DNA from: a virus
Direction: 5' to 3' (one strand)
DNA: 64,000 nucleotides
Virus record (IMG/VR): IMGVR_UViG_3300025150_000004
Coordinates: 1 to 64,000 of that record
Below are positions 1 to 64,000 of this stretch, one piece after another. The position numbers and the translations under genes were made by a program. The stretch's first letter is position 1. The number at the start of each line of letters is the position of its first letter. The notes beneath the pieces were generated by a model. It was not told where the DNA came from. It did no database searches and saw nothing but the letters and a program-made list of their open reading frames with translations.

Positions 1-1413
1 CTCCACAAGGACACCAACCCAGGGAAGGTTGCCCGGCTGGAAGCCCTGCACGCTGAATACGTCACCTACGTGCGCCTTTGTGTGCAGACGATGCTGGGTA
101 CTCATCGGCTGAACCTCGCCCGCTCGGGGATGCAGGCGTTCTTCCCACGAGCAATCAACCTCACGTCGCAAATCGAGAAGAACGCTCAGGACCATGCCAT
201 TAACATTGTGAGTACGTGGGCAAAAGGCGTCTACGCCCGCAAGATCAAGCCCACGATCACCAACCTCCGACACGAGGGAGACCTGAACGACGAGGACGCC
301 AAGGCCCTCTACACCATCGGCTCTCGGCTGATCTGCCAGCCTTGGAAGTTCATCACGCAAGAGCACCTGGACGCCTACTGGACCTTGCTGGAGACCTATG
401 GTGGGAACCCGCCTTGCGTGAAGGACAGCCTCCCGATGCGGTTGTCCGAGATGACCGCCCGTCTGGAAGGTTCAGTCGAGACGACCCATGCTGATTTCTG
501 GCTCCGGGTATCCAGTCTGGAGGCTCGGCAGTCCATCTGGCTACCGTTGGTCGGCAACCCCTACGTCCAGCAGGCTGATCAAGTTGGCAAAGGCATACAG
601 GCCCGAAAGACCAAGGCAGGTCGGTGGCGGTTTGATGTGGTAGAGAAGTCCGCCTGGGAAGTTCCCGAGCCGCCCGATGACGCCCATCGCCTCGGGGTGG
701 ACGTTGGGCTGAACGTGTTGGCGGCCACATCGGATGGCTGCCTCTACGGAGAGCACGTCAAGCCGAAATTCGACCGGCTCTACGAACGGATCAAACACCT
801 GCGGGCGAACCGTCAGCGTCAGGGGCTCAAGGAAAACTCACCACGGCTTGACCGTCTGGAGTCCCGCCTGAGTGGACTGGTCAAGACGGAAACGGGTCGG
901 ATCGCCAACCGGCTGGTGGCGAAGCACCCGGATACAGTCTTCGTGATTGAAGACCTGGATCTTCGAGGCTGTCGGGGACAAAAGAGGTTTGCCTACCTGG
1001 CTCTTCAGACAAGCCTGGAGAGGAAAGCCCCGACCGAGAAGGTCAACCCAGCATATACGTCACAGGAATGCCCCTCGTGTGGCTACGTGAATCGGGGAAA
1101 TCGCAGTGGGACAAGATTCGTCTGCCGTTCGTGTGGACGAAAGGCTCACGCAGATTGGGTGGGAAGTTCTGGTGTGCTGAGACGTTCTCAGGACGAACGC
1201 ATCGGGACTGATGATCGCCCATCGAGCGTGAAACGGGTGCTGAGAGAGCGATACCGGACAGCACGGGACAGTTTCTCGGGATCTGGGCGGCTTTGCCAGT
1301 CGTCATCCTCGCCCCCACCGTTGGGCAGGAGGCTTACTACCGAGGGAACTCCGTCGGGAGACATCGGCACAGCCTCGAACTCGGTGCCTACTCAAACTTC
1401 GAGTAGGTTCTGA
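1..1413 (+). mobile_element. tnpB: TnpB-family RNA-guided nuclease (IS200/605- or IS607-type); 5' end lies outside the window
   Basis: Frame open from base 1. RuvC motifs GVDVG, VIEDL and HADW; Zn finger CPSCG...CRSCG. Hairpin-rich 3' end (cctactc/gagtagg) like an omegaRNA; probable right end ...AACGG at 1420. Confidence 0.85.
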
Positions 1414-1929
1414 GGAACGGTAGAACCACTCCTCCACCTCACGGACGTAGGCCGCCTGCTTGGCGTAGTCGAACACCCCCTGCATGGTCTGGAGGTTGTG
1501 GGCACGGTCGGCCAACTTCACGACCGAAGCCGTGGGGCACTTGGCCAACTCGTCGAAATAGAGGTTGTAGTCCTTGACCAGGCCGTTCGACTTCTTCGAC
1601 AGCCGCCACACGATGTTGGCCAGGTCCCGGCCGAAGCGCTCCTCCAGAGCTTCCCGGGTCACGGCGGAGCCGTGGTCCTCCAACACATCATGCAGGAACG
1701 CAGCGGCGAGAGCCTGCTCCGGGTTCCGCAGATGCGGATCCACGGTCCGCACGAGGCGGGCGATGGACAACTGGTGGTGGAACCGTGGCGTCTCGCCGTC
1801 CTTCCGGGTGCCCTGCTCCAACTGGCGGACGAACTCCAGGGCGTCGGCGGCAAGGTAGAATCCCCGACCGTCGAGGTAGCCCCGCATCACGGAAAGCTGT
1901 TTGGTGTGTCGGGCCTGGATCTCGGTCAC
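1303..1929 (-). pseudogene. HD-domain (p)ppGpp hydrolase-like (Mesh1/SAH) protein, C-terminus probably disrupted by the TnpB element
   Basis: RKDGETP..H, AAFLHDVLED and VKLADRAHN motifs. The protein becomes non-family-like after EEWFY (~1420), where the element ends. Confidence 0.75.
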
Positions 1930-2004
1930 GCCACCACCTCCTGACCGATCTACCCGGTCAGGGGGGTGAGGTAAAACGGGGCTATCACCCCTCCGAGGGC
2001 TGGA

Positions 2005-2559
2005 TCAGGGCTTGGGACGTTTGTGCGGGTTGATCTCGCAGAAGTCGGCGAAGAAGTTGGGAGCCTGAAGGTTCTGCGGCAGGTCGGGAGACTTCGTGGA
2101 GACGTACTCCCCGTCGAGCAGGTAACCCCAGTCGGCCGTCGGGTTGTTGTCGAGGCAGACGAGGTGCGTCACCGTGCCGGGCTCGACCGAATCGACGGTG
2201 TGGTATTCGTCGTTCGGAAGCTCGTAGGTCTCCCCGGCCCGGTGGGTGATCTGGCGGCTCGCCCAGTTCCCGTCGGTGTCCTTGTACCAGCGGGTCTCGG
2301 TGAAACCGCCGTGCAGGATGGTGGATCGCATGACCCGCCACGGGTGGTTGTGGGGCTCTCGCCGAGGATCCGGGGCGTGCCACCAGAGAATTTTCTCGGT
2401 GCGCTCCTGAGTCCGGCAGAGGACCAGTTCGGTCTTGTAGGCCCCGAGCCGCCCCTGCTCGTCCCGATCCGGGGTGGGGACGTGGTACGGGGGCTGCTCC
2501 CATTGGGCATGAGCCAGCGGGGACTGCGTCCCGATGGTCGTCGGTGCGTTGTCGGACAT
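2005..2559 (-). CDS. Cupin-like hypothetical protein
   Basis: PHNHPW...STILHGGFTE...YHTV metal-binding pattern; AGGAG upstream of ATG 2559. Confidence 0.55.
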   Translation of the reverse strand: MSDNAPTTIGTQSPLAHAQWEQPPYHVPTPDRDEQGRLGAYKTELVLCRTQERTEKILWWHAPDPRREPHNHPWRVMRSTILHGGFTETRWYKDTDGNWASRQITHRAGETYELPNDEYHTVDSVEPGTVTHLVCLDNNPTADWGYLLDGEYVSTKSPDLPQNLQAPNFFADFCEINPHKRPKP

Positions 2560-2640
2560 GAAAGTTCTCCTGCGACTGGTGGTTCTGGTCCAGCTACCCC
2601 ACAGCATGGGGAACTAAAACTGGTCGGCTGCCTCCGAAGT

Positions 2641-3153
2641 CTAGTCAACTTTCGGAGTGACGATGCCTCGGGCCAAATGATCGACCCGTTGCAGTAGGGC
2701 AGGTAGCCGGTGTCTCCCGGCCATCTGCCTCACCCCAAGAGCGGCTTCTGGTGCTGAAATCCCGGCTGCTGTCACGAACAGCGGTCGGGCACTGACTCCC
2801 CGAAGAACCTCCTCTGCGTCGGTTCCAGGGAAAAAAGACTTGGCGACCCCCACCACAGGGACCTTCCCATCCAAGTACTCGAACAGGTGCCGGCCGAGGC
2901 CCGGTTTCCCAACCCCCAGGTCCACGTATCCGTCCACGATGATGCACCCGAGGGGGTCAGAGATCAGGTCGAGGATGGCGGTGATGCAGGGGAGTTCTCG
3001 TTTGTAGAACGCACCGGGCTCGTACTCGGCGACGTTGGCTACCTCGATGACCCACTCCTGTCGAGCCGGGTTCGACGACCACCCCTCGAACAGGACGGCT
3101 GCAACCTTGGCTGCTTTGTCCTCTCCGTACTGGGCGTCGATGGCGATGAACAT
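2641..3153 (-). CDS. nfi: Endonuclease V
   Basis: AIDAQY, YEPGAFYKRELPC, IVDGY and VGVAK motifs. Confidence 0.85.
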   Translation of the reverse strand: MFIAIDAQYGEDKAAKVAAVLFEGWSSNPARQEWVIEVANVAEYEPGAFYKRELPCITAILDLISDPLGCIIVDGYVDLGVGKPGLGRHLFEYLDGKVPVVGVAKSFFPGTDAEEVLRGVSARPLFVTAAGISAPEAALGVRQMAGRHRLPALLQRVDHLARGIVTPKVD

Positions 3154-3191
3154 GAGATTCCTGATGGAACCCTACCCTGCACCAAAGGAAA

Positions 3192-3266
3192 TGACCCTAG
3201 AGGGAGTTGAACCCTGCTTCTCCGCCGTGAGAGGGCGGTATCCTACCAGTCGTAGACGATAGGGCC
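3192..3266 (-). tRNA. trnE: tRNA-Glu(CTC)
   Basis: Cloverleaf; anticodon arm CCGCC-CTCTCAC-GGCGG. Confidence 0.9.
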
Positions 3267-3269
3267 AGA

Positions 3270-3377
3270 TTATTTTGACGTCTTGCAATAGGACTGTTTC
3301 TCTACCCGACCTCTCCTTGTTTTCAGGGAGAAGTCGTCTTCCTCTTTGGCGGTTTTACACCCACTGCACCATTTCAT
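3270..3377 (-). pseudogene. Truncated HNH-endonuclease-type Zn-finger remnant (35 aa, MKWCSGCK...SYCK)
   Basis: CxxC N-terminus like the other array HNH genes; own TTGACT-17-TATCCT promoter 6 nt before ATG. Confidence 0.6.
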
Positions 3378-3428
3378 GGGGTTAGGATACCCTCTATGGG
3401 TTCCCAAGTCAAGCCTTGTCTTGAGGGG

Positions 3429-3447
3429 CCAGCTAGACGACAGGGAC
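3429..3447 (-). pseudogene. 5' fragment of a tRNA-Glu-like gene
   Basis: GTCCCTGTCGTCTAGCTGG starts 1 nt after the tRNA-Thr CCA and breaks off at the HNH remnant. Confidence 0.55.
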
Positions 3448-3448
3448 A

Positions 3449-3524
3449 TGGAGCCGGCGGTCGGACTCGAACCGACTGCCTCTGCTTTACGAAAGCAGTG
3501 CTCTACCAGGTGAGCTACGCCGGC
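3449..3524 (-). tRNA. trnT: tRNA-Thr(CGT)
   Basis: Cloverleaf; CTGCT-TTCGTAA-AGCAG; encoded CCA. Confidence 0.95.
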
Positions 3525-3775
3525 AGGTTGTGGGCCGTGATTTCGACCACCCTGGTCAAAAACCAGGCGTGGCCCATCTTCTCTTCGATCTTCAGGAGGC
3601 GTTGGACCACGGCGTCCACCACTTCCCGTTTGTGGTCGGGGTTCTGCTGGGCAATTTGGGCTCCGAGGTAGGTGAGCCCCTTGACCAGCCGGTCGGTTTT
3701 GACTTCGTCGTTGGCCTGCTGGATCAGCCGATCAAAGCTATCCAACTCGGCGCCCCAGTATTCCATCGTGAACAT
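3515..3775 (-). CDS. Hypothetical protein inside the tRNA array; stop codon lies within tRNA-Thr
   Basis: AGGAGG upstream of ATG 3775; typical codon bias. Confidence 0.6.
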   Translation of the reverse strand: MFTMEYWGAELDSFDRLIQQANDEVKTDRLVKGLTYLGAQIAQQNPDHKREVVDAVVQRLLKIEEKMGHAWFLTRVVEITAHNLPA

Positions 3776-3862
3776 GGCACCTGGACACCTCCTACTCGAT
3801 CGGAGATGACCATCGGAAGAACACCGTCCCGCAGACCTTGCACCGTCGGTCTTTCGGCCGAG

Positions 3863-3937
3863 AGCCCCCGACAGGAGTTGAACCTGCAAACCTTCGGTTT
3901 ACAAAACCGTTGCTCTACCAGATTGAGCTACAGGGGC
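3863..3937 (-). tRNA. trnT: tRNA-Thr(TGT)
   Basis: Cloverleaf; loop TTTGTAA. Confidence 0.9.
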
Positions 3938-3944
3938 ATCTGAG

Positions 3945-4017
3945 AGCCGACGGCGGGATTCGAACCCGCTACCTCAGTCTTACCAAGACTGCGCTCTACC
4001 TATTGAGCTACGACGGC
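3945..4017 (-). tRNA. trnT: tRNA-Thr(GGT)
   Basis: Cloverleaf; CAGTC-TTGGTAA-GACTG. Confidence 0.95.
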
Positions 4018-4142
4018 AGATTGTGGCCTTTCGCTGCGCCCTCGGCCACTGCGGGCTCCAAACTCCCCAGGGTGCGTACTGTGCCCCAAGTTGGACAGCG
4101 ATTTCGGGTCCAGTTGACCTTCGGGATGGACCCGATTTGGAG

Positions 4143-4224
4143 TGCGGACGGAGGGAGTTGAACCCTCAATCCTCGTGGGCACTGGGTTTTGAGTCCAGCG
4201 TGTATACCGTTCCACCACGTCCGC
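4143..4224 (-). tRNA. trnL: tRNA-Leu(CAA)
   Basis: Class II cloverleaf; loop CTCAAAA. Confidence 0.9.
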
Positions 4225-4296
4225 AGATGACGACCCGTAGCCGGGATTCTGTTCTATGAGCCCATTCGTCTATTGGCCCCAACCCGCCCATTGTGA

Positions 4297-4929
4297 TTAG
4301 GCGAGCGTCCACCCCTTGTGGTGTTTTCGCTGACCGGAGAACAACAACTGCATCCCCTGTCGGGTCAGTTCGTGTTCTGTACAAAAAGCTGACAATGAGG
4401 GTCGAACCTGCATTAGATCCCCCGACGGGGACTTGACCTGGGGGTACGGGCTCCTCCGTTTCGAGAAACTAATCTTGGCCCGATCTTCGGTGCTCGGGGG
4501 CGTCTTCCGCCCTCCCGAACACACGGCGTTCCTGTTGCCTTTCATCTTCTCGGAGATCTTCCGCTTGGTTGCGGCTGACAGCGTGAACCCTCGGCAACTC
4601 CCGGCCTCGTTCAGAATGTTGTAACACTTCTCCTTTGATGTTCTGTCCAGCCACGCCTGTTCTTCCGACAGAAGGTCATCCGGTCCCACCCAAGCGAGGA
4701 CTGTGAAAAGGAACTCCCCCTCGCCGTACTTGTTGTAGGCGTTCTGTAGGGGGTTGTTAGGGTGGATACCTGCCCGGAGCCGGGCTCGGTGCTGGGTAAG
4801 CCTTCGGTAGAGGTCTGCCGTGGATCCAATGTACCTTTTGCCCGATGGGGTGTGGGAGATCTTGTAGATCCCGCTTTTGCGGGCAAGGGCTTTGTAGGCC
4901 GAGCCGCCAAGGTTGGTGTCTACGTTCAC
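4297..4929 (-). CDS. GIY-YIG homing endonuclease with NUMOD-like DNA-binding repeats
   Basis: SGIYKI...RYIGST...R...H...LQNAYNKYG...E...YN motif series; NUMOD3-like TKRKISE. Confidence 0.9.
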   Translation of the reverse strand: MNVDTNLGGSAYKALARKSGIYKISHTPSGKRYIGSTADLYRRLTQHRARLRAGIHPNNPLQNAYNKYGEGEFLFTVLAWVGPDDLLSEEQAWLDRTSKEKCYNILNEAGSCRGFTLSAATKRKISEKMKGNRNAVCSGGRKTPPSTEDRAKISFSKRRSPYPQVKSPSGDLMQVRPSLSAFCTEHELTRQGMQLLFSGQRKHHKGWTLA

Positions 4930-4935
4930 ACTGCC

Positions 4936-4964
4936 AGTTTACGATGTTGCTGTTTGGGTTGCAA
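4936..4964 (-). promoter_or_regulatory. Sigma70-type promoter of the GIY-YIG gene (leaderless)
   Basis: TTGCAA-17-TAAACT, 6 nt before GTG. Confidence 0.65.
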
Positions 4965-5090
4965 CCTTTTGAGTACCTGAGAATTGCATCCTCGGAAGTG
5001 CAAACGGCTGGTCGGCCTCCTTCCTTCAGCGGTGATGTCCCGAGCTTCCTCACATCCTCCGGGGAGGGTAGTGCGGGCTCTCGGTCGTCG

Positions 5091-5169
5091 TGCCGGGGAG
5101 GGGAGTCGAACCCCTACGCCTGAGCGCCTGGCTCTAAACCAGGTGTGTCTACCGTTCCACCACCCCGGC
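5091..5169 (-). tRNA. trnL: tRNA-Leu(TAG)
   Basis: CCTGG-TTTAGAG-CCAGG; variable arm. Confidence 0.9.
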
Positions 5170-5175
5170 TCATCG

Positions 5176-5260
5176 TGCTGGGAGGGGGACTCGAACCCCC
5201 ACGCCCCCGAAGGGCACCTCGCTTTAAGGGAGGCACGTCTACCTGTTCCGACATCCCAGC
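5176..5260 (-). tRNA. trnL: tRNA-Leu(TAA)
   Basis: Loop CTTAAAG; long variable arm; A73. Confidence 0.85.
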
Positions 5261-5262
5261 GA

Positions 5263-5345
5263 TGCCCGGACCGGGGGTCGAACCCGGACGCCTCGTGAGC
5301 GGGGGTCTATAAGGCCCCTGCGTCTACCAGTTCCGCCATCCGGGC
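5263..5345 (-). tRNA. tRNA with TAT (Ile AUA) anticodon on a Leu-type class II body
   Basis: GGGGC-CTTATAG-ACCCC; D arm GGCGGAACTGGTAGACGC; long variable arm; A73. Confidence 0.8.
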
Positions 5346-5348
5346 TTG

Positions 5349-5864
5349 CTATCCGAAGTACCTCTCCCACCAGTTCGCTGGGAGTTGCCTCTCCAGCGAG
5401 GTCAACTCGGCTGTCAGGACTTTCCCCTCATGAACCAGCCGGTGACAGTTGGGACAGATGTAAGCCAGGTTCTTGTGGTTGTTCGGGTCGTGGACCTTTC
5501 TCCCATGGATGTGGTGGATGTCCCCAGTCCCATCGTCCCAACCGCATCTTGAGCACTGGAGACCGAGTCGGCGAAGCAGCTTGCGGCTAGTCCTGGCCGA
5601 CATGTCCAAGATCGACTTGGGTTTCCGCCCAGAAGCCACCGCTCGCCCCACAGTCTGTTGGTGGGCGACAGAACCCTTCAAAGGGCTGGGCCTTCCCCTC
5701 AAGGTTTGGCTAATCCGAGTTTTCCGCTCATCCGACAACACTCGACCCCTCTGGGTGTGGGAGGCGGAGCAGGACAGCGAGCAGTATTTCTGCCGAGGAT
5801 CCTTGGGGACAAAAAGCACTTCACATTCCCCGCACGGCTTCTCTGGGTAAGGGCGCTTTCTCAT
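5349..5864 (-). CDS. HNH homing endonuclease
   Basis: CGEC, YCSLSC and CSRCG...IHHIHG...NLAYICPNCHRLVH; TTGACA-16-TATCCT promoter at 5873-5900. Confidence 0.85.
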   Translation of the reverse strand: MRKRPYPEKPCGECEVLFVPKDPRQKYCSLSCSASHTQRGRVLSDERKTRISQTLRGRPSPLKGSVAHQQTVGRAVASGRKPKSILDMSARTSRKLLRRLGLQCSRCGWDDGTGDIHHIHGRKVHDPNNHKNLAYICPNCHRLVHEGKVLTAELTSLERQLPANWWERYFG

Positions 5865-5901
5865 GGTCCCCCAGGATAGTGAGCCGAACCGAGGTGTCAA
5901 G

Positions 5902-5986
5902 TGGAGCAGGGAGGACTTGAACCTCCTCGCCTCGTCAGAGGGCCAGATTTACAGTCTGGTGGGCCAGCCAGTTGCCCATCTGCTCC
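5902..5986 (-). tRNA. trnY: tRNA-Tyr(GTA)
   Basis: CCAGA-CTGTAAA-TCTGG; long variable arm. Confidence 0.9.
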
Positions 5987-5995
5987 ATATTCCAG

Positions 5996-6066
5996 TGCCC
6001 CGATAGGGCTCGAATCCATGTCTCCGGCTTTTCAGGCCAGCGCTACTCCATCTCAGCTACAGGCGC
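5996..6066 (-). pseudogene. Degenerate tRNA-Phe(GAA)
   Basis: Loop CTGAAAA, but mispaired acceptor and T stems. Confidence 0.6.
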
Positions 6067-6081
6067 TCCTCCATGTTCCAG

Positions 6082-6154
6082 TGCCGAGGGAAGGAGTCGA
6101 ACCTTCGACGCCCAGTTCTTCAGACTGGCGCTCTACCACCTGAGCTACCTCGGC
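6082..6154 (-). tRNA. trnF: tRNA-Phe(GAA)
   Basis: Canonical cloverleaf; CCAGT-CTGAAGA-ACTGG. Confidence 0.95.
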
Positions 6155-6160
6155 ATGAAG

Positions 6161-6234
6161 TGGACCGAGCAGGACTTGAACCTGCAACACCTGAGATTTC
6201 ACCTCAGTGCTCTACGCAATTGAGCTATCGATCC
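6161..6234 (-). tRNA. Atypical tRNA with GAA in the loop (Phe-like)
   Basis: Intact stems; loop GTGAAAT (G32, U38); D loop lacks G18G19. Confidence 0.65.
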
Positions 6235-6240
6235 ATGGAG

Positions 6241-6312
6241 CAGGCTGCCGAGGAATCGAACCCCGCATACCGCCGGATTTGGAGTCCAGCGAGCTTACCC
6301 AGAGCGCAGCCT
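6241..6312 (-). tRNA. trnW: tRNA-Trp(CCA) with a reduced D arm
   Basis: A1-U72, G73; CTGGA-CTCCAAA-TCCGG; short D region. Confidence 0.75.
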
Positions 6313-6316
6313 ACAG

Positions 6317-6402
6317 TGCCGAAGGCGGGATTCGAACCCGCACGCCCGCAAGGGGGCACTGGCCTCTCAGACCAGCGTGTCTACCAGCTTCACCACTTCG
6401 GC
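6317..6402 (-). tRNA. trnL: tRNA-Leu(GAG)
   Basis: Loop CTGAGAG; class II. Confidence 0.9.
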
Positions 6403-6403
6403 G

Positions 6404-6540
6404 TGGCAGGGGGTGAAGGAATCGAACCTCCAGCTTGCTTGTATGCTCGTCGTCGGTTCTCCCCGAGGGGAGAGAGTTCGAGAGCGGGTTCGCAGTTTGA
6501 ACTGGTTTTGGTGACCAGCTTCCGCCCAGCGGAACCCCCT
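6404..6540 (-). ncRNA. Extended tRNA-like RNA, Trp (CCA) loop, with conserved inserted domain
   Basis: Acceptor AGGGGGT/ACCCCCT-G-CCA; T arm; loop CACCAAA; ~70-nt insert. Confidence 0.75.
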
Positions 6541-6579
6541 ATAGGTGCCCTTGTTTTCACCTCCACGGGCCGGAGGAAG

Positions 6580-6723
6580 AGACGGGGGTAGGAGTCGAAC
6601 CTACTGTGCTTGTATGCTCGGCGCTGATGCTCCCGGCCCCGAAGGGTAGGAGCGAGTCCGTGAGCGGGATCTGCATTTGCAGACTGGTTTACGGCCAGTT
6701 GCCCTCCACAGGGCGTCCCCGTC
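6580..6723 (-). ncRNA. Extended tRNA-like RNA, Tyr (GTA) loop, with conserved inserted domain
   Basis: Acceptor GACGGGG/CCCCGTC; T arm; loop CCGTAAA; ~75-nt insert. Confidence 0.75.
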
Positions 6724-6746
6724 AAAGTTTCTCCCGTTGGGAGAAG

Positions 6747-6828
6747 TGCAGAAGGAGGGAGTCGAACCCTCACCCTCATAGAGGACTAGGCTCTGAACCT
6801 AGCGTGTCTACCGTTTCACCACTTCTGC
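6747..6828 (-). tRNA. trnL: tRNA-Leu(CAG)
   Basis: CTAGG-TTCAGAG-CCTAG; class II. Confidence 0.9.
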
Positions 6829-7333
6829 GTGCCTGACCTGTCCATCCTTCAAAAAGCCCCATTTCACGGGCCTCCCGCATCCCTTTCGCCACCACCAACC
6901 AGGCTTCGTGAGGCATGTCCCTGCGGGTGTAGTTGCAGCGGATGCAGGCAGAGATCACGTTGTCCTGTGTGTGCCCCTTCGAGTTGTCGATCCGATCCAG
7001 GGTCATCCTGATCCCGTTTTCGCCGCAGTAGGAGCAGCCTTTGGCGATCTCCTCTGCGATGAACTCACGGGTAAGGTCGTTCTCCCGACCGTTCTTCCGA
7101 TCCGAACGCCGGGTGTCCACCAGGATCCATTTCTCAGTATCTAGTCCCGCTGCCCTCCTTTGTTTCCGTCGCCGTTCCACCCGTTTGGTGGCTTCGGACC
7201 CTTCTGGAGTGGCTCTCCACTCTCGACTAGCTTTCGCTTTGCAGTCAAGACAACGGGAGCGGGTGTACCCTTTTCCGTTGGAATTGGAGGTCTCAAGCCG
7301 ATCTGCCGACCCACATTGACGACAGGTTCTCAT
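6776..7333 (-). CDS. HNH homing endonuclease; reads 53 nt into tRNA-Leu(CAG)
   Basis: CRQC, CLDC and CSYCG...LDRIDNSKGH..DNV..C..CN; extended -10 TGcTACGTT 6 nt before ATG. Confidence 0.85.
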   Translation of the reverse strand: MRTCRQCGSADRLETSNSNGKGYTRSRCLDCKAKASREWRATPEGSEATKRVERRRKQRRAAGLDTEKWILVDTRRSDRKNGRENDLTREFIAEEIAKGCSYCGENGIRMTLDRIDNSKGHTQDNVISACIRCNYTRRDMPHEAWLVVAKGMREAREMGLFEGWTGQARRSGETVDTLGSEPSPL

Positions 7334-7370
7334 AGTGGGAACGTAGCACATTTCTCCCCGTTCCCACAAG

Positions 7371-7460
7371 CGGAAGGACCGAGGGTCGAACTCGGAAGGC
7401 CCTTTCGGGCTCGACGGTTTAGCAAACCGTTGCCATCGCCTGCTGTTGGCTCGCCCTTCC
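7371..7460 (-). tRNA. trnS: tRNA-Ser(GCT)
   Basis: ACGGT-TTGCTAA-ACCGT; long variable arm; G73. Confidence 0.9.
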
Positions 7461-7529
7461 AGAACATGGAGTCCCGCTACCCTCGGTTCTCAGGTTGTCC
7501 ACCGTGCAGGTGGTTCCGACTCCAATCAG

Positions 7530-7617
7530 CGGAGAGAGGGGGAGTCGAACCCCCAAGGCCCTCATCAGGCTCAACCGGCTTCCAACCGGGTCCCGTCGCC
7601 AATCGGGTTGCCTCTCC
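7530..7617 (-). tRNA. trnS: tRNA-Ser(GGA)
   Basis: Loop TTGGAAG; class II; G73. Confidence 0.9.
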
Positions 7618-7620
7618 AGG

Positions 7621-7761
7621 CGGGGATGGCAGGACTCGAACCTGCAAATGCTTGTAGGCTCTTCGAGGGTCCTCCCCTGGTCGGGGGAGGGAGTTCGTGA
7701 GCAGGAACGCTTACACGTCGGTTTTTCTGACCGATGCCTTTACCAGTTAGGCTACATCCCC
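7621..7761 (-). ncRNA. Extended tRNA-like RNA, Phe (GAA) loop, with conserved inserted domain
   Basis: Acceptor GGGGATG/CATCCCC; normal D and T arms; loop CAGAAAA; ~70-nt insert. Confidence 0.75.
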
Positions 7762-7791
7762 ATGTTGTCCTCCCCTGGCGGGGGAGGGCAG

Positions 7792-7879
7792 CGGAAGGAG
7801 GGAGAGTCGAACTCCCAAGGCGCTCATCACGCTCGTCCGGGTTCGAGCCGGGTGCCGTCGCCAATCGGCTTGCCCTTCC
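7792..7879 (-). tRNA. trnS: tRNA-Ser(CGA)
   Basis: Loop CTCGAAC; class II; G73. Confidence 0.9.
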
Positions 7880-7883
7880 AAAG

Positions 7884-7965
7884 TGCGGTCGGGGAGAGTC
7901 GAACTCCCACGCCTGTTAGGCACAACGCCCTCAACGTTGCGTGTCTACCATTCCACCACGACCGC
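7884..7965 (-). tRNA. trnL: tRNA-Leu(GAG), first gene of the array
   Basis: CAACG-TTGAGGG-CGTTG; class II. Confidence 0.9.
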
Positions 7966-8010
7966 AAAGGTGCTGAGGCTGGGTGACCACCAGCACCAGT
8001 TGCCGCTCTT

Positions 8011-8025
8011 CAGTTGTCAAAGACC
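8011..8025 (-). promoter_or_regulatory. boxA-like antitermination site
   Basis: GGTCTTTGACAACTG resembles rrn-leader boxA (TCTTT(A/G)ACAA); 45 nt before the first tRNA. Confidence 0.55.
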
Positions 8026-8085
8026 GCCCCGGGTCCAACGACCCGGAGCCCCCAGCCGGTGCCGGGGTGGTTCCCGAAGGAACTT

Positions 8086-8129
8086 AAACGACGAAGCCCC
8101 CTCGGGCTCTCGGCCGGAGGGGGCTTCGT
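8086..8129 (-). terminator. Attenuator/intrinsic terminator in the tRNA-operon leader
   Basis: 13-bp stem ACGAAGCCCCCTC/GAGGGGGCTTCGT followed by CGTTT. Confidence 0.8.
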
Positions 8130-8154
8130 GAAGCGCTGGGCTGTTACGCCTGGC

Positions 8155-8256
8155 TTACGCCGATGCCACCTCCGGGCCGTACTCGGACAGGTACGACCAC
8201 GAGCGGGTAAGGCTCGTGCTTGTCCGGGTCTCGAAGGTGGTAAACAAGCGGTTCAC
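8155..8256 (-). CDS. Putative attenuator leader peptide MNRLFTTFETRTSTSLTRSWSYLSEYGPEVASA
   Basis: GTG start after GAGAAG; lies between promoter and terminator; codons match the array anticodons; 3' end is complementary to the terminator 5' arm. Confidence 0.75.
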   Translation of the reverse strand: MNRLFTTFETRTSTSLTRSWSYLSEYGPEVASA

Positions 8257-8301
8257 GGTTCTTCTCGTCGTTCAGGGCCGGGCGTGTCCCCGGTGATGGT
8301 C

Positions 8302-8340
8302 ACTATGGATCCTCTCGGGACCCGTGTCAACAACTTTTTT
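8302..8340 (-). promoter_or_regulatory. Sigma70 promoter of the tRNA operon
   Basis: TTGACA-17-CATAGT with an upstream A-tract. Confidence 0.8.
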
Positions 8341-8554
8341 CGAGCGGGGTCGATTCCCGCCTTCGCCCCCTTCTACCCCGGCGGGGCCAGAAGTAAAACG
8401 GGATGTTCGGGTGGGGGCTGCTGCCTCTGGTGCCAGGCCACTTGGCCGGTGTTCCTTCACCGGCACCCGCACCCTGGACATCTACCCTACCGGCCCGCCC
8501 GCTAAAAACGGTCATCTGCCTATAGGCTGGATCCGGTAGCAGCCGGAGGCATCC

Positions 8555-9157
8555 ATGAAGATCAAGCACGAGTCCATCCACCGGGTCGTCAGCGCCTTCT
8601 GGGAGAGGCGGGCGGCGGGTCTGACCCTCCAGAAGCTCAAGAAGCTGATGACCCAGCACGGGATCCCGGGGAAGTTCTCCGGCTCGGGCTCCCGGTGGGA
8701 GGTCGAGGTCCCCGATGAGAAGGCCAAGAACAAGCTCTTCCGAGTCCTGCCCAAGGACGCCGGCATCGGCGGCTACAAGACGGGCTACGGCGCCTGGGTG
8801 CTCCGCCCCGGCTACCAGAGCATGGGCGACTGGAACGACCCCAGCTCCCGGTGGCACTACGGCTCGAAGCTGGCGGCCATGAACAGCTCGGTCTTCGGCC
8901 ACGACCGCCCCAGCGACATCGAGTTCTTCTTCGACCCCTTCGCCTCCACCGTCGAGGTGGGCATGGGCGGGGAATGGTGGGGCGGCAAGGTCAAGATGGG
9001 CGAGAACGTCTTCCACCACCGCAAAGAGCGGGTGGACGAGGCGTACCGGCCGGTCACCGTCCGGGTGGAGAAGGTTGGACACCACCTCCGGTTCGCCGTG
9101 ATGGGCGGCTTCGGGGGTGGGGCCACGTTCATGCTCGGGTTCAAGGGCATGTTCTGA
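8555..9157 (+). CDS. Hypothetical protein (possible virion-packaged)
   Basis: GGAGG RBS; strong GC3 bias; HRVVSAFW motif. Confidence 0.7.
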   Translation: MKIKHESIHRVVSAFWERRAAGLTLQKLKKLMTQHGIPGKFSGSGSRWEVEVPDEKAKNKLFRVLPKDAGIGGYKTGYGAWVLRPGYQSMGDWNDPSSRWHYGSKLAAMNSSVFGHDRPSDIEFFFDPFASTVEVGMGGEWWGGKVKMGENVFHHRKERVDEAYRPVTVRVEKVGHHLRFAVMGGFGGGATFMLGFKGMF

Positions 9158-9164
9158 GGTCTCC

Positions 9165-9710
9165 GTGGCCGAACTTCACCTCTACGACTTCGACGGGACG
9201 TTGTTCCGGTCTCCCCATGTCGAGGGGATCAAAGACTGGTGGATCAGCGACTTCAGCCTGAACCCACCCTGCGTCCCGCTGAAGCCCGGCTCCGAGTGGT
9301 GGAACGCTCCGGTCGTCGCCGAGGCCAAGGCCAGCATCGCCAACCAGAACGTCTGGGCAATCCTCGTGACAGGCCGCACCGACCGCTCCGGCTTCCGGTT
9401 CCGGGTCCCTGAGCTTCTCCGCCAGGCGGGTCTCCGGTTCGACCGGGTGTACCTCAACTCCATGGGTGGCCAGACGGAGAAGTTCAAGAAGAAGGTCATC
9501 TCCGACACCCTCCGCCGGTTCCCCCAGATCAACACGGTCCACATCTGGGAAGACCGGCTGCCTCACCTCGACGCCTTCTGCAAGCACGTCCAGGGGCTCG
9601 GGAAAGCCTGTGTGAAGCACCCCATCAAGGTTCGCCCCCACCCCATCCTCTGCGATCCCGAGGAGCTTCAGGACATGGCCGCCAGGGTCGCTTCCAGGTG
9701 GGCCGGATGA
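9165..9710 (+). CDS. HAD phosphatase, Swiss-Army-Knife RNA-repair type
   Basis: YDFDGTLFRSP, WWN, LVTGR and IWEDR motifs. Confidence 0.8.
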   Translation: MAELHLYDFDGTLFRSPHVEGIKDWWISDFSLNPPCVPLKPGSEWWNAPVVAEAKASIANQNVWAILVTGRTDRSGFRFRVPELLRQAGLRFDRVYLNSMGGQTEKFKKKVISDTLRRFPQINTVHIWEDRLPHLDAFCKHVQGLGKACVKHPIKVRPHPILCDPEELQDMAARVASRWAG

Positions 9711-9723
9711 GGGGGTGTGGCCA

Positions 9724-10047
9724 ATGCGGGTCTGGCTCGACGATGAACGACCTGCCCCCAACGGTTGGACCACCTGCCGGTGGCCCGATGAGGTCATCAC
9801 CCTCCTGAAAACCGGCAAGGTTCGGGAGATCAGCCTCGACCACGACCTGGGGGATGACCAGCGGGGCACCGGCTACGATGTCCTCAAGTGGCTGGAGGAG
9901 CAGGTCTACCGCCATGGTCGCAAGCCCCCCAAGATCTCCATTCACACGGCCAACCCAGCGGCTCGTAGCCGGATGATCCGGGCGAAACGGCAGATCTACC
10001 TGCTGTTTCTCAAGCGGAGGTCAGGCCGGGGCCAGCCTCTCGGGTAG
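9724..10047 (+). CDS. Cyclic-phosphate-processing receiver-like (cREC) protein
   Basis: WLDDERP, ISLDHDLG, TGYDV..W and IHTANP motifs. Confidence 0.8.
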   Translation: MRVWLDDERPAPNGWTTCRWPDEVITLLKTGKVREISLDHDLGDDQRGTGYDVLKWLEEQVYRHGRKPPKISIHTANPAARSRMIRAKRQIYLLFLKRRSGRGQPLG

Positions 10048-10172
10048 GGTTCCAGACCCGGAGGTGATGGTGGGCGACTCCTGAAGAACGGCAAGCCTAC
10101 GCTGATGCAGAGCGGGAACGCCTGCGTCAACAGGCCCAGGAAATTCAAGAGATCGACCTGAAGCCCTTCGGC

Positions 10173-10415
10173 GTGGATCTCGACGCCATCGCCCATGAAG
10201 TGCTGATGGAGGAGAACCAGAAGCTAAAGTTGCAGGTCGGAACCCTCCACCGGCAGCTTAGGGAGGCCCAGAGCGCCCTCGAAGACCGGGACAAGGTGAT
10301 CCGCCGACAGCAGGACGAGCTAGAGGTATTGCGCTCCAAAGCCCTCAAAGGCCGCTGGGAGGGAGGGTTCGACCCCTTGTGGGGGTCTGACGTAGAAGAC
10401 CCAGGGTCCGGGTAG
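10173..10415 (+). CDS. Small coiled-coil protein with C-terminal FDPLW motif
   Basis: Heptad pattern; resembles 12093..12377. Confidence 0.6.
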   Translation: MDLDAIAHEVLMEENQKLKLQVGTLHRQLREAQSALEDRDKVIRRQQDELEVLRSKALKGRWEGGFDPLWGSDVEDPGSG

Positions 10416-10461
10416 AGTCGCCCTAGAAACGGGGGCTCCTTCAACCCCTGCCCGAGGATAC

Positions 10462-12093
10462 ATGAACTACCAGATCGACCTGAAGACAAAAGCCGTCACC
10501 GTTCACAAGGGGGCCGAGGCCCGCAAGCGGCTGCTGGAAGGGGCCAAGACCCTGGCCAAGTGCGTGGCCGTGACCTACGGCCCAGGCGGCCGGGTGGTCA
10601 TGCTCGACCGGGCCGTGGGGCTGCTGGCGACCAAGGACGGCGTGACCGTCGCCCGTGAGATCGACGTAGAAGATCCGGTGGCCAACCTCGGCTGCCAGAT
10701 CCTCAAGACGGCCTGCATCAGGGTCAACGACGACGTGGGTGATGGGACGACCTCGACGGCCATCGTGTCGGCGGCCCTTCTCGAAGAGGGGCAGAAGGTT
10801 ATCGCCGGGGGCATGGCCCCCATCGAGATCCTCCGTGGTGTCCAGGCGGCGGCCCAGCGATGCTACGAAGTCATCGAGAGCCTGGCTTCGCCGGTGGAGG
10901 ACCAGGCCCTTCTCGAACGGGTGGCCATGATCGCCAGCAACGGTGATGTGGAGGTGTCCCAGAAAATGGCCGAGGCGTGCATGGCCGTGGGCAACGACGG
11001 CACGCTGACCATCGAGGACGGCAACTCCGTGGGCATCGAACTCCAGTTCAAGGAGGGGATGGAGATCGACCGGGGGGCGGCATCCCAGCACTTCCTCGGG
11101 ACGCTGAACGAGCGGGTCCTCGAAGGACCCCTCGTGGCCGTCATCGGGGCGGACCTGCGGACGGTGGACGATGTGCGGGGCGTGATGGAGGTCGCCTCCC
11201 AGTGGCCCAACCACGAACTGCTCATCATCGCCCAGTCCATCGAAGGTGACGCCCTCAAGACGATGCTGATGAACGACACCAAGGACGTGATGAAGTGCGT
11301 CGGCATCAACTCCCCAGGCTTCCACGACAGGAAGAAGGAGATCCTCAAGGACATCGCTGCCCTCACCGGGGCGGACTACGCCGAACCCACCCTCGGGTAC
11401 GACCTCGCCAACTGGGACCCCGAGTGGTTCGGAGGTCTCCGCAAGGCCACGGTCGAGGCGAAGAAAACGGTGTTCGTCGCCTACGACGAGGCGGAGGAAC
11501 TGGTCGAGGAGCGGATCAAGCACCTCAAAGCGGAGAAGCGACACGCCAAGAGCGAGTACGATACTGACAAGCTCAACGAGCGGATCGCCAAGCTCTCCGG
11601 CGGCCTGTGCATCATGCAGGTTGGGGGCTACACCGAGACGGAGATGAGGGAGCGGCGAGCCCGGATCGAGGACGCCCTCGGTTCTGTCCGTGCCGCCCTG
11701 GCCGAGGGAGTGGTTCCCGGGGCCGCCTCGGCCTATCACTACTGCGCCGCCATGCTCCTGCTGGACCTGGATGCAGGGGAGGCCGAGGGCAGCATGGAGT
11801 TCATGACCGGGTGGCGGATCCTGGCCAAGGCGCTCCAGAAGCCGTTGGAGGTCATCGCCTCCAACGCCGGGCATCCGTCGGCGTACACGGCTCAACTCCT
11901 GCTCGACGGCTACAAGTCCGGTGAGATGAGCCCTTGGCAGGGGTGGGACGCCGAGACCGGGGGCGTCCGCAGCCTCGACGAGGACCCGGCCGTCGTGGAC
12001 CCCGTGGCCGTCGTGCGCTCGGTCATCGAGGCGTCCACCTCCGCCGCCGGGACGCTGCTCACCGTGGAGGCCAGCCTGTCCAAGGGGGGCTGA
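10462..12093 (+). CDS. groEL: GroEL-like chaperonin
   Basis: VTYGPGGR, TKDGVTVA, GDGTTS, ERIAKLSGG and GVVPG motifs. Confidence 0.95.
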   Translation: MNYQIDLKTKAVTVHKGAEARKRLLEGAKTLAKCVAVTYGPGGRVVMLDRAVGLLATKDGVTVAREIDVEDPVANLGCQILKTACIRVNDDVGDGTTSTAIVSAALLEEGQKVIAGGMAPIEILRGVQAAAQRCYEVIESLASPVEDQALLERVAMIASNGDVEVSQKMAEACMAVGNDGTLTIEDGNSVGIELQFKEGMEIDRGAASQHFLGTLNERVLEGPLVAVIGADLRTVDDVRGVMEVASQWPNHELLIIAQSIEGDALKTMLMNDTKDVMKCVGINSPGFHDRKKEILKDIAALTGADYAEPTLGYDLANWDPEWFGGLRKATVEAKKTVFVAYDEAEELVEERIKHLKAEKRHAKSEYDTDKLNERIAKLSGGLCIMQVGGYTETEMRERRARIEDALGSVRAALAEGVVPGAASAYHYCAAMLLLDLDAGEAEGSMEFMTGWRILAKALQKPLEVIASNAGHPSAYTAQLLLDGYKSGEMSPWQGWDAETGGVRSLDEDPAVVDPVAVVRSVIEASTSAAGTLLTVEASLSKGG

Positions 12094-12377
12094 TGACCGA
12101 CGAGGAAAAAGCCCGGCGGGACGCTGCTGCGGCCAATTTGTTCGACAACCTCGACCCCAACATGATGGTCGAGCACCTTCTTGAGGAGAACGAGAAACTG
12201 CGCCAGCGCAACCTGGACCTTGGGAATCGTGTGGTGGCCGCAGAGACCCGGGTCGAGGAGCAGGGCAGGACCATCACCGTCCTGAAACAACGCTTGGAGG
12301 AGGCCCAGCGCCGGGGAGACTGGGACTTCGACCCTATCTGGGATGGGGGCGTTTTAGAGGACGAGGGCGGCGAGTAG
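12093..12377 (+). CDS. Small coiled-coil protein with FDPIW motif
   Basis: ATG overlaps the groEL stop; heptad pattern. Confidence 0.65.
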   Translation: MTDEEKARRDAAAANLFDNLDPNMMVEHLLEENEKLRQRNLDLGNRVVAAETRVEEQGRTITVLKQRLEEAQRRGDWDFDPIWDGGVLEDEGGE

Positions 12378-12396
12378 ATCGGACAGGAGGTGACCT

Positions 12397-12606
12397 GTGG
12401 TCATCGGCATCATCTGGCTCATCCTGTCCATCCTCGGGACCTTTCTCTCGGTCTTCATCCCCTTCTGGCTTCTAGGTAAAGGGTTGACCTGGTTGGGAAA
12501 GTGGCCCCAGAGGTGGAGCCACGAACGTCTGTCCCTCATCGAAACTCCGGCGACACCGACCACTCACCGGAAGCGCCGCCATTCCCACCTTCGGCTGGTC
12601 CAGTGA
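12397..12606 (+). CDS. Small membrane protein
   Basis: AGGAGG RBS; hydrophobic N-terminus. Confidence 0.55.
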   Translation: MVIGIIWLILSILGTFLSVFIPFWLLGKGLTWLGKWPQRWSHERLSLIETPATPTTHRKRRHSHLRLVQ

Positions 12607-12667
12607 CGGGAAGCTAGGGGGCCGAGGCCCTCTTGTTGTAGAGTAAACTGGACTGGAGGTCACCGAA

Positions 12668-12898
12668 GTGCTTCGGAACACGGACAACATCTTGGCGAGG
12701 AAGAAGCCAGCGGTACTCCAGCAGTACCGTCGCCGGATGTCCGAACTGGAGATTCCCGAAGGGGTGCGTATCCCCGACGACCCCCGAGAGGCGCTCCTCT
12801 TGGGGATGCGTATCGCCCGGCGGCGGGCCTACGAGGACGGCATCGTGGATGGGGTGAACCTGGGTGTCGAGGTCTTCGTGGAGGCCGCCGCCCACTAG
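12668..12898 (+). CDS. Hypothetical protein
   Basis: GGAGG RBS. Confidence 0.55.
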   Translation: MLRNTDNILARKKPAVLQQYRRRMSELEIPEGVRIPDDPREALLLGMRIARRRAYEDGIVDGVNLGVEVFVEAAAH

Positions 12899-13161
12899 GG
12901 CTTGCGTCGCAGCCGGACTCCCGGCTTGAGTTTGATGACCATCTCGGAGGGTACGTTCACCACCTCATCGGAGGTGGGGATGGTGACCGTCCTGGCCTGC
13001 CTCTTGGTCATGCGGAAGACCCCGAACGGCACCCGGACGTGATCGTCCTCGCTGAGGACGATGAGGATGTCTGGGAGAGCAAAAAGCACGTCCCTGACGG
13101 CCTTTTGGCTTTGGCCGGATTGGGCGGCGACCCGCTCCACGAGTTCATCGTAGTGCATCAA
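12895..13161 (-). CDS. HU/IHF-like DNA-binding protein
   Basis: ELVERVA...V...FGVF...RQAR...KLKPG pattern; 88 aa. Confidence 0.8.
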   Translation of the reverse strand: MMHYDELVERVAAQSGQSQKAVRDVLFALPDILIVLSEDDHVRVPFGVFRMTKRQARTVTIPTSDEVVNVPSEMVIKLKPGVRLRRKP

Positions 13162-13278
13162 CTACTCCTGTGCTGCGGCTCGCCCATCCTGCCTGGCCTT
13201 CCTCGTTGATCTGCCTATCGGGCTCGCTCGGTAGAGCCTTCCGGGGTCAACAATACCCCGAGTGGGAGGGATTTCGAC

Positions 13279-15243
13279 GTGGAGCGCATTCGACAAGCCC
13301 TATTGGCCCTGGCCCATGAAGACCCCTCCGTTCGCCCACGGGTCCTGGCGGTCACTCGGGAGGCTGGAAAGTGGAAGACCCTGCCCAAGGGCTGGGACCA
13401 GGGGTCGGTCCAGAAGTTCTGGGAGAGCCTCACCGGGGACAACAAGCACAAGGTAACCAAGTGCATCAAGGAGATGGGGGACAAGGTGGATGACCCGGGA
13501 GCTTTCTGCGGATCCCTGGCCGACAAGGTGGATCCCGGCTGGCGGTCCCGTCGGGCGGTCGTCCGGGCCTACTACAAGCGGTCCTTCAACAAGTTCAACG
13601 CTCCAGAACTGGTCGCCCAGCTTCTCACCGTCCTCAAGAAGGAGGGTCTGAAGGACGCCGAGAACCAGATCAGGATGAAGAAAGTCCCCGAACTGGTGGA
13701 GAAGGCGTGGGCCGGTCGGGAGAAGACCGCTGCCGACATCAGGCCCCTCCTCACAGCCCTGTTCGACTCCGTCCAGCCCTACGTCAAAGACTTCCGGCGC
13801 TTCATCCGCACCCTGGCCGAGGGGCTCACCCAGGAGGGCGAGTTCCCTGGCTGGGAGTGGTCTCTGGAGGGTGACCCCAAGGTCACCTCTCAGAGCGATG
13901 GAGTAGCCGGAGGACGGCAGGTGGGCGGCGGGTGGCACAGCCCACCCGAGTACGAAGAGGCGCACTACGAGGCCCCCGATGAGGTTGAGGTGAGCCTCAA
14001 GGCGAGCCTCCCGTTGCGCTACTGGCCCCGCCTGTTCACCAAGGACTACCGCCACCTCGTCCGTGACCGTGACGGGTTCATGAAGGCCATCGCCGACCTG
14101 ACCCACAACCGGAATGCCCTGGCCATGCTGAAGAAGTTGGCCAAGGACACCATGAAGTTCACGGCCCGGAGCAACCCGGAGGTGATCTTCGACTTCGTCA
14201 AAGACGAGGTCCACGACTGGGTGGACGACCAGGTTCGGGACGGGGCGGGGAGCTACATCGAGGTGTCCTGGGAGTTCGATGACCAGCACACCAAGCTCAA
14301 GCAGATCGGCTCCCGGGTCACGGGTAACTCCCTCGATGTGCTCGTTGTCCTGTCCGTCGGCATCAAGCACGAGGGCCAGATCGACTACGACGCCATCGCC
14401 GAGGAACGGGCCGAGGCCCGGATGGACGACTACGAAGACCGCTACGACGACCGTTACGCCTCGGGCAAAACGGCCCTGGGCGGCGTCCACCCGCAGGACT
14501 TCATCAACGCCAAGACCAAGCAGTTGGCGAAGAGGGCCTGGGACCACCTCAAGAAGTTCCACCCTCGCTGGGAGGAAACGGTGGACCTCCCCTCGAACGT
14601 CGGCGGGTTCATCAAGCACCTGTTCTACTGGCTGGGGAACCGGGACGCCTACCAGAAGCTACATCTGTTCTTCGGAAACATGGCGGGCGTGGGGTCGGGC
14701 CTCGGGACAGAGGATGACCTGAAGCGGCTGGCCCAGCGAATGGCCGACCAGATGAACGAAGCCGAGGCCGTCGCCGTCGGGATGCTTCTGCTCAAGGCGG
14801 CTCGTCGCCCGAGGGCGGCCAAGGCGTTCGAGACGTGGGCTCTCCGGCACATCAACCTCACCCAGCACAGCCCGGACGACACCACATCGCTCAAGAAGCC
14901 CGGCGACGTGTTCGAGGAGATGGTCATCAAACTCAAGCCCCTGGCCCAGAAGGCCATCACCAAGGTCAAGGCGGAGAACGCCCAGACCCTCGCTTTCCTC
15001 ATCGCCGAGGACATCAACTGGCACTCCCTCAACCGCACGGGACTCCTCGGTGGCGGTGACGGAACTGGGCTCCCCGAGGACATCATGTCCTACGTGTCCA
15101 CCCTCGGTCGGGAACTCGACTGGGGTATGGAGCCTGCGGCGGCGTTCATCGTGGCCCTCCTGCGGAAGGCCGGGGAGAAGGGCTCGGCCTTGAAGGTGAA
15201 GCAGTACGCCATCAAGGAATTCCCCGAGAGCTTCGAGGGCTGA
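13279..15243 (+). CDS. Large modular hypothetical protein, probably virion-internal
   Basis: GGGAGG RBS; CCTAT-N11-GGTAG promoter; domains separated by KTA/RYA sites. Confidence 0.7.
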   Translation: MERIRQALLALAHEDPSVRPRVLAVTREAGKWKTLPKGWDQGSVQKFWESLTGDNKHKVTKCIKEMGDKVDDPGAFCGSLADKVDPGWRSRRAVVRAYYKRSFNKFNAPELVAQLLTVLKKEGLKDAENQIRMKKVPELVEKAWAGREKTAADIRPLLTALFDSVQPYVKDFRRFIRTLAEGLTQEGEFPGWEWSLEGDPKVTSQSDGVAGGRQVGGGWHSPPEYEEAHYEAPDEVEVSLKASLPLRYWPRLFTKDYRHLVRDRDGFMKAIADLTHNRNALAMLKKLAKDTMKFTARSNPEVIFDFVKDEVHDWVDDQVRDGAGSYIEVSWEFDDQHTKLKQIGSRVTGNSLDVLVVLSVGIKHEGQIDYDAIAEERAEARMDDYEDRYDDRYASGKTALGGVHPQDFINAKTKQLAKRAWDHLKKFHPRWEETVDLPSNVGGFIKHLFYWLGNRDAYQKLHLFFGNMAGVGSGLGTEDDLKRLAQRMADQMNEAEAVAVGMLLLKAARRPRAAKAFETWALRHINLTQHSPDDTTSLKKPGDVFEEMVIKLKPLAQKAITKVKAENAQTLAFLIAEDINWHSLNRTGLLGGGDGTGLPEDIMSYVSTLGRELDWGMEPAAAFIVALLRKAGEKGSALKVKQYAIKEFPESFEG

Positions 15244-15246
15244 CCG

Positions 15247-16296
15247 ATGAGGAAAGACGCCAAGGCCAACGTCACCCCGGTCCGCCAGCGGACCCAGTAC
15301 TCGTGGGAGGACCAGCCGCTGGGGCAAGTACCTGATCACAAGATCGCCGCCAAGCTGGGGTGCCGGAGGCAAGCCGTCATCGAAGCCCGGCAACGGCGGG
15401 GGATTGCTGCATTCGACTCGACACGGGCCAGCAAAGGCATCAGGTGGGACACGGTGCCCTTGGGCACAATGCCGGACACGGAGATTGCCAAAACGCTGGG
15501 CGTAGCAACCCCGGTCGTGTTCAACGCCCGTGAACGCCGGGGCATTCCTCCATTCAAGGCCCGATGTACGGATGTGGCGTGGGATGACGTGCCTCTTGGG
15601 GAGTTTCCCGATGCGGTGTTGGCAGAGTTTTTGGGGGTGTCCCAGCCTACGATCACCCGACACCGCAACCGCCTGGGCATTCTCCCGTCCAAGGCCCGTT
15701 TCATCACGACGGAAGGTCAAGCAGCAAGTAGCTACGGTGAGGCACTCATCGACTTGTACTGGCACGAACAAGGGGTGGACCACGATTTCCAGGTTCAGGT
15801 CGGCCCCTACGTGGCGGACTGGGTACTCGGGGACGGAACCATCGTGGAGTTTGCAGGGTTCATCGAAAGTCGGGCTTTCGGGGAACGTTACAAGGATCGG
15901 CTTGACCAAAAGATCGCCTACTACAGGTCCATTTACCGGAAGGTGCAGGTCATTTACCCAAAGGATTTGACCCACTTCCGCCCCAAGGGGGCACCTGAAG
16001 TGTCCCAAAACAGCATCTCAGGGGACATCAACTGGTCTGATCAGCCCCTCGGAAAGATGTCGGATACGGAACTCGCAAAACATCTCGGAGTCACGCAGAC
16101 AACAGTGACCAGGTGGCGGACCATCTTCGGCATCGCCCCCTTCTGCTCGCCTGATCGGGATTGGTCCACCATTCCTCTCGGAGAGGAGCCTGATCCCGTC
16201 ATTGCTTCTCGCCTCGGGGTGAGCAAAGAAACAGTTCGGCGTGCAAGGCTCGCCCTCGGCATCCCCTCATTTCGGAGCAATCATCATGCAGCGTGA
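15247..16296 (+). mobile_element. Homing-endonuclease-like gene (HTH repeats plus PD-(D/E)XK/Vsr-like core) inserted in the 5' end of the C39 peptidase gene
   Basis: Five W..PLG..(P/S)D..(I/L)A..LG repeats; FQVQVGPYVADW...IVEF core; lower GC; N-terminus duplicates that of the next gene. Confidence 0.7.
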
Positions 16297-18373
16297 GGCG
16301 AAAGCAAACGTGGTGCCTGTCAGGCAAAGAAGCCAATTTTCTTGTATGGCTTCAAGTCTGGCCATGTGCTTGCGGGCCAACGGGCATGAGGTCACCGAAG
16401 ACGAGGTGAACGCCGTCATGGGTGCCAGGCCCATGAAAGGTGCCTCCTGGGAGCAAGCTCTCGCCTGTGCTCAGCACTACGGCTGCCGGGCAACCCTCAC
16501 GATGCCCGCCACGGTCGAGCAGTTGAAGGCGTGGACCGACCAGGGCGTCCCCATCATGATCGCCTGGAATCCCGAGGGACGGGACTGGTCTCACGCCTCG
16601 GTGGTCTACGACGTGGACGATGACGGGAACGTCTGGGTGGCGGACCCGAACATTCCCGACCCCTCGGAGACGGTCAGGGTCGTCCCTCGGGCCGATTTCT
16701 ACAAGAAGTGGTTCGAGAAGTGGCCGAACTACTTGGTTCGCCGTCCGGCTTGTGCCATCGAGCGGGAGGTCTCCGAGATCGGCACCCAGATCATGCCTCG
16801 GGCCTCGGATGACACATCGGCGTTCATCCCCTTCTCGAAGGCGGCATCCAAGGCCCCGTCAGACGCCACCAAGGTCCCTGGAACGAAGTACTGGGTCTCG
16901 AAGGAGCCCTCCAAAGGGCCGATTCGGGGGCAGAAGCCCCAGTTCAAGATCTACAACGAGCACGGAGGCGTCGTGGGCGGATCTCCAGACCGAGACAAGG
17001 CCGTCGAGAAGGCCAAGAAGATGGCGGCCAGCAAACTCCGCTGGGACATGAACGCCAAGGAGCACGGCCGCCCCGTCTGGAAGGCCCCCTCCCCGAACAA
17101 CGACGGCGAGTACGTCGTTCAGGAGTACGCCGACAACAAGATCCGCTGGATTCTCCGGCAGCCGGGCAGCCCGTCGGGGACGGGACATGCGGGGGCGTTC
17201 CGAAGTTGGGAGCGGGCCGCCAAGGACGCCGAGGACCACGCCAACTCGAAGGGCCGATGGCGGGGTCGGACCGCTGCGGGGGTCACGGTCAAAAAGCTCC
17301 CGAACGGTGACGTGGTCGTCAACGCCGGACCGGCCTACAAGCGGTCCACCCTCATGCTGCTGGAGAAGGCGGGTTGGGACCGGCGGCTCATCCGTGACCA
17401 GTGGGGCTCGTGGATCCTCCCCAAGAAGACGGTCGCCTCGGTGGACGAGGTGGTTCGTGCCCTGTCGGGAGTCGATGCCGAGCTTCGCCGGGCTGCCAAG
17501 CGGGTGGCCAACGCCTTCCGTGACCGCCAAGCCTACGAGGTTTTCGTGGACAACAAGGGGTATGCCCACGATGACGAGGGCAACTCCTGGTTCGTTGGCC
17601 CCCAGTACGCCGGGTACACGGGGCACCCGAGGGGGCTCCCCTCGCCGGGGAGGCAGCGGCCGACCTACCGTCCTCGACCTGCTCCCTCGGCCCCAGCATC
17701 CTTGGGGCCAGATGCCAAGAAGTGGCTGGAGATCCTCGACGCCCTCTTGGCCGTGCGGCAGGATCGGTTCATCCAGTCCATCCGTGACCAGGTGGCCCGT
17801 GGCCGAGGACTGTCCGACGCCCAGTTGAAGGCAGTGAGGCAGAACCTCTACCGCAACCGGATGAAGGACAAGGCCGACTTCTTCCGCACGGCCGCCGAGC
17901 GGGTGGCGGAGGCGCACATGGCTCGGGCCAAGAGGAAGAACAAGCCCCTGTCCCTGAAGGACAAGATGAAGATCGACCGGACCAAGCCGAAGACTCGGAA
18001 CGAGGTCCAGAAGGCGCTCGTCGAGCGGGGCTCCGGCGGGGCGGGGCATCACCACACCCGGGACCGGGATGTGGAGAAGGGCCGGTCCCGCAAGCCCAAG
18101 CAGGACTGGGACAAGGAGTCGGGCTACAAGGGCAACCCTGGTGGCGAGGACATCTACCCCTACGAGATCGACCACGGCTACGACGAGCCTTTGGCCGGAG
18201 GAACCGACGTGATGCGGCGGCTCCAGAACCAGTACCTCCACGAGCAGGGGGATGTGGTTCCTCAGCGGCCGGAGAGCCCGAAGGTCGCTCGGTACAACTT
18301 CGATAGGGCATCTCTGGGTGAGACTGCACGGAGGGTCGCCTCCGATTGGTTGACCCGGCAGGAGAACGACTGA
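16286..18373 (+). CDS. C39-like cysteine peptidase domain multidomain protein
   Basis: RQ....SC...LAM, HASVV and VADP (Cys-His-Asp). Confidence 0.75.
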   Translation: MQREAKANVVPVRQRSQFSCMASSLAMCLRANGHEVTEDEVNAVMGARPMKGASWEQALACAQHYGCRATLTMPATVEQLKAWTDQGVPIMIAWNPEGRDWSHASVVYDVDDDGNVWVADPNIPDPSETVRVVPRADFYKKWFEKWPNYLVRRPACAIEREVSEIGTQIMPRASDDTSAFIPFSKAASKAPSDATKVPGTKYWVSKEPSKGPIRGQKPQFKIYNEHGGVVGGSPDRDKAVEKAKKMAASKLRWDMNAKEHGRPVWKAPSPNNDGEYVVQEYADNKIRWILRQPGSPSGTGHAGAFRSWERAAKDAEDHANSKGRWRGRTAAGVTVKKLPNGDVVVNAGPAYKRSTLMLLEKAGWDRRLIRDQWGSWILPKKTVASVDEVVRALSGVDAELRRAAKRVANAFRDRQAYEVFVDNKGYAHDDEGNSWFVGPQYAGYTGHPRGLPSPGRQRPTYRPRPAPSAPASLGPDAKKWLEILDALLAVRQDRFIQSIRDQVARGRGLSDAQLKAVRQNLYRNRMKDKADFFRTAAERVAEAHMARAKRKNKPLSLKDKMKIDRTKPKTRNEVQKALVERGSGGAGHHHTRDRDVEKGRSRKPKQDWDKESGYKGNPGGEDIYPYEIDHGYDEPLAGGTDVMRRLQNQYLHEQGDVVPQRPESPKVARYNFDRASLGETARRVASDWLTRQEND

Positions 18374-20913
18374 TGAGCAAGAGCACGCTGGACCAGCTTC
18401 GGAAGATGGCCTTGGACGTGACGGCCAAGATCCCCCTCAAGGTCAAGGCGGGGACCAGGGTGGTCGTGAAGGCCAATCCGGCCTCTCGGATGCTGTACTC
18501 GGGCGGCCTGCCGGAGGATGGCTCGGCGGGGACGGTCACGCCCGTATCCCTCGGGTCCACCAAGCGGACCTACATGCCTGGCCCCGGCGGTGGGCTGGTC
18601 TATGTCAAGTTCGACAGCGGCACGTTCATGGGCGTCTCCCCCAACGACCTCGACAAGGAGCCCAAGGGGAAGAGCGCCTCAGACCCGATGGCTCGTCTGC
18701 GGGACCTCCACACGGCCTGTGGCTGCGGCGGAGACGAGCAGATGGCCCGGTTCGAGGAGGGCAAGCCCGCCGACCCGATGGAGCACATGGACCCCAGCGA
18801 CCGGGGGAAGTGGATGCAGCACCACGGCAAGCCTCCCGGTGACGAGAAGGGGGCCGACATGGGCCTCGACGAGATGATGGGGGGCCGGAAGTGGGATGGG
18901 GACAAGACCAAGCCCGACCGCAAGCCCTACTGGCCCGGCAAGCGCAAGGAGATCGGCGAAAAGCCCCTCGCCGGGCAGCCTGGTTCCCCCGAGCGGAAGC
19001 GCTACAACGACTGGTGGAGGGACAACTTCTGGAACGCCAAGTCCGCCGACGGGATCGACGCCCTGGCCTACCTCGACGACGAGACCGTGGACGGCATCCT
19101 GTCCGAGATCCTCTTCGACGGCGAGTTCGCCGGGCGCAAGTGGGATGGGGACAAGACCAAGCCCGACCGCAAGCCCTACTGGCCGGGGAAGCGCAAGGAG
19201 ATCGGCGAGAAGCCCCTGGCGGGCCGCCCCGGTTCTCCCGAGCGGAAGCGCTACAACCAGTGGTGGAGGGACAACTTCTGGAACGCCAAGTCCGCTGATG
19301 TCCTGGCCGATCTCGCCTTCCTCGACCAGAACGTCGTTGCGGATGTGATGGCGTCGGTCGAAGGTGCCCCGGCCATCGGGGAGCCGGGGACGGTCGAGCG
19401 TCAGGCGTACTCGGCCTGGTGGACGAGGAACGTCCTCCCCCGCAAGGAGGCCCACGACCGTCAGGCAGCCCAGGATGCCCTCTCCACCCTGCGGTACGCC
19501 GACAGCCAGATCGCCAAGACCATCCTCTCCCAGATGGGTGGTTCCCGTCGTCTCCAGATGATGATCGGGGCCAAGAACTTCGTCGCTGGGCCGAACTGGG
19601 TGTCGTTCAAGTGGCCGAACAAGCAGCGCTCCAAGGGGAACATGCTGAAGGTCACCCTGCGGGGCGACGACACCTACGACATGGAGTTCCTCAACGCCGC
19701 CGGGTACAACGCCAAGGTCGTCAAGAAGCACAGCGGGGTCTACGCCGAAGACCTCGTGGGCATCTTCGAGCGACAGACAGGGTGGTATCTCCGGCTCGGG
19801 CGAAGCCTGTTCTCCTCCGAGGGCTTCCGTCGGTTCTTCGCCGAGGACAGCGAAGTCGTGAAGTTCGCCGATTCCCTGTTCGGGGACAAGGAGGCCGACT
19901 GGGAGACGGGCAAGAAGATCGAGCCCCCCATCACCGGACCCGGGAAAGGGAAGGGCGAGGGGTCTGATGTCCCCGACGGCGAGGGCAACCAGAAGAAGCG
20001 GGCCGAGGAGCGCATCGCTTTCCGCACCCGGTCCCAGCCTCGGATCGCCGTGGACCTCTGGGTCGCCGTCTCTGGTGACCGTCTCCTCGGTGCCACCGAT
20101 GCCCAGAACGGCAAGGACAAGACCGGGTGGAAGGACGTGCAGCGGACCCGCAAAGCCCAGTCTTTCGAGATCGTCCGGGCCAAGGGCGTCCCCGACAAGG
20201 TCGCCGAGCAGATGGTTGACTTCGGAGCCGGGGACCCCAAGACCTCCGCCTGGAAGGACGAGAAGACCGCCTTCAAGGCTGTCTCCAAGTACCTCCCCCA
20301 GGGGACGGGCAAGAAGGCCGAGGATGAGGGAACCCCGAAGGAGGCCGCCGGAGGGCTCTACGGGTTCCCGAAGGGAGTACAGGGCGACTGCGACGCCGCC
20401 GCCCGTCGTGTGGCCAAGGAGGCCGCCCGGATCGCCAAGGCCGCCTATGGCAAGGATGCCCGAGTCTCGGACTTCCTCTCGGTACACACCAAGCGGGGCA
20501 AGAGCCTCTCGGCCAAGGCCCTCGTGGCTGCCCTTCAGGAGATGGGTCCGAAGCTGGCCTCCGGCGACAGCGCCGAGCGGCTTCAGGAGCTTCGTGAGGC
20601 CAACGGCACGAAGGAGGCGGCCACGGACAAGGAGGCCAAGTACGGCCTCTACGGCTACCGCCAGAAGACCTCGAAGTTGGGTCTGGCCGCCTGCTCGGAG
20701 CTTCGGCACGAGGCGGGTCGCATCGCCACGGAGCTTCACCGTCGGCGGCACGACAAGCACGCTCGGATCAACGAGTACCTAAAGACCCACTGCAAGGAGG
20801 CCGGGTGCCACTACAGCCGCCTCCTGCTCGACGGCTACCCTGCGGCGGACATGAAGTTCGCCGCTCTCCAGCCCCCCGGGTCCATCGACGAGTGGCTGGC
20901 CTGGGAGGACTGA
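18373..20913 (+). CDS. Large modular hypothetical protein, probably virion-internal
   Basis: AGGAG RBS; many K/R-x-A sites; internal repeats. Confidence 0.75.
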   Translation: MSKSTLDQLRKMALDVTAKIPLKVKAGTRVVVKANPASRMLYSGGLPEDGSAGTVTPVSLGSTKRTYMPGPGGGLVYVKFDSGTFMGVSPNDLDKEPKGKSASDPMARLRDLHTACGCGGDEQMARFEEGKPADPMEHMDPSDRGKWMQHHGKPPGDEKGADMGLDEMMGGRKWDGDKTKPDRKPYWPGKRKEIGEKPLAGQPGSPERKRYNDWWRDNFWNAKSADGIDALAYLDDETVDGILSEILFDGEFAGRKWDGDKTKPDRKPYWPGKRKEIGEKPLAGRPGSPERKRYNQWWRDNFWNAKSADVLADLAFLDQNVVADVMASVEGAPAIGEPGTVERQAYSAWWTRNVLPRKEAHDRQAAQDALSTLRYADSQIAKTILSQMGGSRRLQMMIGAKNFVAGPNWVSFKWPNKQRSKGNMLKVTLRGDDTYDMEFLNAAGYNAKVVKKHSGVYAEDLVGIFERQTGWYLRLGRSLFSSEGFRRFFAEDSEVVKFADSLFGDKEADWETGKKIEPPITGPGKGKGEGSDVPDGEGNQKKRAEERIAFRTRSQPRIAVDLWVAVSGDRLLGATDAQNGKDKTGWKDVQRTRKAQSFEIVRAKGVPDKVAEQMVDFGAGDPKTSAWKDEKTAFKAVSKYLPQGTGKKAEDEGTPKEAAGGLYGFPKGVQGDCDAAARRVAKEAARIAKAAYGKDARVSDFLSVHTKRGKSLSAKALVAALQEMGPKLASGDSAERLQELREANGTKEAATDKEAKYGLYGYRQKTSKLGLAACSELRHEAGRIATELHRRRHDKHARINEYLKTHCKEAGCHYSRLLLDGYPAADMKFAALQPPGSIDEWLAWED
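18883..19299 (+). repeat. In-frame direct repeat of 168 nt (56 aa) at 18883-19050 and 19132-19299
   Basis: GRKWDGDKTKPDRKPYWPGKRKEIGEKPLAG.PGSPERKRYN.WWRDNFWNAKSAD occurs twice, plus a degenerate third partial copy. Confidence 0.95.
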
Positions 20914-20914
20914 C

Positions 20915-21384
20915 ATGGCCTCATCCGCACAGCGGGTCGCCAACACATGGCTTCGCCGGAAGGTGGCCCTGAACGTCTGGCAGGACCGCCAGGTCTCCCC
21001 CAAGGGAGTCCGCTACCCAAAGTCCAAGTGGGACAAGGTCGGGCCGGAGTCGCCAAGCCATTCGACTGGGCGACTCCGGCCCCGAACATGGGCGGGACGT
21101 ATCCCGAACCCTGGCGGGTCGCACATGCGGACCGGGCGTTGGCCTGGCTGAAGCGGATGTTCCCGAGCTACAAAACCCTCTACACCGACCATTACTCGGA
21201 CAAGTACCGGGGGCGGGAGCAGATCTGGGTAGGTGACCGGGACAACCGGGACCGTCAGGCGCACTACACCCGGCTGCTCGTCATCCACGACGAACTCAAG
21301 AAGTCCGGGTGGCCGGTCCGGCGGAGTCGGGACGGCTCGTACCTGCTACTGGTGGACGACCTCCCCCGTGATGTGCTGCGCTGA
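20915..21384 (+). pseudogene. Hypothetical gene split by a 1-nt frameshift near 21049
   Basis: Codon bias switches frame at ccggag|tcgccaag. Confidence 0.55.
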
Positions 21385-21399
21385 AGGGAGGCCCAGCCC

Positions 21400-24300
21400 G
21401 TGCTCAACGGTTCGGACATCCCTGAGAGCAGCATCCGCAGGGTAGCGGAAGCCTTCCTCGAAGGAGAAGCTCTGGAGAAGGCGCTTGCCAAGGCCGAGGG
21501 GCTCCTGCCCACGAGCCTACGGCAGCGTCTCCGCCATGCGTTCACCGTCCGAGGGCTCCCTTTCTTCGAGTTCTACGTCCGGCTCCGCCGGTTCCGCATC
21601 GGGGAGCCCGTACCCGACGACATCAAGCAGCAGTTCCGCCGGGTCGTGAACCGTCTCATCCAGGTCAAGAGCCCCGTGGACAAACGGGTACTCAACCCCG
21701 TGGTGGTCAACCAGATCGCCGAGGCCCGGGTCATCCTCAACGTGCTGCTCACCCGGCTCCTGCAAGGCCGCACCGACGACCGGATGACCTGGGTGAAAAT
21801 CAACTCCATTTTCGTCCCCCTCATGGTCGAGGTCGCCAAAGACAAGGGGGTCTACCTTCGAGCGATCCAGCGAGACCCGGAACGGTGGTCCACCTTCCGG
21901 CGGATGTCCGACAAGCAGGAGGCCGTCGAGAAGCTCAAGGACGAGGACCCGGAGAGCTACGCCCAGATGGTCACCAGGGGCGAGGCTCTGGCCCAGATCG
22001 ACGAGGGCATCCAGCAGAGCATCGCCGACGCAGGGATGACGGCTCGGCGGGTGCGGGTCATGGGACGCCCAGTCCACCTGGGGAAGGACCCCGTGACCGG
22101 AGAAGAGCGGGTCTTCGACCGGGACGGGGAGGTGCTCCCGGTCGATGACTTCATCGAGAAGCGCCGCAAACAGGAGGAGTTCCGGGCGAAGCTGTACCGG
22201 GCTCCAGCCCAGATGGAGGTTCCGCTCTCGGACATCCGGCTGATCGACGACGAGGACATCGACGCCCTTCCCGGCGAGGTCGAGTGGATGTCCATGACCG
22301 ACGACAAGGCCAAGGTGGCCCGTCTGACCCGCATCTACGCCACCAAGAAGAAGCCCGTCTTCATCTCGGAGCCTGATGGCCTGCGGGTCGAGCACGTCCG
22401 GGTCATCGTCTCCGGGCGGTTCAAGGGGGTGTACCTCGACGACATGGTGAACAGCCAGGGGAGGATGATCGAGGGCACGGCCTACACCTTGGAGCAGGCC
22501 ACCGGGCGGGAGTTCAAGATCCCGGTTCGCCGTGACGTGGGCCAGCGGGAGCCCTACGTCACCGCAGCGGATGTCCCGACCACCTACCAGGACTCCGAAT
22601 CTGGCAAGGAGGTCACGGTCAAGGAGGAGAAGCTCTTCATCAAGGTCCCCGGGACGAAGGAGTTCACCGAGATCCGCAACGCTCTACGCTCCCTCGCCTG
22701 CAACACAGGGTCGAAGACCGGATGCGTGCCCTCCATCAGCTATCACCCCGTCAAGGGTTCTCGTGCGGCGTGCTTCTACTTCGACCCCAAGGACTATGGC
22801 ACCATCCGAGACGCCTGTGGCGGGATGAGCCTCTCCAAGGGGGCGCTCGACCGACTGCGGGTCTATTTCAAGGATCTGGCCCGTGCCGAGCAGGCCGCTG
22901 CCAAGGAGAACCTCGGGTTCTACACGGCGGAGGCCCTCGGCGGATTCAAGGTCGTCAAAAAGGACCGGGACACCGACGAGATCAGCAAGTTCGACCTCCT
23001 GGTCAAGCAGAAGCAGGCCCTCGCCTGGATGGACGCCAAGGGGAACAACGGCGTCTGCGCACTCGACACCGGCGTCGGCAAAAGCCTCACGGCCATCGCC
23101 ATGATGCAGAAGCTCCGCAGGGATGGGATCACCGACCCAGATGCGAGCTACCAGACCCCCTCGGGACGGACCGTGAGGACCAACGGCCGGTTCCTTTTGG
23201 TGACCCCGGGGGACCTCAAGGGGAACTTCCCGAAGGAGATCCGGGGCTTCATCTCGGAGCCGACCGACTTGCTGGACATGCTCGACATCGTGTCCTACCA
23301 CGAGTTCGGCAAGGCGGCTTCGGGCAAGGTTCCCACGTCCCTGCGAGGCAAGCGGTTTTGGAGGGAGCGCTCGGTCCTCCCCCCGTCCCGCCTGGCGGCC
23401 GGGGGCAAGGTCTGGGACATCCAGTTGTACGCCGCCCTCTTCTTCGACGAGGCCCAGAAACTCACCCTGACGAAGACGGGGAACGTCACCAACCTGACGA
23501 GCCCGACGATGGCGTTCCAGGCCGCCAACATCTACCACCCCCGCAAGATCTTCCTCACGGCCTCGCCGATGGAGAAGGAGCCCGAACAGGCGTACCTGTT
23601 GGCGGCGATGGCTGGCAACCAGCCTCTCGCCGGGAAGTCGCCCGAAGCCGAGCAGAACCGCATCAAGATGCGGAGGTTCATGGAGCGGTTCACCGAGCGT
23701 GTTGGGGGCCGGATCGTGGGCGTGAACCAGGACCCGGCGGTGAAAGCGGAGCTTCACCAGTGGGTGAAGAGGAACATCTTCTTCGCCGACAAACGCAACG
23801 TCGAGGAGTTCACCCTGCCCGAGGCTCGGGAGGAGACGCTCACGGTCACGATGCACCCGCAGGTGGGGGCCGCATACCGGGCGACGACCAAGGGCTTCGC
23901 CAAGATGCTCGGGGCCATCGCCACCAAGGTGAAAGAGCGGGGGTCGGCCGCTGGGGACGCCAAGCAGCGGGAGTTGGACCAGGCGTTCTTCGGTCAGAAG
24001 ATGCGGCCGGTGATGAAGCTCCTGGGTGCCCTGGCCAACTACCCGGACGAGGCCCTCCGCCAACTGGCGTTCATGAAGCGGACGGACTCGATGCCGGGGC
24101 AGGTGACCAAGGAGGGTGTTCCGGCTCCGGTCCCGCCGGTCCTCAAGACCGTCCTCAAGAACATCCCCTGGGACTGGGACGAGTTGGAGTGGGTTGCCGA
24201 CGATGTGTCCCAGGCTGGCAACCCGAAGCTCAAGGCGGCCGAGGAACTGGTTTGGGCCAAGCTCGACCAGACCGACGGCGGGAGCCGAGCGCTCGTCTTC

Positions 24301-25068
24301 GCCGACGACAAGAAGCTCTGCGAGCAGGCGGCCTTCCATCTGGCAATGCGGGTCCCCGGCCTGCACGCCATGGCCACCAACGATGTCATCACCATCTTCA
24401 GCGGCTCCGGGGCCATCCCCTTCGTGGAGTTCGACATGGACTTCGACGAGGTGGCCCGCATGTTCCGTGGGGATGAGAATCAGGCCCGTGAGGCCATCGC
24501 CCAGCACGAAGGCAAGAGCCGGTTGCCGGTCCCGTTCGGACCCAAGGCGTACCGCAAACACCCCGGGCTCCCGGCCCACAAGCTCTACAACGTCCATTAC
24601 AAGGCTGACCAGTGGCAGCAGTTCGTGCTCAAGGAGGTCGTGACCCCCAACCAGCGGATCCGCACATGCACCCTGCTGGGCTCGACCTACCAGTTCGGGC
24701 ACAACCTCCAGGCGTTCGACCAGGTCATCCACCTCGACCGCAACTCGTGGAACAGCGAGAACATGAAGCAGCGGACGGCTCGTGCCTGGCGTCAGGGCCA
24801 GGAACAGCCGGTGGACGTGACCACCATCGACGCCGTGTACAGTGAGCGGGACGACCACACCGACACGGACTCCACGCTCGACGAGATCCGCCGGTGGTTC
24901 CAAGAGATGGAGGGTGATCTGTTCGACGCCATCATCAAGGAGGCTCAGGGCGTCGAACTCGGCAAAGAGTGGTACGAGATGGCCCAGAAGTCCGCCAGTT
25001 TCATGCGGGTGGACCGTGAGGTGCTCGAGCTGATGGCCTCCCCCTTCGTCAGCCGGTCGAGGACATGA
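21400..25068 (+). CDS. SNF2-like SF2 helicase/ATPase with long N-terminal extension
   Basis: LDTGVGKS, FFDEAQ, LTASP, GHNLQ and QRTARAWRQGQ motifs. Confidence 0.85.
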   Translation: MLNGSDIPESSIRRVAEAFLEGEALEKALAKAEGLLPTSLRQRLRHAFTVRGLPFFEFYVRLRRFRIGEPVPDDIKQQFRRVVNRLIQVKSPVDKRVLNPVVVNQIAEARVILNVLLTRLLQGRTDDRMTWVKINSIFVPLMVEVAKDKGVYLRAIQRDPERWSTFRRMSDKQEAVEKLKDEDPESYAQMVTRGEALAQIDEGIQQSIADAGMTARRVRVMGRPVHLGKDPVTGEERVFDRDGEVLPVDDFIEKRRKQEEFRAKLYRAPAQMEVPLSDIRLIDDEDIDALPGEVEWMSMTDDKAKVARLTRIYATKKKPVFISEPDGLRVEHVRVIVSGRFKGVYLDDMVNSQGRMIEGTAYTLEQATGREFKIPVRRDVGQREPYVTAADVPTTYQDSESGKEVTVKEEKLFIKVPGTKEFTEIRNALRSLACNTGSKTGCVPSISYHPVKGSRAACFYFDPKDYGTIRDACGGMSLSKGALDRLRVYFKDLARAEQAAAKENLGFYTAEALGGFKVVKKDRDTDEISKFDLLVKQKQALAWMDAKGNNGVCALDTGVGKSLTAIAMMQKLRRDGITDPDASYQTPSGRTVRTNGRFLLVTPGDLKGNFPKEIRGFISEPTDLLDMLDIVSYHEFGKAASGKVPTSLRGKRFWRERSVLPPSRLAAGGKVWDIQLYAALFFDEAQKLTLTKTGNVTNLTSPTMAFQAANIYHPRKIFLTASPMEKEPEQAYLLAAMAGNQPLAGKSPEAEQNRIKMRRFMERFTERVGGRIVGVNQDPAVKAELHQWVKRNIFFADKRNVEEFTLPEAREETLTVTMHPQVGAAYRATTKGFAKMLGAIATKVKERGSAAGDAKQRELDQAFFGQKMRPVMKLLGALANYPDEALRQLAFMKRTDSMPGQVTKEGVPAPVPPVLKTVLKNIPWDWDELEWVADDVSQAGNPKLKAAEELVWAKLDQTDGGSRALVFADDKKLCEQAAFHLAMRVPGLHAMATNDVITIFSGSGAIPFVEFDMDFDEVARMFRGDENQAREAIAQHEGKSRLPVPFGPKAYRKHPGLPAHKLYNVHYKADQWQQFVLKEVVTPNQRIRTCTLLGSTYQFGHNLQAFDQVIHLDRNSWNSENMKQRTARAWRQGQEQPVDVTTIDAVYSERDDHTDTDSTLDEIRRWFQEMEGDLFDAIIKEAQGVELGKEWYEMAQKSASFMRVDREVLELMASPFVSRSRT

Positions 25069-25325
25069 TGGACGGCCCGAAGACCATTCCCGAGTGGGAA
25101 GCCTACATCGAGGGGCTCGACCGCACCGACCTGTGGTCGCAGTGCCGGGCCGCCAACAGCTTCCCGTTCACCCGGAAGCTCCAGGCCGAGGGGATGACCA
25201 TGGGGCAGATTGAGGTGGTCCTCACCTTGTTCGCCCGCCGGATGATCGAACTTGAGGTCAAGCTCCCCGAGGGAGGGGCGTTCGACCTGCACCACCTCGT
25301 CGAAAAAGATCCCCTGTCGTTTTAG
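25065..25325 (+). CDS. Hypothetical protein
   Basis: Coupled (ATGA overlap) to the helicase. Confidence 0.6.
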   Translation: MMDGPKTIPEWEAYIEGLDRTDLWSQCRAANSFPFTRKLQAEGMTMGQIEVVLTLFARRMIELEVKLPEGGAFDLHHLVEKDPLSF

Positions 25326-25486
25326 TCCAGACGACCCTTCTGTTGAAGATGAGAAGGGCCGGGAGACATCTCGGTCCTGGGGCCGACGGGGAAGACGCCC
25401 CCGGCAGAACCGCCCCCTAGTACCCTGGGGATGCCTAGGCGAAAAGGGGCGGTGCTCACCGGGGGTGGTCCCCCGAAGGTCTCGAA

Positions 25487-26584
25487 CTAGACGAAGGCGT
25501 CCCGTCCAACCTGGCGGATCGCCCGACGGGCCTCTTGGAGCATGGTAGCGGCACGATGCGGGGACACACCTTCCTTCTCGGCGATCTCCTTGACGGAGCA
25601 CCCGTCGAGGATCTGCATCCGCAGGAGGCCGACGTACCGCTCGTAGGCGTGGGGCTTGGAGGCCCGCATGGCGTCCTCCAGCCGGGTCCACAGCCGCTCG
25701 AAGGACAGGCGCTCGGTGAGGAACTCGGCCGGGTTGGTGGTGTCGTCGTGGACATCCAGAAGCTCATGGCCCTCGGACATCTCGATGCCGGGCGTGAGAA
25801 TGCCCATCTGGGGCGGACTGCCCTCCTTGTAGCGGCTGCGCTCCTTCTCGGTGCGGGCACCGAGCATCTCCCGGGTGACGGGCTCCGTCCCGGCATCACG
25901 CACGTCGGTGTACGCCGAGCGGACGGCGTAGGTGGCGATGTGCGTGTAGGAGATCTTCTGCCCCTGCTCGATCCGCTTGCGGAGGGCATCCCGGCGAATG
26001 AGCCGCAGGAAGCACTGCTGGACGTGGTCCTCGATCTGGTCCATCGAGGCAGAGATGGGGCACTTCTTGGCCACGGCGGCCTTCATCATGGCCATGAGCC
26101 TCGACTCGGGCTGGCCGGGCTTGGGGGTCAGGTGCTTGGTGAGCCAGAGGGAGGTGGCGTTGGGCTTCTTCCGCTCCTTCTTGGGCTCCTGGGACAGGAA
26201 CTTGGCCTGTTTGACCCCCTCCTCGGTGAGCCCCCACCAGCCACGACGACCCTGCGGGTGGTCGCTGGGGATGGTCCTGGCCCCCTGCTTGGCCCGCATC
26301 TTCCGGGCGTAGGACTTGTCGAGGTTCTGGAAGCGGTACGCCTCGCCGATGCTCCGGTCGAGGCCCTTCGGCTTTTGACGGCGGGTGCGGACCCACTCCT
26401 CGGGCAGGTTGTCCGGGTCGAACCCCGCTTCCCGCAGGATCTCGCCACGGAGGGCGTCATCGAGCTTCACGAGGACGTAGGGCTCGAAGTTCGTCCGGCG
26501 ACCAAGAACCTTGAGGACGGGGTGGTAGAAAACGCTGAGGGTGGGAACAGGAACAGGGCACAGCAGACGTGCTGATGTCGTCAC
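25487..26584 (-). CDS. Sigma70/ECF-like factor with N-terminal extension; start uncertain
   Basis: Region-2-like EDHVQQCFLRL; region-4 HTH GCSVKEIAEKEGVS...ARRAIR. Confidence 0.7.
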   Translation of the reverse strand: MTTSARLLCPVPVPTLSVFYHPVLKVLGRRTNFEPYVLVKLDDALRGEILREAGFDPDNLPEEWVRTRRQKPKGLDRSIGEAYRFQNLDKSYARKMRAKQGARTIPSDHPQGRRGWWGLTEEGVKQAKFLSQEPKKERKKPNATSLWLTKHLTPKPGQPESRLMAMMKAAVAKKCPISASMDQIEDHVQQCFLRLIRRDALRKRIEQGQKISYTHIATYAVRSAYTDVRDAGTEPVTREMLGARTEKERSRYKEGSPPQMGILTPGIEMSEGHELLDVHDDTTNPAEFLTERLSFERLWTRLEDAMRASKPHAYERYVGLLRMQILDGCSVKEIAEKEGVSPHRAATMLQEARRAIRQVGRDAFV

Positions 26585-26849
26585 GAGCGACCTCCCTTGG
26601 GTGCCAGGGGCACCTTGGTTGCGTTGCCGTCCGTGACTGGGACAAGTGCTACTTCGAGCGGGTCGGGGTCACGGACGCCGAAGGAGACTATACCAGGACC
26701 CCAACCCCTACAAGGGGTATCAGACCTATTTTTGACCCCCACGCCGATTTTTCTTGACTTATAGTCGAATCGGCTATATCTCGGTGACGGTGAGGCTGGA
26801 CAGCGGCCTCGGTTTGGACTCTATAGCCGTGCTGGAACAGGAGCCGTCG

Positions 26850-27980
26850 ATGCCCGTGGAGTCGCAGATGAACGCAAACCTTCCCGAGATCCTCGCCGCC
26901 CGGAACGTGGCCCGTCAGCGTGCCCGGACGGCGTCCGAAGGTCCGTCAGCGGCCAAAGTGGCCGAAGCGTGGCTGGAGAAGCAGGCGAACACGGGGTACG
27001 ACCACCTCGTCCGCTGCTTCCTGCTCGAAGGCGCTGCGGGCGTCCGGCCCCGGACGTGGGCGAACCAGAGCGCCAGGGCGAACCTCAAGAAGGCGGAGGC
27101 TCGGCTCAAGAGCGAGCACCCCAACATGGACGACGCCTGGTTCACCACCAGGGACACGGGGGCCTGGAAGGTGCTGGAGAACCGTGTCGGGAAGGTCTTC
27201 CGCCAGTTCGGGCTCGACGACGACGAGCGCCAGGACGTGCTCCACCGGGCGCTCTACGGGCTCACCGTGGACCTCTCTCAGGGCAAGATCCCCCTGTGGG
27301 AGGCCGCCCACAGCCACCTCAAGGACGGGATGTTCGAGGGCCGAGAGACGCCCATCACGGTCTGTGCGGGGCTGGCGGGCAAGTGGTTCCACCGCAAGGC
27401 CCTGAGCGAGGCTGGCACCCTCAAGCGGCGTGAGCGCCAGCGGGGCCAGGAACTCGACGTGTACGAGCACGGCGACCGGGTCGAGGATCCCAGCCAGGGG
27501 GGCAAGCCCTTCGGTCAGGTGTTCATCGACATCATCACCGATCCGGGCCATCCCGTTGGCCGCAAGATGAGGAAGTTCATCTGGAGCACGTACCAGGATG
27601 TGGCCCCACGAGAGAAGGCCATCGGCGACCTGTTTTTCGGTTACTTTTTCCGAAAAGGAAAGTTCCCGAGCCGTACTGAGGTGGGTCATCTGTTGGGGAT
27701 GGATATCCCCAAGCCGGGTCAGAAGTCCGACCCTACGACCCTCTCAAGGACCAACGTGTGGAACGCCCTGAACAAGAAGATTCTCCCCCGCCTTGGAGTG
27801 GAGTGGAGGCGTAGGCCGAAGCTCCAGCGTGAGGTCGAGGAGGCCGTGCGTGCCCTCGGAGGGGGTGACCCAGAAGGGTCAGAGTTGGAGTCCATCTTCT
27901 CCCCGGAGGATCTGATGAAATTCGCCCGGATCGACAAGGAGGTCTGCGCCATCCTCCACGGGCCTCCCCCTGTCCGCTGA
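26850..27980 (+). CDS. Hypothetical HTH/sigma-like protein, paralog of 29488..30351
   Basis: AGGAG RBS; shared WFT.(R/K)DTG.W and GL..DL..G.IP.WEA.H blocks. Confidence 0.65.
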   Translation: MPVESQMNANLPEILAARNVARQRARTASEGPSAAKVAEAWLEKQANTGYDHLVRCFLLEGAAGVRPRTWANQSARANLKKAEARLKSEHPNMDDAWFTTRDTGAWKVLENRVGKVFRQFGLDDDERQDVLHRALYGLTVDLSQGKIPLWEAAHSHLKDGMFEGRETPITVCAGLAGKWFHRKALSEAGTLKRRERQRGQELDVYEHGDRVEDPSQGGKPFGQVFIDIITDPGHPVGRKMRKFIWSTYQDVAPREKAIGDLFFGYFFRKGKFPSRTEVGHLLGMDIPKPGQKSDPTTLSRTNVWNALNKKILPRLGVEWRRRPKLQREVEEAVRALGGGDPEGSELESIFSPEDLMKFARIDKEVCAILHGPPPVR

Positions 27981-28002
27981 TCCACCGCCGGTCAACAAGA
28001 CC

Positions 28003-28031
28003 TTGACAGCCAGGCGATCCTGGTTCATGTT
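28003..28031 (+). promoter_or_regulatory. Sigma70-type promoter
   Basis: TTGACA-17-CATGTT. Confidence 0.6.
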
Positions 28032-28037
28032 CCTTGG

Positions 28038-28645
28038 GTTCGACCTTCTCCCCTCGGGGAGAAGTGCCAGCAACGCCCGATCCTGAGCTTCCAGTAGGGA
28101 GACAGCAAGCGGGGTCCACCAAGCCGGGTTCGATCCCCCGGGGAGGTGCTTGGTCTGGTGACCGGGAAACCGGGACGGAAGCCGTTGAGTTGAGTGGACG
28201 CCGTCAGGTCGGATGAACGCTCTTTGATTCGAGAGACCGCCCCCTGAAGCTCATCCCCGAGACCTCGGGGGCGGAGGTCACACCTCGGAGTGCCTAACCC
28301 TCCCTCGGGAGGTACGGCCCGTGGAGGAAGTTCTCGGAGAGGGGGTTCATCTCTCCGGTCAAGGATGGTCCTCCTCGTTCCTTTGGGGTTCTTCTTCCTT
28401 GGGTGGATCGATCTTTAGCCCCTGGAGGGAGTCCGAAGGACGACCGTTTCCAATGATGCTCGTAGTGGATAAGCAGAAGGCGGTCCACAAAAACCTAAAC
28501 GTACCCTCGGTGATGTTCACCTTGCCCGAAGTGTACCCAGAGGCCGCCGGGACCCTAAACTTCGAGAACCTGACCGTAAACTTCACCAGAAGTCCCCCTC
28601 TGAAACCGAAAGTTTCAGTCCCCTGACGGGAAACTCCGATGGCTG
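28038..28645 (+). ncRNA. Candidate large structured noncoding RNA
   Basis: No credible ORF; many hairpins, GNRA-type loops and a T-loop-like GGGTTCGATCCC. Confidence 0.4.
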
Positions 28646-28688
28646 GCTAGTCCTCCTATACTTCTGGTTGGAGTAGAAGGAGGACGGG

Positions 28689-29231
28689 ATGCCTTCCCAG
28701 AAGAGTTACCTGGAGCAGGTCGAGGTCATCGCCATCGGGATAGCCCACCTGCTGTTGGGGAAAGCGAAACCGATCTTCCCCACGACTACAAGGGCGCATC
28801 CGAGCTTCTGGGTGACGGTCCACCTCCTACCTGAAGGAGCCCTGTGGCCGGGGGCAACCCAGCACTTCCCCCACCGAGTTCGTTGGGACATCTGGGACAA
28901 CGTGGTGGTCCCCATCCTCCAGAACGAAGACCACCAGTTCCTCCCGAACAACGGGGCTGATCGCAACTGGAGGCAGGTCGCCCTGCTGGATGCCGGAGCC
29001 TACGACCAGATCGTGAGCAATCTCCAAGAAGCCCTGATTGCGGGCTACAAGGAGAAGGGCTACCTGCCAGCGGATCCAGCACCGTCCATCCCGTTCGTCT
29101 CCCCTCCCTCGGAACCTGGTGGCCCTGTGGACCAGACGCCCGAGGTGGATGAAGAGAGCGAGACCTACGCCCGGTACGATGGGGACGTGGAGCCCCCCAT
29201 CTACATCCGGTTCGACATGGAGATCTCGTGA
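28689..29231 (+). CDS. Hypothetical protein
   Basis: AGGAGG RBS. Confidence 0.7.
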   Translation: MPSQKSYLEQVEVIAIGIAHLLLGKAKPIFPTTTRAHPSFWVTVHLLPEGALWPGATQHFPHRVRWDIWDNVVVPILQNEDHQFLPNNGADRNWRQVALLDAGAYDQIVSNLQEALIAGYKEKGYLPADPAPSIPFVSPPSEPGGPVDQTPEVDEESETYARYDGDVEPPIYIRFDMEIS

Positions 29232-29437
29232 GCCAGCAAGCCGAGGACAAGGACAAGGACGTGGTCTGGATGCACTGCCGGGCCAAGCCGGACAACCAGA
29301 TCGACGCCCACAAGCCCTGTCAGGGCAATCAGGCCAAGGTCGTGTTCCGCAAGCCGAGGTCCATGATGCAGGGGGGTGGATCGATCACCCGCTACCGCTG
29401 CCTGACCTGCAACGGGGTGTGGCACATCACCCTGTAG
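29228..29437 (+). CDS. Small Zn-ribbon protein
   Basis: CR...C...YRCLTC. Confidence 0.65.
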   Translation: MSQQAEDKDKDVVWMHCRAKPDNQIDAHKPCQGNQAKVVFRKPRSMMQGGGSITRYRCLTCNGVWHITL

Positions 29438-29487
29438 GTTTTTAGTCCGGGCGGGTTGCCGGTAGATGAGGTGACAAGGAGATCCTC

Positions 29488-30351
29488 ATGGACCGCCAGT
29501 TCGACCAGATCGCCCGGCTGTTGCTCCTCCAAGGAGCGTTCGACCTACGCCCTATGTTCCCCGGGACCAGAGACCCGGCGACCTACCTCCGCAAGCTGCG
29601 GGATCGGGTTCTGCCTGAGCAACCGGGGATCCATCCCACCTGGTTCACCGAGAAGGACACGGGCATCTGGACCCGTGTGCGGAAGCAGGTCGAGGCCATC
29701 CTCGGCCGGACCGAAGAGGCTCACGATCTTCTCGTAGACTTCCTGTTCGGGCTCCAGGCGGACTTGGGGCGAGGCCGGATACCCGCCTGGGAGGCGGGTC
29801 ACAAGTGGGCCGCCCGGGAGCAGATCCTCAATGGCGGCGGCCCCGACCAGTGGGCGGCTTTCAAGGATTTGCTCCTGTGGGCACATCGCCGGGCCGGGGT
29901 CAAGCTGGAGACGAGACGACGGCGGGCACGGCTGCTCCAGGCGGTCCCACCGGATCCAGCGGTGAGCCCCGAGCCCCCCACGGCAGCCCGCCTCCTGGTG
30001 GAGGCGCTGCTTCTGACGAACGACCTGGGGGAGGCTCTCCGCCAGAAGATGAAGGCGTCTTGGAAGGGGTCGGCCCAGGGTGAGACGATGGACCTCTGGC
30101 TGGACGCCTTTTGCACGGGCAATCCGGTTCAGAAGACGGTCCTCGCCAAGCGTCTCGGTGTGACCGAGGCGGCCATCTCCACCCGGTGGCAGGTGGGGAT
30201 GACCAAGGCGTACCTGGCCATCGCTGCGGATGCGACCTTCCTGCGGATGCTCCGCCAGGCCGGGCTGGAGATCGACCCCTCCATGACCGAGGGTGTGTTC
30301 AAGGGGCTCTCCTTGGTTCGAGACACCATGTTCCCGAGTTCGGGGAAGTAG
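29488..30351 (+). CDS. Hypothetical HTH/sigma-like protein
   Basis: C-terminal LAKRLGVTEAAIS HTH; paralog of 26850..27980. Confidence 0.65.
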   Translation: MDRQFDQIARLLLLQGAFDLRPMFPGTRDPATYLRKLRDRVLPEQPGIHPTWFTEKDTGIWTRVRKQVEAILGRTEEAHDLLVDFLFGLQADLGRGRIPAWEAGHKWAAREQILNGGGPDQWAAFKDLLLWAHRRAGVKLETRRRRARLLQAVPPDPAVSPEPPTAARLLVEALLLTNDLGEALRQKMKASWKGSAQGETMDLWLDAFCTGNPVQKTVLAKRLGVTEAAISTRWQVGMTKAYLAIAADATFLRMLRQAGLEIDPSMTEGVFKGLSLVRDTMFPSSGK

Positions 30352-30396
30352 CCATCACGGTGGCTCCCACGGGGTAGGGTCCCGTGGAGGTCACCG

Positions 30397-31050
30397 TTGT
30401 CCAGCGTCCTGTTCCACGGCCCCAGCGCCCGCCAGCAAGCCCTCAACACCGCCGTCGAGGTGGGCCGCCTCGTTTGCCCCCCCATCGGGGACGGCGGCCT
30501 CAAGGTCGACGAGGTTCGGGAGGCCATGGACATCCTGCTCTCGACCCCCGTGGGGGTCGGGTTCGGTGTCGTGGTCATCGGCCCGATGGACCAGGCGGGG
30601 TCGAACAAGGCCAGTGACGGTCTCCTGAAAATCATCGAGGAGCCGCCCGAGGTCATCCAGCCGTTCCTGTGGGCCTATGACCTGGGGGAGGTCTCCCCCA
30701 CCATCCGGTCTCGCTGCCTGCCCCGATGGTGCCCACCCGTCCCGAACATGGACGACGAGGAGATCGAAGGGGACGGCCGCAAGCTCGTGGAGTCCGCCTT
30801 GGCCGGACGGCTTTGGGAGATCCCGCCCCTGGTGCAGAAGTACTCGAAGAAGGACAAGGACGTGGAGGACGACGAGAGTGGAGCCCAGAAGCTCTGTCGT
30901 CTCCTCCAGGTGGCGGCGGACGGTCTCATCACATCCTGGTCCCCGGAGGCGATGGCCTTGTGGGAGCGGATCCGGCTGGTTGCCCGGAGCACCAACCCCA
31001 GGTTCATCGAGGTCGTGGCAGCTTTCCTCCCCGACCCCCAAGAGGGTTGA
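30397..31050 (+). CDS. holB: DNA Pol III delta-prime-like clamp-loader subunit
   Basis: KVDEVRE, LLKIIEEPP and PTIRSRC motifs. Confidence 0.8.
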   Translation: MSSVLFHGPSARQQALNTAVEVGRLVCPPIGDGGLKVDEVREAMDILLSTPVGVGFGVVVIGPMDQAGSNKASDGLLKIIEEPPEVIQPFLWAYDLGEVSPTIRSRCLPRWCPPVPNMDDEEIEGDGRKLVESALAGRLWEIPPLVQKYSKKDKDVEDDESGAQKLCRLLQVAADGLITSWSPEAMALWERIRLVARSTNPRFIEVVAAFLPDPQEG

Positions 31051-31053
31051 GTC

Positions 31054-31443
31054 TTGAGCCACCTCCCCCTGACGGCGCTGGATCTGAAAGAACTCCACGA
31101 CGACCTGCACCAGCGGGTCCGTGAGGAGTTGGACACCTTCATCGGGGCCAAGGTGACTCCCGACATCGTTGACCGCATGAAAACGGCGGTGGGTGCCCAG
31201 ATTCACATGTTCCTTGAGGAGTCGGGTATCGAGAAGACGGAACTGGACTTCTCGTTCGACATCACCATCGCCGGGGACAACTGGTCCTTGGCCCTGGTGG
31301 CGAAGGGGCTCTTGGCTCAGCAATTCTTGGAGGCGGTCCACTTCGGAACCGAGCGGGTGGACCCGGACCAGCGGGCAGGTCTCCGCCCGTTTGACCCCTT
31401 TGTGGTCGAACGCCCTGATGGATGGCGACGAGCCCCTGTATGA
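31054..31443 (+). CDS. Hypothetical protein; possible +1 frameshift extension to 31528
   Basis: Operon position; the +1 frame restores FDPLW twice. Confidence 0.6.
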   Translation: MSHLPLTALDLKELHDDLHQRVREELDTFIGAKVTPDIVDRMKTAVGAQIHMFLEESGIEKTELDFSFDITIAGDNWSLALVAKGLLAQQFLEAVHFGTERVDPDQRAGLRPFDPFVVERPDGWRRAPV

Positions 31444-31535
31444 AGGCGTCCCTCCGGTTGAAAAGCCGAACCCCTCTTGGGGTGAACCGTTCGATCCCCT
31501 GTGGTCGATCTCGGTGGGAGAGGAGTAGAAGGGGC

Positions 31536-32492
31536 ATGTCCGGTGTGTGGGTCATCTCAGGTTCGCAGGCGCTTCTTCGCCTCCGCCGGGTGAACGAACT
31601 CGTGGCCGCCAACGAGGCGTCCGGGGTGCGAATCGAGCACGCCGACGCCTCGGTTCCTGGGGCCATCGAGGCTGCCATAGAGGGGAACCCGTTCCTCGGA
31701 GGGGGTGGCCCGGCATTGGTGGTGGTGAGCAACCCGGAGAAGGGGGACCTGGACCTGTACAGGTCCCTGGCTAAGGCAAAGAAGCCGGAGGCGCTCCTGC
31801 TGCTGCATTACGAGGGGGAGCCAGATGGGCGGACGAAGTTCGCCAAGTTCGCCGCCGAGTTGAAGGCGAAGCACCAGAAGTTCTCGGGGCCTGGCAAGTG
31901 GACGGCCATCGAGGATGCGGCCGATTTCATCATCAAGGAGGCCAAGGAGCAGCACGGGAAAGAGGTGGATCGGAAGCTGGCTCAGGCGTTGGCTCAGCGG
32001 GCAGGGACCGACTACGGGTTCCTGGTGTTCGAGCTTCGGAAGATGGCGTTGTTGGCCGACGCCGCTGGGTCGAAGGTCATCGACCGGGATCACATCTCGA
32101 CGGGGATGTCGGAACTTCTCCAGGTGGACATTGGGCTTCTGTTCGATGCCATCCGTACCCGGAACCGTCGTGGGCTCCTGGCTACCCTGGACCGTTTGAA
32201 GAAGCGGAGCCGCCAGGACCCCCTCATGTGGGTCACCAGTATGCTCGGTGCGGAGGCGACCAAGTGGCTTCAGGCCGCCAGCTTGGAGAACCTCCCCCCC
32301 AAGGTCGCCGCAGCCGAGCTTGGGGTGAACGCATACTACTTCGAGAAGACCATCCTCCCAGCGGCACGGGCCTGGGGTCGGAACCGGATCATCCGCCTCA
32401 TCAAGGCGCTCGCCGAGGCCGAGAGGGGCCTTTTGGACGGGCACATTGACCCGTGGATAGGGCTCTGTTCTCGCCTTTTGGAGGTCTGTTGA
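31536..32492 (+). CDS. holA: DNA Pol III delta-like clamp-loader subunit
   Basis: DGRTKF.K and LAQRAGTD...ELRKM pattern; size and context. Confidence 0.75.
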   Translation: MSGVWVISGSQALLRLRRVNELVAANEASGVRIEHADASVPGAIEAAIEGNPFLGGGGPALVVVSNPEKGDLDLYRSLAKAKKPEALLLLHYEGEPDGRTKFAKFAAELKAKHQKFSGPGKWTAIEDAADFIIKEAKEQHGKEVDRKLAQALAQRAGTDYGFLVFELRKMALLADAAGSKVIDRDHISTGMSELLQVDIGLLFDAIRTRNRRGLLATLDRLKKRSRQDPLMWVTSMLGAEATKWLQAASLENLPPKVAAAELGVNAYYFEKTILPAARAWGRNRIIRLIKALAEAERGLLDGHIDPWIGLCSRLLEVC

Positions 32493-32645
32493 TAGCCCTC
32501 TCGGGCGGGTACGGTAGAAGGCCAATAGCTCTTGCAGCTATGGAGCGAGTGACGACCAACACGACCTGGTCATAGCCCGGGGAAGGGGCACTGGGCCGGG
32601 TCGTTGCTGTTGGCTTTACCGGAACACGAGAGTGGACGCCCGTCG

Positions 32646-35600
32646 ATGATCTACCACCCGAATCCCCCAACCACAGACCGCAAACCGAGAATTTTCCAAC
32701 TGAACCCCTCCTTCTTGGAGAGATTCCTTGGCCAGCAACCAGCATGGGGGCCGGTGGGGTGGTTTACATTCAAGCGAACCTACGCCCGCCGCCTCTGCAA
32801 CTGCATCGAGGCGTGCAGCCACCCGACCGAGGAGTTCTGGCAGACGTGCCAGCGGGTCGTCGAGGGATGCTTCAACATTCAGAAGGTCTGGAGCCGTTCC
32901 ATGGGGGTCCCGTGGAACGAGTCCAAGGCGCAGAAGTCAGCCCAGGACATGTTCCAGCGGATGTGGGAGTTCAAGTTCACGCCACCTGGGCGTGGCCTCT
33001 GGATGATGGGGACCGACCTCCTGTTCGAGAAGGGTTCAGCCGCTCTCCAGAACTGCTCGTTCGTGACGACCGCCCAGATCAACGAGGACTTCGCTTTCCC
33101 ATTCTGTTTCCTCATGGACATGTCCATGCTGGGCGTGGGCGTGGGCGGCGACACCCGGGGTGCGGAGTCGGTCAAGGTTCTGCCACCCAAGACCACCACG
33201 GACATGCTGGTGGTCGAGGACAGCCGTGAGGGCTGGGTCGAACTCGTCCGCAACGTCCTCAACAGCTTCGTCCACAAGTCGGCTTTCCCGCTCGTGGTGG
33301 ACTACAGCAAGATCCGGCCCCGTGGAGCCCCCATCCGGGGCTTCGGCGGTATCGCCTCGGGGGCCGCTCCGCTCAAGAAGCTGGTCGAGGGGGTCACGAG
33401 GCTCCTGCTGCCCCAGGGCATGTACACCAACTTCGCCAAGTCGGACGACACGGCCGACTCGGTGCGCTGCCTGTTCGAGGGGAACGGCAAGCCCTACAGG
33501 ATCACGTCCAGCCAGATCGTGGACGTGTTCAACTACATCGGCAAATGTCTCCCAGGAAACGCATGGGTGATGACCGTGCAAGGCCCCCGTCAGGTCAAGG
33601 AATTGGTGGGGAAAAAAGTGGACCTGGTCATCGATGGCAAGGTCTACCCGATGGAGTCTGAGGGTTTTTTTCAAACGGGGACGAAGCCCGTCTTGAAGCT
33701 CGTGACCGATCAGGGTTGGGAACTGCGACTCACGGAAGACCACCAGGTCATGTTGGCCGACGGCCGGTGGGTTGCCGCTGGGCAACTGGAGCCTGGGGTC
33801 AAGGTGCGTCTTCACGACCATCAAAACTTCTCCTGGGGGGGTTCTGGCAACGAAGACGACGGCTACGTTCTCGGCCTGCTCGTGGGGGATGGCAGCATTC
33901 GGGATACCGAGTGGGGGGAGCTTGCGATGCTCTTCACCTGGGATCAGGATGCCGGGTCGGCGTCGGTGCGGAAAGTCACCGGAGAGATCGTGGAGAGGAT
34001 GCCTCACCGTGCAGACTGGCAGGGGTGGCGCTACAACGGTGGGGATGGACGGCAGATGCTGTCCAGCAAGGCCCTCACGGTGCTCGCAGCCGAGTACTGG
34101 ATCCGCAAGGGGGCCAAGACCGTCAACGACCGTATTGAGCGTACCTCCAGCGATTTCTACAAGGGGTTCCTGCGGGGGTTGCTGGATGCGGATGGCAGCG
34201 TATCCTCTGACCGCAGGTGCATTACGCTCTCGCAGAGTGACCGTGGGATGCTGCTTGCTGTCCAGCGGATGTTTGGACGGTTGGGCATTCTCTCGTCGGT
34301 GTTCTGGGCTGGGCGGGAGGACGAGTACGTCCTCTACATCGGCGGGGTTGATGCCCAGCGGTGTGCCGAACGGGTTGGTTTTGGAAACACCCGCAAGGCG
34401 GCGGAGATACAAGCGAACCCGTGGGTTCGTGGCCCCTACCAGCGGTCGGCGGTGGCCGTCGTCAAGGCACTTATCCCTGATGGGGATGAGCCGGTCTACG
34501 ACGTTACCGTGAAGGATGTCCACGCTTTCGACGCAAACGGATTCTACGTTCACAACTGTGTCGTGGCCGGTGGGGTCCGCCGCACGGCCGAGATCATGTT
34601 TGGAGAGCCCGACGACTTGGTTTTTCTCGACCTCAAGTCGAACGCCGATCTGCTCCCCCTGTACGAGAGGAAAGCGAAGCTCACCGAAGAGCTTCGGGGT
34701 GCTGCGGAGGCGGGTCTTCCAACGGCGGCGCTGGAGGAACAGGCCGCCGAGGTCGAGGCTGCCATCGCCGCCCACCCACTGAACGACCGACGGTGGGCCT
34801 CGAACAACAGCGTCTTCGGCCACGTCGGGATGGACTACACGGAGATCGCCAAGCAGATCGCCGAGAACGGCGAGCCCGGCATCTTCTGGATCGAGAACGC
34901 CCGCCGGTTCAGCCGGATGGGGGATCCGGCGGACAACAAGGACTATCGGGTGATGGGCACGAACCCCTGCGTCACGGGGGACACCCTCGTTTTCACGGGG
35001 AAGGGTCCTGTTCGGGCGGACAAGCTCGTCGGGCGGCCATTTCACGCCATCGTGGATGGTGGGGCCTACCGCTGCGAGGGCTTCTTCCAGACGGGCGTGA
35101 AGCCGGTGTTCCTCCTCCAGACGAAGGAGGGGCACTCCATTCGTGTCACTGCTGACCACCAAATCCTCATGGCCACCAAGGTCACCCGGAAGAAGCGGTA
35201 CGAGGCGTGGGTCGAGGCGCAGGACTTGGAGCCCGGCGACAAGGTCGTGCTCAACAACGTCAGAACCTTCGAGTCCAGCACGGGTGACTCGGCCCCGCTG
35301 GAGTGGGCGGGTCTCGGAACGGCCGAGGAGGGGTGGCTGTTCGGCAACCTGCTCGGTGATGGCCATTTCCACACCGAGCGGGAGACGGCTACCCTCCAGT
35401 TCTGGGGGTCCACCAAGGAGGCGATGCTGGAAATCGCCCTCCGCCGGATCGAGTCCCTCGGGGGGGACCCCCGTTACCACCAGATGCGGACGGGTTCGGA
35501 AGTTGCTGACCGGGATCTGGTCACGACTGGAAGTCGCCGACTGTGGGAGTTGGCCCCGGAGTTCGGGATCTCTCACGCCAAGGAGATCATCAACGACAAC

Positions 35601-38042
35601 ATCCTGATGGCATCGTCAGCGTTCCAGTCAGCGTTCCTGCGGGGTCTGTTCGATGCCGATGGTTCCGTACAGGGGTCGCAGGCCAAGGGCGTCTCCGTCC
35701 GGCTGTCCTCCTCGAACCGGCAGCACCTCACGGTCGCCCAGCGGATGCTGATGCACTTCGGCATCAACTCGACCATCTACTGGAACCGTCGAGATGAGGG
35801 GACCCGCCTGATGCCTGACGGCAAAGGAGACATGGCCCCCTACGACTGCGAAGCTCAGCACGAACTGGTCGTGTCCAACGACAACATCGCCGTGTTCGCC
35901 GACCGGATCGGGTTCGATGACCCCGAGAAGAAGGCGACCCTTGCGTCCCTGAAGGGCGATTACAAGCGGTCCCTGAACCGGGAGCGGTTCGTGGCCGTGG
36001 TGGAGTCGGTGACCTACGTGGGCGTGGAGCCCGTGTTCGACGGGACCATCGAAGGCGTGCATCGGTTCGGGGCCAACGGGATCACGGTCCACAACTGCGG
36101 GGAGCAGTCGCTCGAACCGTTCGAATTGTGTGTGAGTTCCGACACTTACATTCAACACCGTCGAGGCGTCCAGAAGATTCGGGATCTCGTCGGAGAGTCA
36201 GTGGACATCTGGAACGGCGACGACTGGTCCACGGTCATCCCTCGTGTGACGGGTGAGGGGCGGGAACTGTTCCGGGTCCACCTGTCGGACGGCTCGTACC
36301 TCGACTGCACGGGTAACCACGGGTGGCACGTCAAGCCGACCGGAAAACGGGTGTTCCGCCGGGTCGAAACCTTGGCGCTCACCGAGGGAAGTCAGGTGGT
36401 GCCGTTCGACATCGACGCCCCCATCGAGGGGGAGGAGAACGGGGCTGCTTTTGAGTGGGGGTTGTTTGCTGGGGACGGGTTCCTGTCCACGTCCAACGGG
36501 CACACCTACCCGATGGTCGCTGTGTGCGGCGACAAGGCCAAGCTCATGGATCTCGATGTTCAGGGCACATGGTACAAGCCGCAGATCGTCGAGGGTTACA
36601 CCGACCCAGTCAACCGCCTTTCCCTGCAAGGGCTCATCCCCATGAACGTGGCGGAGTCCCTTCGGTCGAAGGACTGCGGTCTGGCCCCGGACATCTTTCG
36701 CATGAACCGGGAGTCTATCCTTGAGTTCGTGGCTGGGTGGATCGAGGCGGACGGCTCGATCACCAACAAGGGGTCTGGGGCGGAAGGGTTCCGTCTGTAC
36801 GGGTCCGAGGCCAAGCTCCGTGACACCCAACTTCTCCTACGTCGGGCGGGCATCAACCATGCCTCGCTTCGATTGTTCGCCGAGAGAGGAACCGAGACAA
36901 ACCTCGGCGTTCGGAACTACGACCTCTATTACCTCACGATCCCCAGCTACGAGTGCTGCGAGATCCCGACTCGGCTGAAGGTCATCGACTCGTTCGGCTC
37001 CCGTTACGCCACGAACAACGCTCATCCCGAGGGGATGCCCATCGACCGGGCACGGAAGCAGAAGGTGGTGCGGGTCGAGAAGCTGGAGGGCCTGCACACC
37101 ACCTACTGTTTCGACGAACCAGAGAACCACATGGGTGTGTTCGGGAACGTGCTGACCTACCAGTGCAACCTGGTGGAGACCTACCCGGCCCATCACACGG
37201 ATATCGAGGATTTCAAGGCCACCCTCAAGATGGCCTACCTCTACTCCAAGGCAGTCACGTTGGTTCCCTGCCACGAGCCCCGCTCCAATGCCGTGATGAT
37301 GCGGAATCGTCGCATCGGCTGCTCGATGTCGGGCATCGTCCAGGCCCGACAGAAGCTCGGTCACCGGGAGTTCGTCCGGTGGTGTGAAGAGGGGTACGAC
37401 TACATCAAAGATTTGGACCGCATCTACTCGGAGTGGCTCTGCGTCCCAAGGAGCATCAAGGTCACGACGGTCAAGCCCAGCGGGACGGTCTCCCTCCTGT
37501 GCGGGGCGACGCCGGGCATCCACTTCCCTCACAGCCAGTTCTACATCCGGCGCATCCGGGTGGCGAACACCGATCCCCTCGTCGAGGCCGCCAAGAAGGC
37601 GGGCTATCACGTCGAGCCCGACCGCTACGCCGATGACACGTCGGTCGTCTCGTTCCCCGTCGAGGAGAAGCACTTCTCCAAGGGGAAGAACGACGTGACC
37701 ATCTGGGAGCAGTTCACCCTGGCGGCGGCCCTCCAGCGGCACTGGGCGGACAACCAGGTGAGCGTCACCGTCACGTTCAGGCCGGACGAGGCTGAGGAGA
37801 TCGCCACCTGCCTCTCGACCTTCGAGGACCAGTTGAAGTCCATCTCCATGCTCCCGGCCAAGGAGCACGGGTATGAGCAGGCCCCCTACGAGGAGATCGA
37901 CGAGGCCACCTACGAGCGCATGGCGGCCCGCATCACCCCGCTGGACCTGTCCTCGGGCGACTTCCACGACAAGGAGGCCGAGGACAAGTTCTGCTCCAAC
38001 GACTCCTGCACGGTGGATTTCGCCAAGGTCAAGGCTCAGTAG
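32646..38042 (+). CDS. nrdJ: Class II (B12-dependent) ribonucleotide reductase with three inteins
   Basis: PPGRGLW, LQNC, GVGVG, GTNP|CGEQ, CNL and TVKPSGTVSLL motifs. Confidence 0.95.
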   Translation: MIYHPNPPTTDRKPRIFQLNPSFLERFLGQQPAWGPVGWFTFKRTYARRLCNCIEACSHPTEEFWQTCQRVVEGCFNIQKVWSRSMGVPWNESKAQKSAQDMFQRMWEFKFTPPGRGLWMMGTDLLFEKGSAALQNCSFVTTAQINEDFAFPFCFLMDMSMLGVGVGGDTRGAESVKVLPPKTTTDMLVVEDSREGWVELVRNVLNSFVHKSAFPLVVDYSKIRPRGAPIRGFGGIASGAAPLKKLVEGVTRLLLPQGMYTNFAKSDDTADSVRCLFEGNGKPYRITSSQIVDVFNYIGKCLPGNAWVMTVQGPRQVKELVGKKVDLVIDGKVYPMESEGFFQTGTKPVLKLVTDQGWELRLTEDHQVMLADGRWVAAGQLEPGVKVRLHDHQNFSWGGSGNEDDGYVLGLLVGDGSIRDTEWGELAMLFTWDQDAGSASVRKVTGEIVERMPHRADWQGWRYNGGDGRQMLSSKALTVLAAEYWIRKGAKTVNDRIERTSSDFYKGFLRGLLDADGSVSSDRRCITLSQSDRGMLLAVQRMFGRLGILSSVFWAGREDEYVLYIGGVDAQRCAERVGFGNTRKAAEIQANPWVRGPYQRSAVAVVKALIPDGDEPVYDVTVKDVHAFDANGFYVHNCVVAGGVRRTAEIMFGEPDDLVFLDLKSNADLLPLYERKAKLTEELRGAAEAGLPTAALEEQAAEVEAAIAAHPLNDRRWASNNSVFGHVGMDYTEIAKQIAENGEPGIFWIENARRFSRMGDPADNKDYRVMGTNPCVTGDTLVFTGKGPVRADKLVGRPFHAIVDGGAYRCEGFFQTGVKPVFLLQTKEGHSIRVTADHQILMATKVTRKKRYEAWVEAQDLEPGDKVVLNNVRTFESSTGDSAPLEWAGLGTAEEGWLFGNLLGDGHFHTERETATLQFWGSTKEAMLEIALRRIESLGGDPRYHQMRTGSEVADRDLVTTGSRRLWELAPEFGISHAKEIINDNILMASSAFQSAFLRGLFDADGSVQGSQAKGVSVRLSSSNRQHLTVAQRMLMHFGINSTIYWNRRDEGTRLMPDGKGDMAPYDCEAQHELVVSNDNIAVFADRIGFDDPEKKATLASLKGDYKRSLNRERFVAVVESVTYVGVEPVFDGTIEGVHRFGANGITVHNCGEQSLEPFELCVSSDTYIQHRRGVQKIRDLVGESVDIWNGDDWSTVIPRVTGEGRELFRVHLSDGSYLDCTGNHGWHVKPTGKRVFRRVETLALTEGSQVVPFDIDAPIEGEENGAAFEWGLFAGDGFLSTSNGHTYPMVAVCGDKAKLMDLDVQGTWYKPQIVEGYTDPVNRLSLQGLIPMNVAESLRSKDCGLAPDIFRMNRESILEFVAGWIEADGSITNKGSGAEGFRLYGSEAKLRDTQLLLRRAGINHASLRLFAERGTETNLGVRNYDLYYLTIPSYECCEIPTRLKVIDSFGSRYATNNAHPEGMPIDRARKQKVVRVEKLEGLHTTYCFDEPENHMGVFGNVLTYQCNLVETYPAHHTDIEDFKATLKMAYLYSKAVTLVPCHEPRSNAVMMRNRRIGCSMSGIVQARQKLGHREFVRWCEEGYDYIKDLDRIYSEWLCVPRSIKVTTVKPSGTVSLLCGATPGIHFPHSQFYIRRIRVANTDPLVEAAKKAGYHVEPDRYADDTSVVSFPVEEKHFSKGKNDVTIWEQFTLAAALQRHWADNQVSVTVTFRPDEAEEIATCLSTFEDQLKSISMLPAKEHGYEQAPYEEIDEATYERMAARITPLDLSSGDFHDKEAEDKFCSNDSCTVDFAKVKAQ
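33546..34556 (+). mobile_element. Intein 1 in NrdJ (LAGLIDADG)
   Basis: K|CL...TEDH...GLLDADG...VHN|C. Confidence 0.95.
34968..36095 (+). mobile_element. Intein 2 in NrdJ (LAGLIDADG)
   Basis: NP|CV...TADH...GLFDADG...VHN|C. Confidence 0.95.
36129..37163 (+). mobile_element. Intein 3 in NrdJ, C-terminal Gln type
   Basis: L|CV...TGNH...GWIEADG...LTYQ|CN. Confidence 0.9.
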
Positions 38043-38088
38043 CCGGGCTGCCCCTCCCCAAAGGGTAGTACAGGGGAGGAGGCCAGCC

Positions 38089-38607
38089 ATGGAAGCCCTT
38101 CTGACAATCGCCCTCGAAGGCAACTTCTACATCAAGCACGATAGCCTCTGGGTTCGGGCCGAGCCCAGAGACCTGGAGGTAGAGCCCGCTCTCAGGCGTC
38201 TCGAAGGGCGACAGGTTCGCCTCACCGTTGCCCACGTTCCACCGAACGGCATCGAGCCTGGGAGGTGGGGCGGGGGTTCCTGCCGCCTTGAAGTCGCCGG
38301 GGTCCCTTGTCCCGCAGGGCACCACAAAAATCCCGACCGAATGCTGGTGTTTACGGGCGAGGGTCTCCTCCAGAAAGAGGGGGAGGGGTGGGTTCTGCAC
38401 CAGTTCGACGGGAGTAAACTGGAGGTGCCACTCAACATGATGTGGTGTCACCATGGCCGCATCGTGGGGGCCACGACGGATGCCATCGAGCAGATGAAGG
38501 ACAAGCTCGCCACGATGGGGGCCGCAGAACAGGTGGAAGCACTCACGGGACAGGCCCAGAGCCTTCGGGAGATGCTCGATCAGGTCAAAAAGGCTGCGGG
38601 GAACTGA
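38089..38607 (+). CDS. Hypothetical protein
   Basis: GGAGG RBS. Confidence 0.65.
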   Translation: MEALLTIALEGNFYIKHDSLWVRAEPRDLEVEPALRRLEGRQVRLTVAHVPPNGIEPGRWGGGSCRLEVAGVPCPAGHHKNPDRMLVFTGEGLLQKEGEGWVLHQFDGSKLEVPLNMMWCHHGRIVGATTDAIEQMKDKLATMGAAEQVEALTGQAQSLREMLDQVKKAAGN

Positions 38608-40976
38608 TGGCGTCTGGTTCTTACTACGAGGGGCGGGTCCACACCGTCCTGTTCGACGATTCAGCGGAGGCGTTCTACATCCTCAAGGTCCGCCTTGATG
38701 ATGAGGCCAGCGGCCTCGCCGGGATGCCAGGGCTCGCCGAGCCGGTCACGGTTCGGGGGCACATCCCCGGGATCAAGGTCGAGGTGGGGTGCTGGTTGGG
38801 ATTCGAGGCGACCTGGACCAAGCACGAGAAGTACGGAAAACAGCTTCGGATCACCCGTGCCCCGGTCCTGAAGAACGGCTGGGACGCCGAGACCGCCGAA
38901 AGAATCCTGTCTTCCAACGGGGTGGGCCACCAGGTTTGCCGTCTGATCCGCCAGCACTTCGGCGACGACAAGTTCCTCGACGCCCTCGGCGATCCCAAGA
39001 AGCTCCGCAAGGTTCCCGGCCTGGCCAAGTTCTCCGCCACCCACGTCGCCGAGAGGTGGGCGGCCACCCGGACGTTCTTCCAGACCCTCGGGTTCCTCTC
39101 AGACCTGGGGCTCCCTCCTGGGAAGGTCCGGCAGGTGTGGCGAACGTTCGAGGACGAGGCCGAGAAGATCCTGTCCTCGAACCCATGGGAACTGGTCCGC
39201 ATCGAGGGCATCACCTTCTCCAACGCTGATGAGATCGCCCGGCGGCTGGGCCTGGACCTCACCCACCCGAACCGAATGCGTGGGGCGGTGTTGTATGCGG
39301 CCCAGACTTTCGGCAGCTTCGGCCACACGTACATGTCCACGGGTCATCTGTGGGGCCAGACGAGCACGCTCATTGGAGAACCGGACAAGCAGGCGTTCGC
39401 CGAGGCCCTCACGGCTCTCCACAAGGAGGGGCTCCTGGTCATCGACCGGACAACCAAGCCCGGAACGACCGCCATCTACGAGCCCTTCGCTCATCTGATG
39501 GAGAAGGAGGGGGCCGAGCGGCTCCTCGCTCGCCAGAAGACCGCAGCATTCGGGCCGGGCGGGATAGATGCCGCCGAGTACATGGGGAAGTTGGCTGGGT
39601 TCGGCCCCCTGACCGAAGGGGCCGCCTCGGGTGGAGACCTGGAGGCGACCGTGAAGGCCGCCGTTCGGGAGTGGGGGCACCAATCGTCCATCGATCTTTC
39701 CCCACGGCAACGCCAGGGAGTCGTAAATGCCCTCCTCCACCCGGTCAGCGTTCTCACCGGACTTCCTGGGACGGGGAAGACCACCAGTCTGAAGGCGGCC
39801 GTGGGCATTCTTCAGGACGCCGAGGTCCGGTTCCTCCTCTGTGCCCCGACCGGCATCGCCGCCAAGCGGTTGTCCGCCCTCACGGGGTCGAAGGCGTACA
39901 CCATCCACCGGGCCTTCTCGGCAAAGGGGAAGTCGGACGATGGCCGAGAGGCCACCTACGCTGGGATCGTCGGGGAGACCAAGAGGGCGAGCAAGTCGGG
40001 AGAGGACCAGTCTGACTGGGGGTTCAGTCAAGAGCACCCTCATCCGGCCCAGGTGGTCATCGTGGACGAAGCCTCGATGATCGACCAGCACCTTCTGTTC
40101 CGGCTGCTCGACTGCACCGCCCCCACCTGCCGGATCGTGTTCGTCGGAGACGCTGCACAGCTTCCTTCGGTTGGCCCGGGGAACGTGCTACGGGAGATGA
40201 TCTCCAGTGGCCTGTTTCCGGTCACCAAGCTCACGACCATTTTCCGCCAAGAGGACACCTCGGACATCGTCTTTGCCGCCCACGACATCCACAAGGGCGA
40301 GGTCCCCGATGTATCCAACCCGAAGAGCGACTTCGTCCTCATCCACGTCGAGGACGAGGACAAGGTGCTCGGGACCATCTGCAAGCTGGCAGAGCGTCTC
40401 TACGAGAAGCGGACGGAGTTCCAGATTCTCTCCCCACGCCATGCTGGAACCGTGGGGGTCACCAAGCTCAACGAGCGTCTGCGGGAGCTTCTGAACCCCA
40501 AGGGGCCGGGCAAGGGGGAGGCTCGGGTCGGCAACGACTGGATGCGGGAGGACGACCGGGTGATGGTCGTCCAGAACGACTACAGCCTGGGGGTTTTCAA
40601 TGGGGACGTGGGCAAGATCAGCCGGGTCTCTCTCAAGGAGAAGGCCATCGAGGTCAAGGTCTTCGGGGAGACCCCCCTGTTCGTCCCCATCGAGTTCAAG
40701 AAGGCCATGAAGCTCATCCGGTTGGCCTACGCCTGCACGGTCCACAAGGCTCAGGGGCTCGAATACGACGTGATCGTGATGCCTGTGGTGGATTCTTTCA
40801 AGCACCAGTTGCAGCGGAACCTCCTGTACACGGCCGTCACCCGAGCCCGCAAGAAGGTCATCCTGGTCGGAACCACTTCGGCCCTCACGAAGGCGGTCCT
40901 CAACGCCCGGGAGGACGAGAGGAACACGTTGTTCCTTGACCGCCTGGGAGGGCTCAACACCGCTCCCGTGGGGTAG
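38607..40976 (+). CDS. recD2: RecD2-like SF1B helicase
   Basis: GLPGTGKT, APTGIAA, VDEASM, GDAAQLPSV, TVHKAQGLE and LYTAVTRA; N-terminal OB/HhH region. Confidence 0.95.
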   Translation: MASGSYYEGRVHTVLFDDSAEAFYILKVRLDDEASGLAGMPGLAEPVTVRGHIPGIKVEVGCWLGFEATWTKHEKYGKQLRITRAPVLKNGWDAETAERILSSNGVGHQVCRLIRQHFGDDKFLDALGDPKKLRKVPGLAKFSATHVAERWAATRTFFQTLGFLSDLGLPPGKVRQVWRTFEDEAEKILSSNPWELVRIEGITFSNADEIARRLGLDLTHPNRMRGAVLYAAQTFGSFGHTYMSTGHLWGQTSTLIGEPDKQAFAEALTALHKEGLLVIDRTTKPGTTAIYEPFAHLMEKEGAERLLARQKTAAFGPGGIDAAEYMGKLAGFGPLTEGAASGGDLEATVKAAVREWGHQSSIDLSPRQRQGVVNALLHPVSVLTGLPGTGKTTSLKAAVGILQDAEVRFLLCAPTGIAAKRLSALTGSKAYTIHRAFSAKGKSDDGREATYAGIVGETKRASKSGEDQSDWGFSQEHPHPAQVVIVDEASMIDQHLLFRLLDCTAPTCRIVFVGDAAQLPSVGPGNVLREMISSGLFPVTKLTTIFRQEDTSDIVFAAHDIHKGEVPDVSNPKSDFVLIHVEDEDKVLGTICKLAERLYEKRTEFQILSPRHAGTVGVTKLNERLRELLNPKGPGKGEARVGNDWMREDDRVMVVQNDYSLGVFNGDVGKISRVSLKEKAIEVKVFGETPLFVPIEFKKAMKLIRLAYACTVHKAQGLEYDVIVMPVVDSFKHQLQRNLLYTAVTRARKKVILVGTTSALTKAVLNAREDERNTLFLDRLGGLNTAPVG

Positions 40977-41012
40977 AAGTGGGCATCAAGCCGCCCGTCG
41001 CAGGGCTGGGAG

Positions 41013-41399
41013 ATGGATATGACCAGGGACGAAAAGAAGGCGGTCATCAAGCAAGTGCGGGACCGGCTCAAGATCACCAAGGTCATCTGCACCCGTTCCG
41101 TGAAGGGCCGGGGCGGTGACCACTTCGTCGGGTTCTCGGCTGCCTGGGATTCCGTGCAGGACGATGGTAGCCGGGGATTGGCCTCCATGCCGTCCGAGGC
41201 CGACTTCGCCGCCAGCGGGATGACCTTGAAGGAAGCCAAGATCGCCGCTTACCTGCTAGGGATGCAGGTGGACCAGACGGCCTTCGAGAACGCAGCCGCA
41301 GGGTCCATCATCACGAAGGGCGAGGCCGACAGGGCATGTACAGCCGTGGCTCACAACTACGGCAAGCTGATGGCTGCCCTCTTGGGCGGCGAGGAGTAG
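41013..41399 (+). CDS. Hypothetical protein
   Basis: Codon bias; operon position. Confidence 0.65.
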   Translation: MDMTRDEKKAVIKQVRDRLKITKVICTRSVKGRGGDHFVGFSAAWDSVQDDGSRGLASMPSEADFAASGMTLKEAKIAAYLLGMQVDQTAFENAAAGSIITKGEADRACTAVAHNYGKLMAALLGGEE

Positions 41400-41406
41400 A
41401 AGGCCC

Positions 41407-42333
41407 ATGAGCCAGCCAAAGCCCCAGCAGCAGGCCCAGACGTTGTTCAAGGATACGTCGGATGCCCTGCTGTCCAACGACGAGGTGGATGCCATCTACG
41501 TCCGCCTGGAGGGGCTCAGGGTTGCGCTGGACTCCGACCCCCTCGCCTTCGGACCAAAGCGGTTGCAGGAGAAGACGGCCCTGTGCCGCAAGCACCTCAC
41601 CGAGGTCGAGGGGATTTTCCTCGACGTGAGCCGAAGACTCCATCACCTCAAGCGGGATCTCCGGGCCAAGCAGTCAGCCCTCGAACTGGCAACCAAGTTC
41701 CTGTTCGCCGAGGACCCCGAGGTCCGGGCTGGTCGGAACATCTCTGACCGGGATGCTTACGCTGCCATCAAGCTCAAGCCCGAGTGGCTGGAGGTCCACA
41801 AGCTGGAGCAGCAGGTCTCCGACATGGATGCCGTGCTCCTGGTCATCAAGGCCAAGCGCTCGGATCTGCGAGACACCCAAGGCCGTTTGCGGGACCAGGT
41901 TCGCCTCTGCGCCACGGAGCTTGAGCTTGGGGGCCGGTGGGGAACCAGGAGACCAGGTGCCCCGGAACTGGAGCCCGGCCAGGGGGTGGCCACCGGCGAT
42001 GACGCCCAGGATGTTGTCAACCTCATTCAGGAGATGGGCGGAGAAGGTGAAATCCACCTCGGAGCCATCTCTGATGACGACTCCGAGGATGATGAGGTGG
42101 AGACCCCTCCTGAAGAGTCCCCGGCCGAGGAGCCCCTTTCGGAGGATCCTCTGCTCTCGGCGACGACCGGGGGAGAGGCCAAGACGGCGGCCGAGGTGCT
42201 GCCTGGAAATGGAACGTCCGGGGACGAGATCGACCGTGCCCTGGCCGCAGTAGAGGTCCCGAAGCCCAAGGGTGGCACCGGCTCCCCCTTCACGGACCAG
42301 AACCTCGATTCCCTACTCGAAATGTTCGAGTAG
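41407..42333 (+). CDS. Coiled-coil protein with acidic tail (possible recombination mediator)
   Basis: Helical N-half; acidic C-tail; precedes SSB/RuvC/RecA. Confidence 0.55.
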   Translation: MSQPKPQQQAQTLFKDTSDALLSNDEVDAIYVRLEGLRVALDSDPLAFGPKRLQEKTALCRKHLTEVEGIFLDVSRRLHHLKRDLRAKQSALELATKFLFAEDPEVRAGRNISDRDAYAAIKLKPEWLEVHKLEQQVSDMDAVLLVIKAKRSDLRDTQGRLRDQVRLCATELELGGRWGTRRPGAPELEPGQGVATGDDAQDVVNLIQEMGGEGEIHLGAISDDDSEDDEVETPPEESPAEEPLSEDPLLSATTGGEAKTAAEVLPGNGTSGDEIDRALAAVEVPKPKGGTGSPFTDQNLDSLLEMFE

Positions 42334-42434
42334 GGTGGTTCGATTTTGTGAGGGGTGGAGTAGATAGGTTCCAGAGCGGGCACTTGTCCTGAAACCCCAA
42401 CGTACTGACTCATGACCCGCCAAGGAGAGACGAG

Positions 42435-43172
42435 ATGAGCAACGCAGGAGCATTCGTCGAGTTCGGCTTCGGCCAGAACGACGACAACGTCGGCAGCAAG
42501 ACCGAGAAGTTCAAGGGTGAGACGGGAGGCAACTACCGCCTGTCCTTCGCCTGGTGGCCCGGCTTCGAGAAGGGCACTCTGGACATGGACGCCCAGACCC
42601 CGAAGTTCGGCCGTGCGAAGCGGTTCTACTTCGAGGGCGTGGGCTACGTCATCGACGGCGGCCCGGAGTTCACGAAGCTCGCCGGGAGCCCGTCCCGCCT
42701 GTCCATCGGGACCATCGTGGTCCAGTGGCCGACGAAGAAGGACGGCAGCATCGACATGCAGCGGGTGCAGGAACTCGACTTCAAGGTGCTGCCCTGGATC
42801 TTCAGCGAGGACAAGTACACGGCCATCGCTCCGATCCACCGGGAGTTCCCGCTCGGGCAGCACGACCTCACGGTCAACTGCTCGGACTCGAAGTTCCAGA
42901 AGATGACGTTCGGTCCGTGCAAGGACAGCCTGCTCCGCAAGCTCAAGGACTCCGACAAGGACACGGCCAAGAAGGTCGTGGAGCACATCATCGAGCGGGT
43001 GCAGGCCATCGCCGCCGACCTCCCCAACGACATCGGGCGGGAGATGAGCATCAACAAGCTGCGGGAGAAGCTCGCCGGGGGTGGCGGCAGCGCCACCGGC
43101 AACGCAGCGGCAGCGACCGGAGCGGCGGCCACGGCCGACATCGACGGCCTCGTGGACAACATCCTCGACTGA
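42435..43172 (+). CDS. Putative single-stranded DNA-binding protein (gp32-like)
   Basis: Aromatic beta-rich core; Gly/Ala linker; acidic-hydrophobic tail DIDGLVDNILD; strong codon bias. Confidence 0.6.
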   Translation: MSNAGAFVEFGFGQNDDNVGSKTEKFKGETGGNYRLSFAWWPGFEKGTLDMDAQTPKFGRAKRFYFEGVGYVIDGGPEFTKLAGSPSRLSIGTIVVQWPTKKDGSIDMQRVQELDFKVLPWIFSEDKYTAIAPIHREFPLGQHDLTVNCSDSKFQKMTFGPCKDSLLRKLKDSDKDTAKKVVEHIIERVQAIAADLPNDIGREMSINKLREKLAGGGGSATGNAAAATGAAATADIDGLVDNILD

Positions 43173-43269
43173 TCGCATGGCGGGGCGGGAACCGGGTCCT
43201 TTGGGCTGGGGCCTCGGGGAACGGTTCCCGTTCCCGCCTCCGAACTTCTTGCGCTGCGGGGTTGGCTGA

Positions 43270-43959
43270 ATGCGTGTCCTCGGCTTCGACCCCTCCCTCA
43301 CCAGCTTTGGCTGGGCCTTCCACGACACGGACGGAACCGGCCCCGCCCGGTGCATCGAGCGGGGACGGTTCAAGACTTCCTCCAAGACCCTCTTCGTCGC
43401 CAGGTACATCGACCTTCGGGACCGGGTTCGGACGCTGATTCAGCGTCTACAACCTGATGCCATGGCCTCGGAGTCCTCGGTGTATGGGGAGATGTACTCC
43501 GAGGGCATGTACGGCCTGTTCCTGTACGTCTGCGAGGCGTGTTACCTGGAACGAAAGAACCTCGTCCTGTTCACCCCGCCCCAGTTGAAAGCCCACGCTC
43601 GGGAGAGCCTGGGTCGCCCCAAGGTTGGTGGTCGTCTGTGGACGATGCACAAGGGGGACATGGCCGAGGCAGCCCGGGACCACTGTGGTGGGAAAGGTTC
43701 CGTCTGGAACGCCGATGAGGCTGATGCCTACTGGGCCGCCGTGGCTGGGGGGAGGTTCTGGTTACGGCTCCAAGGGGTATTGGAAGACGATGATCTAACC
43801 CCCGTGGAGAGGCAGCATTTCAGCCGCATCCACACGTTCCAGCGGGGGAAACGGGCCGGGGAGACCGAGAAGTCTGGGCTCCTCTACCGTGAGGACGAAC
43901 GCTACTTCATGTGGTCACAGGAGACCGACGATGGCAGCCAAGAAGAAGACGAAGGGTAA
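43270..43959 (+). CDS. ruvC: RuvC-like Holliday junction resolvase
   Basis: VLGFDPSL..FGWA, E and DEADA motifs. Confidence 0.8.
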   Translation: MRVLGFDPSLTSFGWAFHDTDGTGPARCIERGRFKTSSKTLFVARYIDLRDRVRTLIQRLQPDAMASESSVYGEMYSEGMYGLFLYVCEACYLERKNLVLFTPPQLKAHARESLGRPKVGGRLWTMHKGDMAEAARDHCGGKGSVWNADEADAYWAAVAGGRFWLRLQGVLEDDDLTPVERQHFSRIHTFQRGKRAGETEKSGLLYREDERYFMWSQETDDGSQEEDEG

Positions 43960-45211
43960 GGAGGCCACGTCGGCCCCCAACGCTCTCATGAAGGCCCGTG
44001 CGGCCGTCACCAAGGTTCTGAAGGACGACGACCCCGGCATCGACGTGGACAACGCCGCCCTGAAGAAGTCGAGGCCCTACATCCCCACCGGGTCCATCGC
44101 CCTCGACTACCTCATCGGTGGACGGCTCAACCGCAACGGCATCGCCCCGTGCCCCGGGTGGCCCAAGGGTGGGGTCAGTCAGATCTACGGGCACGAGTCC
44201 TCGGGCAAGACGACGGTGGCTCTGATGGCCGCCAAGGCCGTGTGCGCCGCCGGTGGGATGGTCTGTTTCATCGACTGGGAGCACGCCCTGGATCTGTCCT
44301 ACGCCCGTGCGCTCGGGGTCCCCGTGGACAACCCGGCGAAGTTCTATCTCACCCAGCCGAACACCCTGGAGGAGGGGATGAAGGTGCTGTGGGCCTGCGG
44401 GGCTCAGGGCGTGGACCTCATCATCCTCGACTCCATCTCCGCCGGTGTCCCACAGGAGATTTTCGGCCAGAAGCTCGAAGACCAGGGGAACATCGGACGG
44501 GTCGGTCTCCAGGCCGCCAAGTGGTCCACGTTCCTCCCGAAGGTGGCTTCGCTGGTGAGCAAGACCGGCTCCCACGTCATGGGGCTGTCTCAGCTTCGCA
44601 AGAAGATCAACACCTCCGGCTACGGCGGCGATGGGACCACGGCTTCCGGCGGGGAGGCGTGGAAGTTCTACGCCCAGGTCCGTATGAAGTTCCAGCGGGT
44701 CCAGTCCGAGAAGGGCAAGGTCTACAGCGCCCTGAGCCACAAGATGGAGGAGCAGGTCGTCTCGTCCATCATCAAGGCGAAGATCGACAAGTCCAAGGTC
44801 TCCGGCTCCCAGCAGCACACCGGCACGTTCTACGTGGTGTTCGGTGAGGGCATCGACGACCTCCGCACCTGCATCGAGGTGGCCACGGCCCACGGCAAGG
44901 TCAACAAGGGGGGTGCCTGGTACACGTTCGAGCGGGAGAACGGTACGACCATCAAGTCCCAGGGCCTCGTGGCGTTCAAGAACGACCTGCTCCAGGCCCC
45001 GGGGGCCATCGCCGAGATCACCAAGCTGGCTATGACCGCCTTGCAGGCGGCGGGCGGAACCCTCCCCGAGATCGCCGAGGAGGACCAGGACGCCATCGAT
45101 CTGGCCCAGATCGTGGACGGCATCGAGGTGGACATGGATGCACTGCTCGCCGACGACGGGACCAACCCTCCGTCTGACGGCGACGATGAGGCCGCTGACG
45201 ACGGCGAGTAA
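43931..45211 (+). CDS. recA: RecA recombinase
   Basis: IPTGSIALD, GHESSGKTT, FIDWEHALD, ILDS, QLR and GGEAWKFYA motifs. Confidence 0.95.
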   Translation: MAAKKKTKGKEATSAPNALMKARAAVTKVLKDDDPGIDVDNAALKKSRPYIPTGSIALDYLIGGRLNRNGIAPCPGWPKGGVSQIYGHESSGKTTVALMAAKAVCAAGGMVCFIDWEHALDLSYARALGVPVDNPAKFYLTQPNTLEEGMKVLWACGAQGVDLIILDSISAGVPQEIFGQKLEDQGNIGRVGLQAAKWSTFLPKVASLVSKTGSHVMGLSQLRKKINTSGYGGDGTTASGGEAWKFYAQVRMKFQRVQSEKGKVYSALSHKMEEQVVSSIIKAKIDKSKVSGSQQHTGTFYVVFGEGIDDLRTCIEVATAHGKVNKGGAWYTFERENGTTIKSQGLVAFKNDLLQAPGAIAEITKLAMTALQAAGGTLPEIAEEDQDAIDLAQIVDGIEVDMDALLADDGTNPPSDGDDEAADDGE

Positions 45212-45237
45212 AGTAACCGCCACCGGAGGTGATCCGC

Positions 45238-46329
45238 ATGGCGGTACAAGTCCACGTCAAGAATTTCCAGTCCCTCAAGGACACGGGCCTGGAGGTCAGT
45301 GGCTTCACGGCCATCACCGGCCCGAACAACTCGGGCAAGTCGGCCCTCATGAGGGCCATCCGAGGGGTGTTCCAGAACACCCCCGGTACGACCTTCGTTC
45401 GCCACGGGGCGGACGAGATGTCCGTCTCTCTCAAGTTCTCTGATGGCCGATCCATCATCTGGAAAAAGGGGACCACGAGCCGGTCCAAGCCCACCTACAT
45501 CATCGACGGTGGCAAGCCCATCCACCCGGGTCGGGCCGTCCCTGATGAAGTGAGGGCCTTCGGCGTGACCCCCATCAAGGTCATGGGGCAGGAGGTGTGG
45601 CCCACCCTGGCCCCTCAGATCACAGGCCAGGTGTTCCTTCTCGACCAGCCCGGGTCGAGCCTGGCCGAAGCTGTGGCCGACGTGGACCGGGTAGCCAAGC
45701 TCAATGGGGCGCTCCGTTCCGTTGACCGGGACCTGCGGGCTGCGAGCAGCAAGCTGAAGATCCGAAGGGAAGACCGCATCGCCCACATCGAGGCTCTGCA
45801 AGCCTTCGACGGTCTCGACACCGTGGCTGCCCAGGTCGAGGCCCTCCTTCTCGACCGGGAGAAGGTGATCAAGCTCTCCAAGGCCCTGGAGACCATGATC
45901 TCGTACAAGACCCGCCTCGAAGCTGCCCGGGATGAGGTGGTCCGGTTGGGACGGATCGAGGATGTGGCCGTTCCCGATCCCCGGACAGCACAGGCGGAGT
46001 TGGCCTCTCTGGAGGCCCTCCTTTCGCTCCGTTCTCGGTGGGTCTCCGCCCGGGAAGTGGTGATGAGCCTATCAGGGGCCGAATGTGTAGAGGTGGCGGC
46101 CTTTGACACCCAGAAGGTGTCGAAGGCCCTCTCTGCACTTGCTTTCTTGGAGGATGCCCGGGTACGTCTGTCCGCCGCTCAAGCCAAGGTAGGTGGTCTG
46201 GAGGCTGACCTCCAGACCTTTACTGCCGAGGCCGAGCGGGTAGACGCCGAGGTGAAGACGCTTCTCGGAGGGTTCGAGAAGTGCCCGACCTGTGGCGCTA
46301 TGACGGAGGGAAACAACCATGATTCTTGA
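45238..46329 (+). CDS. sbcC: SbcC/Rad50 N-terminal half
   Basis: KNFQS, GPNNSGKS, coiled coil; ends at Zn hook CPTCG. Confidence 0.85.
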   Translation: MAVQVHVKNFQSLKDTGLEVSGFTAITGPNNSGKSALMRAIRGVFQNTPGTTFVRHGADEMSVSLKFSDGRSIIWKKGTTSRSKPTYIIDGGKPIHPGRAVPDEVRAFGVTPIKVMGQEVWPTLAPQITGQVFLLDQPGSSLAEAVADVDRVAKLNGALRSVDRDLRAASSKLKIRREDRIAHIEALQAFDGLDTVAAQVEALLLDREKVIKLSKALETMISYKTRLEAARDEVVRLGRIEDVAVPDPRTAQAELASLEALLSLRSRWVSAREVVMSLSGAECVEVAAFDTQKVSKALSALAFLEDARVRLSAAQAKVGGLEADLQTFTAEAERVDAEVKTLLGGFEKCPTCGAMTEGNNHDS

Positions 46330-46813
46330 GGTACTGCTCCTGGTCTTCGGGCTGTTCGCATTCGGGGCCGACAACCATCCGGTCTGTGAGGAGCTTCTGT
46401 TCCGGTACGAGACCCACCCGAACGCCGAAGTCAGGCTCGCCGCCTGCAACCGCCTGGCTCGGTCGGCCGAAGCCAGGGGGCTCGACGTGGCCCTGACCAT
46501 CGAACTGGCCTGGAGCGAATCGAGGTTCGTACCCACGGCCGTCAACTCGACCTCGGGGTGTTCCGGCATCCTCCAGGCCGCTCCTCAGTTCTGGTGTCCA
46601 GGCAGGACCCGTGAGGGGTGCGACCTTCAAGAGGCGGGCCTTCGGGCCTTGGAGCACTACCTGGGGCGGCACAAGGACGAGACCAAGGCCCTTTGCCACT
46701 TCAAGTCGGGGAACGTGTGCAACCCGGCGGGGCTCAATGGGGCCAAAACGGTCATGAGGAAGGTCCGCTGGCTGCGGGAACGGATGCAGCGGCGGATCGA
46801 GGGGAACGTGTGA
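46319..46813 (+). CDS. Lytic transglycosylase (SLT)-like protein with signal/anchor
   Basis: WSESRF.P.A....GILQ; hydrophobic N-terminus. Confidence 0.65.
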   Translation: MILEVLLLVFGLFAFGADNHPVCEELLFRYETHPNAEVRLAACNRLARSAEARGLDVALTIELAWSESRFVPTAVNSTSGCSGILQAAPQFWCPGRTREGCDLQEAGLRALEHYLGRHKDETKALCHFKSGNVCNPAGLNGAKTVMRKVRWLRERMQRRIEGNV

Positions 46814-48945
46814 GCATCAACCTGGTCTGGCGAAGCGACGTTCACGTCTCGGACAACCCACCCGCTTCTCGGGTGGATGACTGGAACGAAACGCTCATGG
46901 GCAAGTTGTCCCAAGTCGGCGAGATCGCCCGTGAGGTCGGGGCTGCCGCTGTGCTCGATGGAGGGGACTTCTTCCACATCAAGAGCCCGGCCAGGAACGC
47001 CCACCGCACCATTCAGCGGGTCGCTGCCGTCCACGCTGGCTACCCGTGTCCCGTCTACGGGAACGTGGGGAACCACGACTGCAAGTACGGCGACTACGCC
47101 CACCTGCCGGAGCAGCCACTCGGGGTCCTGTTCGAGACGGGGGTGTTCCGCCGGTGCTTCGACGAGCATGAGGCCGTGTTCGAGGCGGACGGGGTCAAGG
47201 TGCGGGTCGTCGGCATCCCGTACCACGGGACGGAGTACGACTGGGATCGTTTCACCCGCATCAAGAAGGGGGATGAGAGCTACCTGGTCGTGATGGCCCA
47301 TGTTCTCGCCAGCAAGCAGGGCGGGACCATGTTCGAGGGCGAGGACATCATCCAGTACGCCGCCCTCGCTGAACTCGACCCAGACGTGTGGTGTTTCCTG
47401 CCGGGGACCCAGGTTATTGACTGGGGTGGAAGGGTTGTCCCCATCGAGAAGGTACAGGAATCGCTGGCTCTGGCTGGTCGAAGGGGCATGGTTTCGGTTG
47501 AGCAGGTCCACCCTGCCAGGTACATCAACGAAGAGGTGGTGACCTTCGACATCGAAGGTGTTCCCTGCGAACTCATCCCTGGCGTCACGGTCGAGCATCC
47601 GTTCTGGGTCGCCAAACGACTGCGTTGCAGGCTACCTTCCCGCTCGACCAGGAGATGTCACCAGGACAAGCCAAAGGACTCCTACCCCTGTTCGGCTTGT
47701 ACAGAGCCACCCATTGTGGTGCCAGACTGGTGTCCCGCCAGGGACATAGAGCCTGGTGACTATATGGCAGTGCCGGTCCCAGCCCTCCCTGTTGGAGGTA
47801 ATCAAGCTCCCGGGTTGGCTCGCCTTTTGGGATTGTATCTCGCTGAAGGCCACATCATCGAGAATAGGGACAATGAGCCGGTAGCTGGGGTTGGGTGGTC
47901 ATTCCATGAGGATGAGGTTCACCTGCATGAAGATGTGGGCGGACTGGTGGGCGAACATTTCGGGCTCAGCACCCATCCCCATAAGACAAAGGGCCGGTGC
48001 ATCCAGGTCTGCGCTTACAGTCCTGCCGTGGCCGATTTCTGTTTGACTCATGGGGGTCGTCATGCTGAGGCCAAGGAGTTATCCTCATGGGCATGGGGGC
48101 TTAGCGGGGCTAGCCGCATGGAACTGCTGGTGGGTTGGTTGGACGGCGATGGCCATGCCAGGAACCCAGAGAGATACGACCGGGTAAGAGCAGAAGTGAT
48201 GGGGGCCACAGTATCGCCCCGGCTTGCCAGCCAGTTGTACCTCCTGGCCCTATCGGTAGGGCTGCGCCCTTATTACACGATCCGCCCGGCGGGGGAGACA
48301 AAGTGGGCGGATGGCCGAATTTCTCAGACGTTACCTTGTCATTGCATTAGTTTTTACGGAGAGGACGCCAGGATGCTGGCGGCCAGGATGCAGGTGACCA
48401 TCCCCGATCTCTCGAAGACGACGGTGGCCGGTTTTTTTGCAGATGGTCTGTATTGGGTACGAGTTCGTGGCGTTGCACGGAAGGCTTACCAAGGTCCCGT
48501 TTATAATATGCGAACCTCCACCCAAGAGTACGTTGCGGGGCTATTGCTCACCCACAACTGTCTCGGCCACTGGCACAAGAACCAGGGCATCACGGAGATC
48601 GCCACCGGCAAGTGGGTGATCAACGTCGGGAGCCTCTCACGAGGGGCTCTGAGCCAGGATGACCTGAACCGCACCCCCACCACTGCCATCCTGAAGTTCG
48701 ACCCCTTTGGGGTAGACATCAGCGAAAGGCCCTTGGTCGTGGCCCCTCCCGAGGAGGTCTTCGACCTGGATGGCCGGGCTCGCCGGGAGGTGCGGGAGAT
48801 GACGATGAGCGCTTTCGTGGACTCGCTGGAGTCCGCCCTGTCCGAGGAGGCCAAGAAGCCGGTCGAGGACGCCATCCGAGAGATGGCCGGGATGCCCGAC
48901 GAGGTGAAGGAGCGGGCCATCGACTACTGGGAGCAGCAGGGCTGA
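46810..48945 (+). CDS. sbcD: SbcD/Mre11 metallophosphoesterase with intein
   Basis: SDVH, GGDFF, GNHD and GHWH motifs. Confidence 0.85.
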   Translation: MSINLVWRSDVHVSDNPPASRVDDWNETLMGKLSQVGEIAREVGAAAVLDGGDFFHIKSPARNAHRTIQRVAAVHAGYPCPVYGNVGNHDCKYGDYAHLPEQPLGVLFETGVFRRCFDEHEAVFEADGVKVRVVGIPYHGTEYDWDRFTRIKKGDESYLVVMAHVLASKQGGTMFEGEDIIQYAALAELDPDVWCFLPGTQVIDWGGRVVPIEKVQESLALAGRRGMVSVEQVHPARYINEEVVTFDIEGVPCELIPGVTVEHPFWVAKRLRCRLPSRSTRRCHQDKPKDSYPCSACTEPPIVVPDWCPARDIEPGDYMAVPVPALPVGGNQAPGLARLLGLYLAEGHIIENRDNEPVAGVGWSFHEDEVHLHEDVGGLVGEHFGLSTHPHKTKGRCIQVCAYSPAVADFCLTHGGRHAEAKELSSWAWGLSGASRMELLVGWLDGDGHARNPERYDRVRAEVMGATVSPRLASQLYLLALSVGLRPYYTIRPAGETKWADGRISQTLPCHCISFYGEDARMLAARMQVTIPDLSKTTVAGFFADGLYWVRVRGVARKAYQGPVYNMRTSTQEYVAGLLLTHNCLGHWHKNQGITEIATGKWVINVGSLSRGALSQDDLNRTPTTAILKFDPFGVDISERPLVVAPPEEVFDLDGRARREVREMTMSAFVDSLESALSEEAKKPVEDAIREMAGMPDEVKERAIDYWEQQG
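47392..48558 (+). mobile_element. Intein in SbcD (LAGLIDADG)
   Basis: W|CF...TVEHPF...GLYLAEG...GWLDGDG...THN|C; lower GC. Confidence 0.9.
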
Positions 48946-48946
48946 G

Positions 48947-49324
48947 ATGGCTGGTGGCGACCAGACCCCGAGCGACCGCCGGGCTGCAACCCTGGAGGAG
49001 GCGATGCTCCGGCGGCTCAAGGAGCGCCAGGAGCAGTTGAATGGGTTGCCGTTGACCAGCGAGACCCTGGCCAAGGTTGTCGCTCACTGCCTTACCGCCG
49101 CCGAAGAGCTTCCGTCCTCCCGGGAGGCGCTCAGGGAGCACCTCCGGCCATCCCCGAAGAAGCAGGGAGAGTTCGAGCCCCTCTGGGGGGTGCAGACCTT
49201 CGAGATGGTAGAAGACCGGGGATCCACCGGGATCAAGTGCCTGCGGTGCGGTCGCACGTCCTTCCACCCCCAGGACGTGGAGCATCGGTACTGCGGCCAT
49301 TGCCACGAGTTCCACGAAGTTTAG
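48947..49324 (+). CDS. Small Zn-finger protein with FEPLW motif
   Basis: CLRC...YCGHC. Confidence 0.65.
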   Translation: MAGGDQTPSDRRAATLEEAMLRRLKERQEQLNGLPLTSETLAKVVAHCLTAAEELPSSREALREHLRPSPKKQGEFEPLWGVQTFEMVEDRGSTGIKCLRCGRTSFHPQDVEHRYCGHCHEFHEV

Positions 49325-49352
49325 CTCAGCGGGCTCGTGTGTTGGGGAAACG

Positions 49353-50337
49353 ATGGAGAGTAGACCACATACCCTGGTCCTCGGGATGATGGACCCGGAG
49401 ATGGAGGCGGTCGGACGTTTGGGGATCTCCGAACGTCTGAACGTCGTCTGGGCCAAGAAGGACGGTGAACTCGTCCGCTACGACACCATGTACCAGGCTG
49501 ACTGGCCGGAGCCCGCCCCAGGTCAACTGTGGGTGGAGTGCTCGCCGGAGGGTGGCAAGGACGGGATCGACTTCGTGGATCACCACCAGCCCGGCGACCC
49601 CGGGTTCGGCGGTCCACCCGAGAAGTTCTGGGAGTCGTCCTCGCTCGGGCAGGTCTGGGGCCGGGTTCGACCGGATGACATGCCCCCCGAGGGGCTCCTC
49701 ATCATCGCAGCGGCGGACCACTGCCCGCACGCCGCCTATACGGGCGACTGTCCCGGGATCGACCCGGGTTCGGTCATCGCTTTCTCGGCGGAGCAGGTGG
49801 CCATCGGGACGGGGAAGCCGCTCAAGGAGATCCTCCAGGGGGTCTACCGCTACATCCACAAGTTCCGCCGGTTCCAGCCGGAGGAGACCCACGGGGCCAC
49901 CCTCTACACCCGAGAGGGTCCCGCCTTGACCGAGCAGGAGTGGCTCCTGTTCCGAGAGGCCGCCCTCTGGCACGGAGTTGCCGTGGTCAACGACGAGGAG
50001 GTCTTCATCCCGACCCGTCACGGCCACGGCGAGGAGCCCATCGACTCCTACGGGAACAAGAGCATCTTCCACGGGATGACCCGTGGGGACGGACTCAATC
50101 CCGAGTGGGACCACACGGTCTACGTCCAGGGGGGCCGACTTCGTGCTGCCCGACGCCGAGCCCGGCCACACCGTCATCGAGCCCGGTCGGGTCCCTCTCA
50201 ACGAGAACCAGCGGGTCCTGGCCGAGATCGGCCAGGAGGTCCCGGCCCTCGCCGAGTTCCTGTCCCCCCGCCGCCGGGTGAACCGCATCAAGTGGCACGG
50301 AAGGCTCAAGAACCTCGACGTTCGGATGGCTGCCTGA
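49353..50337 (+). pseudogene. Hypothetical protein frameshifted at a G-run (50129-50134)
   Basis: Plausible coding continues in the 50083..50337 frame (GADFVLP...). Confidence 0.55.
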
Positions 50338-50431
50338 GCCCATACCCCTAGATAGGGGGCCTCGTCCCGAAGTTCGGTGGGTAGAGTGAGCGGGTCTGGG
50401 ACCCGTTCCCGGCACACCGGACTGAGGGACG

Positions 50432-51412
50432 ATGAGCCGCAAGAAATTCACGCTCTACTGGTCGAGCCTCAAGCTCTACGAGGATTGCCCCCAGGCTTTC
50501 CTGTGGAGCAGAGGTTGGGGGGCCATCGACGTAGGTGGGGGGCCAGGTCGCCCCAAGCCGAGGCCCTTCAAGGACAGCCGCCACCATGCCGTGATGGGCA
50601 TCGTCATCCAGTCCGTGCTGGAGTCGATGTACAACAAGGAGTGGTGGAAGCACCCCACGGAACTCAAGAAGCTCCTCGACGAGGAGCTTGAGCGGCAGTT
50701 CAAGCTGGAGATCACCAAGAACTACATCGACTGGCGGCTCGCAGGACCCAAGGACGAGATGTTCCGGGTCTGCCGGGACGGGGTGTACGGGTTCCTCAAG
50801 ACCCTCAAGGCCCACAAGCTGGTCGGCCAGTACGCCCGCTGTGAGGTGGACTACGTCGCCTACATCGACAAGTGGAGCCCGGTGGGCGGCCGGATGGACT
50901 TCCTGATCCGGCGGAACGACGAACCCAACAAGGGGATCACCATCCTCGACGGCAAGAACTCCAAGCACCGGGGGAAGTACACCGACCCGGACCAGCTTCG
51001 GTTCTACGCCCTGGTCTTTTACCTCAACACGGGGGTCATGCCTGACCGGCTCGGGTTCATCTACTTCCGGTTCCCTCACGGGTACATCCCGCCCGAGGAA
51101 GAGTGGGAGAAGGACGCAGAGGGCAACCCGATCAAGCCCGAGCCCGACTCGGGGGTCGAATGGGTGCCGTTCTCCCGGGAAGACCTCAAGGGGCTGGCTC
51201 TGCGGGCCTTGGAGGCCCGCAAAGGGATCGAGAAGGAGAAGTTCGAGGCTACGCCCAAGCCCTCCATGTGCAAGCTGTGTGACTTCGAGAGCGTGTGTCC
51301 TCAACGCCAGACTCAGATCGCCTCCAATCGTCGGCAGCCCAAGAACAAGGAGGAGGCGTTCGACGGGACCACCGGCTTCGTCGAGTTCGGCTTCGGCTCC
51401 GAGAGGGGATAG
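50432..51412 (+). CDS. PD-(D/E)XK (RecB/Cas4-like) nuclease
   Basis: S.LKLYEDCP, GRMDF, ILDGK, QL.FY and C..C.....CP motifs. Confidence 0.85.
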   Translation: MSRKKFTLYWSSLKLYEDCPQAFLWSRGWGAIDVGGGPGRPKPRPFKDSRHHAVMGIVIQSVLESMYNKEWWKHPTELKKLLDEELERQFKLEITKNYIDWRLAGPKDEMFRVCRDGVYGFLKTLKAHKLVGQYARCEVDYVAYIDKWSPVGGRMDFLIRRNDEPNKGITILDGKNSKHRGKYTDPDQLRFYALVFYLNTGVMPDRLGFIYFRFPHGYIPPEEEWEKDAEGNPIKPEPDSGVEWVPFSREDLKGLALRALEARKGIEKEKFEATPKPSMCKLCDFESVCPQRQTQIASNRRQPKNKEEAFDGTTGFVEFGFGSERG

Positions 51413-51443
51413 CAGACCAGGGGACATGGGGTAAGGAGAGACG

Positions 51444-51770
51444 ATGGCTCCAACCGACCAGGAAGGGCTACGCCAGCGGCTTGACGATGCGGTCAAGCGC
51501 CGTGACTCGGCTGCTCGGAACATCGAGCGGGTCCAAGGACGGCTGGATGGAGCCCGCAAGACCGTAGAAGAGGTCGAGGCGGAGATCCGGGCTCGGGGGA
51601 TCGAGCCGGACAAGCTCGATGAGGCCATTGAGGCCGTGAAGAAGAAGGCCGAGGGCCTCGTGACCGAACTGGAGGGCCGCATCACCCAGTCGGAGCAGGA
51701 GATCAGCCCCTTCCTGGGCCAGAACAAACACCCCGCCGCTTCCGGCGGGGATGGAGATGGATTGCTATGA
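51444..51770 (+). CDS. Coiled-coil protein
   Basis: AAGGAG RBS; heptad pattern. Confidence 0.7.
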   Translation: MAPTDQEGLRQRLDDAVKRRDSAARNIERVQGRLDGARKTVEEVEAEIRARGIEPDKLDEAIEAVKKKAEGLVTELEGRITQSEQEISPFLGQNKHPAASGGDGDGLL

Positions 51771-52924
51771 AGATGCAAGTCGCCAAGCGGGACCTGGAGG
51801 CAGCCCTCCAGGTCGTCACCAACAGCCTGAACACCTCGGGTTCGGACATCTCGGCTCACATCGTCTTCCGGGTGCAGGGAGACGGAGTGGAGTTGCTCAC
51901 TTTCGCCGGGCGGTTGATCAGCAGCGCCCCCGTCAAGTGCGTGGTGGATGCCCGGGAGGCCAAGGCGTTCACGGTGGAGGGTGCCAGGCTCATCCAGTGG
52001 GTCGGAGCCGTGGGCGACGAGGCCATCGATCTGAACTACGACACCGAGAAGAAGGTGGTCACGGCCAAGGCTCCCAAGGGGGCGATGGAGTTCCAGACCC
52101 TCGACCCGGAGGGGTTCCCGTACTGGGACGCCATCTGGCCGGACGTGACCGAGAAGGCCACCTGCAAGGGCGACCGTCTGGCGGCAGCCGTCGCCTACGC
52201 CAAGCAGTTCGTCTTCGACAAGGAGACCAAGCGGCCGGAACTGTGCCTCATCGAGTGTCGGGACGGGCTCATCTCCGCCACCGACCAGAAGTCCATCACC
52301 CTCGTGGAGGTCCCCGGCCTCTCCGAATCGGCCCTCCGCATCCACAAGAACGACGCCCCGGCCGTCATCCGGTTCCTCGGGACCTGCGGCGACACCGACG
52401 TGACCCTGATGGAGCACGACCGCTACTTCATCTTCAAGCGGGCTGACGGGGCTGTGTTCGGGGAGACCCGGTTCAACGCCAAGTACCCCCCGCTGGTGAT
52501 CGACCGGGACGCCGAGAACCCCATTTGGTGGAAGGTGTCCACCAAGGAGTTTCTGGCCGCCATCCCGTTCCTGACCTCTGGGGCCGAGAAGAAGGACACC
52601 CGGCTGTTCGTGGACCGCCCGGACCCCGACGGCCCTCTCCGGGTCGGGATGAAGGCGATGACGGGGTCGATGATGGCCATCGACGTGTCCGTCATCGAGT
52701 CCGGCAAGACCGGCGATCCCAAGGTGGAATCGGACCTTCCTCCCGGCGGGTTCTGCGTGGACTTCAAGGACATCGAGAAGGTGCTCGGGGGATGGAGCCA
52801 AGAGGCTGCAATCTTCGGGGTCCACATCCGGGGCACGAATGGGTATGTCCGGTTCCGAGAGGAGCGGGACGGGGTGGACTACACCACGGTCTGCGCCTGG
52901 CTCAAGGACCGCAACGCATCGTGA
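51767..52924 (+). CDS. dnaN: DNA Pol III beta sliding clamp-like
   Basis: 385 aa; three-domain pattern; EGFP, ATD and KYP motifs. Confidence 0.75.
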   Translation: MKMQVAKRDLEAALQVVTNSLNTSGSDISAHIVFRVQGDGVELLTFAGRLISSAPVKCVVDAREAKAFTVEGARLIQWVGAVGDEAIDLNYDTEKKVVTAKAPKGAMEFQTLDPEGFPYWDAIWPDVTEKATCKGDRLAAAVAYAKQFVFDKETKRPELCLIECRDGLISATDQKSITLVEVPGLSESALRIHKNDAPAVIRFLGTCGDTDVTLMEHDRYFIFKRADGAVFGETRFNAKYPPLVIDRDAENPIWWKVSTKEFLAAIPFLTSGAEKKDTRLFVDRPDPDGPLRVGMKAMTGSMMAIDVSVIESGKTGDPKVESDLPPGGFCVDFKDIEKVLGGWSQEAAIFGVHIRGTNGYVRFREERDGVDYTTVCAWLKDRNAS

Positions 52925-53556
52925 TCGCAGTCCCCAGCATCGACCACCTCCAGGCCCAGGTCGCCCAGGCTCAGGGGCGGAAAGCGGCCGTGCAGACGGC
53001 ACTGGAGGGGGTCACAGCGGAGATCGAGCAACTGGAGGACGAGGAGGAACTCCTCACCCTCGTCGCCGCTCTGTTCCGCAAGCTCATCGACCATGAGGTG
53101 ACCGAGGGGGTCAAGGCGGTCGAGCGGCTCCAATCGGAGGGGCTGCAAGCGGTCTTCGACGACCAGGACATCTCCGTCAAGGCCAACATCGACGAGAGCC
53201 GGGGCAAGGTCAGCGTCGAGTTGGTCACCGTCCAGCAGAAGCCCAACGGGGACATCATCGAAGGTCTGGCCAAGGACGATTTCGGAGGGTCCGTCCTCAC
53301 CGTGCAGAGCGTTTTGCTCCGGGTGATCATCATGCTTCGGCGAGGTCTACGCCCTCTCCTGCTGCTGGATGAGAGCCTCACGGCCTTCGACTCGAACTAC
53401 ATCTCCAACATGGGGAGCTTCCTGTCCGAGCTTTGCCGGAAGTTGGAGATCGACATCCTGATGGTCACCCACAACCCGGCCCTGTTCGATGCCGCCGACC
53501 GCTCCTACCGCATCGTGCGGAAGGGGGGTGAGTCCAAGTTTGAAAGGGTACGGTGA
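52921..53556 (+). CDS. SbcC/Rad50 C-terminal half
   Basis: Coiled coil; signature-like FGGS; Walker B LLLLDES; H-loop VTHN. Confidence 0.8.
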   Translation: MIAVPSIDHLQAQVAQAQGRKAAVQTALEGVTAEIEQLEDEEELLTLVAALFRKLIDHEVTEGVKAVERLQSEGLQAVFDDQDISVKANIDESRGKVSVELVTVQQKPNGDIIEGLAKDDFGGSVLTVQSVLLRVIIMLRRGLRPLLLLDESLTAFDSNYISNMGSFLSELCRKLEIDILMVTHNPALFDAADRSYRIVRKGGESKFERVR

Positions 53557-53559
53557 GGC

Positions 53560-54222
53560 ATGAGGACCGAGGGTCAAGTACGGCACAAGCTCAAGCAGGT
53601 GTTCTATCGCCACCTGTCCAAACGGTTGGCCGAGGGCCTGGCCGAGGTGCCGGAAAACTGCATGTACAACCGGCGGCCAAGTACGCATCCCCGGATGACG
53701 CCCCTCGAAGACCTTCCTCGGGTCTGCATCCATGCGGAACAGGCCGGGGCCATCTGTGACCGGAACCACGAATCTTCCGCCGATTACGCCTCCTGCCCGT
53801 TTTTCGTTCCGGTGAAATCCAAGGAGGTGCTCAAGCGGGAGTTCGTCGAGTTGGCCCGGAAGAAGCGGGACATCGTGGCCGAGATGATGCCGGACGCTGC
53901 GGCCCTCATGTGGGTGCTCGAAATGGAGGGCGGAGTCCCAGAGGGGGAGGCAGAGAGCGCTGCCAACGGCGAGGCCGAGGGGGATGAGGAAGAGGAGCCT
54001 GCCCCAGTGGTGGTGCGGCGGGAGAAGGCCCCCGTATTCGAGATGGGGGAGCAGGGGGACGTAGCCCTGGTGAAGTTCGACCTTCCTCCCCTGGATATGA
54101 TCGACCGCCCGACCCCTCGATGGTGGGCCTTCTGGCGATGGCGGATGTGGCCTTGGAACTGGTTCCGCTCAGGATCCGAGCCACTGGACTGCCCCATCGC
54201 CTCACCCGGGGCGGACGGATGA
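53560..54222 (+). CDS. Hypothetical Cys-containing protein
   Basis: GAGG RBS; operon position. Confidence 0.65.
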   Translation: MRTEGQVRHKLKQVFYRHLSKRLAEGLAEVPENCMYNRRPSTHPRMTPLEDLPRVCIHAEQAGAICDRNHESSADYASCPFFVPVKSKEVLKREFVELARKKRDIVAEMMPDAAALMWVLEMEGGVPEGEAESAANGEAEGDEEEEPAPVVVRREKAPVFEMGEQGDVALVKFDLPPLDMIDRPTPRWWAFWRWRMWPWNWFRSGSEPLDCPIASPGADG

Positions 54223-54776
54223 GCAATCTCCTGCACCTGACCAAGATGAAGCTCCCCAAGAAGGGGACGCCGCTCGCTCTCGAATGCGAGGTGTCCCCGG
54301 ACACAGCCCCTTACCTCGTGACGAGCAGCAAAGGGCTGGTCTGGGTCCCCCAGACCTCGGCGGATGGGACCATCAAGGCAGCCGTCCGGCTCAAGACCCA
54401 GCCGGAGCAGTTTTTCCTCGACGTGGTGGAGGCTGTCCACAAGGCGGGACAGCACTGGGAGTGGGGCAATGTCCTCCCCATGACCCCCGAGGGCTTGGAA
54501 GAGGCCATCACACATGTGGAGGAGTACGAGCTTGGCGAGATTGAGATCTTGGTTCCACCTTCGGTTGAGGGCGAGCCGTCTCCCGGCATGGAGATCGCCA
54601 CCAAGCTGAACAAGCCGCACCGGCCCACTTCCTGGCTGCCCCGGGATCTCGCCGTGATCGTCCCCAAGGACCGCACCTTCGTAGGTTCCGTGTACCGCAT
54701 CGGCAAGGACATCGTGGGCGTGGTCCACAACGCAGCACGGGGCCTTGCCATCGTCTCCAGCCGAGTAGAGGGTTGA
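54219..54776 (+). CDS. Hypothetical protein
   Basis: ATGA coupling. Confidence 0.65.
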   Translation: MSNLLHLTKMKLPKKGTPLALECEVSPDTAPYLVTSSKGLVWVPQTSADGTIKAAVRLKTQPEQFFLDVVEAVHKAGQHWEWGNVLPMTPEGLEEAITHVEEYELGEIEILVPPSVEGEPSPGMEIATKLNKPHRPTSWLPRDLAVIVPKDRTFVGSVYRIGKDIVGVVHNAARGLAIVSSRVEG

Positions 54777-54777
54777 C

Positions 54778-55497
54778 GTGACCTGGCTGGCCGCCGCCCT
54801 CAAGGAGATGTCCTTGACCGAGTCCGTGGAGGGCTACCTCCACGGACGTGGAGCCAAGGAGGGGGTCATCGCCGAGCTTGGGTGCGTGTCATGGCACTCG
54901 GATGAGGCCCTTACCGACGAGGAACTCTGGCGCAAGCGGACCGGCCCGTTGGGCAGGGGCGAGTGGCTCGAAGGCTGGCTCATCGTCCCCCTTCTGGGGC
55001 CTCGGGGCCAGGTGTTGGGGTTCGAGGCCCGTCGGACGGACATCAAGAAGTTCAGCCGGTGGTTGACGCCTGAAGCGGCCTGGAACCCGGTGTGGTCCGG
55101 TTTGACGCCTTCCTCCATGCGGCGGATCTGGGAGGGCGGGGATGTGTGGGTGGTCGAAGGAACCTTCGACATGTTCGCTCTCCAGTGGGCCGTCCCGGCC
55201 AAGGATGTGGTCCTGGCGTCCATCACGGCTGCATTGAACCAGCGGCAGGTAGAGTTCCTACGCCGGTTCCTGGTCAAAGAAGCCTGGGTCCACATGGTCT
55301 ACGACAACGACGAGCAGGGTCGGAACGGGACCCACGGATGGACCGACGAAGAGGGTAAATTTCGCTGGGGGGCGGTGCAAAAGCTGGAGGCCCTGGGTAT
55401 CAGGTGCCGGGACGTGATCTACACCGGGGGCAAGGACCCGGGTGAAATCTGGGAGCGGTCTGGTGCCGAAGGCATCCAGACGGCCTTCCCTTTGTGA
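54778..55497 (+). CDS. DnaG-like primase core (TOPRIM), no Zn-binding domain
   Basis: YL.GRG, GFEAR, VVEGTFD, YDNDEQG and KDPGE motifs. Confidence 0.85.
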   Translation: MTWLAAALKEMSLTESVEGYLHGRGAKEGVIAELGCVSWHSDEALTDEELWRKRTGPLGRGEWLEGWLIVPLLGPRGQVLGFEARRTDIKKFSRWLTPEAAWNPVWSGLTPSSMRRIWEGGDVWVVEGTFDMFALQWAVPAKDVVLASITAALNQRQVEFLRRFLVKEAWVHMVYDNDEQGRNGTHGWTDEEGKFRWGAVQKLEALGIRCRDVIYTGGKDPGEIWERSGAEGIQTAFPL

Positions 55498-55507
55498 GGA
55501 GAGAACA

Positions 55508-55981
55508 ATGGCGCAGACCGTAACCCCCCCTTCCCAGATGTGGAAGGCCGGAGACGACGTGATGAACACCGTGCGGGACTTGGTCTCGAAGTACCACCCG
55601 GATCTGGTCCTGGTGGAGGACGAGATCGCCGTGGTGTTCAAGGAAAAGGCCACCACGACGGGTGAAGCCGTCATCGCCGGGAAGACCGCCAAGGCAACCA
55701 AGCTGCTCGGGGTCCTGGGCGAGATCGACTTCAAGTTCATCATCACCCTCGGGGCCGACGTGTGGCAGACCCTCAGCGATCCGCAGAGGATCGCTCTGCT
55801 CGACCACCACCTCTGCGCCTGTCGGGTGGAGGAGAACCCCCAGAGCGGCACGATGAAGTGCTTCGTCCAGCCCCCGGACGTGTCCTTCTACAAGGACGAA
55901 CTGGAGCGGCACGGTTGCTGGAGAACCAGCGGTGCTCCCGCTTCGCCGGACCTCATCAAGGACTTGTTCGGCCAGCCCTGA
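55508..55981 (+). CDS. Phage metallopeptidase-like protein with degenerate HExxH (DHHLCA)
   Basis: FIITL...W.......ALLDH.L...PD..F...L.RHG.W pattern. Confidence 0.6.
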   Translation: MAQTVTPPSQMWKAGDDVMNTVRDLVSKYHPDLVLVEDEIAVVFKEKATTTGEAVIAGKTAKATKLLGVLGEIDFKFIITLGADVWQTLSDPQRIALLDHHLCACRVEENPQSGTMKCFVQPPDVSFYKDELERHGCWRTSGAPASPDLIKDLFGQP

Positions 55982-56021
55982 CCCGGGGACGTACTAGGGT
56001 CTCTGACCGGGTAGAGGGAGC

Positions 56022-57455
56022 ATGAGCCTCGATACCAAGTATCGCCCCGTCCGCTACGACGACGTGTTGGGCCAGGAGGCGACGAAGACCATCCTTCGTC
56101 AATTCGTGGCCCAGGGGAAAGGGTTCGAGCAGAGCTACCTTTTCGCTGGCCCTTTCGGTTCCGGCAAAACGACCCTCGGGCGGATCTTGGCTCGGGCTCT
56201 CCTGTGCGACTCGCCGCAGGAAGGTGACCCCTGCGACCAGTGCCCAACGTGCAAGCACATCCTGTCGGGAGGGGCGGCAGAGACCTTCGTGGAGGTGGAT
56301 GCCGCCACGAACTCGGGGAAGGCCGAGATCAAGAGGATCATCGACGAGATCCAGTACGACACCTTCTCAGGCAAACAGCGGATCTACCTGTTTGACGAGT
56401 CCCACCAGTTGAGCAAGGACGCCCTCGACGCCCTGCTCAAACCCCTGGAGGAGAACATCCCCGGGAGCCGGGACAAGCGGCTCGTGTGCATCTTCTGCAC
56501 GACCGAGCCCGAGAAGATGCGAGCCACCATCCTCTCCCGCTGCGCCCCGGCGTTTGTCATCCGGCCCCTCGACCCAGGAACCATCGCCAAGCGGCTGGTG
56601 ACCATCTGCGAGGCGGAGGGCATCGGGTACGAGGAGGACGCCCTCCGGGTCATCGCCGAGATGACCGAGTGTCACATCCGAGACGCCATCAAGGCGGTCG
56701 AGGGTGTGCGGATGCTCGGGAAGGTGGACCAGGCCAACACCTCGGCCTACCTCAACCTGGACATCAACGACCTGTACCTCACCATCTTGGAGAAGCTCCC
56801 CTCCGACCTCGCTGGGGCCGTGGAGGCGGCCACCAAGGTCGCCGACCTGGCCTCCCCGGGAACCAGCTATCAGCGGCTCGCCGACGCCGCCATGATGGCG
56901 TACAGGGTCCACCTGGGGGCTGGAAAGCCCGAGTCCTACTGGGACCAAGAGCGGGTGGCCCGTCTGGCGGAGAGGGGGGACGCACTCCTGAACATCGCCT
57001 CCCGACTCGCCTCACGGCCAGGGAGGCCCTCCCTGTCGATGCTCCTGTGCGACCTGGCCACCCTGCACCACCTGGGCGGGGCACAGGCATCGGCTAACGC
57101 CGTGTTCGTCGTCCAGCAGGCCGCAGCCCCAGCCGGGGCGGCAGTGGAGGTCCCTACTGGCGAAGTCCCCTCGGCTGTGGTACAACAAGCCCGAGGAACG
57201 GTCGAGGTGCAAACTTCGGTCCCCTCTCAGGAAGCTAGTCCTCCTGCCGGTAAACTACCACCAGAGACGGAACTGGTGGATGGGACGTTTGTCAGGCAGA
57301 AGGCTGTGCGAAAAGTCGAGTCAGGCGGGAAACCGAGCCCGTCTTCGTCTGCTGAACTTCCCGAGCCTATTTTCTGCGAACTCCTTGGCCGGGAATTGAG
57401 CGAAGACGGGGACTTCCGTGGACCGCCGAGACGACCTGACATGGATCGCCCTTGA
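56022..57455 (+). CDS. dnaX: DNA Pol III gamma/tau clamp-loader ATPase
   Basis: KYRP...GQ, GSGKTT, C...CDQC..C, EVDAA, DESHQLS and TILSRC motifs. Confidence 0.95.
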   Translation: MSLDTKYRPVRYDDVLGQEATKTILRQFVAQGKGFEQSYLFAGPFGSGKTTLGRILARALLCDSPQEGDPCDQCPTCKHILSGGAAETFVEVDAATNSGKAEIKRIIDEIQYDTFSGKQRIYLFDESHQLSKDALDALLKPLEENIPGSRDKRLVCIFCTTEPEKMRATILSRCAPAFVIRPLDPGTIAKRLVTICEAEGIGYEEDALRVIAEMTECHIRDAIKAVEGVRMLGKVDQANTSAYLNLDINDLYLTILEKLPSDLAGAVEAATKVADLASPGTSYQRLADAAMMAYRVHLGAGKPESYWDQERVARLAERGDALLNIASRLASRPGRPSLSMLLCDLATLHHLGGAQASANAVFVVQQAAAPAGAAVEVPTGEVPSAVVQQARGTVEVQTSVPSQEASPPAGKLPPETELVDGTFVRQKAVRKVESGGKPSPSSSAELPEPIFCELLGRELSEDGDFRGPPRRPDMDRP

Positions 57456-57981
57456 GTTGACCCGCCAGGGCGAGGCGAAGATCGAGGAAGGCACCCTCGC
57501 CCCCTCACTTCGTCGTGATCTGCACGTCGCCGCAGACTTCCCGGTCTTCATCCCGTCCAAGAGCTACATCAAGAAGGGCAGGCGGACGACCATCCACCTC
57601 ATGGAAGGCTACGCCTTCGTGGCTACCGGGCTCCCCGAGGTCCAGTATTTCGGACTGGAGAAGACCGCCTACGTCGAAGCGGTGATGTCGTCACACGGCG
57701 CTCACGGGATGCGGGTGATCCACGCCATCCCGAATCGGGACATCGAGAAGCTCAAGCGCCAGCTTCGGGAGCACCTGGCCGCTGACATCGAGGAGAATGC
57801 CTGGGTCAAAGTCATCAAGGGGAAGTTCAAAGGCTTGGAAGGTCAAGTAGTTAGGCTGCATGACGAGCAGCACGCCTACGTGTCTTTCCGGCTCAGGAGC
57901 TTGCATCGGGTGTCTCCGATCCCCAGGGTTTTTCTACAGGCCATCGAACCACCACCCGGAGTAGTTGCGTCTGCTGGGTAG
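57418..57981 (+). CDS. nusG: NusG/RfaH-like antitermination factor
   Basis: NGN domain VFIP...GYAFV; KOW VKVIKGKFKGLEG.V. Confidence 0.8.
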   Translation: MDRRDDLTWIALELTRQGEAKIEEGTLAPSLRRDLHVAADFPVFIPSKSYIKKGRRTTIHLMEGYAFVATGLPEVQYFGLEKTAYVEAVMSSHGAHGMRVIHAIPNRDIEKLKRQLREHLAADIEENAWVKVIKGKFKGLEGQVVRLHDEQHAYVSFRLRSLHRVSPIPRVFLQAIEPPPGVVASAG

Positions 57982-58073
57982 TTGTGGGAGAAGAAGAACC
58001 CTTGCGCTGTCTGACCTGCTCGACCTGATCGGCTGAACCAAGGCTCTCAGGAGCCACCCGAAATGGGAGAAGT

Positions 58074-58853
58074 ATGGGCTGGTCTGGACACCGCATGATC
58101 GATCCAACCGAGATAGAGGCTCGCTTCAGTGTGGAGGACGGCATGGCGTACATGGCGTCCATCTTCACGGAGCCCACCGACGACGACCTGGAGCGGATCG
58201 AGGTCATCCGGGGCATCATGGAGTCGCTCCCTGCCAGGGAGGCCGATTTCGTGGACCTCTACTTCTTCCGTCGGAAGAAGCAGACCGAGATCGCCTTCAT
58301 CTTCGACTGCTCCCAGCCCACCGTCTGCTATCGCCTCCAACGAGCAACCGCCCGGATCCGTTTCCTCCTCGACCTGCCCAAGGTCGAGGAGAAGGAACTC
58401 CTTCGGGACATGCGGGCGTTCCTGAAGGACGACCTGGACGTTCAGATCATGCACCTGATGTGGTTGACCACCTGCCAGTCGGAGGCCGCCAAACGCCTCG
58501 GGGTCAGCCAGGGGCTCGTCCGGCACAGGTTCATGCGCTCCATCAAACGGATGCGCTCCTTCATCGAGGTCCCACGTCGCTATCAGGAACTCGACGCCCT
58601 CCGAGCCCAGTTCGACGCCGCCGAGGCCCCCGCCGACAAGATGGCCATCAACGGCCAGATGAAGGATGTGCGGGACCAGTTCAACGCCGTCCTGAAGTGG
58701 GTCCCCAAGGAAGCACAGGACGACCCCTCCCGCTATGAGATCTACGTCCGTCTGTTCGAGTTCATCTTCGCCAACCTGAACATCCTCCGAGAGGTCCAGC
58801 GACCCGCCTGGGACTGCCGGGTCGTTCGGAAGATCGACTCTCCGCCCGCCTGA
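58074..58853 (+). CDS. Sigma region-4-like double-HTH regulator
   Basis: LPARE...YF....QTEIA...SQPTV and QSEAAKRLGVSQ. Confidence 0.7.
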   Translation: MGWSGHRMIDPTEIEARFSVEDGMAYMASIFTEPTDDDLERIEVIRGIMESLPAREADFVDLYFFRRKKQTEIAFIFDCSQPTVCYRLQRATARIRFLLDLPKVEEKELLRDMRAFLKDDLDVQIMHLMWLTTCQSEAAKRLGVSQGLVRHRFMRSIKRMRSFIEVPRRYQELDALRAQFDAAEAPADKMAINGQMKDVRDQFNAVLKWVPKEAQDDPSRYEIYVRLFEFIFANLNILREVQRPAWDCRVVRKIDSPPA

Positions 58854-58911
58854 TCCGCCCCGGTATTCAGCCTATGGTCGGGCCTCGATAGAGGCGCACC
58901 TGGGTGAGGCC

Positions 58912-59220
58912 ATGAGCGATCCGAGCGGAAAACGAGTCCTGATGTCCAAGCGGGTTGCCGCCCGCTGGATCGCCCGTAAGGCGAAGGCCGAGTACCGTTT
59001 TTCGGTCCTGATGGGCACCCGGGAGATCCGCAACCTCCCCAACCTGCTCCGGTCCATGCGGGACGGGAAGTTGGCCATGGAGGGGGTGCCCTGCATCCCC
59101 GACCTCGGGGTGAAGGAGTCGTTCGACAAGGTGGAGATGTGGTCCAACGACCGTGAGGCCATGATCAAGCTGGTCGACTGGTTTGAGCGGAGAGGCTTCG
59201 ACACGACGGGGGTGTGGTGA
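58912..59220 (+). CDS. Hypothetical protein (KRVAARW motif)
   Basis: GAGG RBS; CCTAT-type promoter. Confidence 0.65.
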   Translation: MSDPSGKRVLMSKRVAARWIARKAKAEYRFSVLMGTREIRNLPNLLRSMRDGKLAMEGVPCIPDLGVKESFDKVEMWSNDREAMIKLVDWFERRGFDTTGVW

Positions 59221-59897
59221 TGCCGTTGTCCAGGCTCCAGTCGGTCTTCACCTACCAGTCCTCCGCCGGAGGCGAGACCTACAAGTTCGACATCGTCATC
59301 GACGCCCAGAGCCAGGTGTCGGTTCGGAACATCCGAACCCCCCGTGGGCTCGTGACGGACTCCATCACCCAGGTTCCATCGGCGGTGGCGCAGGACATCT
59401 TCGATGCGATTTCCGTGGTCCAGCTTCTCGTGGCGGAGAGCACGGCCGTCTCGGGGACGGCCTACTTCTCAGGGCAGACGACCCGCTCCATCACCATCCC
59501 CGGAGGAACCCTCAACAACGCCAACTACCGGGTCCACTGGACCACCCCCGACGGGATCCTGCTGCGGGTGGAGAACAAGACCACCACGGGGTTCGACCTC
59601 GTGGCCTCGGCGGCCTACGGCTCGGCGGCTTCGGTGAAGGCTGTACCATGGGCGGTCCTGGTGTCCACCGTGCAGGCTTCGGCCTTCGGCGGTGTCCTGA
59701 CCTTCGGGGCCGGGGTCACCTCTCAGGGCGTTGCGTTCCCGGCAGCGGTAGCGTCGGACGACTACCGGGTCTTGCTAGAGCCCTCGGACTTTTTCCAGGC
59801 CAAGGTGGCGAACCAGGCGAAGACCGGGTTCGACGTGGTCATCAACCATGACCCCGCCCCGGGGGCAGTGACCGTCGGCTACGACGTGGTGCTGTGA
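59220..59897 (+). CDS. Putative virion structural protein (beta-rich repeats)
   Basis: NKTTTGF/QAKTGF repeats typical of fibre domains. Confidence 0.6.
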   Translation: MPLSRLQSVFTYQSSAGGETYKFDIVIDAQSQVSVRNIRTPRGLVTDSITQVPSAVAQDIFDAISVVQLLVAESTAVSGTAYFSGQTTRSITIPGGTLNNANYRVHWTTPDGILLRVENKTTTGFDLVASAAYGSAASVKAVPWAVLVSTVQASAFGGVLTFGAGVTSQGVAFPAAVASDDYRVLLEPSDFFQAKVANQAKTGFDVVINHDPAPGAVTVGYDVVL

Positions 59898-59907
59898 GGA
59901 GCGAACG

Positions 59908-61182
59908 ATGGCACAGGACCCGCTGCTTGTAGACCAGATCCAGATCGAGCCCGGTGCTGCGGGGACTCGTCTGATCGACCGGGACCCGGGTACTGGTGCC
60001 CTGCGGTTTCAGGATGCCGTCCTCGGGTCTCCACTCGCTCTCAGTCAATTGGCTGGGTTGCGGAACATCGCCAACGTCCTCGTCGTCGGCAAGAGCGGGG
60101 CGGGTGCCCAGTACACCACCGTCCAGGCGGCGCTCGACGCCGTGCCCTCGAATGCCTCCCCGACCAACCCCTACATGGTTCTGGTCATGCCGGGGGTTTA
60201 CACGGAGACGGTCAACATCGTTCGGGATGGGGTGTTCCTCATCGGGCTGGGACGGCCAACCATCCAGTCGGCGCTCGAAGCGACCCCCAACGCCCCTGGG
60301 AACGACCACACCGTCATCATCTCCGCCCAGTTGGGGACCATCCCCCAGTTGTGCATTCTCCAGAACTTCCGCATCACCAACGCCCATGACACCAAGGCAT
60401 GTGTGCGCCTCACCGGGGGGGCTGTTTCTCAGGTGGGTGGTGCTGGGCAGGGGATCGAGCTTCGGGACTGTCTGCTGGAGGCCAACGCCGCAGGGGGGAA
60501 CAGGGTCTTGTGGGCTACGGCGGTCAATCGGGCTCTTCTGGACCGCTGCTGGCTCGAAGGGACCACATCAGCCCTTCTCCTTGTCGAGGAGGTGGCGAGT
60601 TTCGCTATCCGGCAGGCGGCCGTCGGTTGCGGGGTGAGCCTCCGGTACGACACAGCCAACGCCGTTCCTGCCGATGCTGCTGTGGGCTACAGTTTCGAGT
60701 CCTGCTCCGAGGTCGCTGGAGATACCATCCTGGCCCCGGCCGTGTCCGTGGACCTGGAGGGGGCTGGGGCGTTTCAGATGAACGCCTGCACGGTGGGTGG
60801 AGCCCAGGTGCAGTTGAGCGGGGACCAGCAGACCTTCCTGGTCCAGAATTCCGTTTTGCCTGACCTCTCCCTTCTGGAGACGGTAGGTCTCACCCTGAGC
60901 AACTCGTCCCGTGGGGATCTGGTGGCTCCGAACGCCAACGCCACCCTTCGAGAGAACGGGCGGGATGGTATCGTAGCGTTCGCTGCCGTCACCACCGTAG
61001 CGGTGACCTTCGACATCCCGTACCCCGCCGGGTTCACCGACTACAACATCGGGTTCGAACTGGATGCCCGCCCCGCCAACGACGAGACACCTTGGGTCAC
61101 GGGCAAGGCCAACACAGGGTTCACCATCAACTTCTTCACGGCCCAGACGCTCAACGTCCGTTGGTCGGCCACGGTCCGGTAG
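59908..61182 (+). CDS. Pectinesterase/beta-helix-like fibre or spike protein
   Basis: VVGKSG...YTTVQAALDA...VMPGVYTETV. Confidence 0.65.
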   Translation: MAQDPLLVDQIQIEPGAAGTRLIDRDPGTGALRFQDAVLGSPLALSQLAGLRNIANVLVVGKSGAGAQYTTVQAALDAVPSNASPTNPYMVLVMPGVYTETVNIVRDGVFLIGLGRPTIQSALEATPNAPGNDHTVIISAQLGTIPQLCILQNFRITNAHDTKACVRLTGGAVSQVGGAGQGIELRDCLLEANAAGGNRVLWATAVNRALLDRCWLEGTTSALLLVEEVASFAIRQAAVGCGVSLRYDTANAVPADAAVGYSFESCSEVAGDTILAPAVSVDLEGAGAFQMNACTVGGAQVQLSGDQQTFLVQNSVLPDLSLLETVGLTLSNSSRGDLVAPNANATLRENGRDGIVAFAAVTTVAVTFDIPYPAGFTDYNIGFELDARPANDETPWVTGKANTGFTINFFTAQTLNVRWSATVR

Positions 61183-61192
61183 GAGGATGTAA

Positions 61193-61756
61193 ATGTCTGA
61201 TTTCTGGGAGGAGTTCGCCAACGCCTACGTGGTCGAGTCGGCCATCGATCAGGTGCTTCAGGGCCGGGAGATGGGAGGTCCGGCGACGACCTCGATGCAG
61301 GATCTCACGGACAAGGGCCGGGCCGCCAACGCCCTCCGGCCGCCGTTCGACGCCGGACGCCGGGTGTCGTTCGTGGCCAACGTCGGCTCTGTCCTGACCT
61401 ACGACCGCATCCCCGACGAGGGTGTCGAGGGGACCATCATCAAGGTCAAGTCCGGCGGCGAGAAGAAGACCTCGGAGGGGGAACTGGTGTTCGTCCACTG
61501 GGACGACGGGGCCTTCCGGCCCATCTACGCCGAACATCTCCGTCCCGGGTCCTCGAACCGGAGGATGGCCAGCAACGTCGCCATCCGGGTGGCGAGTCTG
61601 GACATGGTGGGCCAGTTCTTCGCTCAGCACCGCTCAGCGGGGTCGGATGAGCTTGTCCACAAGGCCACCAAGGACTTGTGGAGCTTCCGCAAGGAGGACA
61701 AGGGCTACGTCATCGAGCGCCTGTTCGACTACCGGGGGGAGCCTCTCAAGGTCTGA
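61193..61756 (+). CDS. Hypothetical protein
   Basis: AGGAGG RBS. Confidence 0.7.
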   Translation: MSDFWEEFANAYVVESAIDQVLQGREMGGPATTSMQDLTDKGRAANALRPPFDAGRRVSFVANVGSVLTYDRIPDEGVEGTIIKVKSGGEKKTSEGELVFVHWDDGAFRPIYAEHLRPGSSNRRMASNVAIRVASLDMVGQFFAQHRSAGSDELVHKATKDLWSFRKEDKGYVIERLFDYRGEPLKV

Positions 61757-61806
61757 ACCCGGCCCGGGTATTCGGCCTATAGGCCCTCGAAGGTAGGAGC
61801 CGGAGG

Positions 61807-62697
61807 TTGCACAGGATGCCCTGGAAGAACGCCAGCCCGGACCGCAAATCGGTCCTCCGAGTCGCCCGTGAGGCCACCATGCGTGGTTTTCGGATGCGTG
61901 TGGCTGGCGAAGTCCGGTTCATCAAGGACCGGGGTGGTGACCACAACGAATGGGGCTGGAACCCGCCGGGGGCATCCGAGCGCCAGATCGACCCCGATTA
62001 CGAGTTCAACCCGAAGAACCTGGAGCCCCTGGCCCGGGTTCTTCGGTCGGCCCTCATGGCACTCGGCCATCTCCAGACGGCCCGGACGGTCTTCACGAAG
62101 ATCAAGTCCCAGCGGGTCAGCCCGGACGGAAACCTCGGTGGCAAGGGCTACGTGATGCCCATCAAGGACATCCGCAAGCAGTTCGCCAACTGCGACGAGG
62201 CGCTCTCGGCCATCACGGACTCCATCTACGACGAGATCAACGCCATCCACTGGCACCCGCAGGTGGACGACTCGGGCGGCAACCCCCGTGAGCGTCAGGA
62301 GGTGCAGGAGATCATGGATGACGTGGAGGAGATTCGGGACAACCCGGAGGAATGGGCTGAGGGTGAGGAAGCCGAGATGGACACCGAAGGCCCCAACGAG
62401 GCGGATGGGGTCCACAAGCTGGCCTCTTCCCGGGTGACCCTCGGGATCCTGCCCTCCGGCCAGTTCTGGGTCGTCCCTTTCCGCCAGGGGCGCCAAGATG
62501 CTCCTGCCATTGCCCCGAACACCGCAAAGGCAATGTCCGTGGCGAAGGATGTCTCACGGATGCCCGGCATCGACCATGTCCAAGTCCATGATTCTCTTGG
62601 GGGTTTGGTCGTCACTGTCGAGCGGGGTTCGATCAAACACAGTGCTTCGGTCCAGCGAGTGGCCGCCATGTATCTCGCACGGAGGGACGCTCGATGA
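61807..62697 (+). CDS. Hypothetical protein, probably virion-associated
   Basis: CCTAT promoter; C-terminal QRVAAMYL. Confidence 0.7.
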   Translation: MHRMPWKNASPDRKSVLRVAREATMRGFRMRVAGEVRFIKDRGGDHNEWGWNPPGASERQIDPDYEFNPKNLEPLARVLRSALMALGHLQTARTVFTKIKSQRVSPDGNLGGKGYVMPIKDIRKQFANCDEALSAITDSIYDEINAIHWHPQVDDSGGNPRERQEVQEIMDDVEEIRDNPEEWAEGEEAEMDTEGPNEADGVHKLASSRVTLGILPSGQFWVVPFRQGRQDAPAIAPNTAKAMSVAKDVSRMPGIDHVQVHDSLGGLVVTVERGSIKHSASVQRVAAMYLARRDAR

Positions 62698-64000
62698 GCA
62701 CCGACAAAACTGGCATCGACTGGGAGGCCCTGTTGGGTGAGTCCCAGCTTCCCGCCGATGAGTTCACCTGGACGGACGGGTCCAACTACGGCCTCGACGG
62801 CTACCATTTCGACCAGACCATGGGCGAGGGGGTGAAGAACCGTCCGGCCCAGCCGGGGACCACTCCCAACCCGCTTCGGGACAACCTCTACAACGCCACC
62901 ATGCCCACCGTCGGTGACCTCCCGGGAGAGGTACTCGGGGTCGAGCCCTCAGACGTGTCGTTTGTGGACGAGCCTGTTCATGCTGTCGAGGACGGTTTCC
63001 ACCTGGGGTCCATGCTGGAGGACACTGAGATTCCCCTCTCGAAGGAGGCCAAGGAGGCCATCGCCTCCCTGTCGGACCTGTCCTGGCTCGACCCGACGCA
63101 GGAGCAGGATCCCGAGAGGCTGCCCAAGGAGCTTCTGCCCGACCGGCCCCCGCTGAACTCCTCACCCGAGTTGGCGGAGGCGTGGGGCGTGGACCGCCGC
63201 ACGGACGGCATCAGCCTGATCCCCAACAAGGACCGGGAGGCCGAGGCGTTCTACGAGAGCATCAAGAGCCCGCCCCCCGCTCTCCCTGGGGTTCGAGCGG
63301 CGGCCGAGCAGTTCGTCCCTGCCGTGCAGCGGGCCATCCGCCGGTCCCACTACGGCGAGTCCCTCAAAGACATCGCTCAGGAGTTGGTGGACACGCTGGG
63401 GGACAAGGACCCACGGCTTGCCACGGTGATGGAGCGGATTGCCGCCGATCACGGCCTGGCAGGAACGGTGTTCATCAACGCCAACGCCTTCCCCGGGCTC
63501 AAGAACGGCAAGTGGGTCAAGGAGTTGAAGCGGATTGCCCGTTCGGCAGCCTTCGTCATCACCGACGACAACACCGTGGCCACCAAGCTCGGACGTGTGA
63601 AGGCCAAGTCCCTCAACTGGGACACGGTGCTGACGTTCTACAAGCCCCGGCTCGAAGCCGCCGGGTACAAGCTCGCCAGCGGAGACCCCAAGGAAGCACT
63701 GCGGAGGGCTTTCCTGACCGGCCCGGCAAAGCCCGAGGTCGCCGCCAGCCACAAACCCGTGGATGTCCGCCCAGCCGACCGGATCTCGGCGGCGGATGCT
63801 TTCGGTCGTCTGGCCGCAGCGGGTCCGTCGGAGGTCCAGGTGATCGAGGCCCTGGAGAAGCGGGCCATCGAACGCAAGCGCTCTGCCCTCATGGTCGAGA
63901 TCCGCAAGTGGGCTGAGACGGGCCGCCTCTCCCAGGAGGAGGCTCTCCGGCTGGCCACCAGTACAGCGGATCCGACCGACATCCGCCGGTGCCTGGCCAC
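62694..64000 (+). CDS. Large hypothetical protein running off the window end (MSTDKTGIDW...)
   Basis: GGAGG RBS; ATGA coupling; frame appears open to 64000 and is absent from the ORF track. Confidence 0.7.
   Translation, partial: MSTDKTGIDWEALLGESQLPADEFTWTDGSNYGLDGYHFDQTMGEGVKNRPAQPGTTPNPLRDNLYNATMPTVGDLPGEVLGVEPSDVSFVDEPVHAVEDGFHLGSMLEDTEIPLSKEAKEAIASLSDLSWLDPTQEQDPERLPKELLPDRPPLNSSPELAEAWGVDRRTDGISLIPNKDREAEAFYESIKSPPPALPGVRAAAEQFVPAVQRAIRRSHYGESLKDIAQELVDTLGDKDPRLATVMERIAADHGLAGTVFINANAFPGLKNGKWVKELKRIARSAAFVITDDNTVATKLGRVKAKSLNWDTVLTFYKPRLEAAGYKLASGDPKEALRRAFLTGPAKPEVAASHKPVDVRPADRISAADAFGRLAAAGPSEVQVIEALEKRAIERKRSALMVEIRKWAETGRLSQEEALRLATSTADPTDIRRCLA

Follow-up and report, generated by a model that had tools for sequence, protein, structure and literature searches.

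RNase P RNA is, to our knowledge, a universal cellular ribozyme. Its P7-P14 specificity domain reads the T-loop/D-loop elbow of the tRNA, the J5/15 adenosines make the contact to substrate position N-1, and in class A enzymes the GGU of L15 binds the tRNA 3' end (3'-CCA). Type T RNase P RNA of the Thermoproteaceae (Pyrobaculum; RNaseP-T) is reportedly active with almost all of its specificity domain lost, and E. coli RNase P RNA is said to remain active in vitro without the peripheral P16/P17. Group I introns of phages commonly carry GIY-YIG endonuclease genes, and the gene for SegB, a GIY-YIG Seg protein, reportedly lies in the tRNA gene region of T4. Intervening sequences of bacterial 23S rRNA are excised by RNase III without re-ligation, and the resulting fragments are held together by base pairing. 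In the literature, we found no description of a phage-encoded RNase P RNA, nor any paper on an endonuclease-bearing allele of a mini-RNase P RNA or on its empty-site partner.

Here we analysed a 64,000-nt stretch of viral DNA (the window; positions 1 to 64,000 of the 143-kb record IMGVR_UViG_3300025150_000004). Comparison with related viral contigs indicates that it almost certainly carries a phage gene for a miniaturized class-A-type RNase P RNA, and that this gene has probably been invaded by a GIY-YIG homing endonuclease gene of the free-standing type. What the window contributes is this endonuclease-bearing allele together with its empty-site partner.

Results

A predicted mini-RNase P RNA gene between two tRNA genes

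The gene lies on the minus strand (Table 1), between two tRNA-Leu genes as an earlier note on this DNA had placed it: tRNA-Leu(tag) (5090-5169) directly adjoins it, and it ends 4 nt upstream of tRNA-Leu(caa) (4142-4224). CCA is encoded by none of the 17 tRNA genes of the array, and thus the L15 GGU contact would need prior CCA addition. The same array also contains a second endonuclease gene, of the HNH type.

Table 1. Features of the mini-RNase P RNA locus, listed 5' to 3' along the RNA after the whole gene (window positions)
Feature	Position	Strand	Basis or remark
Reduced class-A-type RNase P RNA gene (predicted) with endonuclease cassette	4229..5089	minus	whole gene
P1 5' strand (GACGACC)	5083..5089	minus	pairs with 4229-4235; 7/7 pairs standard
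P2 5' strand (GAGCCC)	5075..5080	minus	pairs with 4258-4263 (GGGCUC)
P3 hairpin (CAC..GUG and CCUC..GAGG)	5051..5073	minus	5073-5071 / 5053-5051, 5067-5064 / 5059-5056
CR-I / J3-4 and P4 5' strand (GAGGAAGCUCGGGA, U5043 bulged)	5038..5052	minus	invariant in mini family
P5 (5037-5034 / 4990-4987) enclosing S-domain stub	4987..5037	minus	Rfam alignment, covariation
Window-specific 25-nt insertion in J5/15	4962..4986	minus	missing from L069, L071, L073 and L062
J5/15 CAA, P15 5' strand CCCA (4958-4955) and L15 5' side AACAG	4950..4961	minus
Homing-endonuclease cassette replacing P16/P17	4286..4949 (approximate ends, ~660 nt)	minus	pairwise alignment with L069
GIY-YIG homing endonuclease ORF, 210 aa, GTG start, intact	4297..4929	minus	Pfam, PHROG
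L15 GGGU (4285-4282) and P15 3' strand UGGG	4278..4285	minus
CR-IV (UAGACGAAUG), P2 3' strand, J2/4 (AUAGAACAGAA, CR-V) and P4 3' strand (UCCCGGCU)	4239..4272	minus
P1 3' strand (GGUCGUC)	4229..4235	minus	pairs with 5083-5089

The class-A blocks CR-I (GAGGAAGCUCGGGA), CR-IV (UAGACGAAUG, 4272-4263) and CR-V (ACAGAAUCCCGGCUA) are present in the correct order, and CR-V/J2-4 includes ACAGAA. P4 joins AGC-U-CGGGA (5046-5038) to UCCCGGCU (4246-4239) through 8 standard pairs with U5043 bulged, and this long-range helix with its bulged U is invariant among 22 relatives. J5/15 GCAA (4962-4959) and L15 GGGU (4285-4282) are invariant across the family, as are the blocks GCAA..CAAACAG and CGGGU. In the window, every core helix is fully complementary and all family-invariant nucleotides are intact.

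The specificity domain P7-P14 is missing. About 45 nt separate the P5 strands and form a conserved stub with an outer helix (5024-5020 / 4998-4994) and an inner hairpin (5017-5015 / 5008-5006); RF00010 positions ~73-213 are skipped in the insert-free allele of a relative (L069). P18 is absent from the window and from the whole mini family.

Much of the structure proposed in the earlier note holds: P1, P2, P3 and the P4 pseudoknot with its bulged U are all found fully paired, and the CR-IV and CR-V signatures and the absence of P18 are confirmed. Its reading of a phage-encoded RNase P RNA with a reduced S-domain is supported by homology and covariation; the term catalytic-domain-only was slightly too strong, since a conserved stub persists. 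The tiny hairpin UCA-CCGC-UGA that it drew after P4 is unsupported, given that P5 encloses the two-helix stub and that CCGCU is a P6 strand in relatives. P15 had been drawn as GGCC/GGCC, the first GGCC of which falls inside the stub; the true P15 pairs CCCA (4958-4955) with UGGG (4281-4278), and the GGU is at 4284-4282. The core measures ~200 nt instead of ~175 nt.

No rnpA gene (PF00825) was found in the 143-kb record, which represents an estimated 27% of the genome; this is consistent with dependence on a host protein, as far as the recovered sequence goes. The missing rnpA would also agree with a mini RNA that is no enzyme and acts as a decoy, capturing host RnpA (or pre-tRNA) and so diverting or blocking the processing of host tRNAs. 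Loss of the S-domain would fit such a role, as would retention of P3, CR-IV/V and J2/4, the protein-binding regions of bacterial holoenzymes. However, the elements for chemistry and substrate docking (P4 with its bulged U, the J5/15 adenosines and L15 GGU) are invariant in the family, and the genes are always located among presumed tRNA substrates, which makes the decoy very unlikely.

Family models and covariation

Rfam gave no RNase P match, either on the window at gathering score or on 4200-5120 at E<=10, and RF00010 had no match on the whole 143-kb record. RNaseP_bact_a (RF00010) aligns over the full length of the insert-free L069 allele, leaving out the S-domain and P18. The score, 45.6 bits (E 2.7e-13), is far below the gathering threshold of 100 bits; no Rfam family other than RF00010 was listed for this allele. 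Its CR-I/P4 5' strand aligns to RF00010 positions GAGGAAAGUCCGGg, and its CGGGU aligns to CGGGUa of the model. A search of five insert-free mini forms with Rfam at E<=0.1 gave no RNase P match. Because Rfam misses most insert-free mini forms in large searches, and L069 itself stays below the gathering score, the lack of a covariance-model match on the window is not decisive against the RNase P reading.

We built a model (R1) from 10 mini forms that lack the insert, leaving the window out. It matches the two halves of the window gene in the expected order (28.7 bits, E 4e-6; 14.5 bits, E 0.05) and has no other match in the 143-kb record. For the block 4239-4272, the match amounts to 24.3-28.7 bits (E 4e-6 in 454 kb), and the L069 counterpart of this block aligns to RF00010. 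R1 also matches bona fide phage class-A RNAs (L026, L008 and L012; RF00010 158-189 bits). Insert-free alleles reach 107-113 bits with the family model.

Base pairing is maintained throughout the family by compensated changes. In the MAFFT alignment, pairing holds in 91.4% of cells and 30 of the 52 pairs show changes on both sides; none of 500 shuffled controls reached this level, and controls with slid pairing gave 32-44%. The corresponding figures for the 22-sequence alignment are 92.6% and 37 of 44 pairs. The helices with covariation support are P1, P2, P3, P5 and P15. Changes on both sides affect 10 of the 11 pairs of P1, and covariation is seen at 7/7 pairs of P2 (in alignment A3), 4/5 pairs of P5 and 4/6 pairs of the stub. 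P4 carries compensated changes at four pairs in LR756502.1, a published 642-kb phage.

These data bear directly on whether RNase P-like spacers might surround an ordinary free-standing endonuclease gene by chance. The failure of Rfam to report any RNase P match in the window is what such a coincidence would predict, yet L069 matches RF00010 at E 2.7e-13, the independently built model finds both halves, and the family covariation is strong. Therefore, coincidence can practically be dismissed.

A search pattern running from CR-I to CAAACAG gave 20 of 21 true matches in viral contigs, and none of its seven matches in 185,579 prokaryote species genomes was true. Judged from these sequences, the mini-RNase P RNA family is virus-specific and located within tRNA arrays of large phages. 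In a collection of phage GenBank records, the window region matches tRNAs only and the L069 RNA matches a single uncultured phage, the 642-kb LR756502.1. That record carries a mini-RNase P RNA and comes without feature annotation in the searched collection.

An endonuclease cassette at the P16/P17 position

The GIY-YIG ORF that the earlier note had recognized inside the RNA gene is confirmed at 4297-4929. It matches PF01541 in Pfam (4.7e-9, residues 19-101) and PHROG 314, 'homing endonuclease' (1.2e-19, residues 18-208). NUMOD3 is present in the L062 orthologue and in relatives of the endonuclease. Like homing endonucleases of the I-TevI/Seg type, the protein joins a GIY-YIG catalytic domain to a C-terminal DNA-binding region. 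Pairwise alignment with L069 shows that the cassette takes the place of a ~28-nt P16/P17 hairpin. The insert had thus rightly been assigned to a P16-like position, and its limits needed revision: the cassette spans approximately 4949-4286 instead of 4980-4297, and 4986-4962 is a separate 25-nt insertion. It measures about 660 nt, against ~670 nt suggested for promoter plus ORF, of which the ORF stands; the promoter was not borne out, as a sigma-70 promoter and terminator scan of 4100-5400 called none.

Insert-free alleles, which the earlier note had proposed to look for in relatives, do exist: L069, L071, L073/L074 and L075 have no endonuclease at this position. The L069 allele (L069:5436-5641(-)) is syntenic with the window, with identical tRNA order, and is 92.8% identical to it in the 5' half and 91.4% in the 3' half. 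An endonuclease occupies the same site in the window, in the L062 group and in L072, and the ORFs of these three lineages are intact and ~51-54% identical, with 51% identity end to end and without gaps between the window and L062. More distant relatives of the endonuclease occur as free-standing genes flanked by protein genes, and no halves of an RNase P RNA gene lie close to them. As read from these alignments, the cassette is sporadically present or absent at a single site among relatives that are collinear in other respects, a pattern typical of homing endonucleases.

An alternative origin for the cassette is an intron, of group I or another type, that is spliced out to restore a continuous RNA lacking P16/P17. 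The sources of many protein relatives name them 'group I intron endonuclease', and GIY-YIG genes occur frequently in phage group I introns. Yet the earlier observation that no group I core is visible was upheld: Rfam gave no match to Intron_gpI or any other intron family on 4200-5120 at E<=10. Moreover, the non-coding part of the cassette amounts to ~31 nt, with ~20 nt and ~11 nt outside the ORF, which is too short for a ribozyme core, and terminal repeats are absent. We regard an intron as highly improbable. No terminal inverted repeat was found in a search of the cassette ends, and only P1 spans the insert.

State of the insert-bearing RNA

Is the window copy still a ribozyme? The principal alternative is that it is a genuine RNase P RNA homologue inactivated by the insertion; the phage would then depend on the RNase P of its host, and the flanks would be conserved simply because the invasion is recent. 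Structural losses speak for this alternative. P16/P17 with P6 pairing is present in L069, L073, L075, L059 and L053, and one P6 pair was judged by eye to covary. P16 is disrupted in each of the two complete alleles with the insert; the window additionally lacks P17 and the P6 partner, which L062 has kept. The window-specific 25-nt insertion, which is unique in the record, can form a 5-bp hairpin and creates TTGCAA. Lying beside the J5/15 adenosines, near the active site, it could be a sign of early decay. An unconstrained minimum free energy fold of the 861-nt RNA retains only P1, P3 and part of P4, and constrained folds gave no convincing closing or clamping stem at the insert ends. Folding also predicted that the start codon lies in a helix of 14 bp (4937-4924 with 4575-4588), which was set aside because it is at about chance level.

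Inactivation also has comparative support. L036 has a GIY-YIG gene followed by only the 3' part of such an RNA and looks like a truncated, endonuclease-associated remnant, so that endonuclease invasion can apparently destroy an RNase P RNA gene. In its core, the window resembles insert-free L069 more closely than insert-bearing L062, as expected under recent homing; therefore, the insert may be recent and the compensated changes may predate it. In addition, host RNase P presumably makes a phage copy dispensable.

Against inactivation, the family-invariant nucleotides and core helices are all intact in the window, and its differences from L069 lie without exception in loops or are compensated (P2 A-U to C-G, P3b and the inner stub helix). 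P3 is remodelled in L069 and L062 with pairing kept, and a comparison of the two complete alleles that bear an endonuclease likewise shows compensated differences in P1, P2 and P5. Furthermore, the three endonuclease lineages at this site are ~50% diverged and their RNA cores are intact where visible, which argues that the insert-bearing state persists. The reported activity of P16/P17-deleted E. coli RNase P RNA points in the same direction. We therefore consider inactivation rather unlikely and favour, on balance, a ribozyme that probably still works despite the insert.

Discussion

Taken together, the locus is best read as a phage mini-RNase P RNA gene carrying a homing-endonuclease cassette, and we propose the following model. 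The tRNA array would be transcribed as one precursor, from which the RNA may be released by processing of the abutting tRNAs. Together with host RnpA, it could then provide extra 5'-leader trimming for the phage's own tRNAs. The cassette has displaced the peripheral P16/P17 hairpin. Spread of the endonuclease most likely takes place during co-infection, when it would cut alleles without the insert, such as that of L069, and the break would be repaired from the insert-bearing copy. The working form might be a single ~860-nt RNA from whose L15 the ORF loops out, or two pieces joined by P1, P2, P4 and P15.

More tentatively, the insert-bearing RNA may be a working ribozyme, in one piece or as a natural two-piece RNA, and may at the same time supply its own parasite with an mRNA or with part of a promoter. 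A candidate promoter occurs in all three lineages: (T/G)TGCAA, a 17-nt spacer and TAAACT, TATCTT or TATACT, placed 6-7 nt before the start codon. The endonuclease mRNA would then be leaderless and its -35 element would be P5/J5-15 sequence. We regard this arrangement as possible and doubtful at present.

A half-sized viral RNase P RNA, if active, would indicate how small an RNA can suffice for tRNA 5' maturation with a bacterial protein and would add a ribozyme to the translation-related functions of large phages. The near-identical alleles with and without a 660-nt cassette at L15/P16 constitute a natural experiment, which makes testable the activity of the mini RNA, the dispensability of P16/P17 or a split ribozyme, and homing into a ribozyme gene. 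Standard covariance-model annotation overlooks the mini family, and likewise those of its members that have been invaded.

Among known systems, the intervening sequences of 23S rRNA offer a possible model for two-piece function, but a search of the ends of the window insert gave no stem of the RNase III type. Type T RNase P RNA shares the natural loss of almost all of the specificity domain; however, it is derived from archaeal type A, works with archaeal proteins, is cellular and essential, and is, as far as known, unrelated by descent to the bacterial-type phage family. With bacterial class A RNase P RNA (RF00010; E. coli M1 RNA, rnpB), the mini form has in common P1-P5, the bulged U of P4, CR-I/IV/V, J5/15 GCAA and P15 with L15 GGU, and the relatives of the window also share P16/P17 with P6 pairing. 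Phage copies of full size that share this sequence signature (GAGGAAGUUCGGGA; ACAGAAUCCCGGCUA) score 158-189 bits. In contrast to class A, the mini form has its S-domain (P7-P14) cut to a ~45-nt stub, lacks P18 and carries compensated base changes in P4; its gene is virus-encoded in a tRNA array and falls far below the gathering threshold, and in the window copy an ORF replaces P16/P17. Finally, the cassette resembles the Seg endonucleases of T4-like phages, which are also ~200-aa proteins with GIY-YIG and NUMOD-type domains, lie in a phage tRNA cluster, are present or absent between related phages and come without an intron. Whereas Seg genes lie between genes, the window ORF is embedded in a structural RNA gene, where it takes the place of a hairpin.

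Genomic setting

The IMG/VR record is 142,891 bp long (an estimated ~27% of the genome), with a G+C content of ~63%; the window is its first 64 kb, with genes for GroEL-like, helicase, clamp-loader and endonuclease proteins. The RNase P-like element occupies the gap between two tRNA-Leu genes, as the earlier note had placed it, within an array in which none of the 17 tRNA genes (window 3191-7965, minus strand) encodes a 3'-CCA. Rfam also called a tRNA at 5996-6066 and a 141-nt tRNA-like match at 7621-7761, both missed by ARAGORN. The array contains a second endonuclease gene, a free-standing HNH gene at 5349-5900 (minus strand; Pfam 5.4e-5, PHROG 3e-13) between tRNA-Ile(tat) and tRNA-Tyr. The array is flanked by ORFs resembling a transposase and endonuclease V and by a GroEL-like chaperonin (70-1413, 2641-3153, 10462-12093), with helicase and clamp-loader genes farther out; this gene content fits a very large phage.

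The window element belongs to a phage RNase P RNA class

Rfam gave no match on the window. A scan of IMG/VR for the CR-IV/CR-V block returned 51 loci, which split into copies of the ordinary bacterial type and a separate class marked by GAGGAAG[U/C]UCGGGA and ACAGAA[U/C/A]CCCGGCUA. Full-size members of this class (L026, L019, L012 and L008), located within phage tRNA arrays, scored 158-189 bits with RF00010 (RNaseP_bact_a); L001 was intermediate (63 bits), and many members of ~200 nt had no Rfam match at E<=0.1. Additional scans enlarged the set of these mini forms.

Ten insert-free mini forms were aligned with MAFFT (alignment A2) on a structure of P1, P2, P3, P4 (pseudoknot), P5, a stub, P15 and P16. 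Covariation is strong: 91.4% of cells were paired and both sides changed in 30 of 52 pairs, a score reached by none of 500 shuffles (slid controls, 32-44%), and both sides changed in 37 of 44 pairs in a model-aligned set (n=22). P4 was invariant in both sets; LR756502.1, a published 642-kb uncultured phage, has a P4 with four compensated pairs. Its mini RNA (L101 1483-1689, ~614.6 kb) scored 48.6 bits with R1, the covariance model made from A2, and in the collection searched the genome carries no feature annotation.

R1, from whose training the window was left out, matched both halves of the window element in the correct order (4225-4349, 3' half, 28.7 bits, E 4e-6; 4898-5085, 5' half, 14.5 bits, E 0.05; 454 kb searched) and nothing else in the 143-kb record. 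Rfam-verified class-A copies were likewise matched by R1. A script check found 100% standard pairs in helices P1 to P5, in P15 and in the stub helices of the window, which bears out the P1-P3 and bulged P4 of the earlier note, and the CR-IV and CR-V blocks that it recognized are present. Three of its details do not hold: the tiny UCA/UGA hairpin after P4 is instead P5 around a conserved stub, the first "GGCC" of its GGCC/GGCC P15 is part of that stub, and the insert begins after G4950, not at 4980.

Features of the RNase P-like element, its cassette and its surroundings
Feature	Position	Strand	Sequence or remark
P1	5089-5083 / 4235-4229	minus	GACGACC / GGUCGUC
P2	5080-5075 / 4263-4258	minus	GAGCCC / GGGCUC
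P3	inside 5073-5051	minus	two-part hairpin
CR-I	5052-5038	minus	GAGGAAGCUCGGGA
P4	5046-5038 / 4246-4239	minus	3' strand UCCCGGCU; U5043 bulged
CR-IV	3' block	minus	UAGACGAAUG
J2/4, CR-V	3' block	minus	AUAGAACAGAA
P5	5037-5034 / 4990-4987	minus	CAUC / GAUG; encloses conserved two-helix stub, ~45 nt
P15	4958-4955 / 4281-4278	minus	CCCA / UGGG
L15 strands		minus	AACAG and GGGU
tRNA array	3191-7965	minus	17 genes
tRNA-Leu(tag)	5090-5169	minus	borders the element
tRNA-Leu(caa)	4142-4224	minus	borders the element
GIY-YIG ORF	4297-4929	minus	Pfam 4.7e-9; PHROG "homing endonuclease" 1.2e-19
Region with -10-like hexamer and (T/G)TGCAA, window	4930-4966	minus	TAAACT
Region with -10-like hexamer and (T/G)TGCAA, L062	~2050-2096		TATCTT
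Region with -10-like hexamer and (T/G)TGCAA, L072	~755-800		TATACT

Insert-free alleles

A metagenome scan recovered copies without the insert from the subfamily to which the window element belongs (L069, L071, L073/L074, L075); the earlier note had proposed to seek such alleles in relatives. L069 shares with the window the order Thr, Thr, Thr, Leu-caa, RNA, Leu-tag, Leu-taa, Ile, Tyr, Phe, Phe and so on, and is 92.8% (5' half) and 91.4% (3' half) identical to it. The covariance-model check that the earlier note called for was made on this natural allele, and its score speaks for homology: RNaseP_bact_a aligned end to end at 45.6 bits (E 2.7e-13), which is below the gathering score. The alignment covers P1/P2, P3, CR-I, P5, GCAA, P15, P16/17, GGGUA, CR-IV and CR-V, and skips the S-domain (~140 model positions) and P18, which the earlier note had recorded as absent from the window element. 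With R1, L069 scored 113 bits. The element is real and clearly derives from class-A RNase P RNA; it is no standard RF00010 member, as it lacks two defining parts and scores below threshold.

The window differs from L069 in a 25-nt J5/15 insertion and in ~660 nt that replace a ~28-nt P16/P17 hairpin; all further changes are in loops or compensated (P2 A-U to C-G, P3b, inner stub helix). In relatives, CYGCU between P5 and the stub can pair as P6 with AGCRG of the P17 loop, with one pair covarying by eye (U-A in L075, L059, L053 and L062; C-G in L069, L071 and L073).

The cassette and its endonuclease

The GIY-YIG ORF does lie inside the RNA gene, leaving only ~20 nt of non-coding cassette before it and ~11 nt after. 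An intron is a minor alternative for the cassette: Rfam gave no intron-family match there, in keeping with the lack of a visible group I core. No terminal inverted repeat was found. An orthologous endonuclease occupies the same site in the L062 group (L060, L062, L063, L067, L068; 211 aa; 51% identity over the full length, gapless) and in L072 (5' part only, 51-54%). Remoter relatives (<=37% identity) are free-standing among protein genes, with no RNase P halves beside them. Such patchy occupancy of a single conserved site among collinear relatives is what marks a homing endonuclease.

All three insert-bearing alleles keep a -10-like hexamer that lies 6-7 nt ahead of the start codon and has (T/G)TGCAA 17 nt upstream, which suggests a candidate promoter for a leaderless endonuclease mRNA. 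At 8/12 matches it escaped the consensus scan; 4100-5400 yielded no promoter or terminator call, a result that fits co-transcription, and the promoter that the earlier note placed in the insert is not confirmed. The 25-nt insertion (4962-4986, minus strand) occurs once in the record and in no relative; it can fold into a small hairpin, and it both repeats GCAA and gives rise to a TTGCAA 17 nt upstream of TAAACT.

Insertions and neighbouring genes were also seen at other phage RNase P loci. L029 11471-12122 (minus strand) is a full-size class-A RNA (RF00010, 118 bits over 650 nt) whose S-domain holds a 130-aa Cys/His-rich ORF (11626-12018) without a Pfam match. L006 7767-8204 and L010 2231-2748 (plus strand) are mini RNAs (R1, 82-92 bits) with ~200 nt extra between the P15 3' strand and CR-IV, the end of which resembles the T-arm, acceptor stem and CCA of a tRNA. 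At L062 2797-3372 (plus strand), an HNH ORF begins within the P1 3' strand, preceded by a fragment resembling a tRNA-Leu 5' half and followed by a complete tRNA-Leu(tag) at 3367-3447. L036 7469-8182 (plus strand) has a 212-aa GIY-YIG ORF and then only the RNA 3' part (R1, 22.7 bits), with no CR-I found in the 130 nt upstream; it looks like a truncated, invaded gene.

Does the invaded ribozyme still work?

We think it somewhat probable that the insert-bearing gene still works, as one piece or two. Family-invariant nucleotides and core helices are all intact, differences from L069 are loop-only or compensated, the two insert-bearing alleles that are complete show compensated changes in P1, P2 and P5 relative to each other, and three deeply diverged endonucleases share one site. 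These observations weigh against an inactive copy, which we regard as rather unlikely. Inactivity would agree with a broken P16, the loss of P17 and the P6 partner (L062 retains both, its stop codon falling in the P17 loop), 25 extra nt beside the J5/15 adenosines, the lack of a folded stem clamping the insert ends, and the L036 endonuclease adjoining only a 3' remnant. Moreover, the window core is nearer to insert-free L069 than to L062; therefore, the insert may be recent, and the compensated changes may be older than the invasion. A decoy role for the mini RNA is given minor weight beside a working gene. No rnpA was found in the 143-kb record, and therefore reliance of the mini RNA on host RnpA is plausible.

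Discussion

The pattern from CR-I to CAAACAG is essentially virus-specific: 20 of 21 matches in viral contigs were true, and none of the seven in 185,579 species genomes was a mini form by R1. In the published literature searched, we found no description of an RNase P RNA encoded by a phage, with or without an endonuclease inside it, and the huge-phage paper releasing LR756502-type genomes leaves RNase P unmentioned. Two features are new: a Seg/I-TevI-like endonuclease in place of P16/P17 of a phage mini-ribozyme, and a matched empty-site allele of the same gene.

What the first reader, a model, noticed from the sequence alone, without database searches (positions are those of the whole stretch)
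6404..7761. Three aromatic-anticodon tRNA-like RNAs sharing a novel inserted domain
SEEN: 6404-6540 (CCA, Trp), 6580-6723 (GTA, Tyr) and 7621-7761 (GAA, Phe) have intact acceptor and T arms but are 137-144 nt long. Between the anticodon and T arms each has a small hairpin, then CCYGCTC-WCG-RACTC-[variable GC hairpin]-A-YCNNCGM-MGAGC-MTACAAGCA. GCTC/GAGC pair, and the distal hairpin differs in sequence but stays paired. All three lack U33 (A33, C33, A33), and separate non-extended Trp/Tyr/Phe tRNAs lie nearby. KNOWN: U33 is near-invariant in decoding tRNAs, and the insert is neither a group I/II nor a BHB intron. INFERRED: a non-translational tRNA-mimic family, one per aromatic amino acid. Possible roles: decoy for a tRNA nuclease or synthetase, aminoacyl donor, protein-recruiting scaffold, or a new excisable element.
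Basis: partly seen in the sequence, partly recalled or inferred. Interest (0 to 1): 0.9.

Follow-up and report, generated by a model that had tools for sequence, protein, structure and literature searches.

The report
tRNA-shaped Y-RNA-like phage RNAs
Three oversized "tRNAs" (Trp, Tyr, Phe) in a huge phage's tRNA cluster carry a conserved folded side arm that, in related phages, nearly always sits just upstream of a gene for a Ro60-like RNA-surveillance protein, so they are most likely that protein's partner RNAs (tRNA-shaped Y RNAs) and not ordinary or intron-bearing tRNAs.

Summary
Three cloverleaf-competent tRNA-like genes lie on the minus strand: Trp-CCA at 6404-6540, Tyr-GTA at 6580-6723 and Phe-GAA at 7621-7761. 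Each carries a 49-58 nt module in the variable-arm position, and all three lack U33.

A covariance model finds only these three copies in the 143-kb record. It finds more than 30 homologous copies in metagenomic huge-phage contigs. On 24 aligned copies, 8 of 11 base pairs show compensatory changes.

The module is not specific to aromatic amino acids. Relatives carry it on Met, Gly, Asn, Gln, Lys and Pro-type bodies, as a stand-alone RNA, and split around acceptor-truncated tRNA-likes. U33 is mostly kept elsewhere.

At 11 of 12 relatives' loci examined, the module lies within about 2 kb upstream of a 620-640 aa gene. Predicted structure shows this gene to be Ro60-like (TROVE ring plus vWA). The module's stem, CG-N-A bulge and stem recall the Ro60-binding part of Y RNAs.

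Best reading: tRNA-shaped Y-RNA-like partners of a divergent phage Ro60. This is a new variant of a known kind and is absent from Rfam 15.

Caveat: no Ro60-like gene is present in the held fragment of this phage, which is about 27% complete.

Earlier notes of this scan reached the same reading on other genomes.

The parts
6404..6540 (-). Trp-type extended tRNA-like RNA. It has a 7-bp acceptor stem, discriminator G and an encoded CCA. The anticodon loop CACCAAA lies at 6513-6507 (anticodon CCA 6511-6509, A33 at 6512). T arm is GGAGG-UUCGAUU-CCUUC.
   Evidence: Sequence reading; MFE fold z = -3.4; ARAGORN calls tRNA-Trp(cca) after in-silico removal of the module.
6437..6485 (-). Module of the Trp-type RNA. 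GCUC (6485-6482), bulge strand UCGAACUC, distal hairpin UCUCCCC-UC-GGGGAGA (6473-6458), GAGC (6448-6445), and the single-stranded motif AUACAAGC (6444-6437).
   Evidence: Pattern match; covariance model R1, 71.4 bits; covariation.
6580..6723 (-). Tyr-type extended tRNA-like RNA. Acceptor stem GACGGGG/CCCCGUC. Anticodon loop CCGUAAA at 6694-6688 (GUA 6692-6690, C33 at 6693). A small hairpin CUGC-AAAU-GCAG precedes the module.
   Evidence: ARAGORN calls tRNA-Tyr(gta) after in-silico removal of the module.
6608..6665 (-). Module of the Tyr-type RNA. GCUC, bulge strand ACGGACUC, a long distal hairpin, GAGC, then AUACAAGC.
   Evidence: R1 63.5 bits.
7621..7761 (-). Phe-type extended tRNA-like RNA. 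Acceptor stem GGGGAUG/CAUCCCC. Anticodon loop CAGAAAA at 7729-7723 (GAA 7727-7725, A33 at 7728).
   Evidence: Rfam tRNA 51 bits with the insert placed in the variable region; ARAGORN calls tRNA-Phe(gaa) after removal of the module.
7650..7702 (-). Module of the Phe-type RNA. GCUC, bulge strand ACGAACUC, distal hairpin CCUCCCC-CGACCA-GGGGAGG, GAGC, then CUACAAGC.
   Evidence: R1 73.7 bits.
5901..6314 (-). Canonical, non-extended isoacceptors in the same array: Tyr 5901-5986, Phe 5996-6066, Phe 6081-6154, Phe 6160-6234, Trp 6240-6314. All have U33. Their bodies are unrelated to the extended copies.

Best explanation
The three genes encode stable, unspliced, tRNA-shaped non-coding RNAs of the Y-RNA type.

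The tRNA body is a mimic. It keeps the acceptor/T minihelix, the D arm, and an anticodon arm with a conserved Trp, Tyr or Phe anticodon.

The structured arm grafted between the anticodon and T arms has this order: clamp helix GCUC/GAGC, asymmetric bulge N-CG-N-A-CUC, variable distal hairpin, and the unpaired word ACAAGC. I read it as the docking site for a divergent phage Ro60-like protein (TROVE ring plus vWA).

The RNP would then act as known Ro60/Y-RNA particles do. The RNA tethers or gates the ring protein and brings it to tRNA-recognising partners or exonucleases, for surveillance, turnover or protection of (t)RNA during infection.

Shown here:
- The RNA family, its fold and its covariation.
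- Conservation of the anticodon together with loss of U33.
- Co-location of the module with the Ro60-like gene in relatives.
- The Ro60-like fold of that protein.

Inferred:
- Physical binding between the module and the protein.
- That this phage has the protein.
- The downstream activity.
For: 1. Real, selected RNA structure.
- R1 hits at 63-74 bits in the window.
- 24 aligned copies are 90.8% paired, and 8 of 11 pairs show compensatory changes. No shuffle out of 500 reached the observed value, and slid controls gave 35-47% paired.

2. Gene linkage in relatives.
- Module copies lie directly upstream of, and co-oriented with, homologues of one 620-640 aa gene in L014, L022, L025, L027, L028, L029, L031, L033, G001 and G003.
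- The complete 395-kb phage G002 also carries them there. Its only two R1 hits genome-wide, which are weak (about 19-21 bits), lie within 1.8 kb upstream of that gene.
- One sampled locus out of 12 (L032) lacks the module.

3. That gene is Ro60-like.
- Full-length Foldseek top hits are Ro60/TROVE structures.
- For the N-terminal 430 aa alone, the six best VIA-align matches are all Ro60/TROVE: Z 9.2-7.6, 265-297 residues aligned. Unrelated helical repeat proteins score Z 5.8 or less.
- The C-terminal vWA domain scores Z about 15.
- ESM features point to TROVE/DUF2828.

4. Design parallels with known Y RNAs.
- Known bacterial and phage Y RNAs are encoded next to Ro60, contain a tRNA-like domain, and bind through a stem-bulge-stem with a CGAA-type motif (PMC4201824; PMC12135203).
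- The module's bulge strand reads UCGAACUC, ACGGACUC and ACGAACUC in the window.
- 'Split' relatives have the clamp helix formed by the RNA's two ends around a tRNA-like core. That is the classical Y-RNA layout.

5. Decoding is not the constraint.
- U33 is lost in all three window copies, while the anticodon triplets are identical to those of the orthologues in L011 and L013.
- One orthologous group in relatives has hypervariable anticodon loops, one of them 8 nt long.
- Every extended copy has a canonical isoacceptor in the same array.
Against: - No Ro60-like, TROVE, DUF2828 or VWA_2 gene is detectable in the 143 kb held for this phage. The three copies here also sit inside the array, not next to such a gene. 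The record is only about 27% complete by CheckV, so the link is untested for this genome.
- The two other lineage-A contigs (L011, L013) end too soon to tell.
- The Rfam YrlA and Y_RNA models do not hit the module.
- The published GNCGAAN0-1G motif is matched only in its CGAA core, and only in 7 of 24 copies.
- The Ro60-like assignment rests on predicted structure with moderate Z scores for a helical-repeat fold. No Pfam TROVE hit was found in 40 homologues.
- Binding, expression and RNA ends were not observable.
Confidence: 0.58

Rival explanations
1. They are working decoding tRNAs with an unusually large 'expansion' variable arm. They are aminoacylated and used on the ribosome. The arm serves, for example, to mark phage tRNAs or to protect them from host variable-loop or anticodon nucleases.
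For: - Complete cloverleaf with a canonical T loop, and anticodons conserved among orthologues.
- G73 plus an encoded CCA in the Trp copy.
- Most relatives keep U33.
- Host defences that cut tRNA variable or anticodon loops are known (PMC13096335, abstract seen).
Against: - U33 is lost in all three window copies (A, C, A), and canonical isoacceptors are always present as well.
- One orthologous group has hypervariable and 8-nt anticodon loops.
- The same module occurs on acceptor-truncated bodies and without any tRNA.
- A 70-nt two-helix arm is far beyond any known class II variable arm (established knowledge).
Confidence: 0.14
2. The insert is a new kind of intervening sequence in the variable loop. 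It would be removed by a protein endonuclease plus ligase or by RNase processing, giving ordinary or split tRNAs.
For: - Conserved sequence sits at both ends of the insert (CCN-GCUC and GAGC-N-UACAAGC), with an invariant 4-bp helix flanked by unpaired nucleotides.
- The split arrangement in relatives resembles permuted tRNA genes.
Against: - No regular BHB geometry. The stretch flanking the helix on the 5' side does not pair with the stretch on the 3' side, and the inner helix is offset 1/2 rather than 0/3 (sequence reading).
- No group I/II or ribozyme family hit at E of 1 or less.
- No RtcB or splicing endonuclease in G000 or G001. Both records are fragments.
- Loss of U33 would make the spliced products poor decoders.
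- Linkage to a Ro60-like gene is not expected for an intron.
Confidence: 0.1
3. They are anticodon-specific decoys or non-ribosomal aminoacyl donors. They would either soak up a host nuclease or toxin aimed at tRNA-Trp/Tyr/Phe, or be charged with aromatic amino acids for a transferase. Neither role would depend on Ro60.
For: - Anticodon triplets are retained while U33 drifts. This fits recognition by synthetases or nucleases but not by the ribosome.
- The aromatic trio is conserved between the window, L011 and L013.
- Precedent: non-proteinogenic tRNA-Gly of staphylococci (established knowledge).
Against: - No candidate transferase or nuclease partner was identified.
- The module itself, which is the conserved part, is unexplained by this reading.
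- The module occurs with many other anticodons and with none.
Confidence: 0.1
4. It is a selfish, non-autonomous mobile insert that has disabled redundant tRNA copies, leaving pseudogenes.
For: - The array is full of homing endonuclease genes: HNH, GIY-YIG.
- The extended copies are always redundant with canonical ones.
Against: - Orthologous extended tRNAs are kept across phages that share only about 50% protein identity. They show compensatory changes and intact tRNA arms.
- The bodies of extended copies are unrelated to the canonical paralogues, so these are not recent duplicates hit by an insertion.
Confidence: 0.04

Closest known systems
YrlA-type bacterial and phage Y RNAs bound by Ro60/Rsr (Rfam RF02553; Chen et al. 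2014, PMC4201824)
   Same: - Small RNAs that combine a tRNA-like domain (T and D arms, tRNA tertiary pairs) with a helix-bulge element for Ro60.
- Encoded beside the Ro60 gene, often in several copies, in bacteria and phages.
- A CGAA-type motif in the bulge.
   Different: - In YrlA the Ro60-binding stem is formed by the RNA's ends and replaces the anticodon stem, and the acceptor stem is capped. Here the tRNA is a complete, open cloverleaf with a real anticodon arm, and the docking element is a capped arm in the variable-loop position.
- The motif differs: clamp GCUC/GAGC, CUC and ACAAGC, against GNCGAAN0-1G.
- The Rfam model does not hit.
- The partner protein is too diverged for Pfam TROVE.
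- In this window no Ro60 gene is nearby.
Thermus phage phiLo Ro60 with Yrl1 and Yrl2 (PMC12135203; PDB 9KOP, 9L5Y)
   Same: - A phage-encoded Ro60 with two Y-RNA-like genes immediately upstream.
- Stem-bulge(CGAA)-stem design.
- 9KOP and 9L5Y are the best structural matches of the relatives' protein: Z 9.2 and 9.0.
   Different: - As described, the phiLo Yrl RNAs are plain Y-RNA-like stems, not full tRNAs.
- Sequence identity of the proteins is only 17-19% over the aligned part.
- The RNP there was shown to bind host PNPase. Nothing comparable is known here.
Class II tRNAs (Leu, Ser, bacterial Tyr, Sec) and allo-tRNAs with long variable arms (PMC5389517)
   Same: An extra helix emerges between the anticodon and T arms. 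The extended genes sit among the Leu, Ser and Tyr genes of the array.
   Different: Known variable arms are single hairpins of up to about 20 nt and vary in sequence. Here there are 60-70 nt with two helices and invariant unpaired motifs shared across different anticodons.
Archaeal BHB introns at non-canonical positions, and permuted or split tRNA genes
   Same: An insert at a non-anticodon-loop position, and a permuted or split arrangement in relatives.
   Different: No bulge-helix-bulge geometry, no splicing endonuclease or RtcB found, bacterial-virus context, and linkage to a Ro60-like gene.

Membership tests
Y RNA / YrlA (Ro60 partner RNAs) | Encoded next to a Ro60 (TROVE+vWA) gene | tested here: inconclusive
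   Met in relatives. The module lies within about 2 kb upstream of a Ro60-like gene at 11 of 12 loci, including the complete 395-kb genome G002. Not met in the held 143 kb of this phage, but that record is only about 27% complete.
Y RNA / YrlA (Ro60 partner RNAs) | Helix-bulge-helix Ro60-binding element with the GNCGAAN0-1G or CGAA motif | tested here: inconclusive
   The stem-bulge-stem is present and covaries. The bulge strand reads NCGAACUC in the Trp and Phe copies and ACGGACUC in the Tyr copy. CGAA occurs in 7 of 24 family members, and the flanking G's of the published motif are absent (PMC4201824, PMC12135203).
Y RNA / YrlA (Ro60 partner RNAs) | tRNA-like domain (T arm, D arm) | tested here: met
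   Full cloverleaf. Rfam tRNA 51 bits for the Phe copy. ARAGORN calls tRNAs after removal of the arm.
Y RNA / YrlA (Ro60 partner RNAs) | Match to the Rfam models RF02553 (YrlA) or RF00019 (Y_RNA) | tested here: not met
   cmscan at E of 1 or less over 5800-8100 gives no Y_RNA hit. The only YrlA hit (24 bits, below gathering) lies on a canonical tRNA-Phe.
Y RNA / YrlA (Ro60 partner RNAs) | Physical binding to Ro60 | not testable with these tools
   No RNA-protein modelling or expression data were available.
Canonical decoding tRNA | U33 and a 7-nt anticodon loop forming the U-turn | tested here: not met
   A33, C33 and A33 in the three window copies. The loops are 7 nt long.
Canonical decoding tRNA | Variable region of 4-5 nt (class I) or a single hairpin of up to about 20 nt (class II) | tested here: not met
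   68-78 nt lie between the anticodon and T stems, with two helices.
Group I / group II / ribozyme-type inserts | Match to the catalytic-core models | tested here: not met
   No Rfam family other than tRNA and tRNA-Sec overlaps the elements at E of 1 or less. The insert is far too short for group I or II.
BHB (archaeal-type) tRNA intron | Two 3-nt bulges on opposite strands separated by a 4-bp helix, and a splicing endonuclease plus ligase | tested here: not met
   A 4-bp helix exists, but the outer helix is missing and the inner helix is offset 1/2 (sequence reading). PF01974 and PF01139 are absent from G000 and G001. Both records are fragments.
Ro60 / TROVE protein family (partner gene in relatives) | HEAT-repeat ring (TROVE) followed by a vWA domain | tested here: met
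   AlphaFold models have pLDDT of about 80. The best structural matches of the N-terminal part are six Ro60 structures at Z 9.2-7.6, against 5.8 or less for others. vWA scores Z about 15. The sequence-level Pfam TROVE test was not met.

The most novel reading that the evidence does not exclude
The tRNA-shaped Y RNAs are isoacceptor-specific adaptors. Their preserved anticodon and acceptor identity would let them be recognised, perhaps charged, by TrpRS, TyrRS and PheRS, or by a host nuclease that targets those tRNAs. The docked Ro60-like ring would then be delivered to one particular tRNA species or its enzymes. This would give the phage anticodon-addressed tRNA surveillance, repair or counter-defence. 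Different phage lineages would have re-addressed the system by swapping anticodons: the aromatic trio here, and Met, Gly, Pro, Asn, Gln or Lys elsewhere.
Probability: 0.15. Interest if true: 0.85.

Novelty: new variant of a known kind. Interest (0 to 1): 0.62.

Why it matters
Y RNAs and Ro60 are conserved from bacteria to humans, yet what the tRNA-like half of bacterial Y RNAs does is still unknown. Here the mimic is a whole tRNA with a specific, conserved anticodon, and the Ro60-docking element is a separable arm. That architecture suggests the tRNA half is read by tRNA-specific partners, and it makes the question experimentally tractable: swap the anticodon, delete the arm.

The work also shows three further things:
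- A very widespread, unannotated huge-phage protein (more than 1,300 homologues) is Ro60-like.
- Oversized 'tRNAs' that tRNA finders miss in phage arrays are probably non-coding RNA partners, not introns or pseudogenes.
- Rfam lacks this RNA family.

Tried and rejected
- **Rfam.** Gathering thresholds over the whole window, and E of 1 or less over 5800-8100, gave no family for the module.
- **Pattern scans.** Viral contigs gave only L004 as a real match from four module patterns. L005-L009 and L020 are chance hits with no hairpin. Metagenome contigs gave L011-L014. L010, L015 and L016 are soil contigs with weak partial matches (16-18 bits) and no tRNA context, and I left them out as unresolved. 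Genome contigs gave only a chance hit in a Bifidobacteriaceae MAG.
- **INPHARED phages, blastn.** No match to the extended tRNAs; only ordinary tRNA similarity.
- **Literature.** Five full-text searches found no description of tRNAs with such arms.
- **Splicing machinery.** No RtcB or tRNA-intron endonuclease in G000 or G001.
- **CobT-like chelatase idea** for the vWA protein. Dropped after the fold searches.
- **Pfam and NCBIfam TROVE hits by sequence.** None. PDB sequence search: none.
- **Whole-protein VIA-align.** Only the vWA domain was reported, so the N-terminal part was folded alone.
- **Complementarity.** I looked for pairing of ACAAGC or ACUC to the tRNA body, and for similarity to the tetraloop receptor, k-turn, loop E, HDV-like and twister motifs. 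Sequence inspection found nothing convincing.
- **Other inserts.** Variable-arm inserts of other kinds in L037-L039 are not this module.
Full report
**Context.** The window is the first 64 kb of a 142.9-kb IMG/VR virus record that CheckV rates about 27% complete, so it is a fragment of a huge phage with GC of about 63%. A tRNA array occupies the minus strand from about 3.2 to 8.0 kb. It is interspersed with HNH and GIY-YIG endonuclease genes.

**Observation.**

On the minus strand each has a 7-bp acceptor stem, a D arm with GG, a 5-bp anticodon stem with a 7-nt loop, and a canonical T arm (GGUUCGAnUCC).

The loops read as follows:
- Trp: CACCAAA, with A33.
- Tyr: CCGUAAA, with C33.
- Phe: CAGAAAA, with A33.

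The Rfam tRNA model aligns the Phe element end to end at 51 bits and places a 68-nt insertion in the variable region. When the insert is deleted in silico, ARAGORN calls tRNA-Phe(gaa), tRNA-Tyr(gta) and tRNA-Trp(cca). ARAGORN misses all three as they stand.

The shared insert is exact at CCYGCUC-NCGRACUC-[hairpin]-...-GAGC-MUACAAGC. Canonical Tyr, three Phe and Trp genes with U33 and unrelated bodies lie at 5901-6314.

**Family.**

DNA-pattern scans and a covariance model (R1) showed that the module occurs only three times in the 143-kb record. It is not in Rfam 15, in 50,697 GenBank phage records, or in GTDB representative genomes under the strict pattern.

It is present in uncultured huge-phage contigs:
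- L011 and L013 resemble the window. L013 has the same Phe, Trp, Tyr trio beside canonical copies. L011 shows two Phe-type copies and a Trp copy before the contig ends. L011 shares about 50% protein identity with the window.
- A second, larger lineage comprises L012/L014, L022, L025, L027, L028, L029, L031 and L033.
- AT-rich phages G002 and G003 carry it.
- G001 has a stand-alone module closed by a plain helix.

On 24 aligned copies, 90.8% of cells pair and 8 of 11 pairs have compensatory changes. No shuffle out of 500 reached any of the measures, and slid controls gave 35-47% paired. The clamp helix is invariant GCUC/GAGC in the window. Elsewhere it appears as GCAC/GUGC, GCUU/AAGC and GCUG/CAGC. 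Unpaired CUC (before the distal hairpin) and ACAAGC (after the clamp) are essentially invariant.

The module is not tied to aromatic amino acids. In relatives it sits on Met(CAU), Gly(UCC), Asn, Gln, Lys and Pro-type bodies. It also sits on a body without an anticodon arm (L012 5330-5450), and it occurs alone.

In a split form, the 3' half (RAGC-N-YACAAGC) precedes an acceptor-truncated Ile- or Ala-like tRNA and the 5' half (CCN-GCUY-NNN-CUC) follows it. The clamp helix is then made by the RNA's two ends.

U33 is kept in most relatives. It is missing in all three window copies and in the L013 Tyr copy. The anticodon triplets, however, are identical among orthologues. One orthologous group has hypervariable loops, including an 8-nt loop.

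Every extended copy is accompanied by a canonical isoacceptor. The pattern therefore points to selection on the RNA fold and often on the anticodon triplet, but not on ribosomal decoding.

**The partner.**

In the second lineage the extended tRNAs always close the array, immediately upstream of and co-oriented with a 620-640 aa gene. That gene has more than 1,300 homologues.

- By sequence, only a C-terminal vWA domain is recognised.
- ESM features pointed to TROVE/DUF2828 at lead level.
- The AlphaFold model of the whole protein gave Ro60/TROVE structures as the best full-length Foldseek hits: 9KOP, 2I91, 1YVR, 9L5Y, 2NVO, with E from 4e-8 to 4e-5.
- The N-terminal 430 residues folded alone gave six Ro60/TROVE entries as the six best VIA-align matches, at Z 9.2-7.6 with 265-297 residues aligned and rmsd 4.5-6.5. 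The next, unrelated repeat proteins scored Z 5.8 or less.
- The vWA part scores Z about 15.

The TROVE-then-vWA order is that of Ro60.

Co-location was then tested on further, more distant homologues:
- L031 has four or more module copies, and L033 five or more, directly upstream of the gene. L032 has none.
- In G001 the stand-alone module ends 55 nt before the gene's ATG.
- In the complete 395-kb genome G002, the only two R1 hits genome-wide (weak, about 19-21 bits) lie within 1.8 kb upstream of the gene.

**Comparison with what is known.**

Bacterial and phage Y RNAs (YrlA) are encoded beside Ro60, contain a tRNA-like domain, and carry a GNCGAAN0-1G motif thought to contact Ro60 (PMC4201824). 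Thermus phage phiLo encodes a Ro60 with two Y-RNA-like genes upstream. These were recognised by a stem-bulge-stem with a CGAA motif, and the RNP binds host PNPase (PMC12135203).

The module here is a stem-bulge-stem whose bulge strand reads UCGAACUC, ACGGACUC and ACGAACUC in the window. Only 7 of 24 family members have CGAA (most have CG-N-A). The flanking G's are absent, and the Rfam YrlA and Y_RNA models do not match.

The split relatives have the classical Y-RNA topology. The window's copies are a different topology: a complete, open tRNA with the docking element capped and grafted into the variable loop.

I therefore file this as working like a Y RNA, and as a diverged, uncatalogued branch of that kind. 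I do not file it as a member of Rfam YrlA.

**Mechanism, most likely (confidence 0.58).** The RNAs are not spliced. Their arm docks a phage Ro60-like ring, and the tRNA body presents a specific tRNA look-alike to tRNA-recognising partners. The particle would act in (t)RNA surveillance, turnover or protection during infection. Binding, the identity of the partners and the activity are all inferred.

**Main weakness.** The window's own record contains no Ro60-like, TROVE, DUF2828 or vWA gene. Here the three genes lie inside the array and not beside such a gene. With 73% of the genome missing, this neither supports nor refutes the link.

**Rivals.** These are decoding tRNAs with an expansion arm, a new intervening sequence, anticodon-specific decoys or aminoacyl donors, and selfish inserts. 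They are listed with their evidence in the rival explanations.

**Earlier notes of this scan.** Notes read only after I had reached this reading describe the same design on other genomes: oversized tRNA-like RNAs with a C(T/C)NACAAG-ending arm, and permuted forms, beside Ro60-like genes. They agree with my reading but are not independent evidence.

**Verdict.** This is a new variant of a known kind (Y RNA / Ro60 systems), apparently undescribed in the literature I could search.

Noticed in passing
window 7766-7790 (-) versus 7672-7696 (-): The hairpin just upstream of the Phe-type RNA (CCCUCCCCCGCCAGGGGAGGAC) is nearly identical to the distal hairpin inside its module (CCCUCCCCCGACCAGGGGAGGAC). 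Similar GC hairpins separate other tRNAs of the array. The meaning is unknown: a processing signal, or a duplication.
   Followed up: no
window 70-1413 (+): A TnpB/Cas12f-like ORF (OrfB_IS605 plus the Cas12f1-like TNB domain) lies just beyond the downstream end of the tRNA array.
   Followed up: no
window 1303-1929, 2641-3153, 4297-4929, 5349-5900, 6776-7369 (all -): Genes in and below the array: an HD-domain protein, an Endonuclease V-like protein, a GIY-YIG endonuclease, an HNH endonuclease, and a 197-aa protein with a Lar-like zinc ribbon plus an HNH-like region.
   Followed up: partly
L012 5478-5600; L022 9150-9300 and 9680-9800; L031 2760-2900; L033 2790-2930; L004 736-810: 'Split' members of the family. 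The 3' half of the module (RAGC-N-YACAAGC) precedes an acceptor-truncated Ile(GAU)- or Ala(UGC)-like tRNA, and the 5' half (CCN-GCUY-NNN-CUC) follows it. The clamp helix is therefore formed by the RNA's ends, which is the Y-RNA topology. None is present in the window.
   Followed up: partly
L013 390-454 (-): A DUF3800-VIII RNA (Rfam RF03075, 58.7 bits, above gathering) sits between tRNA-Tyr and tRNA-Phe in the related array. The window has no counterpart.
   Followed up: no
L037 1810-1990, L038 6963-7120, L039 8780-8935: Other viral contigs have tRNA-like genes with the same D-arm sequence but different long inserts after the anticodon arm, with no ACAAGC and no R1 hit. More than one kind of oversized phage tRNA-like RNA therefore exists. 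The record behind L037 (G005) has a weak match to the vWA part of the Ro60-like profile (E 2e-10).
   Followed up: no
L010 540-587, L015 4245-4292, L016 1154-1200: Three related soil contigs carry GCUCUCGAACUC...GGAGCUUACAAGC without a clear distal hairpin or any tRNA nearby (R1 16-18 bits). They may be a remote relative or a chance match. Unresolved.
   Followed up: partly
window 5996-6066 and 6240-6314 (-): ARAGORN misses two tRNAs with unusual D arms or acceptor stems. One is a third tRNA-Phe(GAA), at 38.6 bits on the Rfam tRNA model. The other is the canonical tRNA-Trp(CCA), which appears only as a sub-threshold tRNA-Sec match. Its orthologue in L013 is called tRNA-Trp.
   Followed up: partly
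L014 7121-8110 and homologues (327-334 aa), directly downstream of the Ro60-like gene: A conserved gene without any Pfam or NCBIfam family always follows the Ro60-like gene. After it come a 126-130 aa gene, an HNH gene and a ThiF-like gene. It may be a further component of the RNP system.
   Followed up: no

Follow-up and report, generated by a model that had tools for sequence, protein, structure and literature searches.

The window analyzed here is a 64,000-nucleotide stretch of viral DNA (positions 1 to 64,000 of IMG/VR record IMGVR_UViG_3300025150_000004). Its carrier is an uncultured giant groundwater phage with DNA matches in groundwater, aquifer, and wastewater metagenomes and no match listed among RNA runs. 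The window contains one leader cassette. Read along the minus strand, on which the cassette and the tRNA array lie, the order is a sigma-70-type promoter, a 33-codon open reading frame (ORF) that begins with GTG, a GC-rich hairpin of 13 + 3 base pairs, a boxA-like motif, and a series of tRNA genes. A previous reading of this DNA, made from the letters alone, interpreted the arrangement as a leader-peptide attenuator that samples the codons of the tRNA array behind it. Every leader element listed in that sequence-only reading is found on the minus strand where it had been placed.

Architecture of the Leader and the tRNA Array

The promoter (8330-8302) has the form TTGACA-17-CATAGT that had been assigned to it, with 10/12 matches and an A-tract upstream. 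Three promoter-like sites with a score of 10/12 occur in the region, versus 0.9 expected. In approximately 15 of 16 related leaders, a -35 element and, 16-18 nt further on, a TAnnnT-like -10 element are present in the same place. Minimum free energy (MFE) folds place a small hairpin in the 5′-UTR (8278-8293), and a hairpin of different sequence is found at the equivalent place in leaders L014, L139, L141, and L135. The purine-rich stretch before the start codon (8264-8273) is at once a weak Shine-Dalgarno sequence and the 5′ strand of a predicted outer stem, in which it pairs with the terminator tail (8087-8096) and thereby encloses the whole leader. The GTG start of the window ORF stands behind this weak site, whereas most other phage genes inspected have clear GGAGG-like sites, a difference that counts against an attenuator.

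The ORF occupies 8155-8256 and ends with TAA, in agreement with the 33 codons originally proposed. Four segments of the leader, numbered in order of transcription, have the potential to pair in alternative ways. Region 1 (8232-8240), which corresponds to codons 6-9, is the candidate anti-antiterminator strand that pairs with region 2 in the MFE fold of the ORF alone. Region 2 (8152-8176) runs from the Pro-Glu-Val codons at the 3′ end of the ORF through the stop codon and is the predicted 5′ strand of the antiterminator, as identified with RNAduplex. Region 3 (8114-8129) is the 5′ arm of the terminator in the fold and the alternative partner of region 2, and region 4 (8091-8104) is the 3′ arm, identified both in the fold and with RNAalifold. 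A U-containing tail with a weak U-tract follows (8081-8090). Between regions 1 and 2, the folds place a central hairpin within the ORF (8198-8218; 7 base pairs and a 7-nt CUUACCC loop), which is a candidate pause hairpin. Hairpins with the CUUACCC loop recur in many relatives, the structure being kept while the stem sequence differs by lineage.

Downstream of the terminator lies the motif CTTTGACAA (8006-8022), which is present in 12/16 leaders and is a candidate boxA-like site by its resemblance to rrn-type boxA antitermination sites, to which NusB/NusE bind. The idea that the downstream TTGACA might be the -35 element of a second promoter was rejected, because no TAnnnT occurs at a spacer of 15-19 after CTTTGACAA in 12/12 leaders; the motif is therefore not a promoter. 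When viral contigs were scanned with the boxA-like pattern, more than 100 stretches were returned, nearly all of them unrelated; the sole leader among them, L117, is identical to L011. No rRNA genes were found in six contigs that contain the boxA-like motif, and these contigs thus lend no independent support to the boxA identity. A conserved stem, GUGCUG...CAGCAC (7970-7996), directly precedes the first tRNA gene and is present in 8/16 leaders.

The tRNA array (3191-7965) encodes six Leu, three Ser, three Thr, and two to three Phe tRNAs, together with Tyr, Trp, and Glu tRNAs and one tRNA with a UAU anticodon. Homing-endonuclease genes are interspersed among them. Of the 22 tRNA genes that had been claimed, 21 are recovered, 17 by ARAGORN and four by Rfam (7621-7761, 6410-6538, 6240-6314, and 5996-6066); the 22nd (6580-6723) is a call of the sequence-only reading alone. 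Transcription of the array depends on read-through, as the stretch from the hairpin to its first gene contains no promoter. Promoter-like sites at 5900-5873 and 3412-3384, like the endonuclease genes, lie inside the array and may limit the reach of control by the leader. Two additional ARAGORN calls elsewhere in the window, at 51173 and 54004, were discarded, as the surrounding sequence looks coding and contains no leader.

Conservation of the Leader ORF

The window leader was compared with 15 others from viral and metagenomic contigs, giving a set of 16 distinct leaders. Eight were recovered by synteny with divergent genes encoding the 200-aa protein, HAD_SAK, cREC, and GroEL. The other eight were recovered with a DNA pattern that covers regions 2 and 3 and leaves the remainder of the ORF free. 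The same pattern, applied to one-per-species bacterial and archaeal genomes, gave no leader-like sequence among the first 120 matches listed. DNA and protein searches of an annotated phage collection returned no matches, and a search of viral contigs through the adjacent 200-aa protein found no close relatives.

The order of promoter, short ORF, hairpin, and tRNA array is identical in all 16 lineages. The frame of the ORF is open in 16/16, whereas frame +1 is interrupted by stop codons in 14/16 and frame +2 in 6/16. ORF lengths range from 24 to 35 codons. Start codons vary between ATG and GTG, and stop codons vary among TAA, TAG, and TGA. Both anchors are shared by five leaders, among which the spacing from the conserved 5′ part to the conserved 3′ part varies in multiples of three nucleotides, indicating in-frame insertions and deletions. 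Five leaders are leaderless in that the -35 hexamer begins 35-36 nt upstream of the start codon, so that the predicted transcript would begin with this codon; it is ATG in all five. Two peptide motifs recur, Trp-Ser-Ser-Leu-Tyr and, near the C-terminus, Pro-Glu-Val. The middle of the peptide keeps its composition, with no conservation of sequence. Conservation of the ORF had been put forward as a test of the sequence-only reading, and the frame, the terminator, and the alternative pairing are indeed kept in 16 distinct lineages.

Terminator, Antiterminator, and Leader Folding

The window hairpin (8129-8091) consists of 13 pairs plus three inner pairs and has a predicted stability of -32 kcal/mol. 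The hairpin of the 13-bp terminator described earlier is thus present, although the U-tract behind it is weak and interrupted, with just 4 T in 8, which counts against an attenuator. This T-poor tail, together with a long loop, kept the hairpin from being flagged in a simple terminator scan. All 16 leaders have hairpins of -25 to -36 kcal/mol, and runs of five to seven U follow the hairpin in L147 (U7), L171, L166, and L011. RNAalifold, applied to a MAFFT alignment of the 16 leaders, recovered the terminator helix, in which six pairs are changed on both sides, as the only helix. The 5′ half of the leaders is too variable to align, and the 1:2 pairing and the central hairpin were therefore judged sequence by sequence.

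The complementarity between the 3′ end of the ORF and the 5′ arm of the terminator, noted in the sequence-only reading, is borne out. The window region 2:region 3 duplex has an energy of -28.1 kcal/mol by RNAduplex, which places it in the best 1% of random 36-nt windows from the same genome. Across the leaders, the 2:3 duplex has energies of -17 to -28 kcal/mol and falls within the best 0.5-6% of same-genome windows in 8/8 leaders tested. Two points count against an attenuator here: regions 2 and 3 hardly vary, which means that the support for the antiterminator is conserved complementarity rather than covariation, and half of the leaders came from a pattern that fixes the region-2 and region-3 motifs. 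In folds of the ORF alone, region 2 pairs with codons ~4-9 in 14/16 leaders. The 1:2, 2:3, and 3:4 arrangement predicted from these calculations is that of the trp/thr/his-type attenuators to which the leader had been likened.

The effect of a translating ribosome was modeled as a footprint on the leader. Pairing of region 3 with the ORF has a modeled probability of 0.63 when the ribosome stalls within the sensing window versus 0.11 when it sits on the last codons or the stop codon, and the direction of the change is identical in 16/16 loci. In the model, a ribosome at the stop codon largely abolishes this pairing, as the sequence-only reading expected of folding with and without the ribosome footprint. 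Equilibrium folding of truncated transcripts favors the 2:3 pairing in most leaders when no ribosome is included, which counts against an attenuator. A direct block of the terminator by the ribosome, as in pyrBI, was considered and rejected, as the window stop codon is 25 nt upstream of the terminator 5′ arm. A cmscan of positions 2500-9000 against Rfam at E <= 1 gave no match within 7966-8340, including to the His, Thr, Leu, Trp, and Phe leaders and the T-box.

Codon Content and Array Content

Codons 4-26 of the window ORF specify Leu, Phe, Thr, Glu, Ser, Trp, or Tyr at 21 of 23 positions, exactly as had been counted; the remaining two are Arg. Under strict pairing, the only array anticodons with no cognate codon in the leader are TAG, TAA, and TAT, and the accompanying claim that only CTA, TTA, and ATA are missing is true in this strict sense. 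When U34:G wobble is allowed, 15 of 16 anticodons are probed by the window leader. In the window, 20 of the 24 sensing codons are readable by the array versus a background of 0.34 (P = 1.2e-6), and the other two frames contain 6 and 6. Where the array is nearly complete, at six syntenic loci, 18-22 of the 23-25 sensing codons can be read by the leader's own array, against a background of 0.25-0.35 and with 3-9 in the other frames (P of 1e-6 to 1e-9); all such P values overstate independence, because the lineages share descent and the amino-acid set spans many codons.

Across the 16 leaders, 279 of 371 sensing codons (75%) encode Leu, Ser, Thr, Phe, Tyr, or Trp, versus 27% in the genes of the window phage, with P values for individual leaders of 3e-4 to 2e-8. 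The enrichment does not extend to the final eight codons, which contain only 0-3 codons for these amino acids. Between the window and L014, the central ORF sequence has been replaced and the composition bias remains. The choice among synonyms is also distinctive. For each array, all anticodons or all but one are probed by the leader (synonymous-codon resampling, P of 0.015-0.14 per locus). Rare codons are favored: TTT accounts for 12 of 20 Phe codons versus 7% in phage genes, and TAT for 9 of 15 Tyr codons versus 8%. TTG and CTT are frequent among the Leu codons.

Leader codons also follow the content of the array behind them, as the sequence-only reading had predicted for related phages. Leaders paired with their own arrays give 145 readable codons, versus 133.8 +/- 3.5 when the pairing is permuted (P = 0.002). 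At the syntenic loci, the sensing window has a Glu codon exactly where the array has a Glu tRNA (6/6). L166 has both a Lys codon in its leader and a Lys tRNA in its array, and L190 has the corresponding pair for Cys. The L004 array contains three Arg tRNAs, and its leader contains CGA, CGG, and CGC. L190 and L166 each have a second cassette upstream of a second tRNA block, and the two cassettes show reciprocal specificity (Fisher P of 6e-4 and 0.02). Several mismatches count against an attenuator. No Arg tRNA was found in the window array for the three Arg codons of its leader, and no cognate tRNA was detected in L139 for its TCA codons. In L166, a Glu tRNA(CTC) is located in the second block and the first leader has no Glu codon; Thr, Tyr, and Trp tRNAs are absent from its detected array.

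Proposed Mechanism and Alternatives

These data make it likely that the element is a ribosome-mediated, or leader-peptide, transcription attenuator ahead of a phage tRNA array, and that the phage probably makes the array tRNAs mainly when the matching codons are decoded slowly. Support for this reading comes from comparison rather than experiment. Given the anatomy, conservation, codon statistics, and thermodynamic behavior of the leader described above, we infer a translated ORF, a hairpin that terminates transcription, and, as the natural signal, a shortage of tRNA through starvation or anticodon nucleases. In the proposed mechanism, host RNA polymerase would initiate at the 8330-8302 promoter and transcribe the 33-codon ORF, codons 2-25 of which would be the test codons, mostly Leu, Ser, Thr, Phe, Tyr, Trp, and Glu codons spread over the synonyms that the array anticodons read. 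Region 1 (codons 6-9) and region 3 would be alternative partners of region 2; when not paired with region 2, region 3 would pair with region 4 to form the terminator. When decoding is fast, a ribosome at the end of the ORF would cover region 2, allowing the 3:4 hairpin to form and to stop transcription before the tRNA genes. When an aminoacyl-tRNA is scarce, a ribosome would stall at any of the sensing codons and leave region 2 free to pair with region 3, so that no terminator would form and the polymerase would continue past the boxA-like motif into the tRNA genes. Depletion of the matching host tRNAs would thus induce the array, which should be self-limiting because its own tRNAs would speed decoding of the leader.

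The same geometry would serve if the signal were overall translation capacity or transcription-translation coupling, reflecting ribosome supply or the stringent response, rather than particular tRNAs. Here too the ORF would be translated and the hairpin would attenuate, with a Ser/Leu/Thr-rich composition that is inherited or imposed by RNA structure. Such a system needs only the timely arrival of a ribosome at region 2. It would tolerate the imperfect match to the array (the Arg codons of the window and the gaps in L139 and L166), and sequences within the ORF do double as helix strands. However, the enrichment occurs in one frame only and does not extend beyond the sensing window, it survives replacement of the central sequence between the window and L014, and, for Glu, Lys, Cys, and Arg, it shifts as the content of the array does. 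Moreover, two cassettes of one genome differ in step with their tRNA blocks. On this evidence, we regard a general sensor of translation as unlikely.

Readings that give the ribosome no regulatory role fare less well. The ORF might encode a small protein with its own function, separated from the tRNAs by a hairpin that is a constitutive or partial terminator or a stabilizer. Its conservation and the recurrence of Trp-Ser-Ser-Leu-Tyr and Pro-Glu-Val are in keeping with this idea, but these motifs are encoded where the RNA forms helix strands, only the composition is conserved in the middle of the peptide, and in all lineages the alternative pairing includes the end of the ORF. Because there is also no promoter from the hairpin to the first tRNA gene, the array relies on read-through, and a free-standing small protein seems very improbable. 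The lowest probability is assigned to a noncoding structured leader resembling those of rRNA operons (a processing stem, an antitermination element, or a 5′ stabilizer), in which the open frame is incidental to GC-rich sequence. Shuffling indicates that a 33-codon open frame has a chance of ~0.4 in 64% GC sequence, and the leader fold is very stable relative to shuffled sequence (z = -5.3), with an outer stem and a boxA-like motif downstream. Against this reading, the frame is open in every leader while frame +1 is nearly always interrupted, start and stop codons are swapped yet kept, indels are in frame, five lineages have their ATG precisely where the transcript is predicted to start, and the codon bias is frame-specific.

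The reason why phages carry tRNA genes has been argued over for decades, between codon compensation on one side and, on the other, the replacement of tRNAs that host defenses destroy. To our knowledge, almost nothing is known about the regulation of these genes. If the attenuation reading is correct, the phage gauges how much tRNA is available and produces substitutes as they are needed, and its leader is a compact sensor, of natural origin, that monitors decoding speed at many codons simultaneously. An annotation rule would also follow, as the composition of the mini-ORF would predict the content of the array behind it. A more tentative extension, which we consider possible though doubtful, is that giant phages carry self-tuning tRNA-supply circuits, in which a block is transcribed only when decoding is slow and is induced to provide replacements after host tRNAs are destroyed by defenses (anticodon nucleases and Schlafen-type or PARIS-type effectors) or after host shut-off by the phage. 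Were this so, the leader would be a counter-defense sensor.

Relation to Known Systems

Literature searches found no published case of leader-peptide attenuation of tRNA genes, which agrees with the statement in the sequence-only reading that no phage example had been described. In mechanism, the proposed element is classical attenuation; its target, tRNA genes, is new. Leader-peptide attenuation would thereby extend from amino-acid and synthetase genes to tRNA genes. T-box riboswitches similarly use a choice between terminator and antiterminator in a 5′ leader to report the state of a specific tRNA to translation-related genes. However, the T-box binds uncharged tRNA directly and does not need translation, whereas here the ORF is conserved and there is no T-box match. 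The pheST operon of Escherichia coli, which encodes phenylalanyl-tRNA synthetase, has an attenuator with a leader peptide that contains codons for the cognate amino acid; as proposed here, part of the translation machinery is thereby controlled by how much charged tRNA is available. In contrast to the phage leader, it senses one amino acid, controls a synthetase rather than tRNA genes, and is a host gene.

Close parallels exist with enterobacterial amino-acid leaders, which, besides trpL, hisL, leuL, and pheL, include the multivalent leaders of thr (Thr and Ile) and ilvGMEDA (Ile, Leu, and Val). The phage leader shares with these a short ORF in which the regulatory codons of several amino acids are enriched and is predicted to form overlapping 1:2, 2:3, and 3:4 helices like theirs, of which 3:4 would be the terminator hairpin. 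In our model, as in enterobacteria, a ribosome that finishes the ORF masks region 2 and causes termination, whereas a stalled ribosome allows read-through. The differences are that the genes controlled are tRNA genes rather than those of biosynthetic enzymes, and that the phage leader polls six to eight amino acids with synonymous codons spread over isoacceptors. In enterobacterial leaders, the stop codon lies between regions 1 and 2, whereas the phage ORF traverses region 2 and stops 8-11 nt beyond it. The phage element also shows no sequence relation to the enterobacterial leaders, matching no Rfam leader family, and some of its members are leaderless. The hallmarks of the phage leader family are the Pro-Glu-Val end of the ORF and the CCCCCTCCGG terminator arm.

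Leader Architecture and Related Leaders

The leader is probably a multivalent leader-peptide attenuator that gates the tRNA array, and through it the array's tRNA products would feed back negatively on their own transcription. Every element sits on the minus strand at the position given by the sequence-only reading. A TTGACA-17-CATAGT promoter (8330-8302) precedes a 33-codon ORF with a GTG start (8256-8155), followed by a predicted terminator hairpin of 13 outer and 3 inner pairs (8129-8091; −32 kcal/mol by folding), a CTTTGACAA motif (8022-8006), and the tRNA genes, which run from 7965 downwards. Directly 5′ of the first tRNA is a GUGCUG...CAGCAC stem (7970-7996, minus strand), common to 8 of 16 leaders and possibly involved in processing or antitermination. 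The GTG has a weak purine-rich stretch 5′ of it, unlike most other genes inspected in this phage, which are preceded by GGAGG-like sites. No Rfam family matched the leader at E ≤ 1.

Related leaders were sought using the divergent genes beside the leader (200-aa protein, HAD_SAK, cREC, GroEL) as anchors, which yielded the syntenic loci L003 (a 435-kb contig), L004, L011, L014, L135, L139, and L141. Their arrays are on the minus strand and have almost the same amino-acid set as the window's, and promoter, short ORF, and hairpin precede the first tRNA in identical order in all of them. A second scan, with a pattern holding only the ORF's Pro-Glu-Val codons and the terminator 5′ arm, found L147 among viral contigs and L171, L178, L167, L166, L183, L245, and L190 among metagenome contigs. 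In every case, an ORF of 24-35 codons with a promoter upstream carries the match in frame at its 3′ end, and tRNA genes begin within 120-530 nt downstream. Among the 120 matches listed from one-per-species bacterial and archaeal genomes, none was leader-like.

A CTTTGACA(A) motif occurs 3′ of the terminator in 12 of the 16 distinct leaders, which include the window's. It was rejected as a second promoter because no motif-bearing leader has TAnnnT at a spacer of 15-19; about 15 of the 16 upstream promoters have this hexamer at such spacing. The tRNAs would therefore depend on read-through. The motif resembles the rrn boxA, and we take it to be a candidate boxA-like element; six contigs sharing it contain no rRNA genes.

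RNA Structure

The window leader folds at −104.8 kcal/mol, versus −79.5 kcal/mol for shuffled sequences (z = −5.3). When the ORF is folded by itself, region 2 (the Pro-Glu-Val codons) pairs with region 1 (codons ~4-9) in 14/16 leaders. Enclosed by this pairing is a central hairpin; its stem sequence varies among lineages, and many keep a CUUAC loop. The complementarity proposed between the ORF end and the terminator 5′ arm (region 3) also holds, at −17 to −28 kcal/mol, and ranks in the best 0.5-6% of random same-locus windows in all eight leaders tested. Regions 2 and 3 are nearly invariant across leaders, so this is conserved complementarity rather than covariation. RNAalifold, applied to a MAFFT alignment, recovered only the terminator helix, with both-sided changes at six pairs.

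To model the decision point, we folded the transcript as far as the terminator loop and imposed a ribosome footprint of 28 nt. With the A site in the sensing window, defined as codon 2 to the ninth codon from the ORF end (all codons 5′ of region 2), region 3 pairs with the ORF at a mean probability of 0.63; with the A site on any of the final three codons or on the stop codon, the value is 0.11. The masking by a terminating ribosome that had been proposed from sequence is thus reproduced in the model, and the drop has the same direction in 16/16 loci. Without a ribosome, equilibrium folding still favors 2:3 pairing in most leaders, and an untranslated leader may therefore read through instead of super-attenuating. 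A pyrBI-type ribosome block of the terminator is unlikely because the window stop codon sits 25 nt before the hairpin 5′ arm. In the MFE fold, the stretch just 5′ of the start codon (8264-8273) pairs with the terminator tail (8087-8096, minus strand), one long-range stem closing the entire leader; L014, L135, and L141 form such a stem in their MFE folds as well. This predicted stem might block re-initiation or be a signal for processing.

Coding Capacity and Probable Sensing of the Array

It is most improbable that the leader is noncoding and the ORF incidental. The ORF frame is open in 16/16 leaders, each with a chance of 0.24-0.70 by shuffling, and stops occur in frame +1 in 14/16 and in frame +2 in 6/16. 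Starts are ATG in 11 leaders and GTG in 5, stops are TAA, TAG, or TGA, and among the five leaders sharing both anchors, the differences in spacing between the conserved 5′ and 3′ segments are whole numbers of codons. In L004, L167, L166, L245, and L190, the −35 hexamer starts 35-36 nt 5′ of the start codon, ATG in all five; the spacer is 16-17 nt and the −10 is TAnnnT. With this spacing, the ATG coincides with the expected start of the transcript, and these five are predicted leaderless mRNAs. A small-protein gene with an ordinary terminator after it is also very unlikely. As claimed for the window, 21 of codons 4-26 (23 codons) encode Leu, Phe, Thr, Glu, Ser, Trp, or Tyr. Across the 16 leaders, Leu/Ser/Thr/Phe/Tyr/Trp make up 279 of 371 sensing codons (75%, range 62-83%), versus 27% in the window phage's long GC3-rich ORFs; the last eight codons hold 0-3 per leader. 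TTT, TAT, TTG, CTT, and ACA, all rare in phage genes, are preferred in the leaders. Use of U-ending codons, which are read by G:U wobble, far exceeds that in phage genes: TTT accounts for 12/20 Phe codons (7% in phage genes) and TAT for 9/15 Tyr codons (8%). Slow decoding of wobble codons would raise the sensor's sensitivity. Glu is spelled GAG, the sole codon read by Glu tRNA(CTC), in 14/14 cases.

A general translation-coupling sensor, the remaining alternative, is improbable, and the comparison of each leader with its own array bears on it. The six syntenic loci with near-complete arrays have 23-25 sensing codons each, of which the locus's own array can read 18-22, where the background is 0.25-0.35 (P = 1e-6 to 1e-9); in the other two frames it can read 3-9. 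The leader probes all of the array's anticodons or all but one, a coverage arising in 1.5-14% of trials per locus when synonymous codons are resampled at phage usage. The sensing window contains Glu codons only if the array includes Glu tRNA(CTC) (both in four of these loci, neither in two). L004 has Arg tRNAs CCG, TCG, and ACG and leader codons CGG, CGA, and CGC; L190 pairs TGC with Cys tRNA(GCA); AAG occurs in the L166 and L245 leaders and Lys tRNA(CTT) in L166. Trp tRNAs missed by ARAGORN in L004 and L011 were found on further search. Own-array pairing of eight leaders gives 145 readable codons versus 133.8 ± 3.5 when permuted (P = 0.002). There are mismatches: the window leader has three Arg codons and its array has no Arg tRNA found; TCA codons in L139 have no detected reader; no Thr, Tyr, or Trp tRNA was detected in the L166 array; the second L166 block has Glu tRNA(CTC), yet the first L166 leader has no Glu codon.

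L190 and L166 also carry a putative second promoter/mini-ORF/hairpin cassette (oriented positions 10499-10750 and 5594-5815, respectively), with a hairpin tail of the TTCGTCGTT type as in the first. Each precedes a further tRNA block that covers a different set of amino acids (Arg, Lys, Asp, Ala, Pro, Glu, Asn, Ile, Gln, His, Gly), and its ORF is spelled in them; each genome's two leaders match their own blocks (Fisher P = 6e-4 for L190, 0.02 for L166). Attenuation by this mechanism is already known; the novelty is in the target and in the logic. Full-text literature searches turned up no description of tRNA genes, phage or cellular, under the control of a leader peptide, in agreement with the claim that no phage example is described, and the literature found on phage tRNAs and tRNA-targeting defenses does not discuss regulation of phage tRNAs.

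tRNA Array and Genomic Context

ARAGORN finds 17 tRNAs in the window array, and Rfam contributes 4 more, two of them unusually long; the tRNA at 6240-6319 has a Trp CCA anticodon under relaxed ARAGORN settings. GIY-YIG and HNH endonuclease genes (4297-4929 and 5349-5900, minus strand) lie between the tRNA genes. Portions of the array could be transcribed without attenuator control from promoter-like sites at 5900-5873 and 3412-3384 (minus strand). The ARAGORN calls tRNA-Pro(TGG) at 51173-51262 and tRNA-Ser(CGA) at 54004-54095 (plus strand), both within apparent protein-coding DNA, are probably false positives. In two related phages, a tmRNA lies 3′ of the array (L003:1543-1903 and L011:1-253, minus strand; Rfam scores of 168 and 49 bits), and for L003, ARAGORN also reports the tag peptide.

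The window is the initial 64 kb of a 142,891-base IMG/VR viral contig, which CheckV places at 27% completeness; the phage is therefore very large. Its GC content is 64%, its DNA is found in groundwater and aquifer metagenomes, and the annotated phage collection held no relative by DNA or protein search. The divergent operon (8555-12093, plus strand) codes for the 200-aa protein, which belongs to no known family, as well as a HAD_SAK phosphatase, a cREC protein, and a GroEL homologue; in many related phages it stands in synteny with the tRNA array. Genes for EndoV and an HD hydrolase sit past the array, and the whole looks like a conserved translation and RNA-repair neighborhood. In the near-identical strain L015, resolvase and IS605 OrfB/TnpB-like genes lie directly past the HD hydrolase gene (L015:791-2859).
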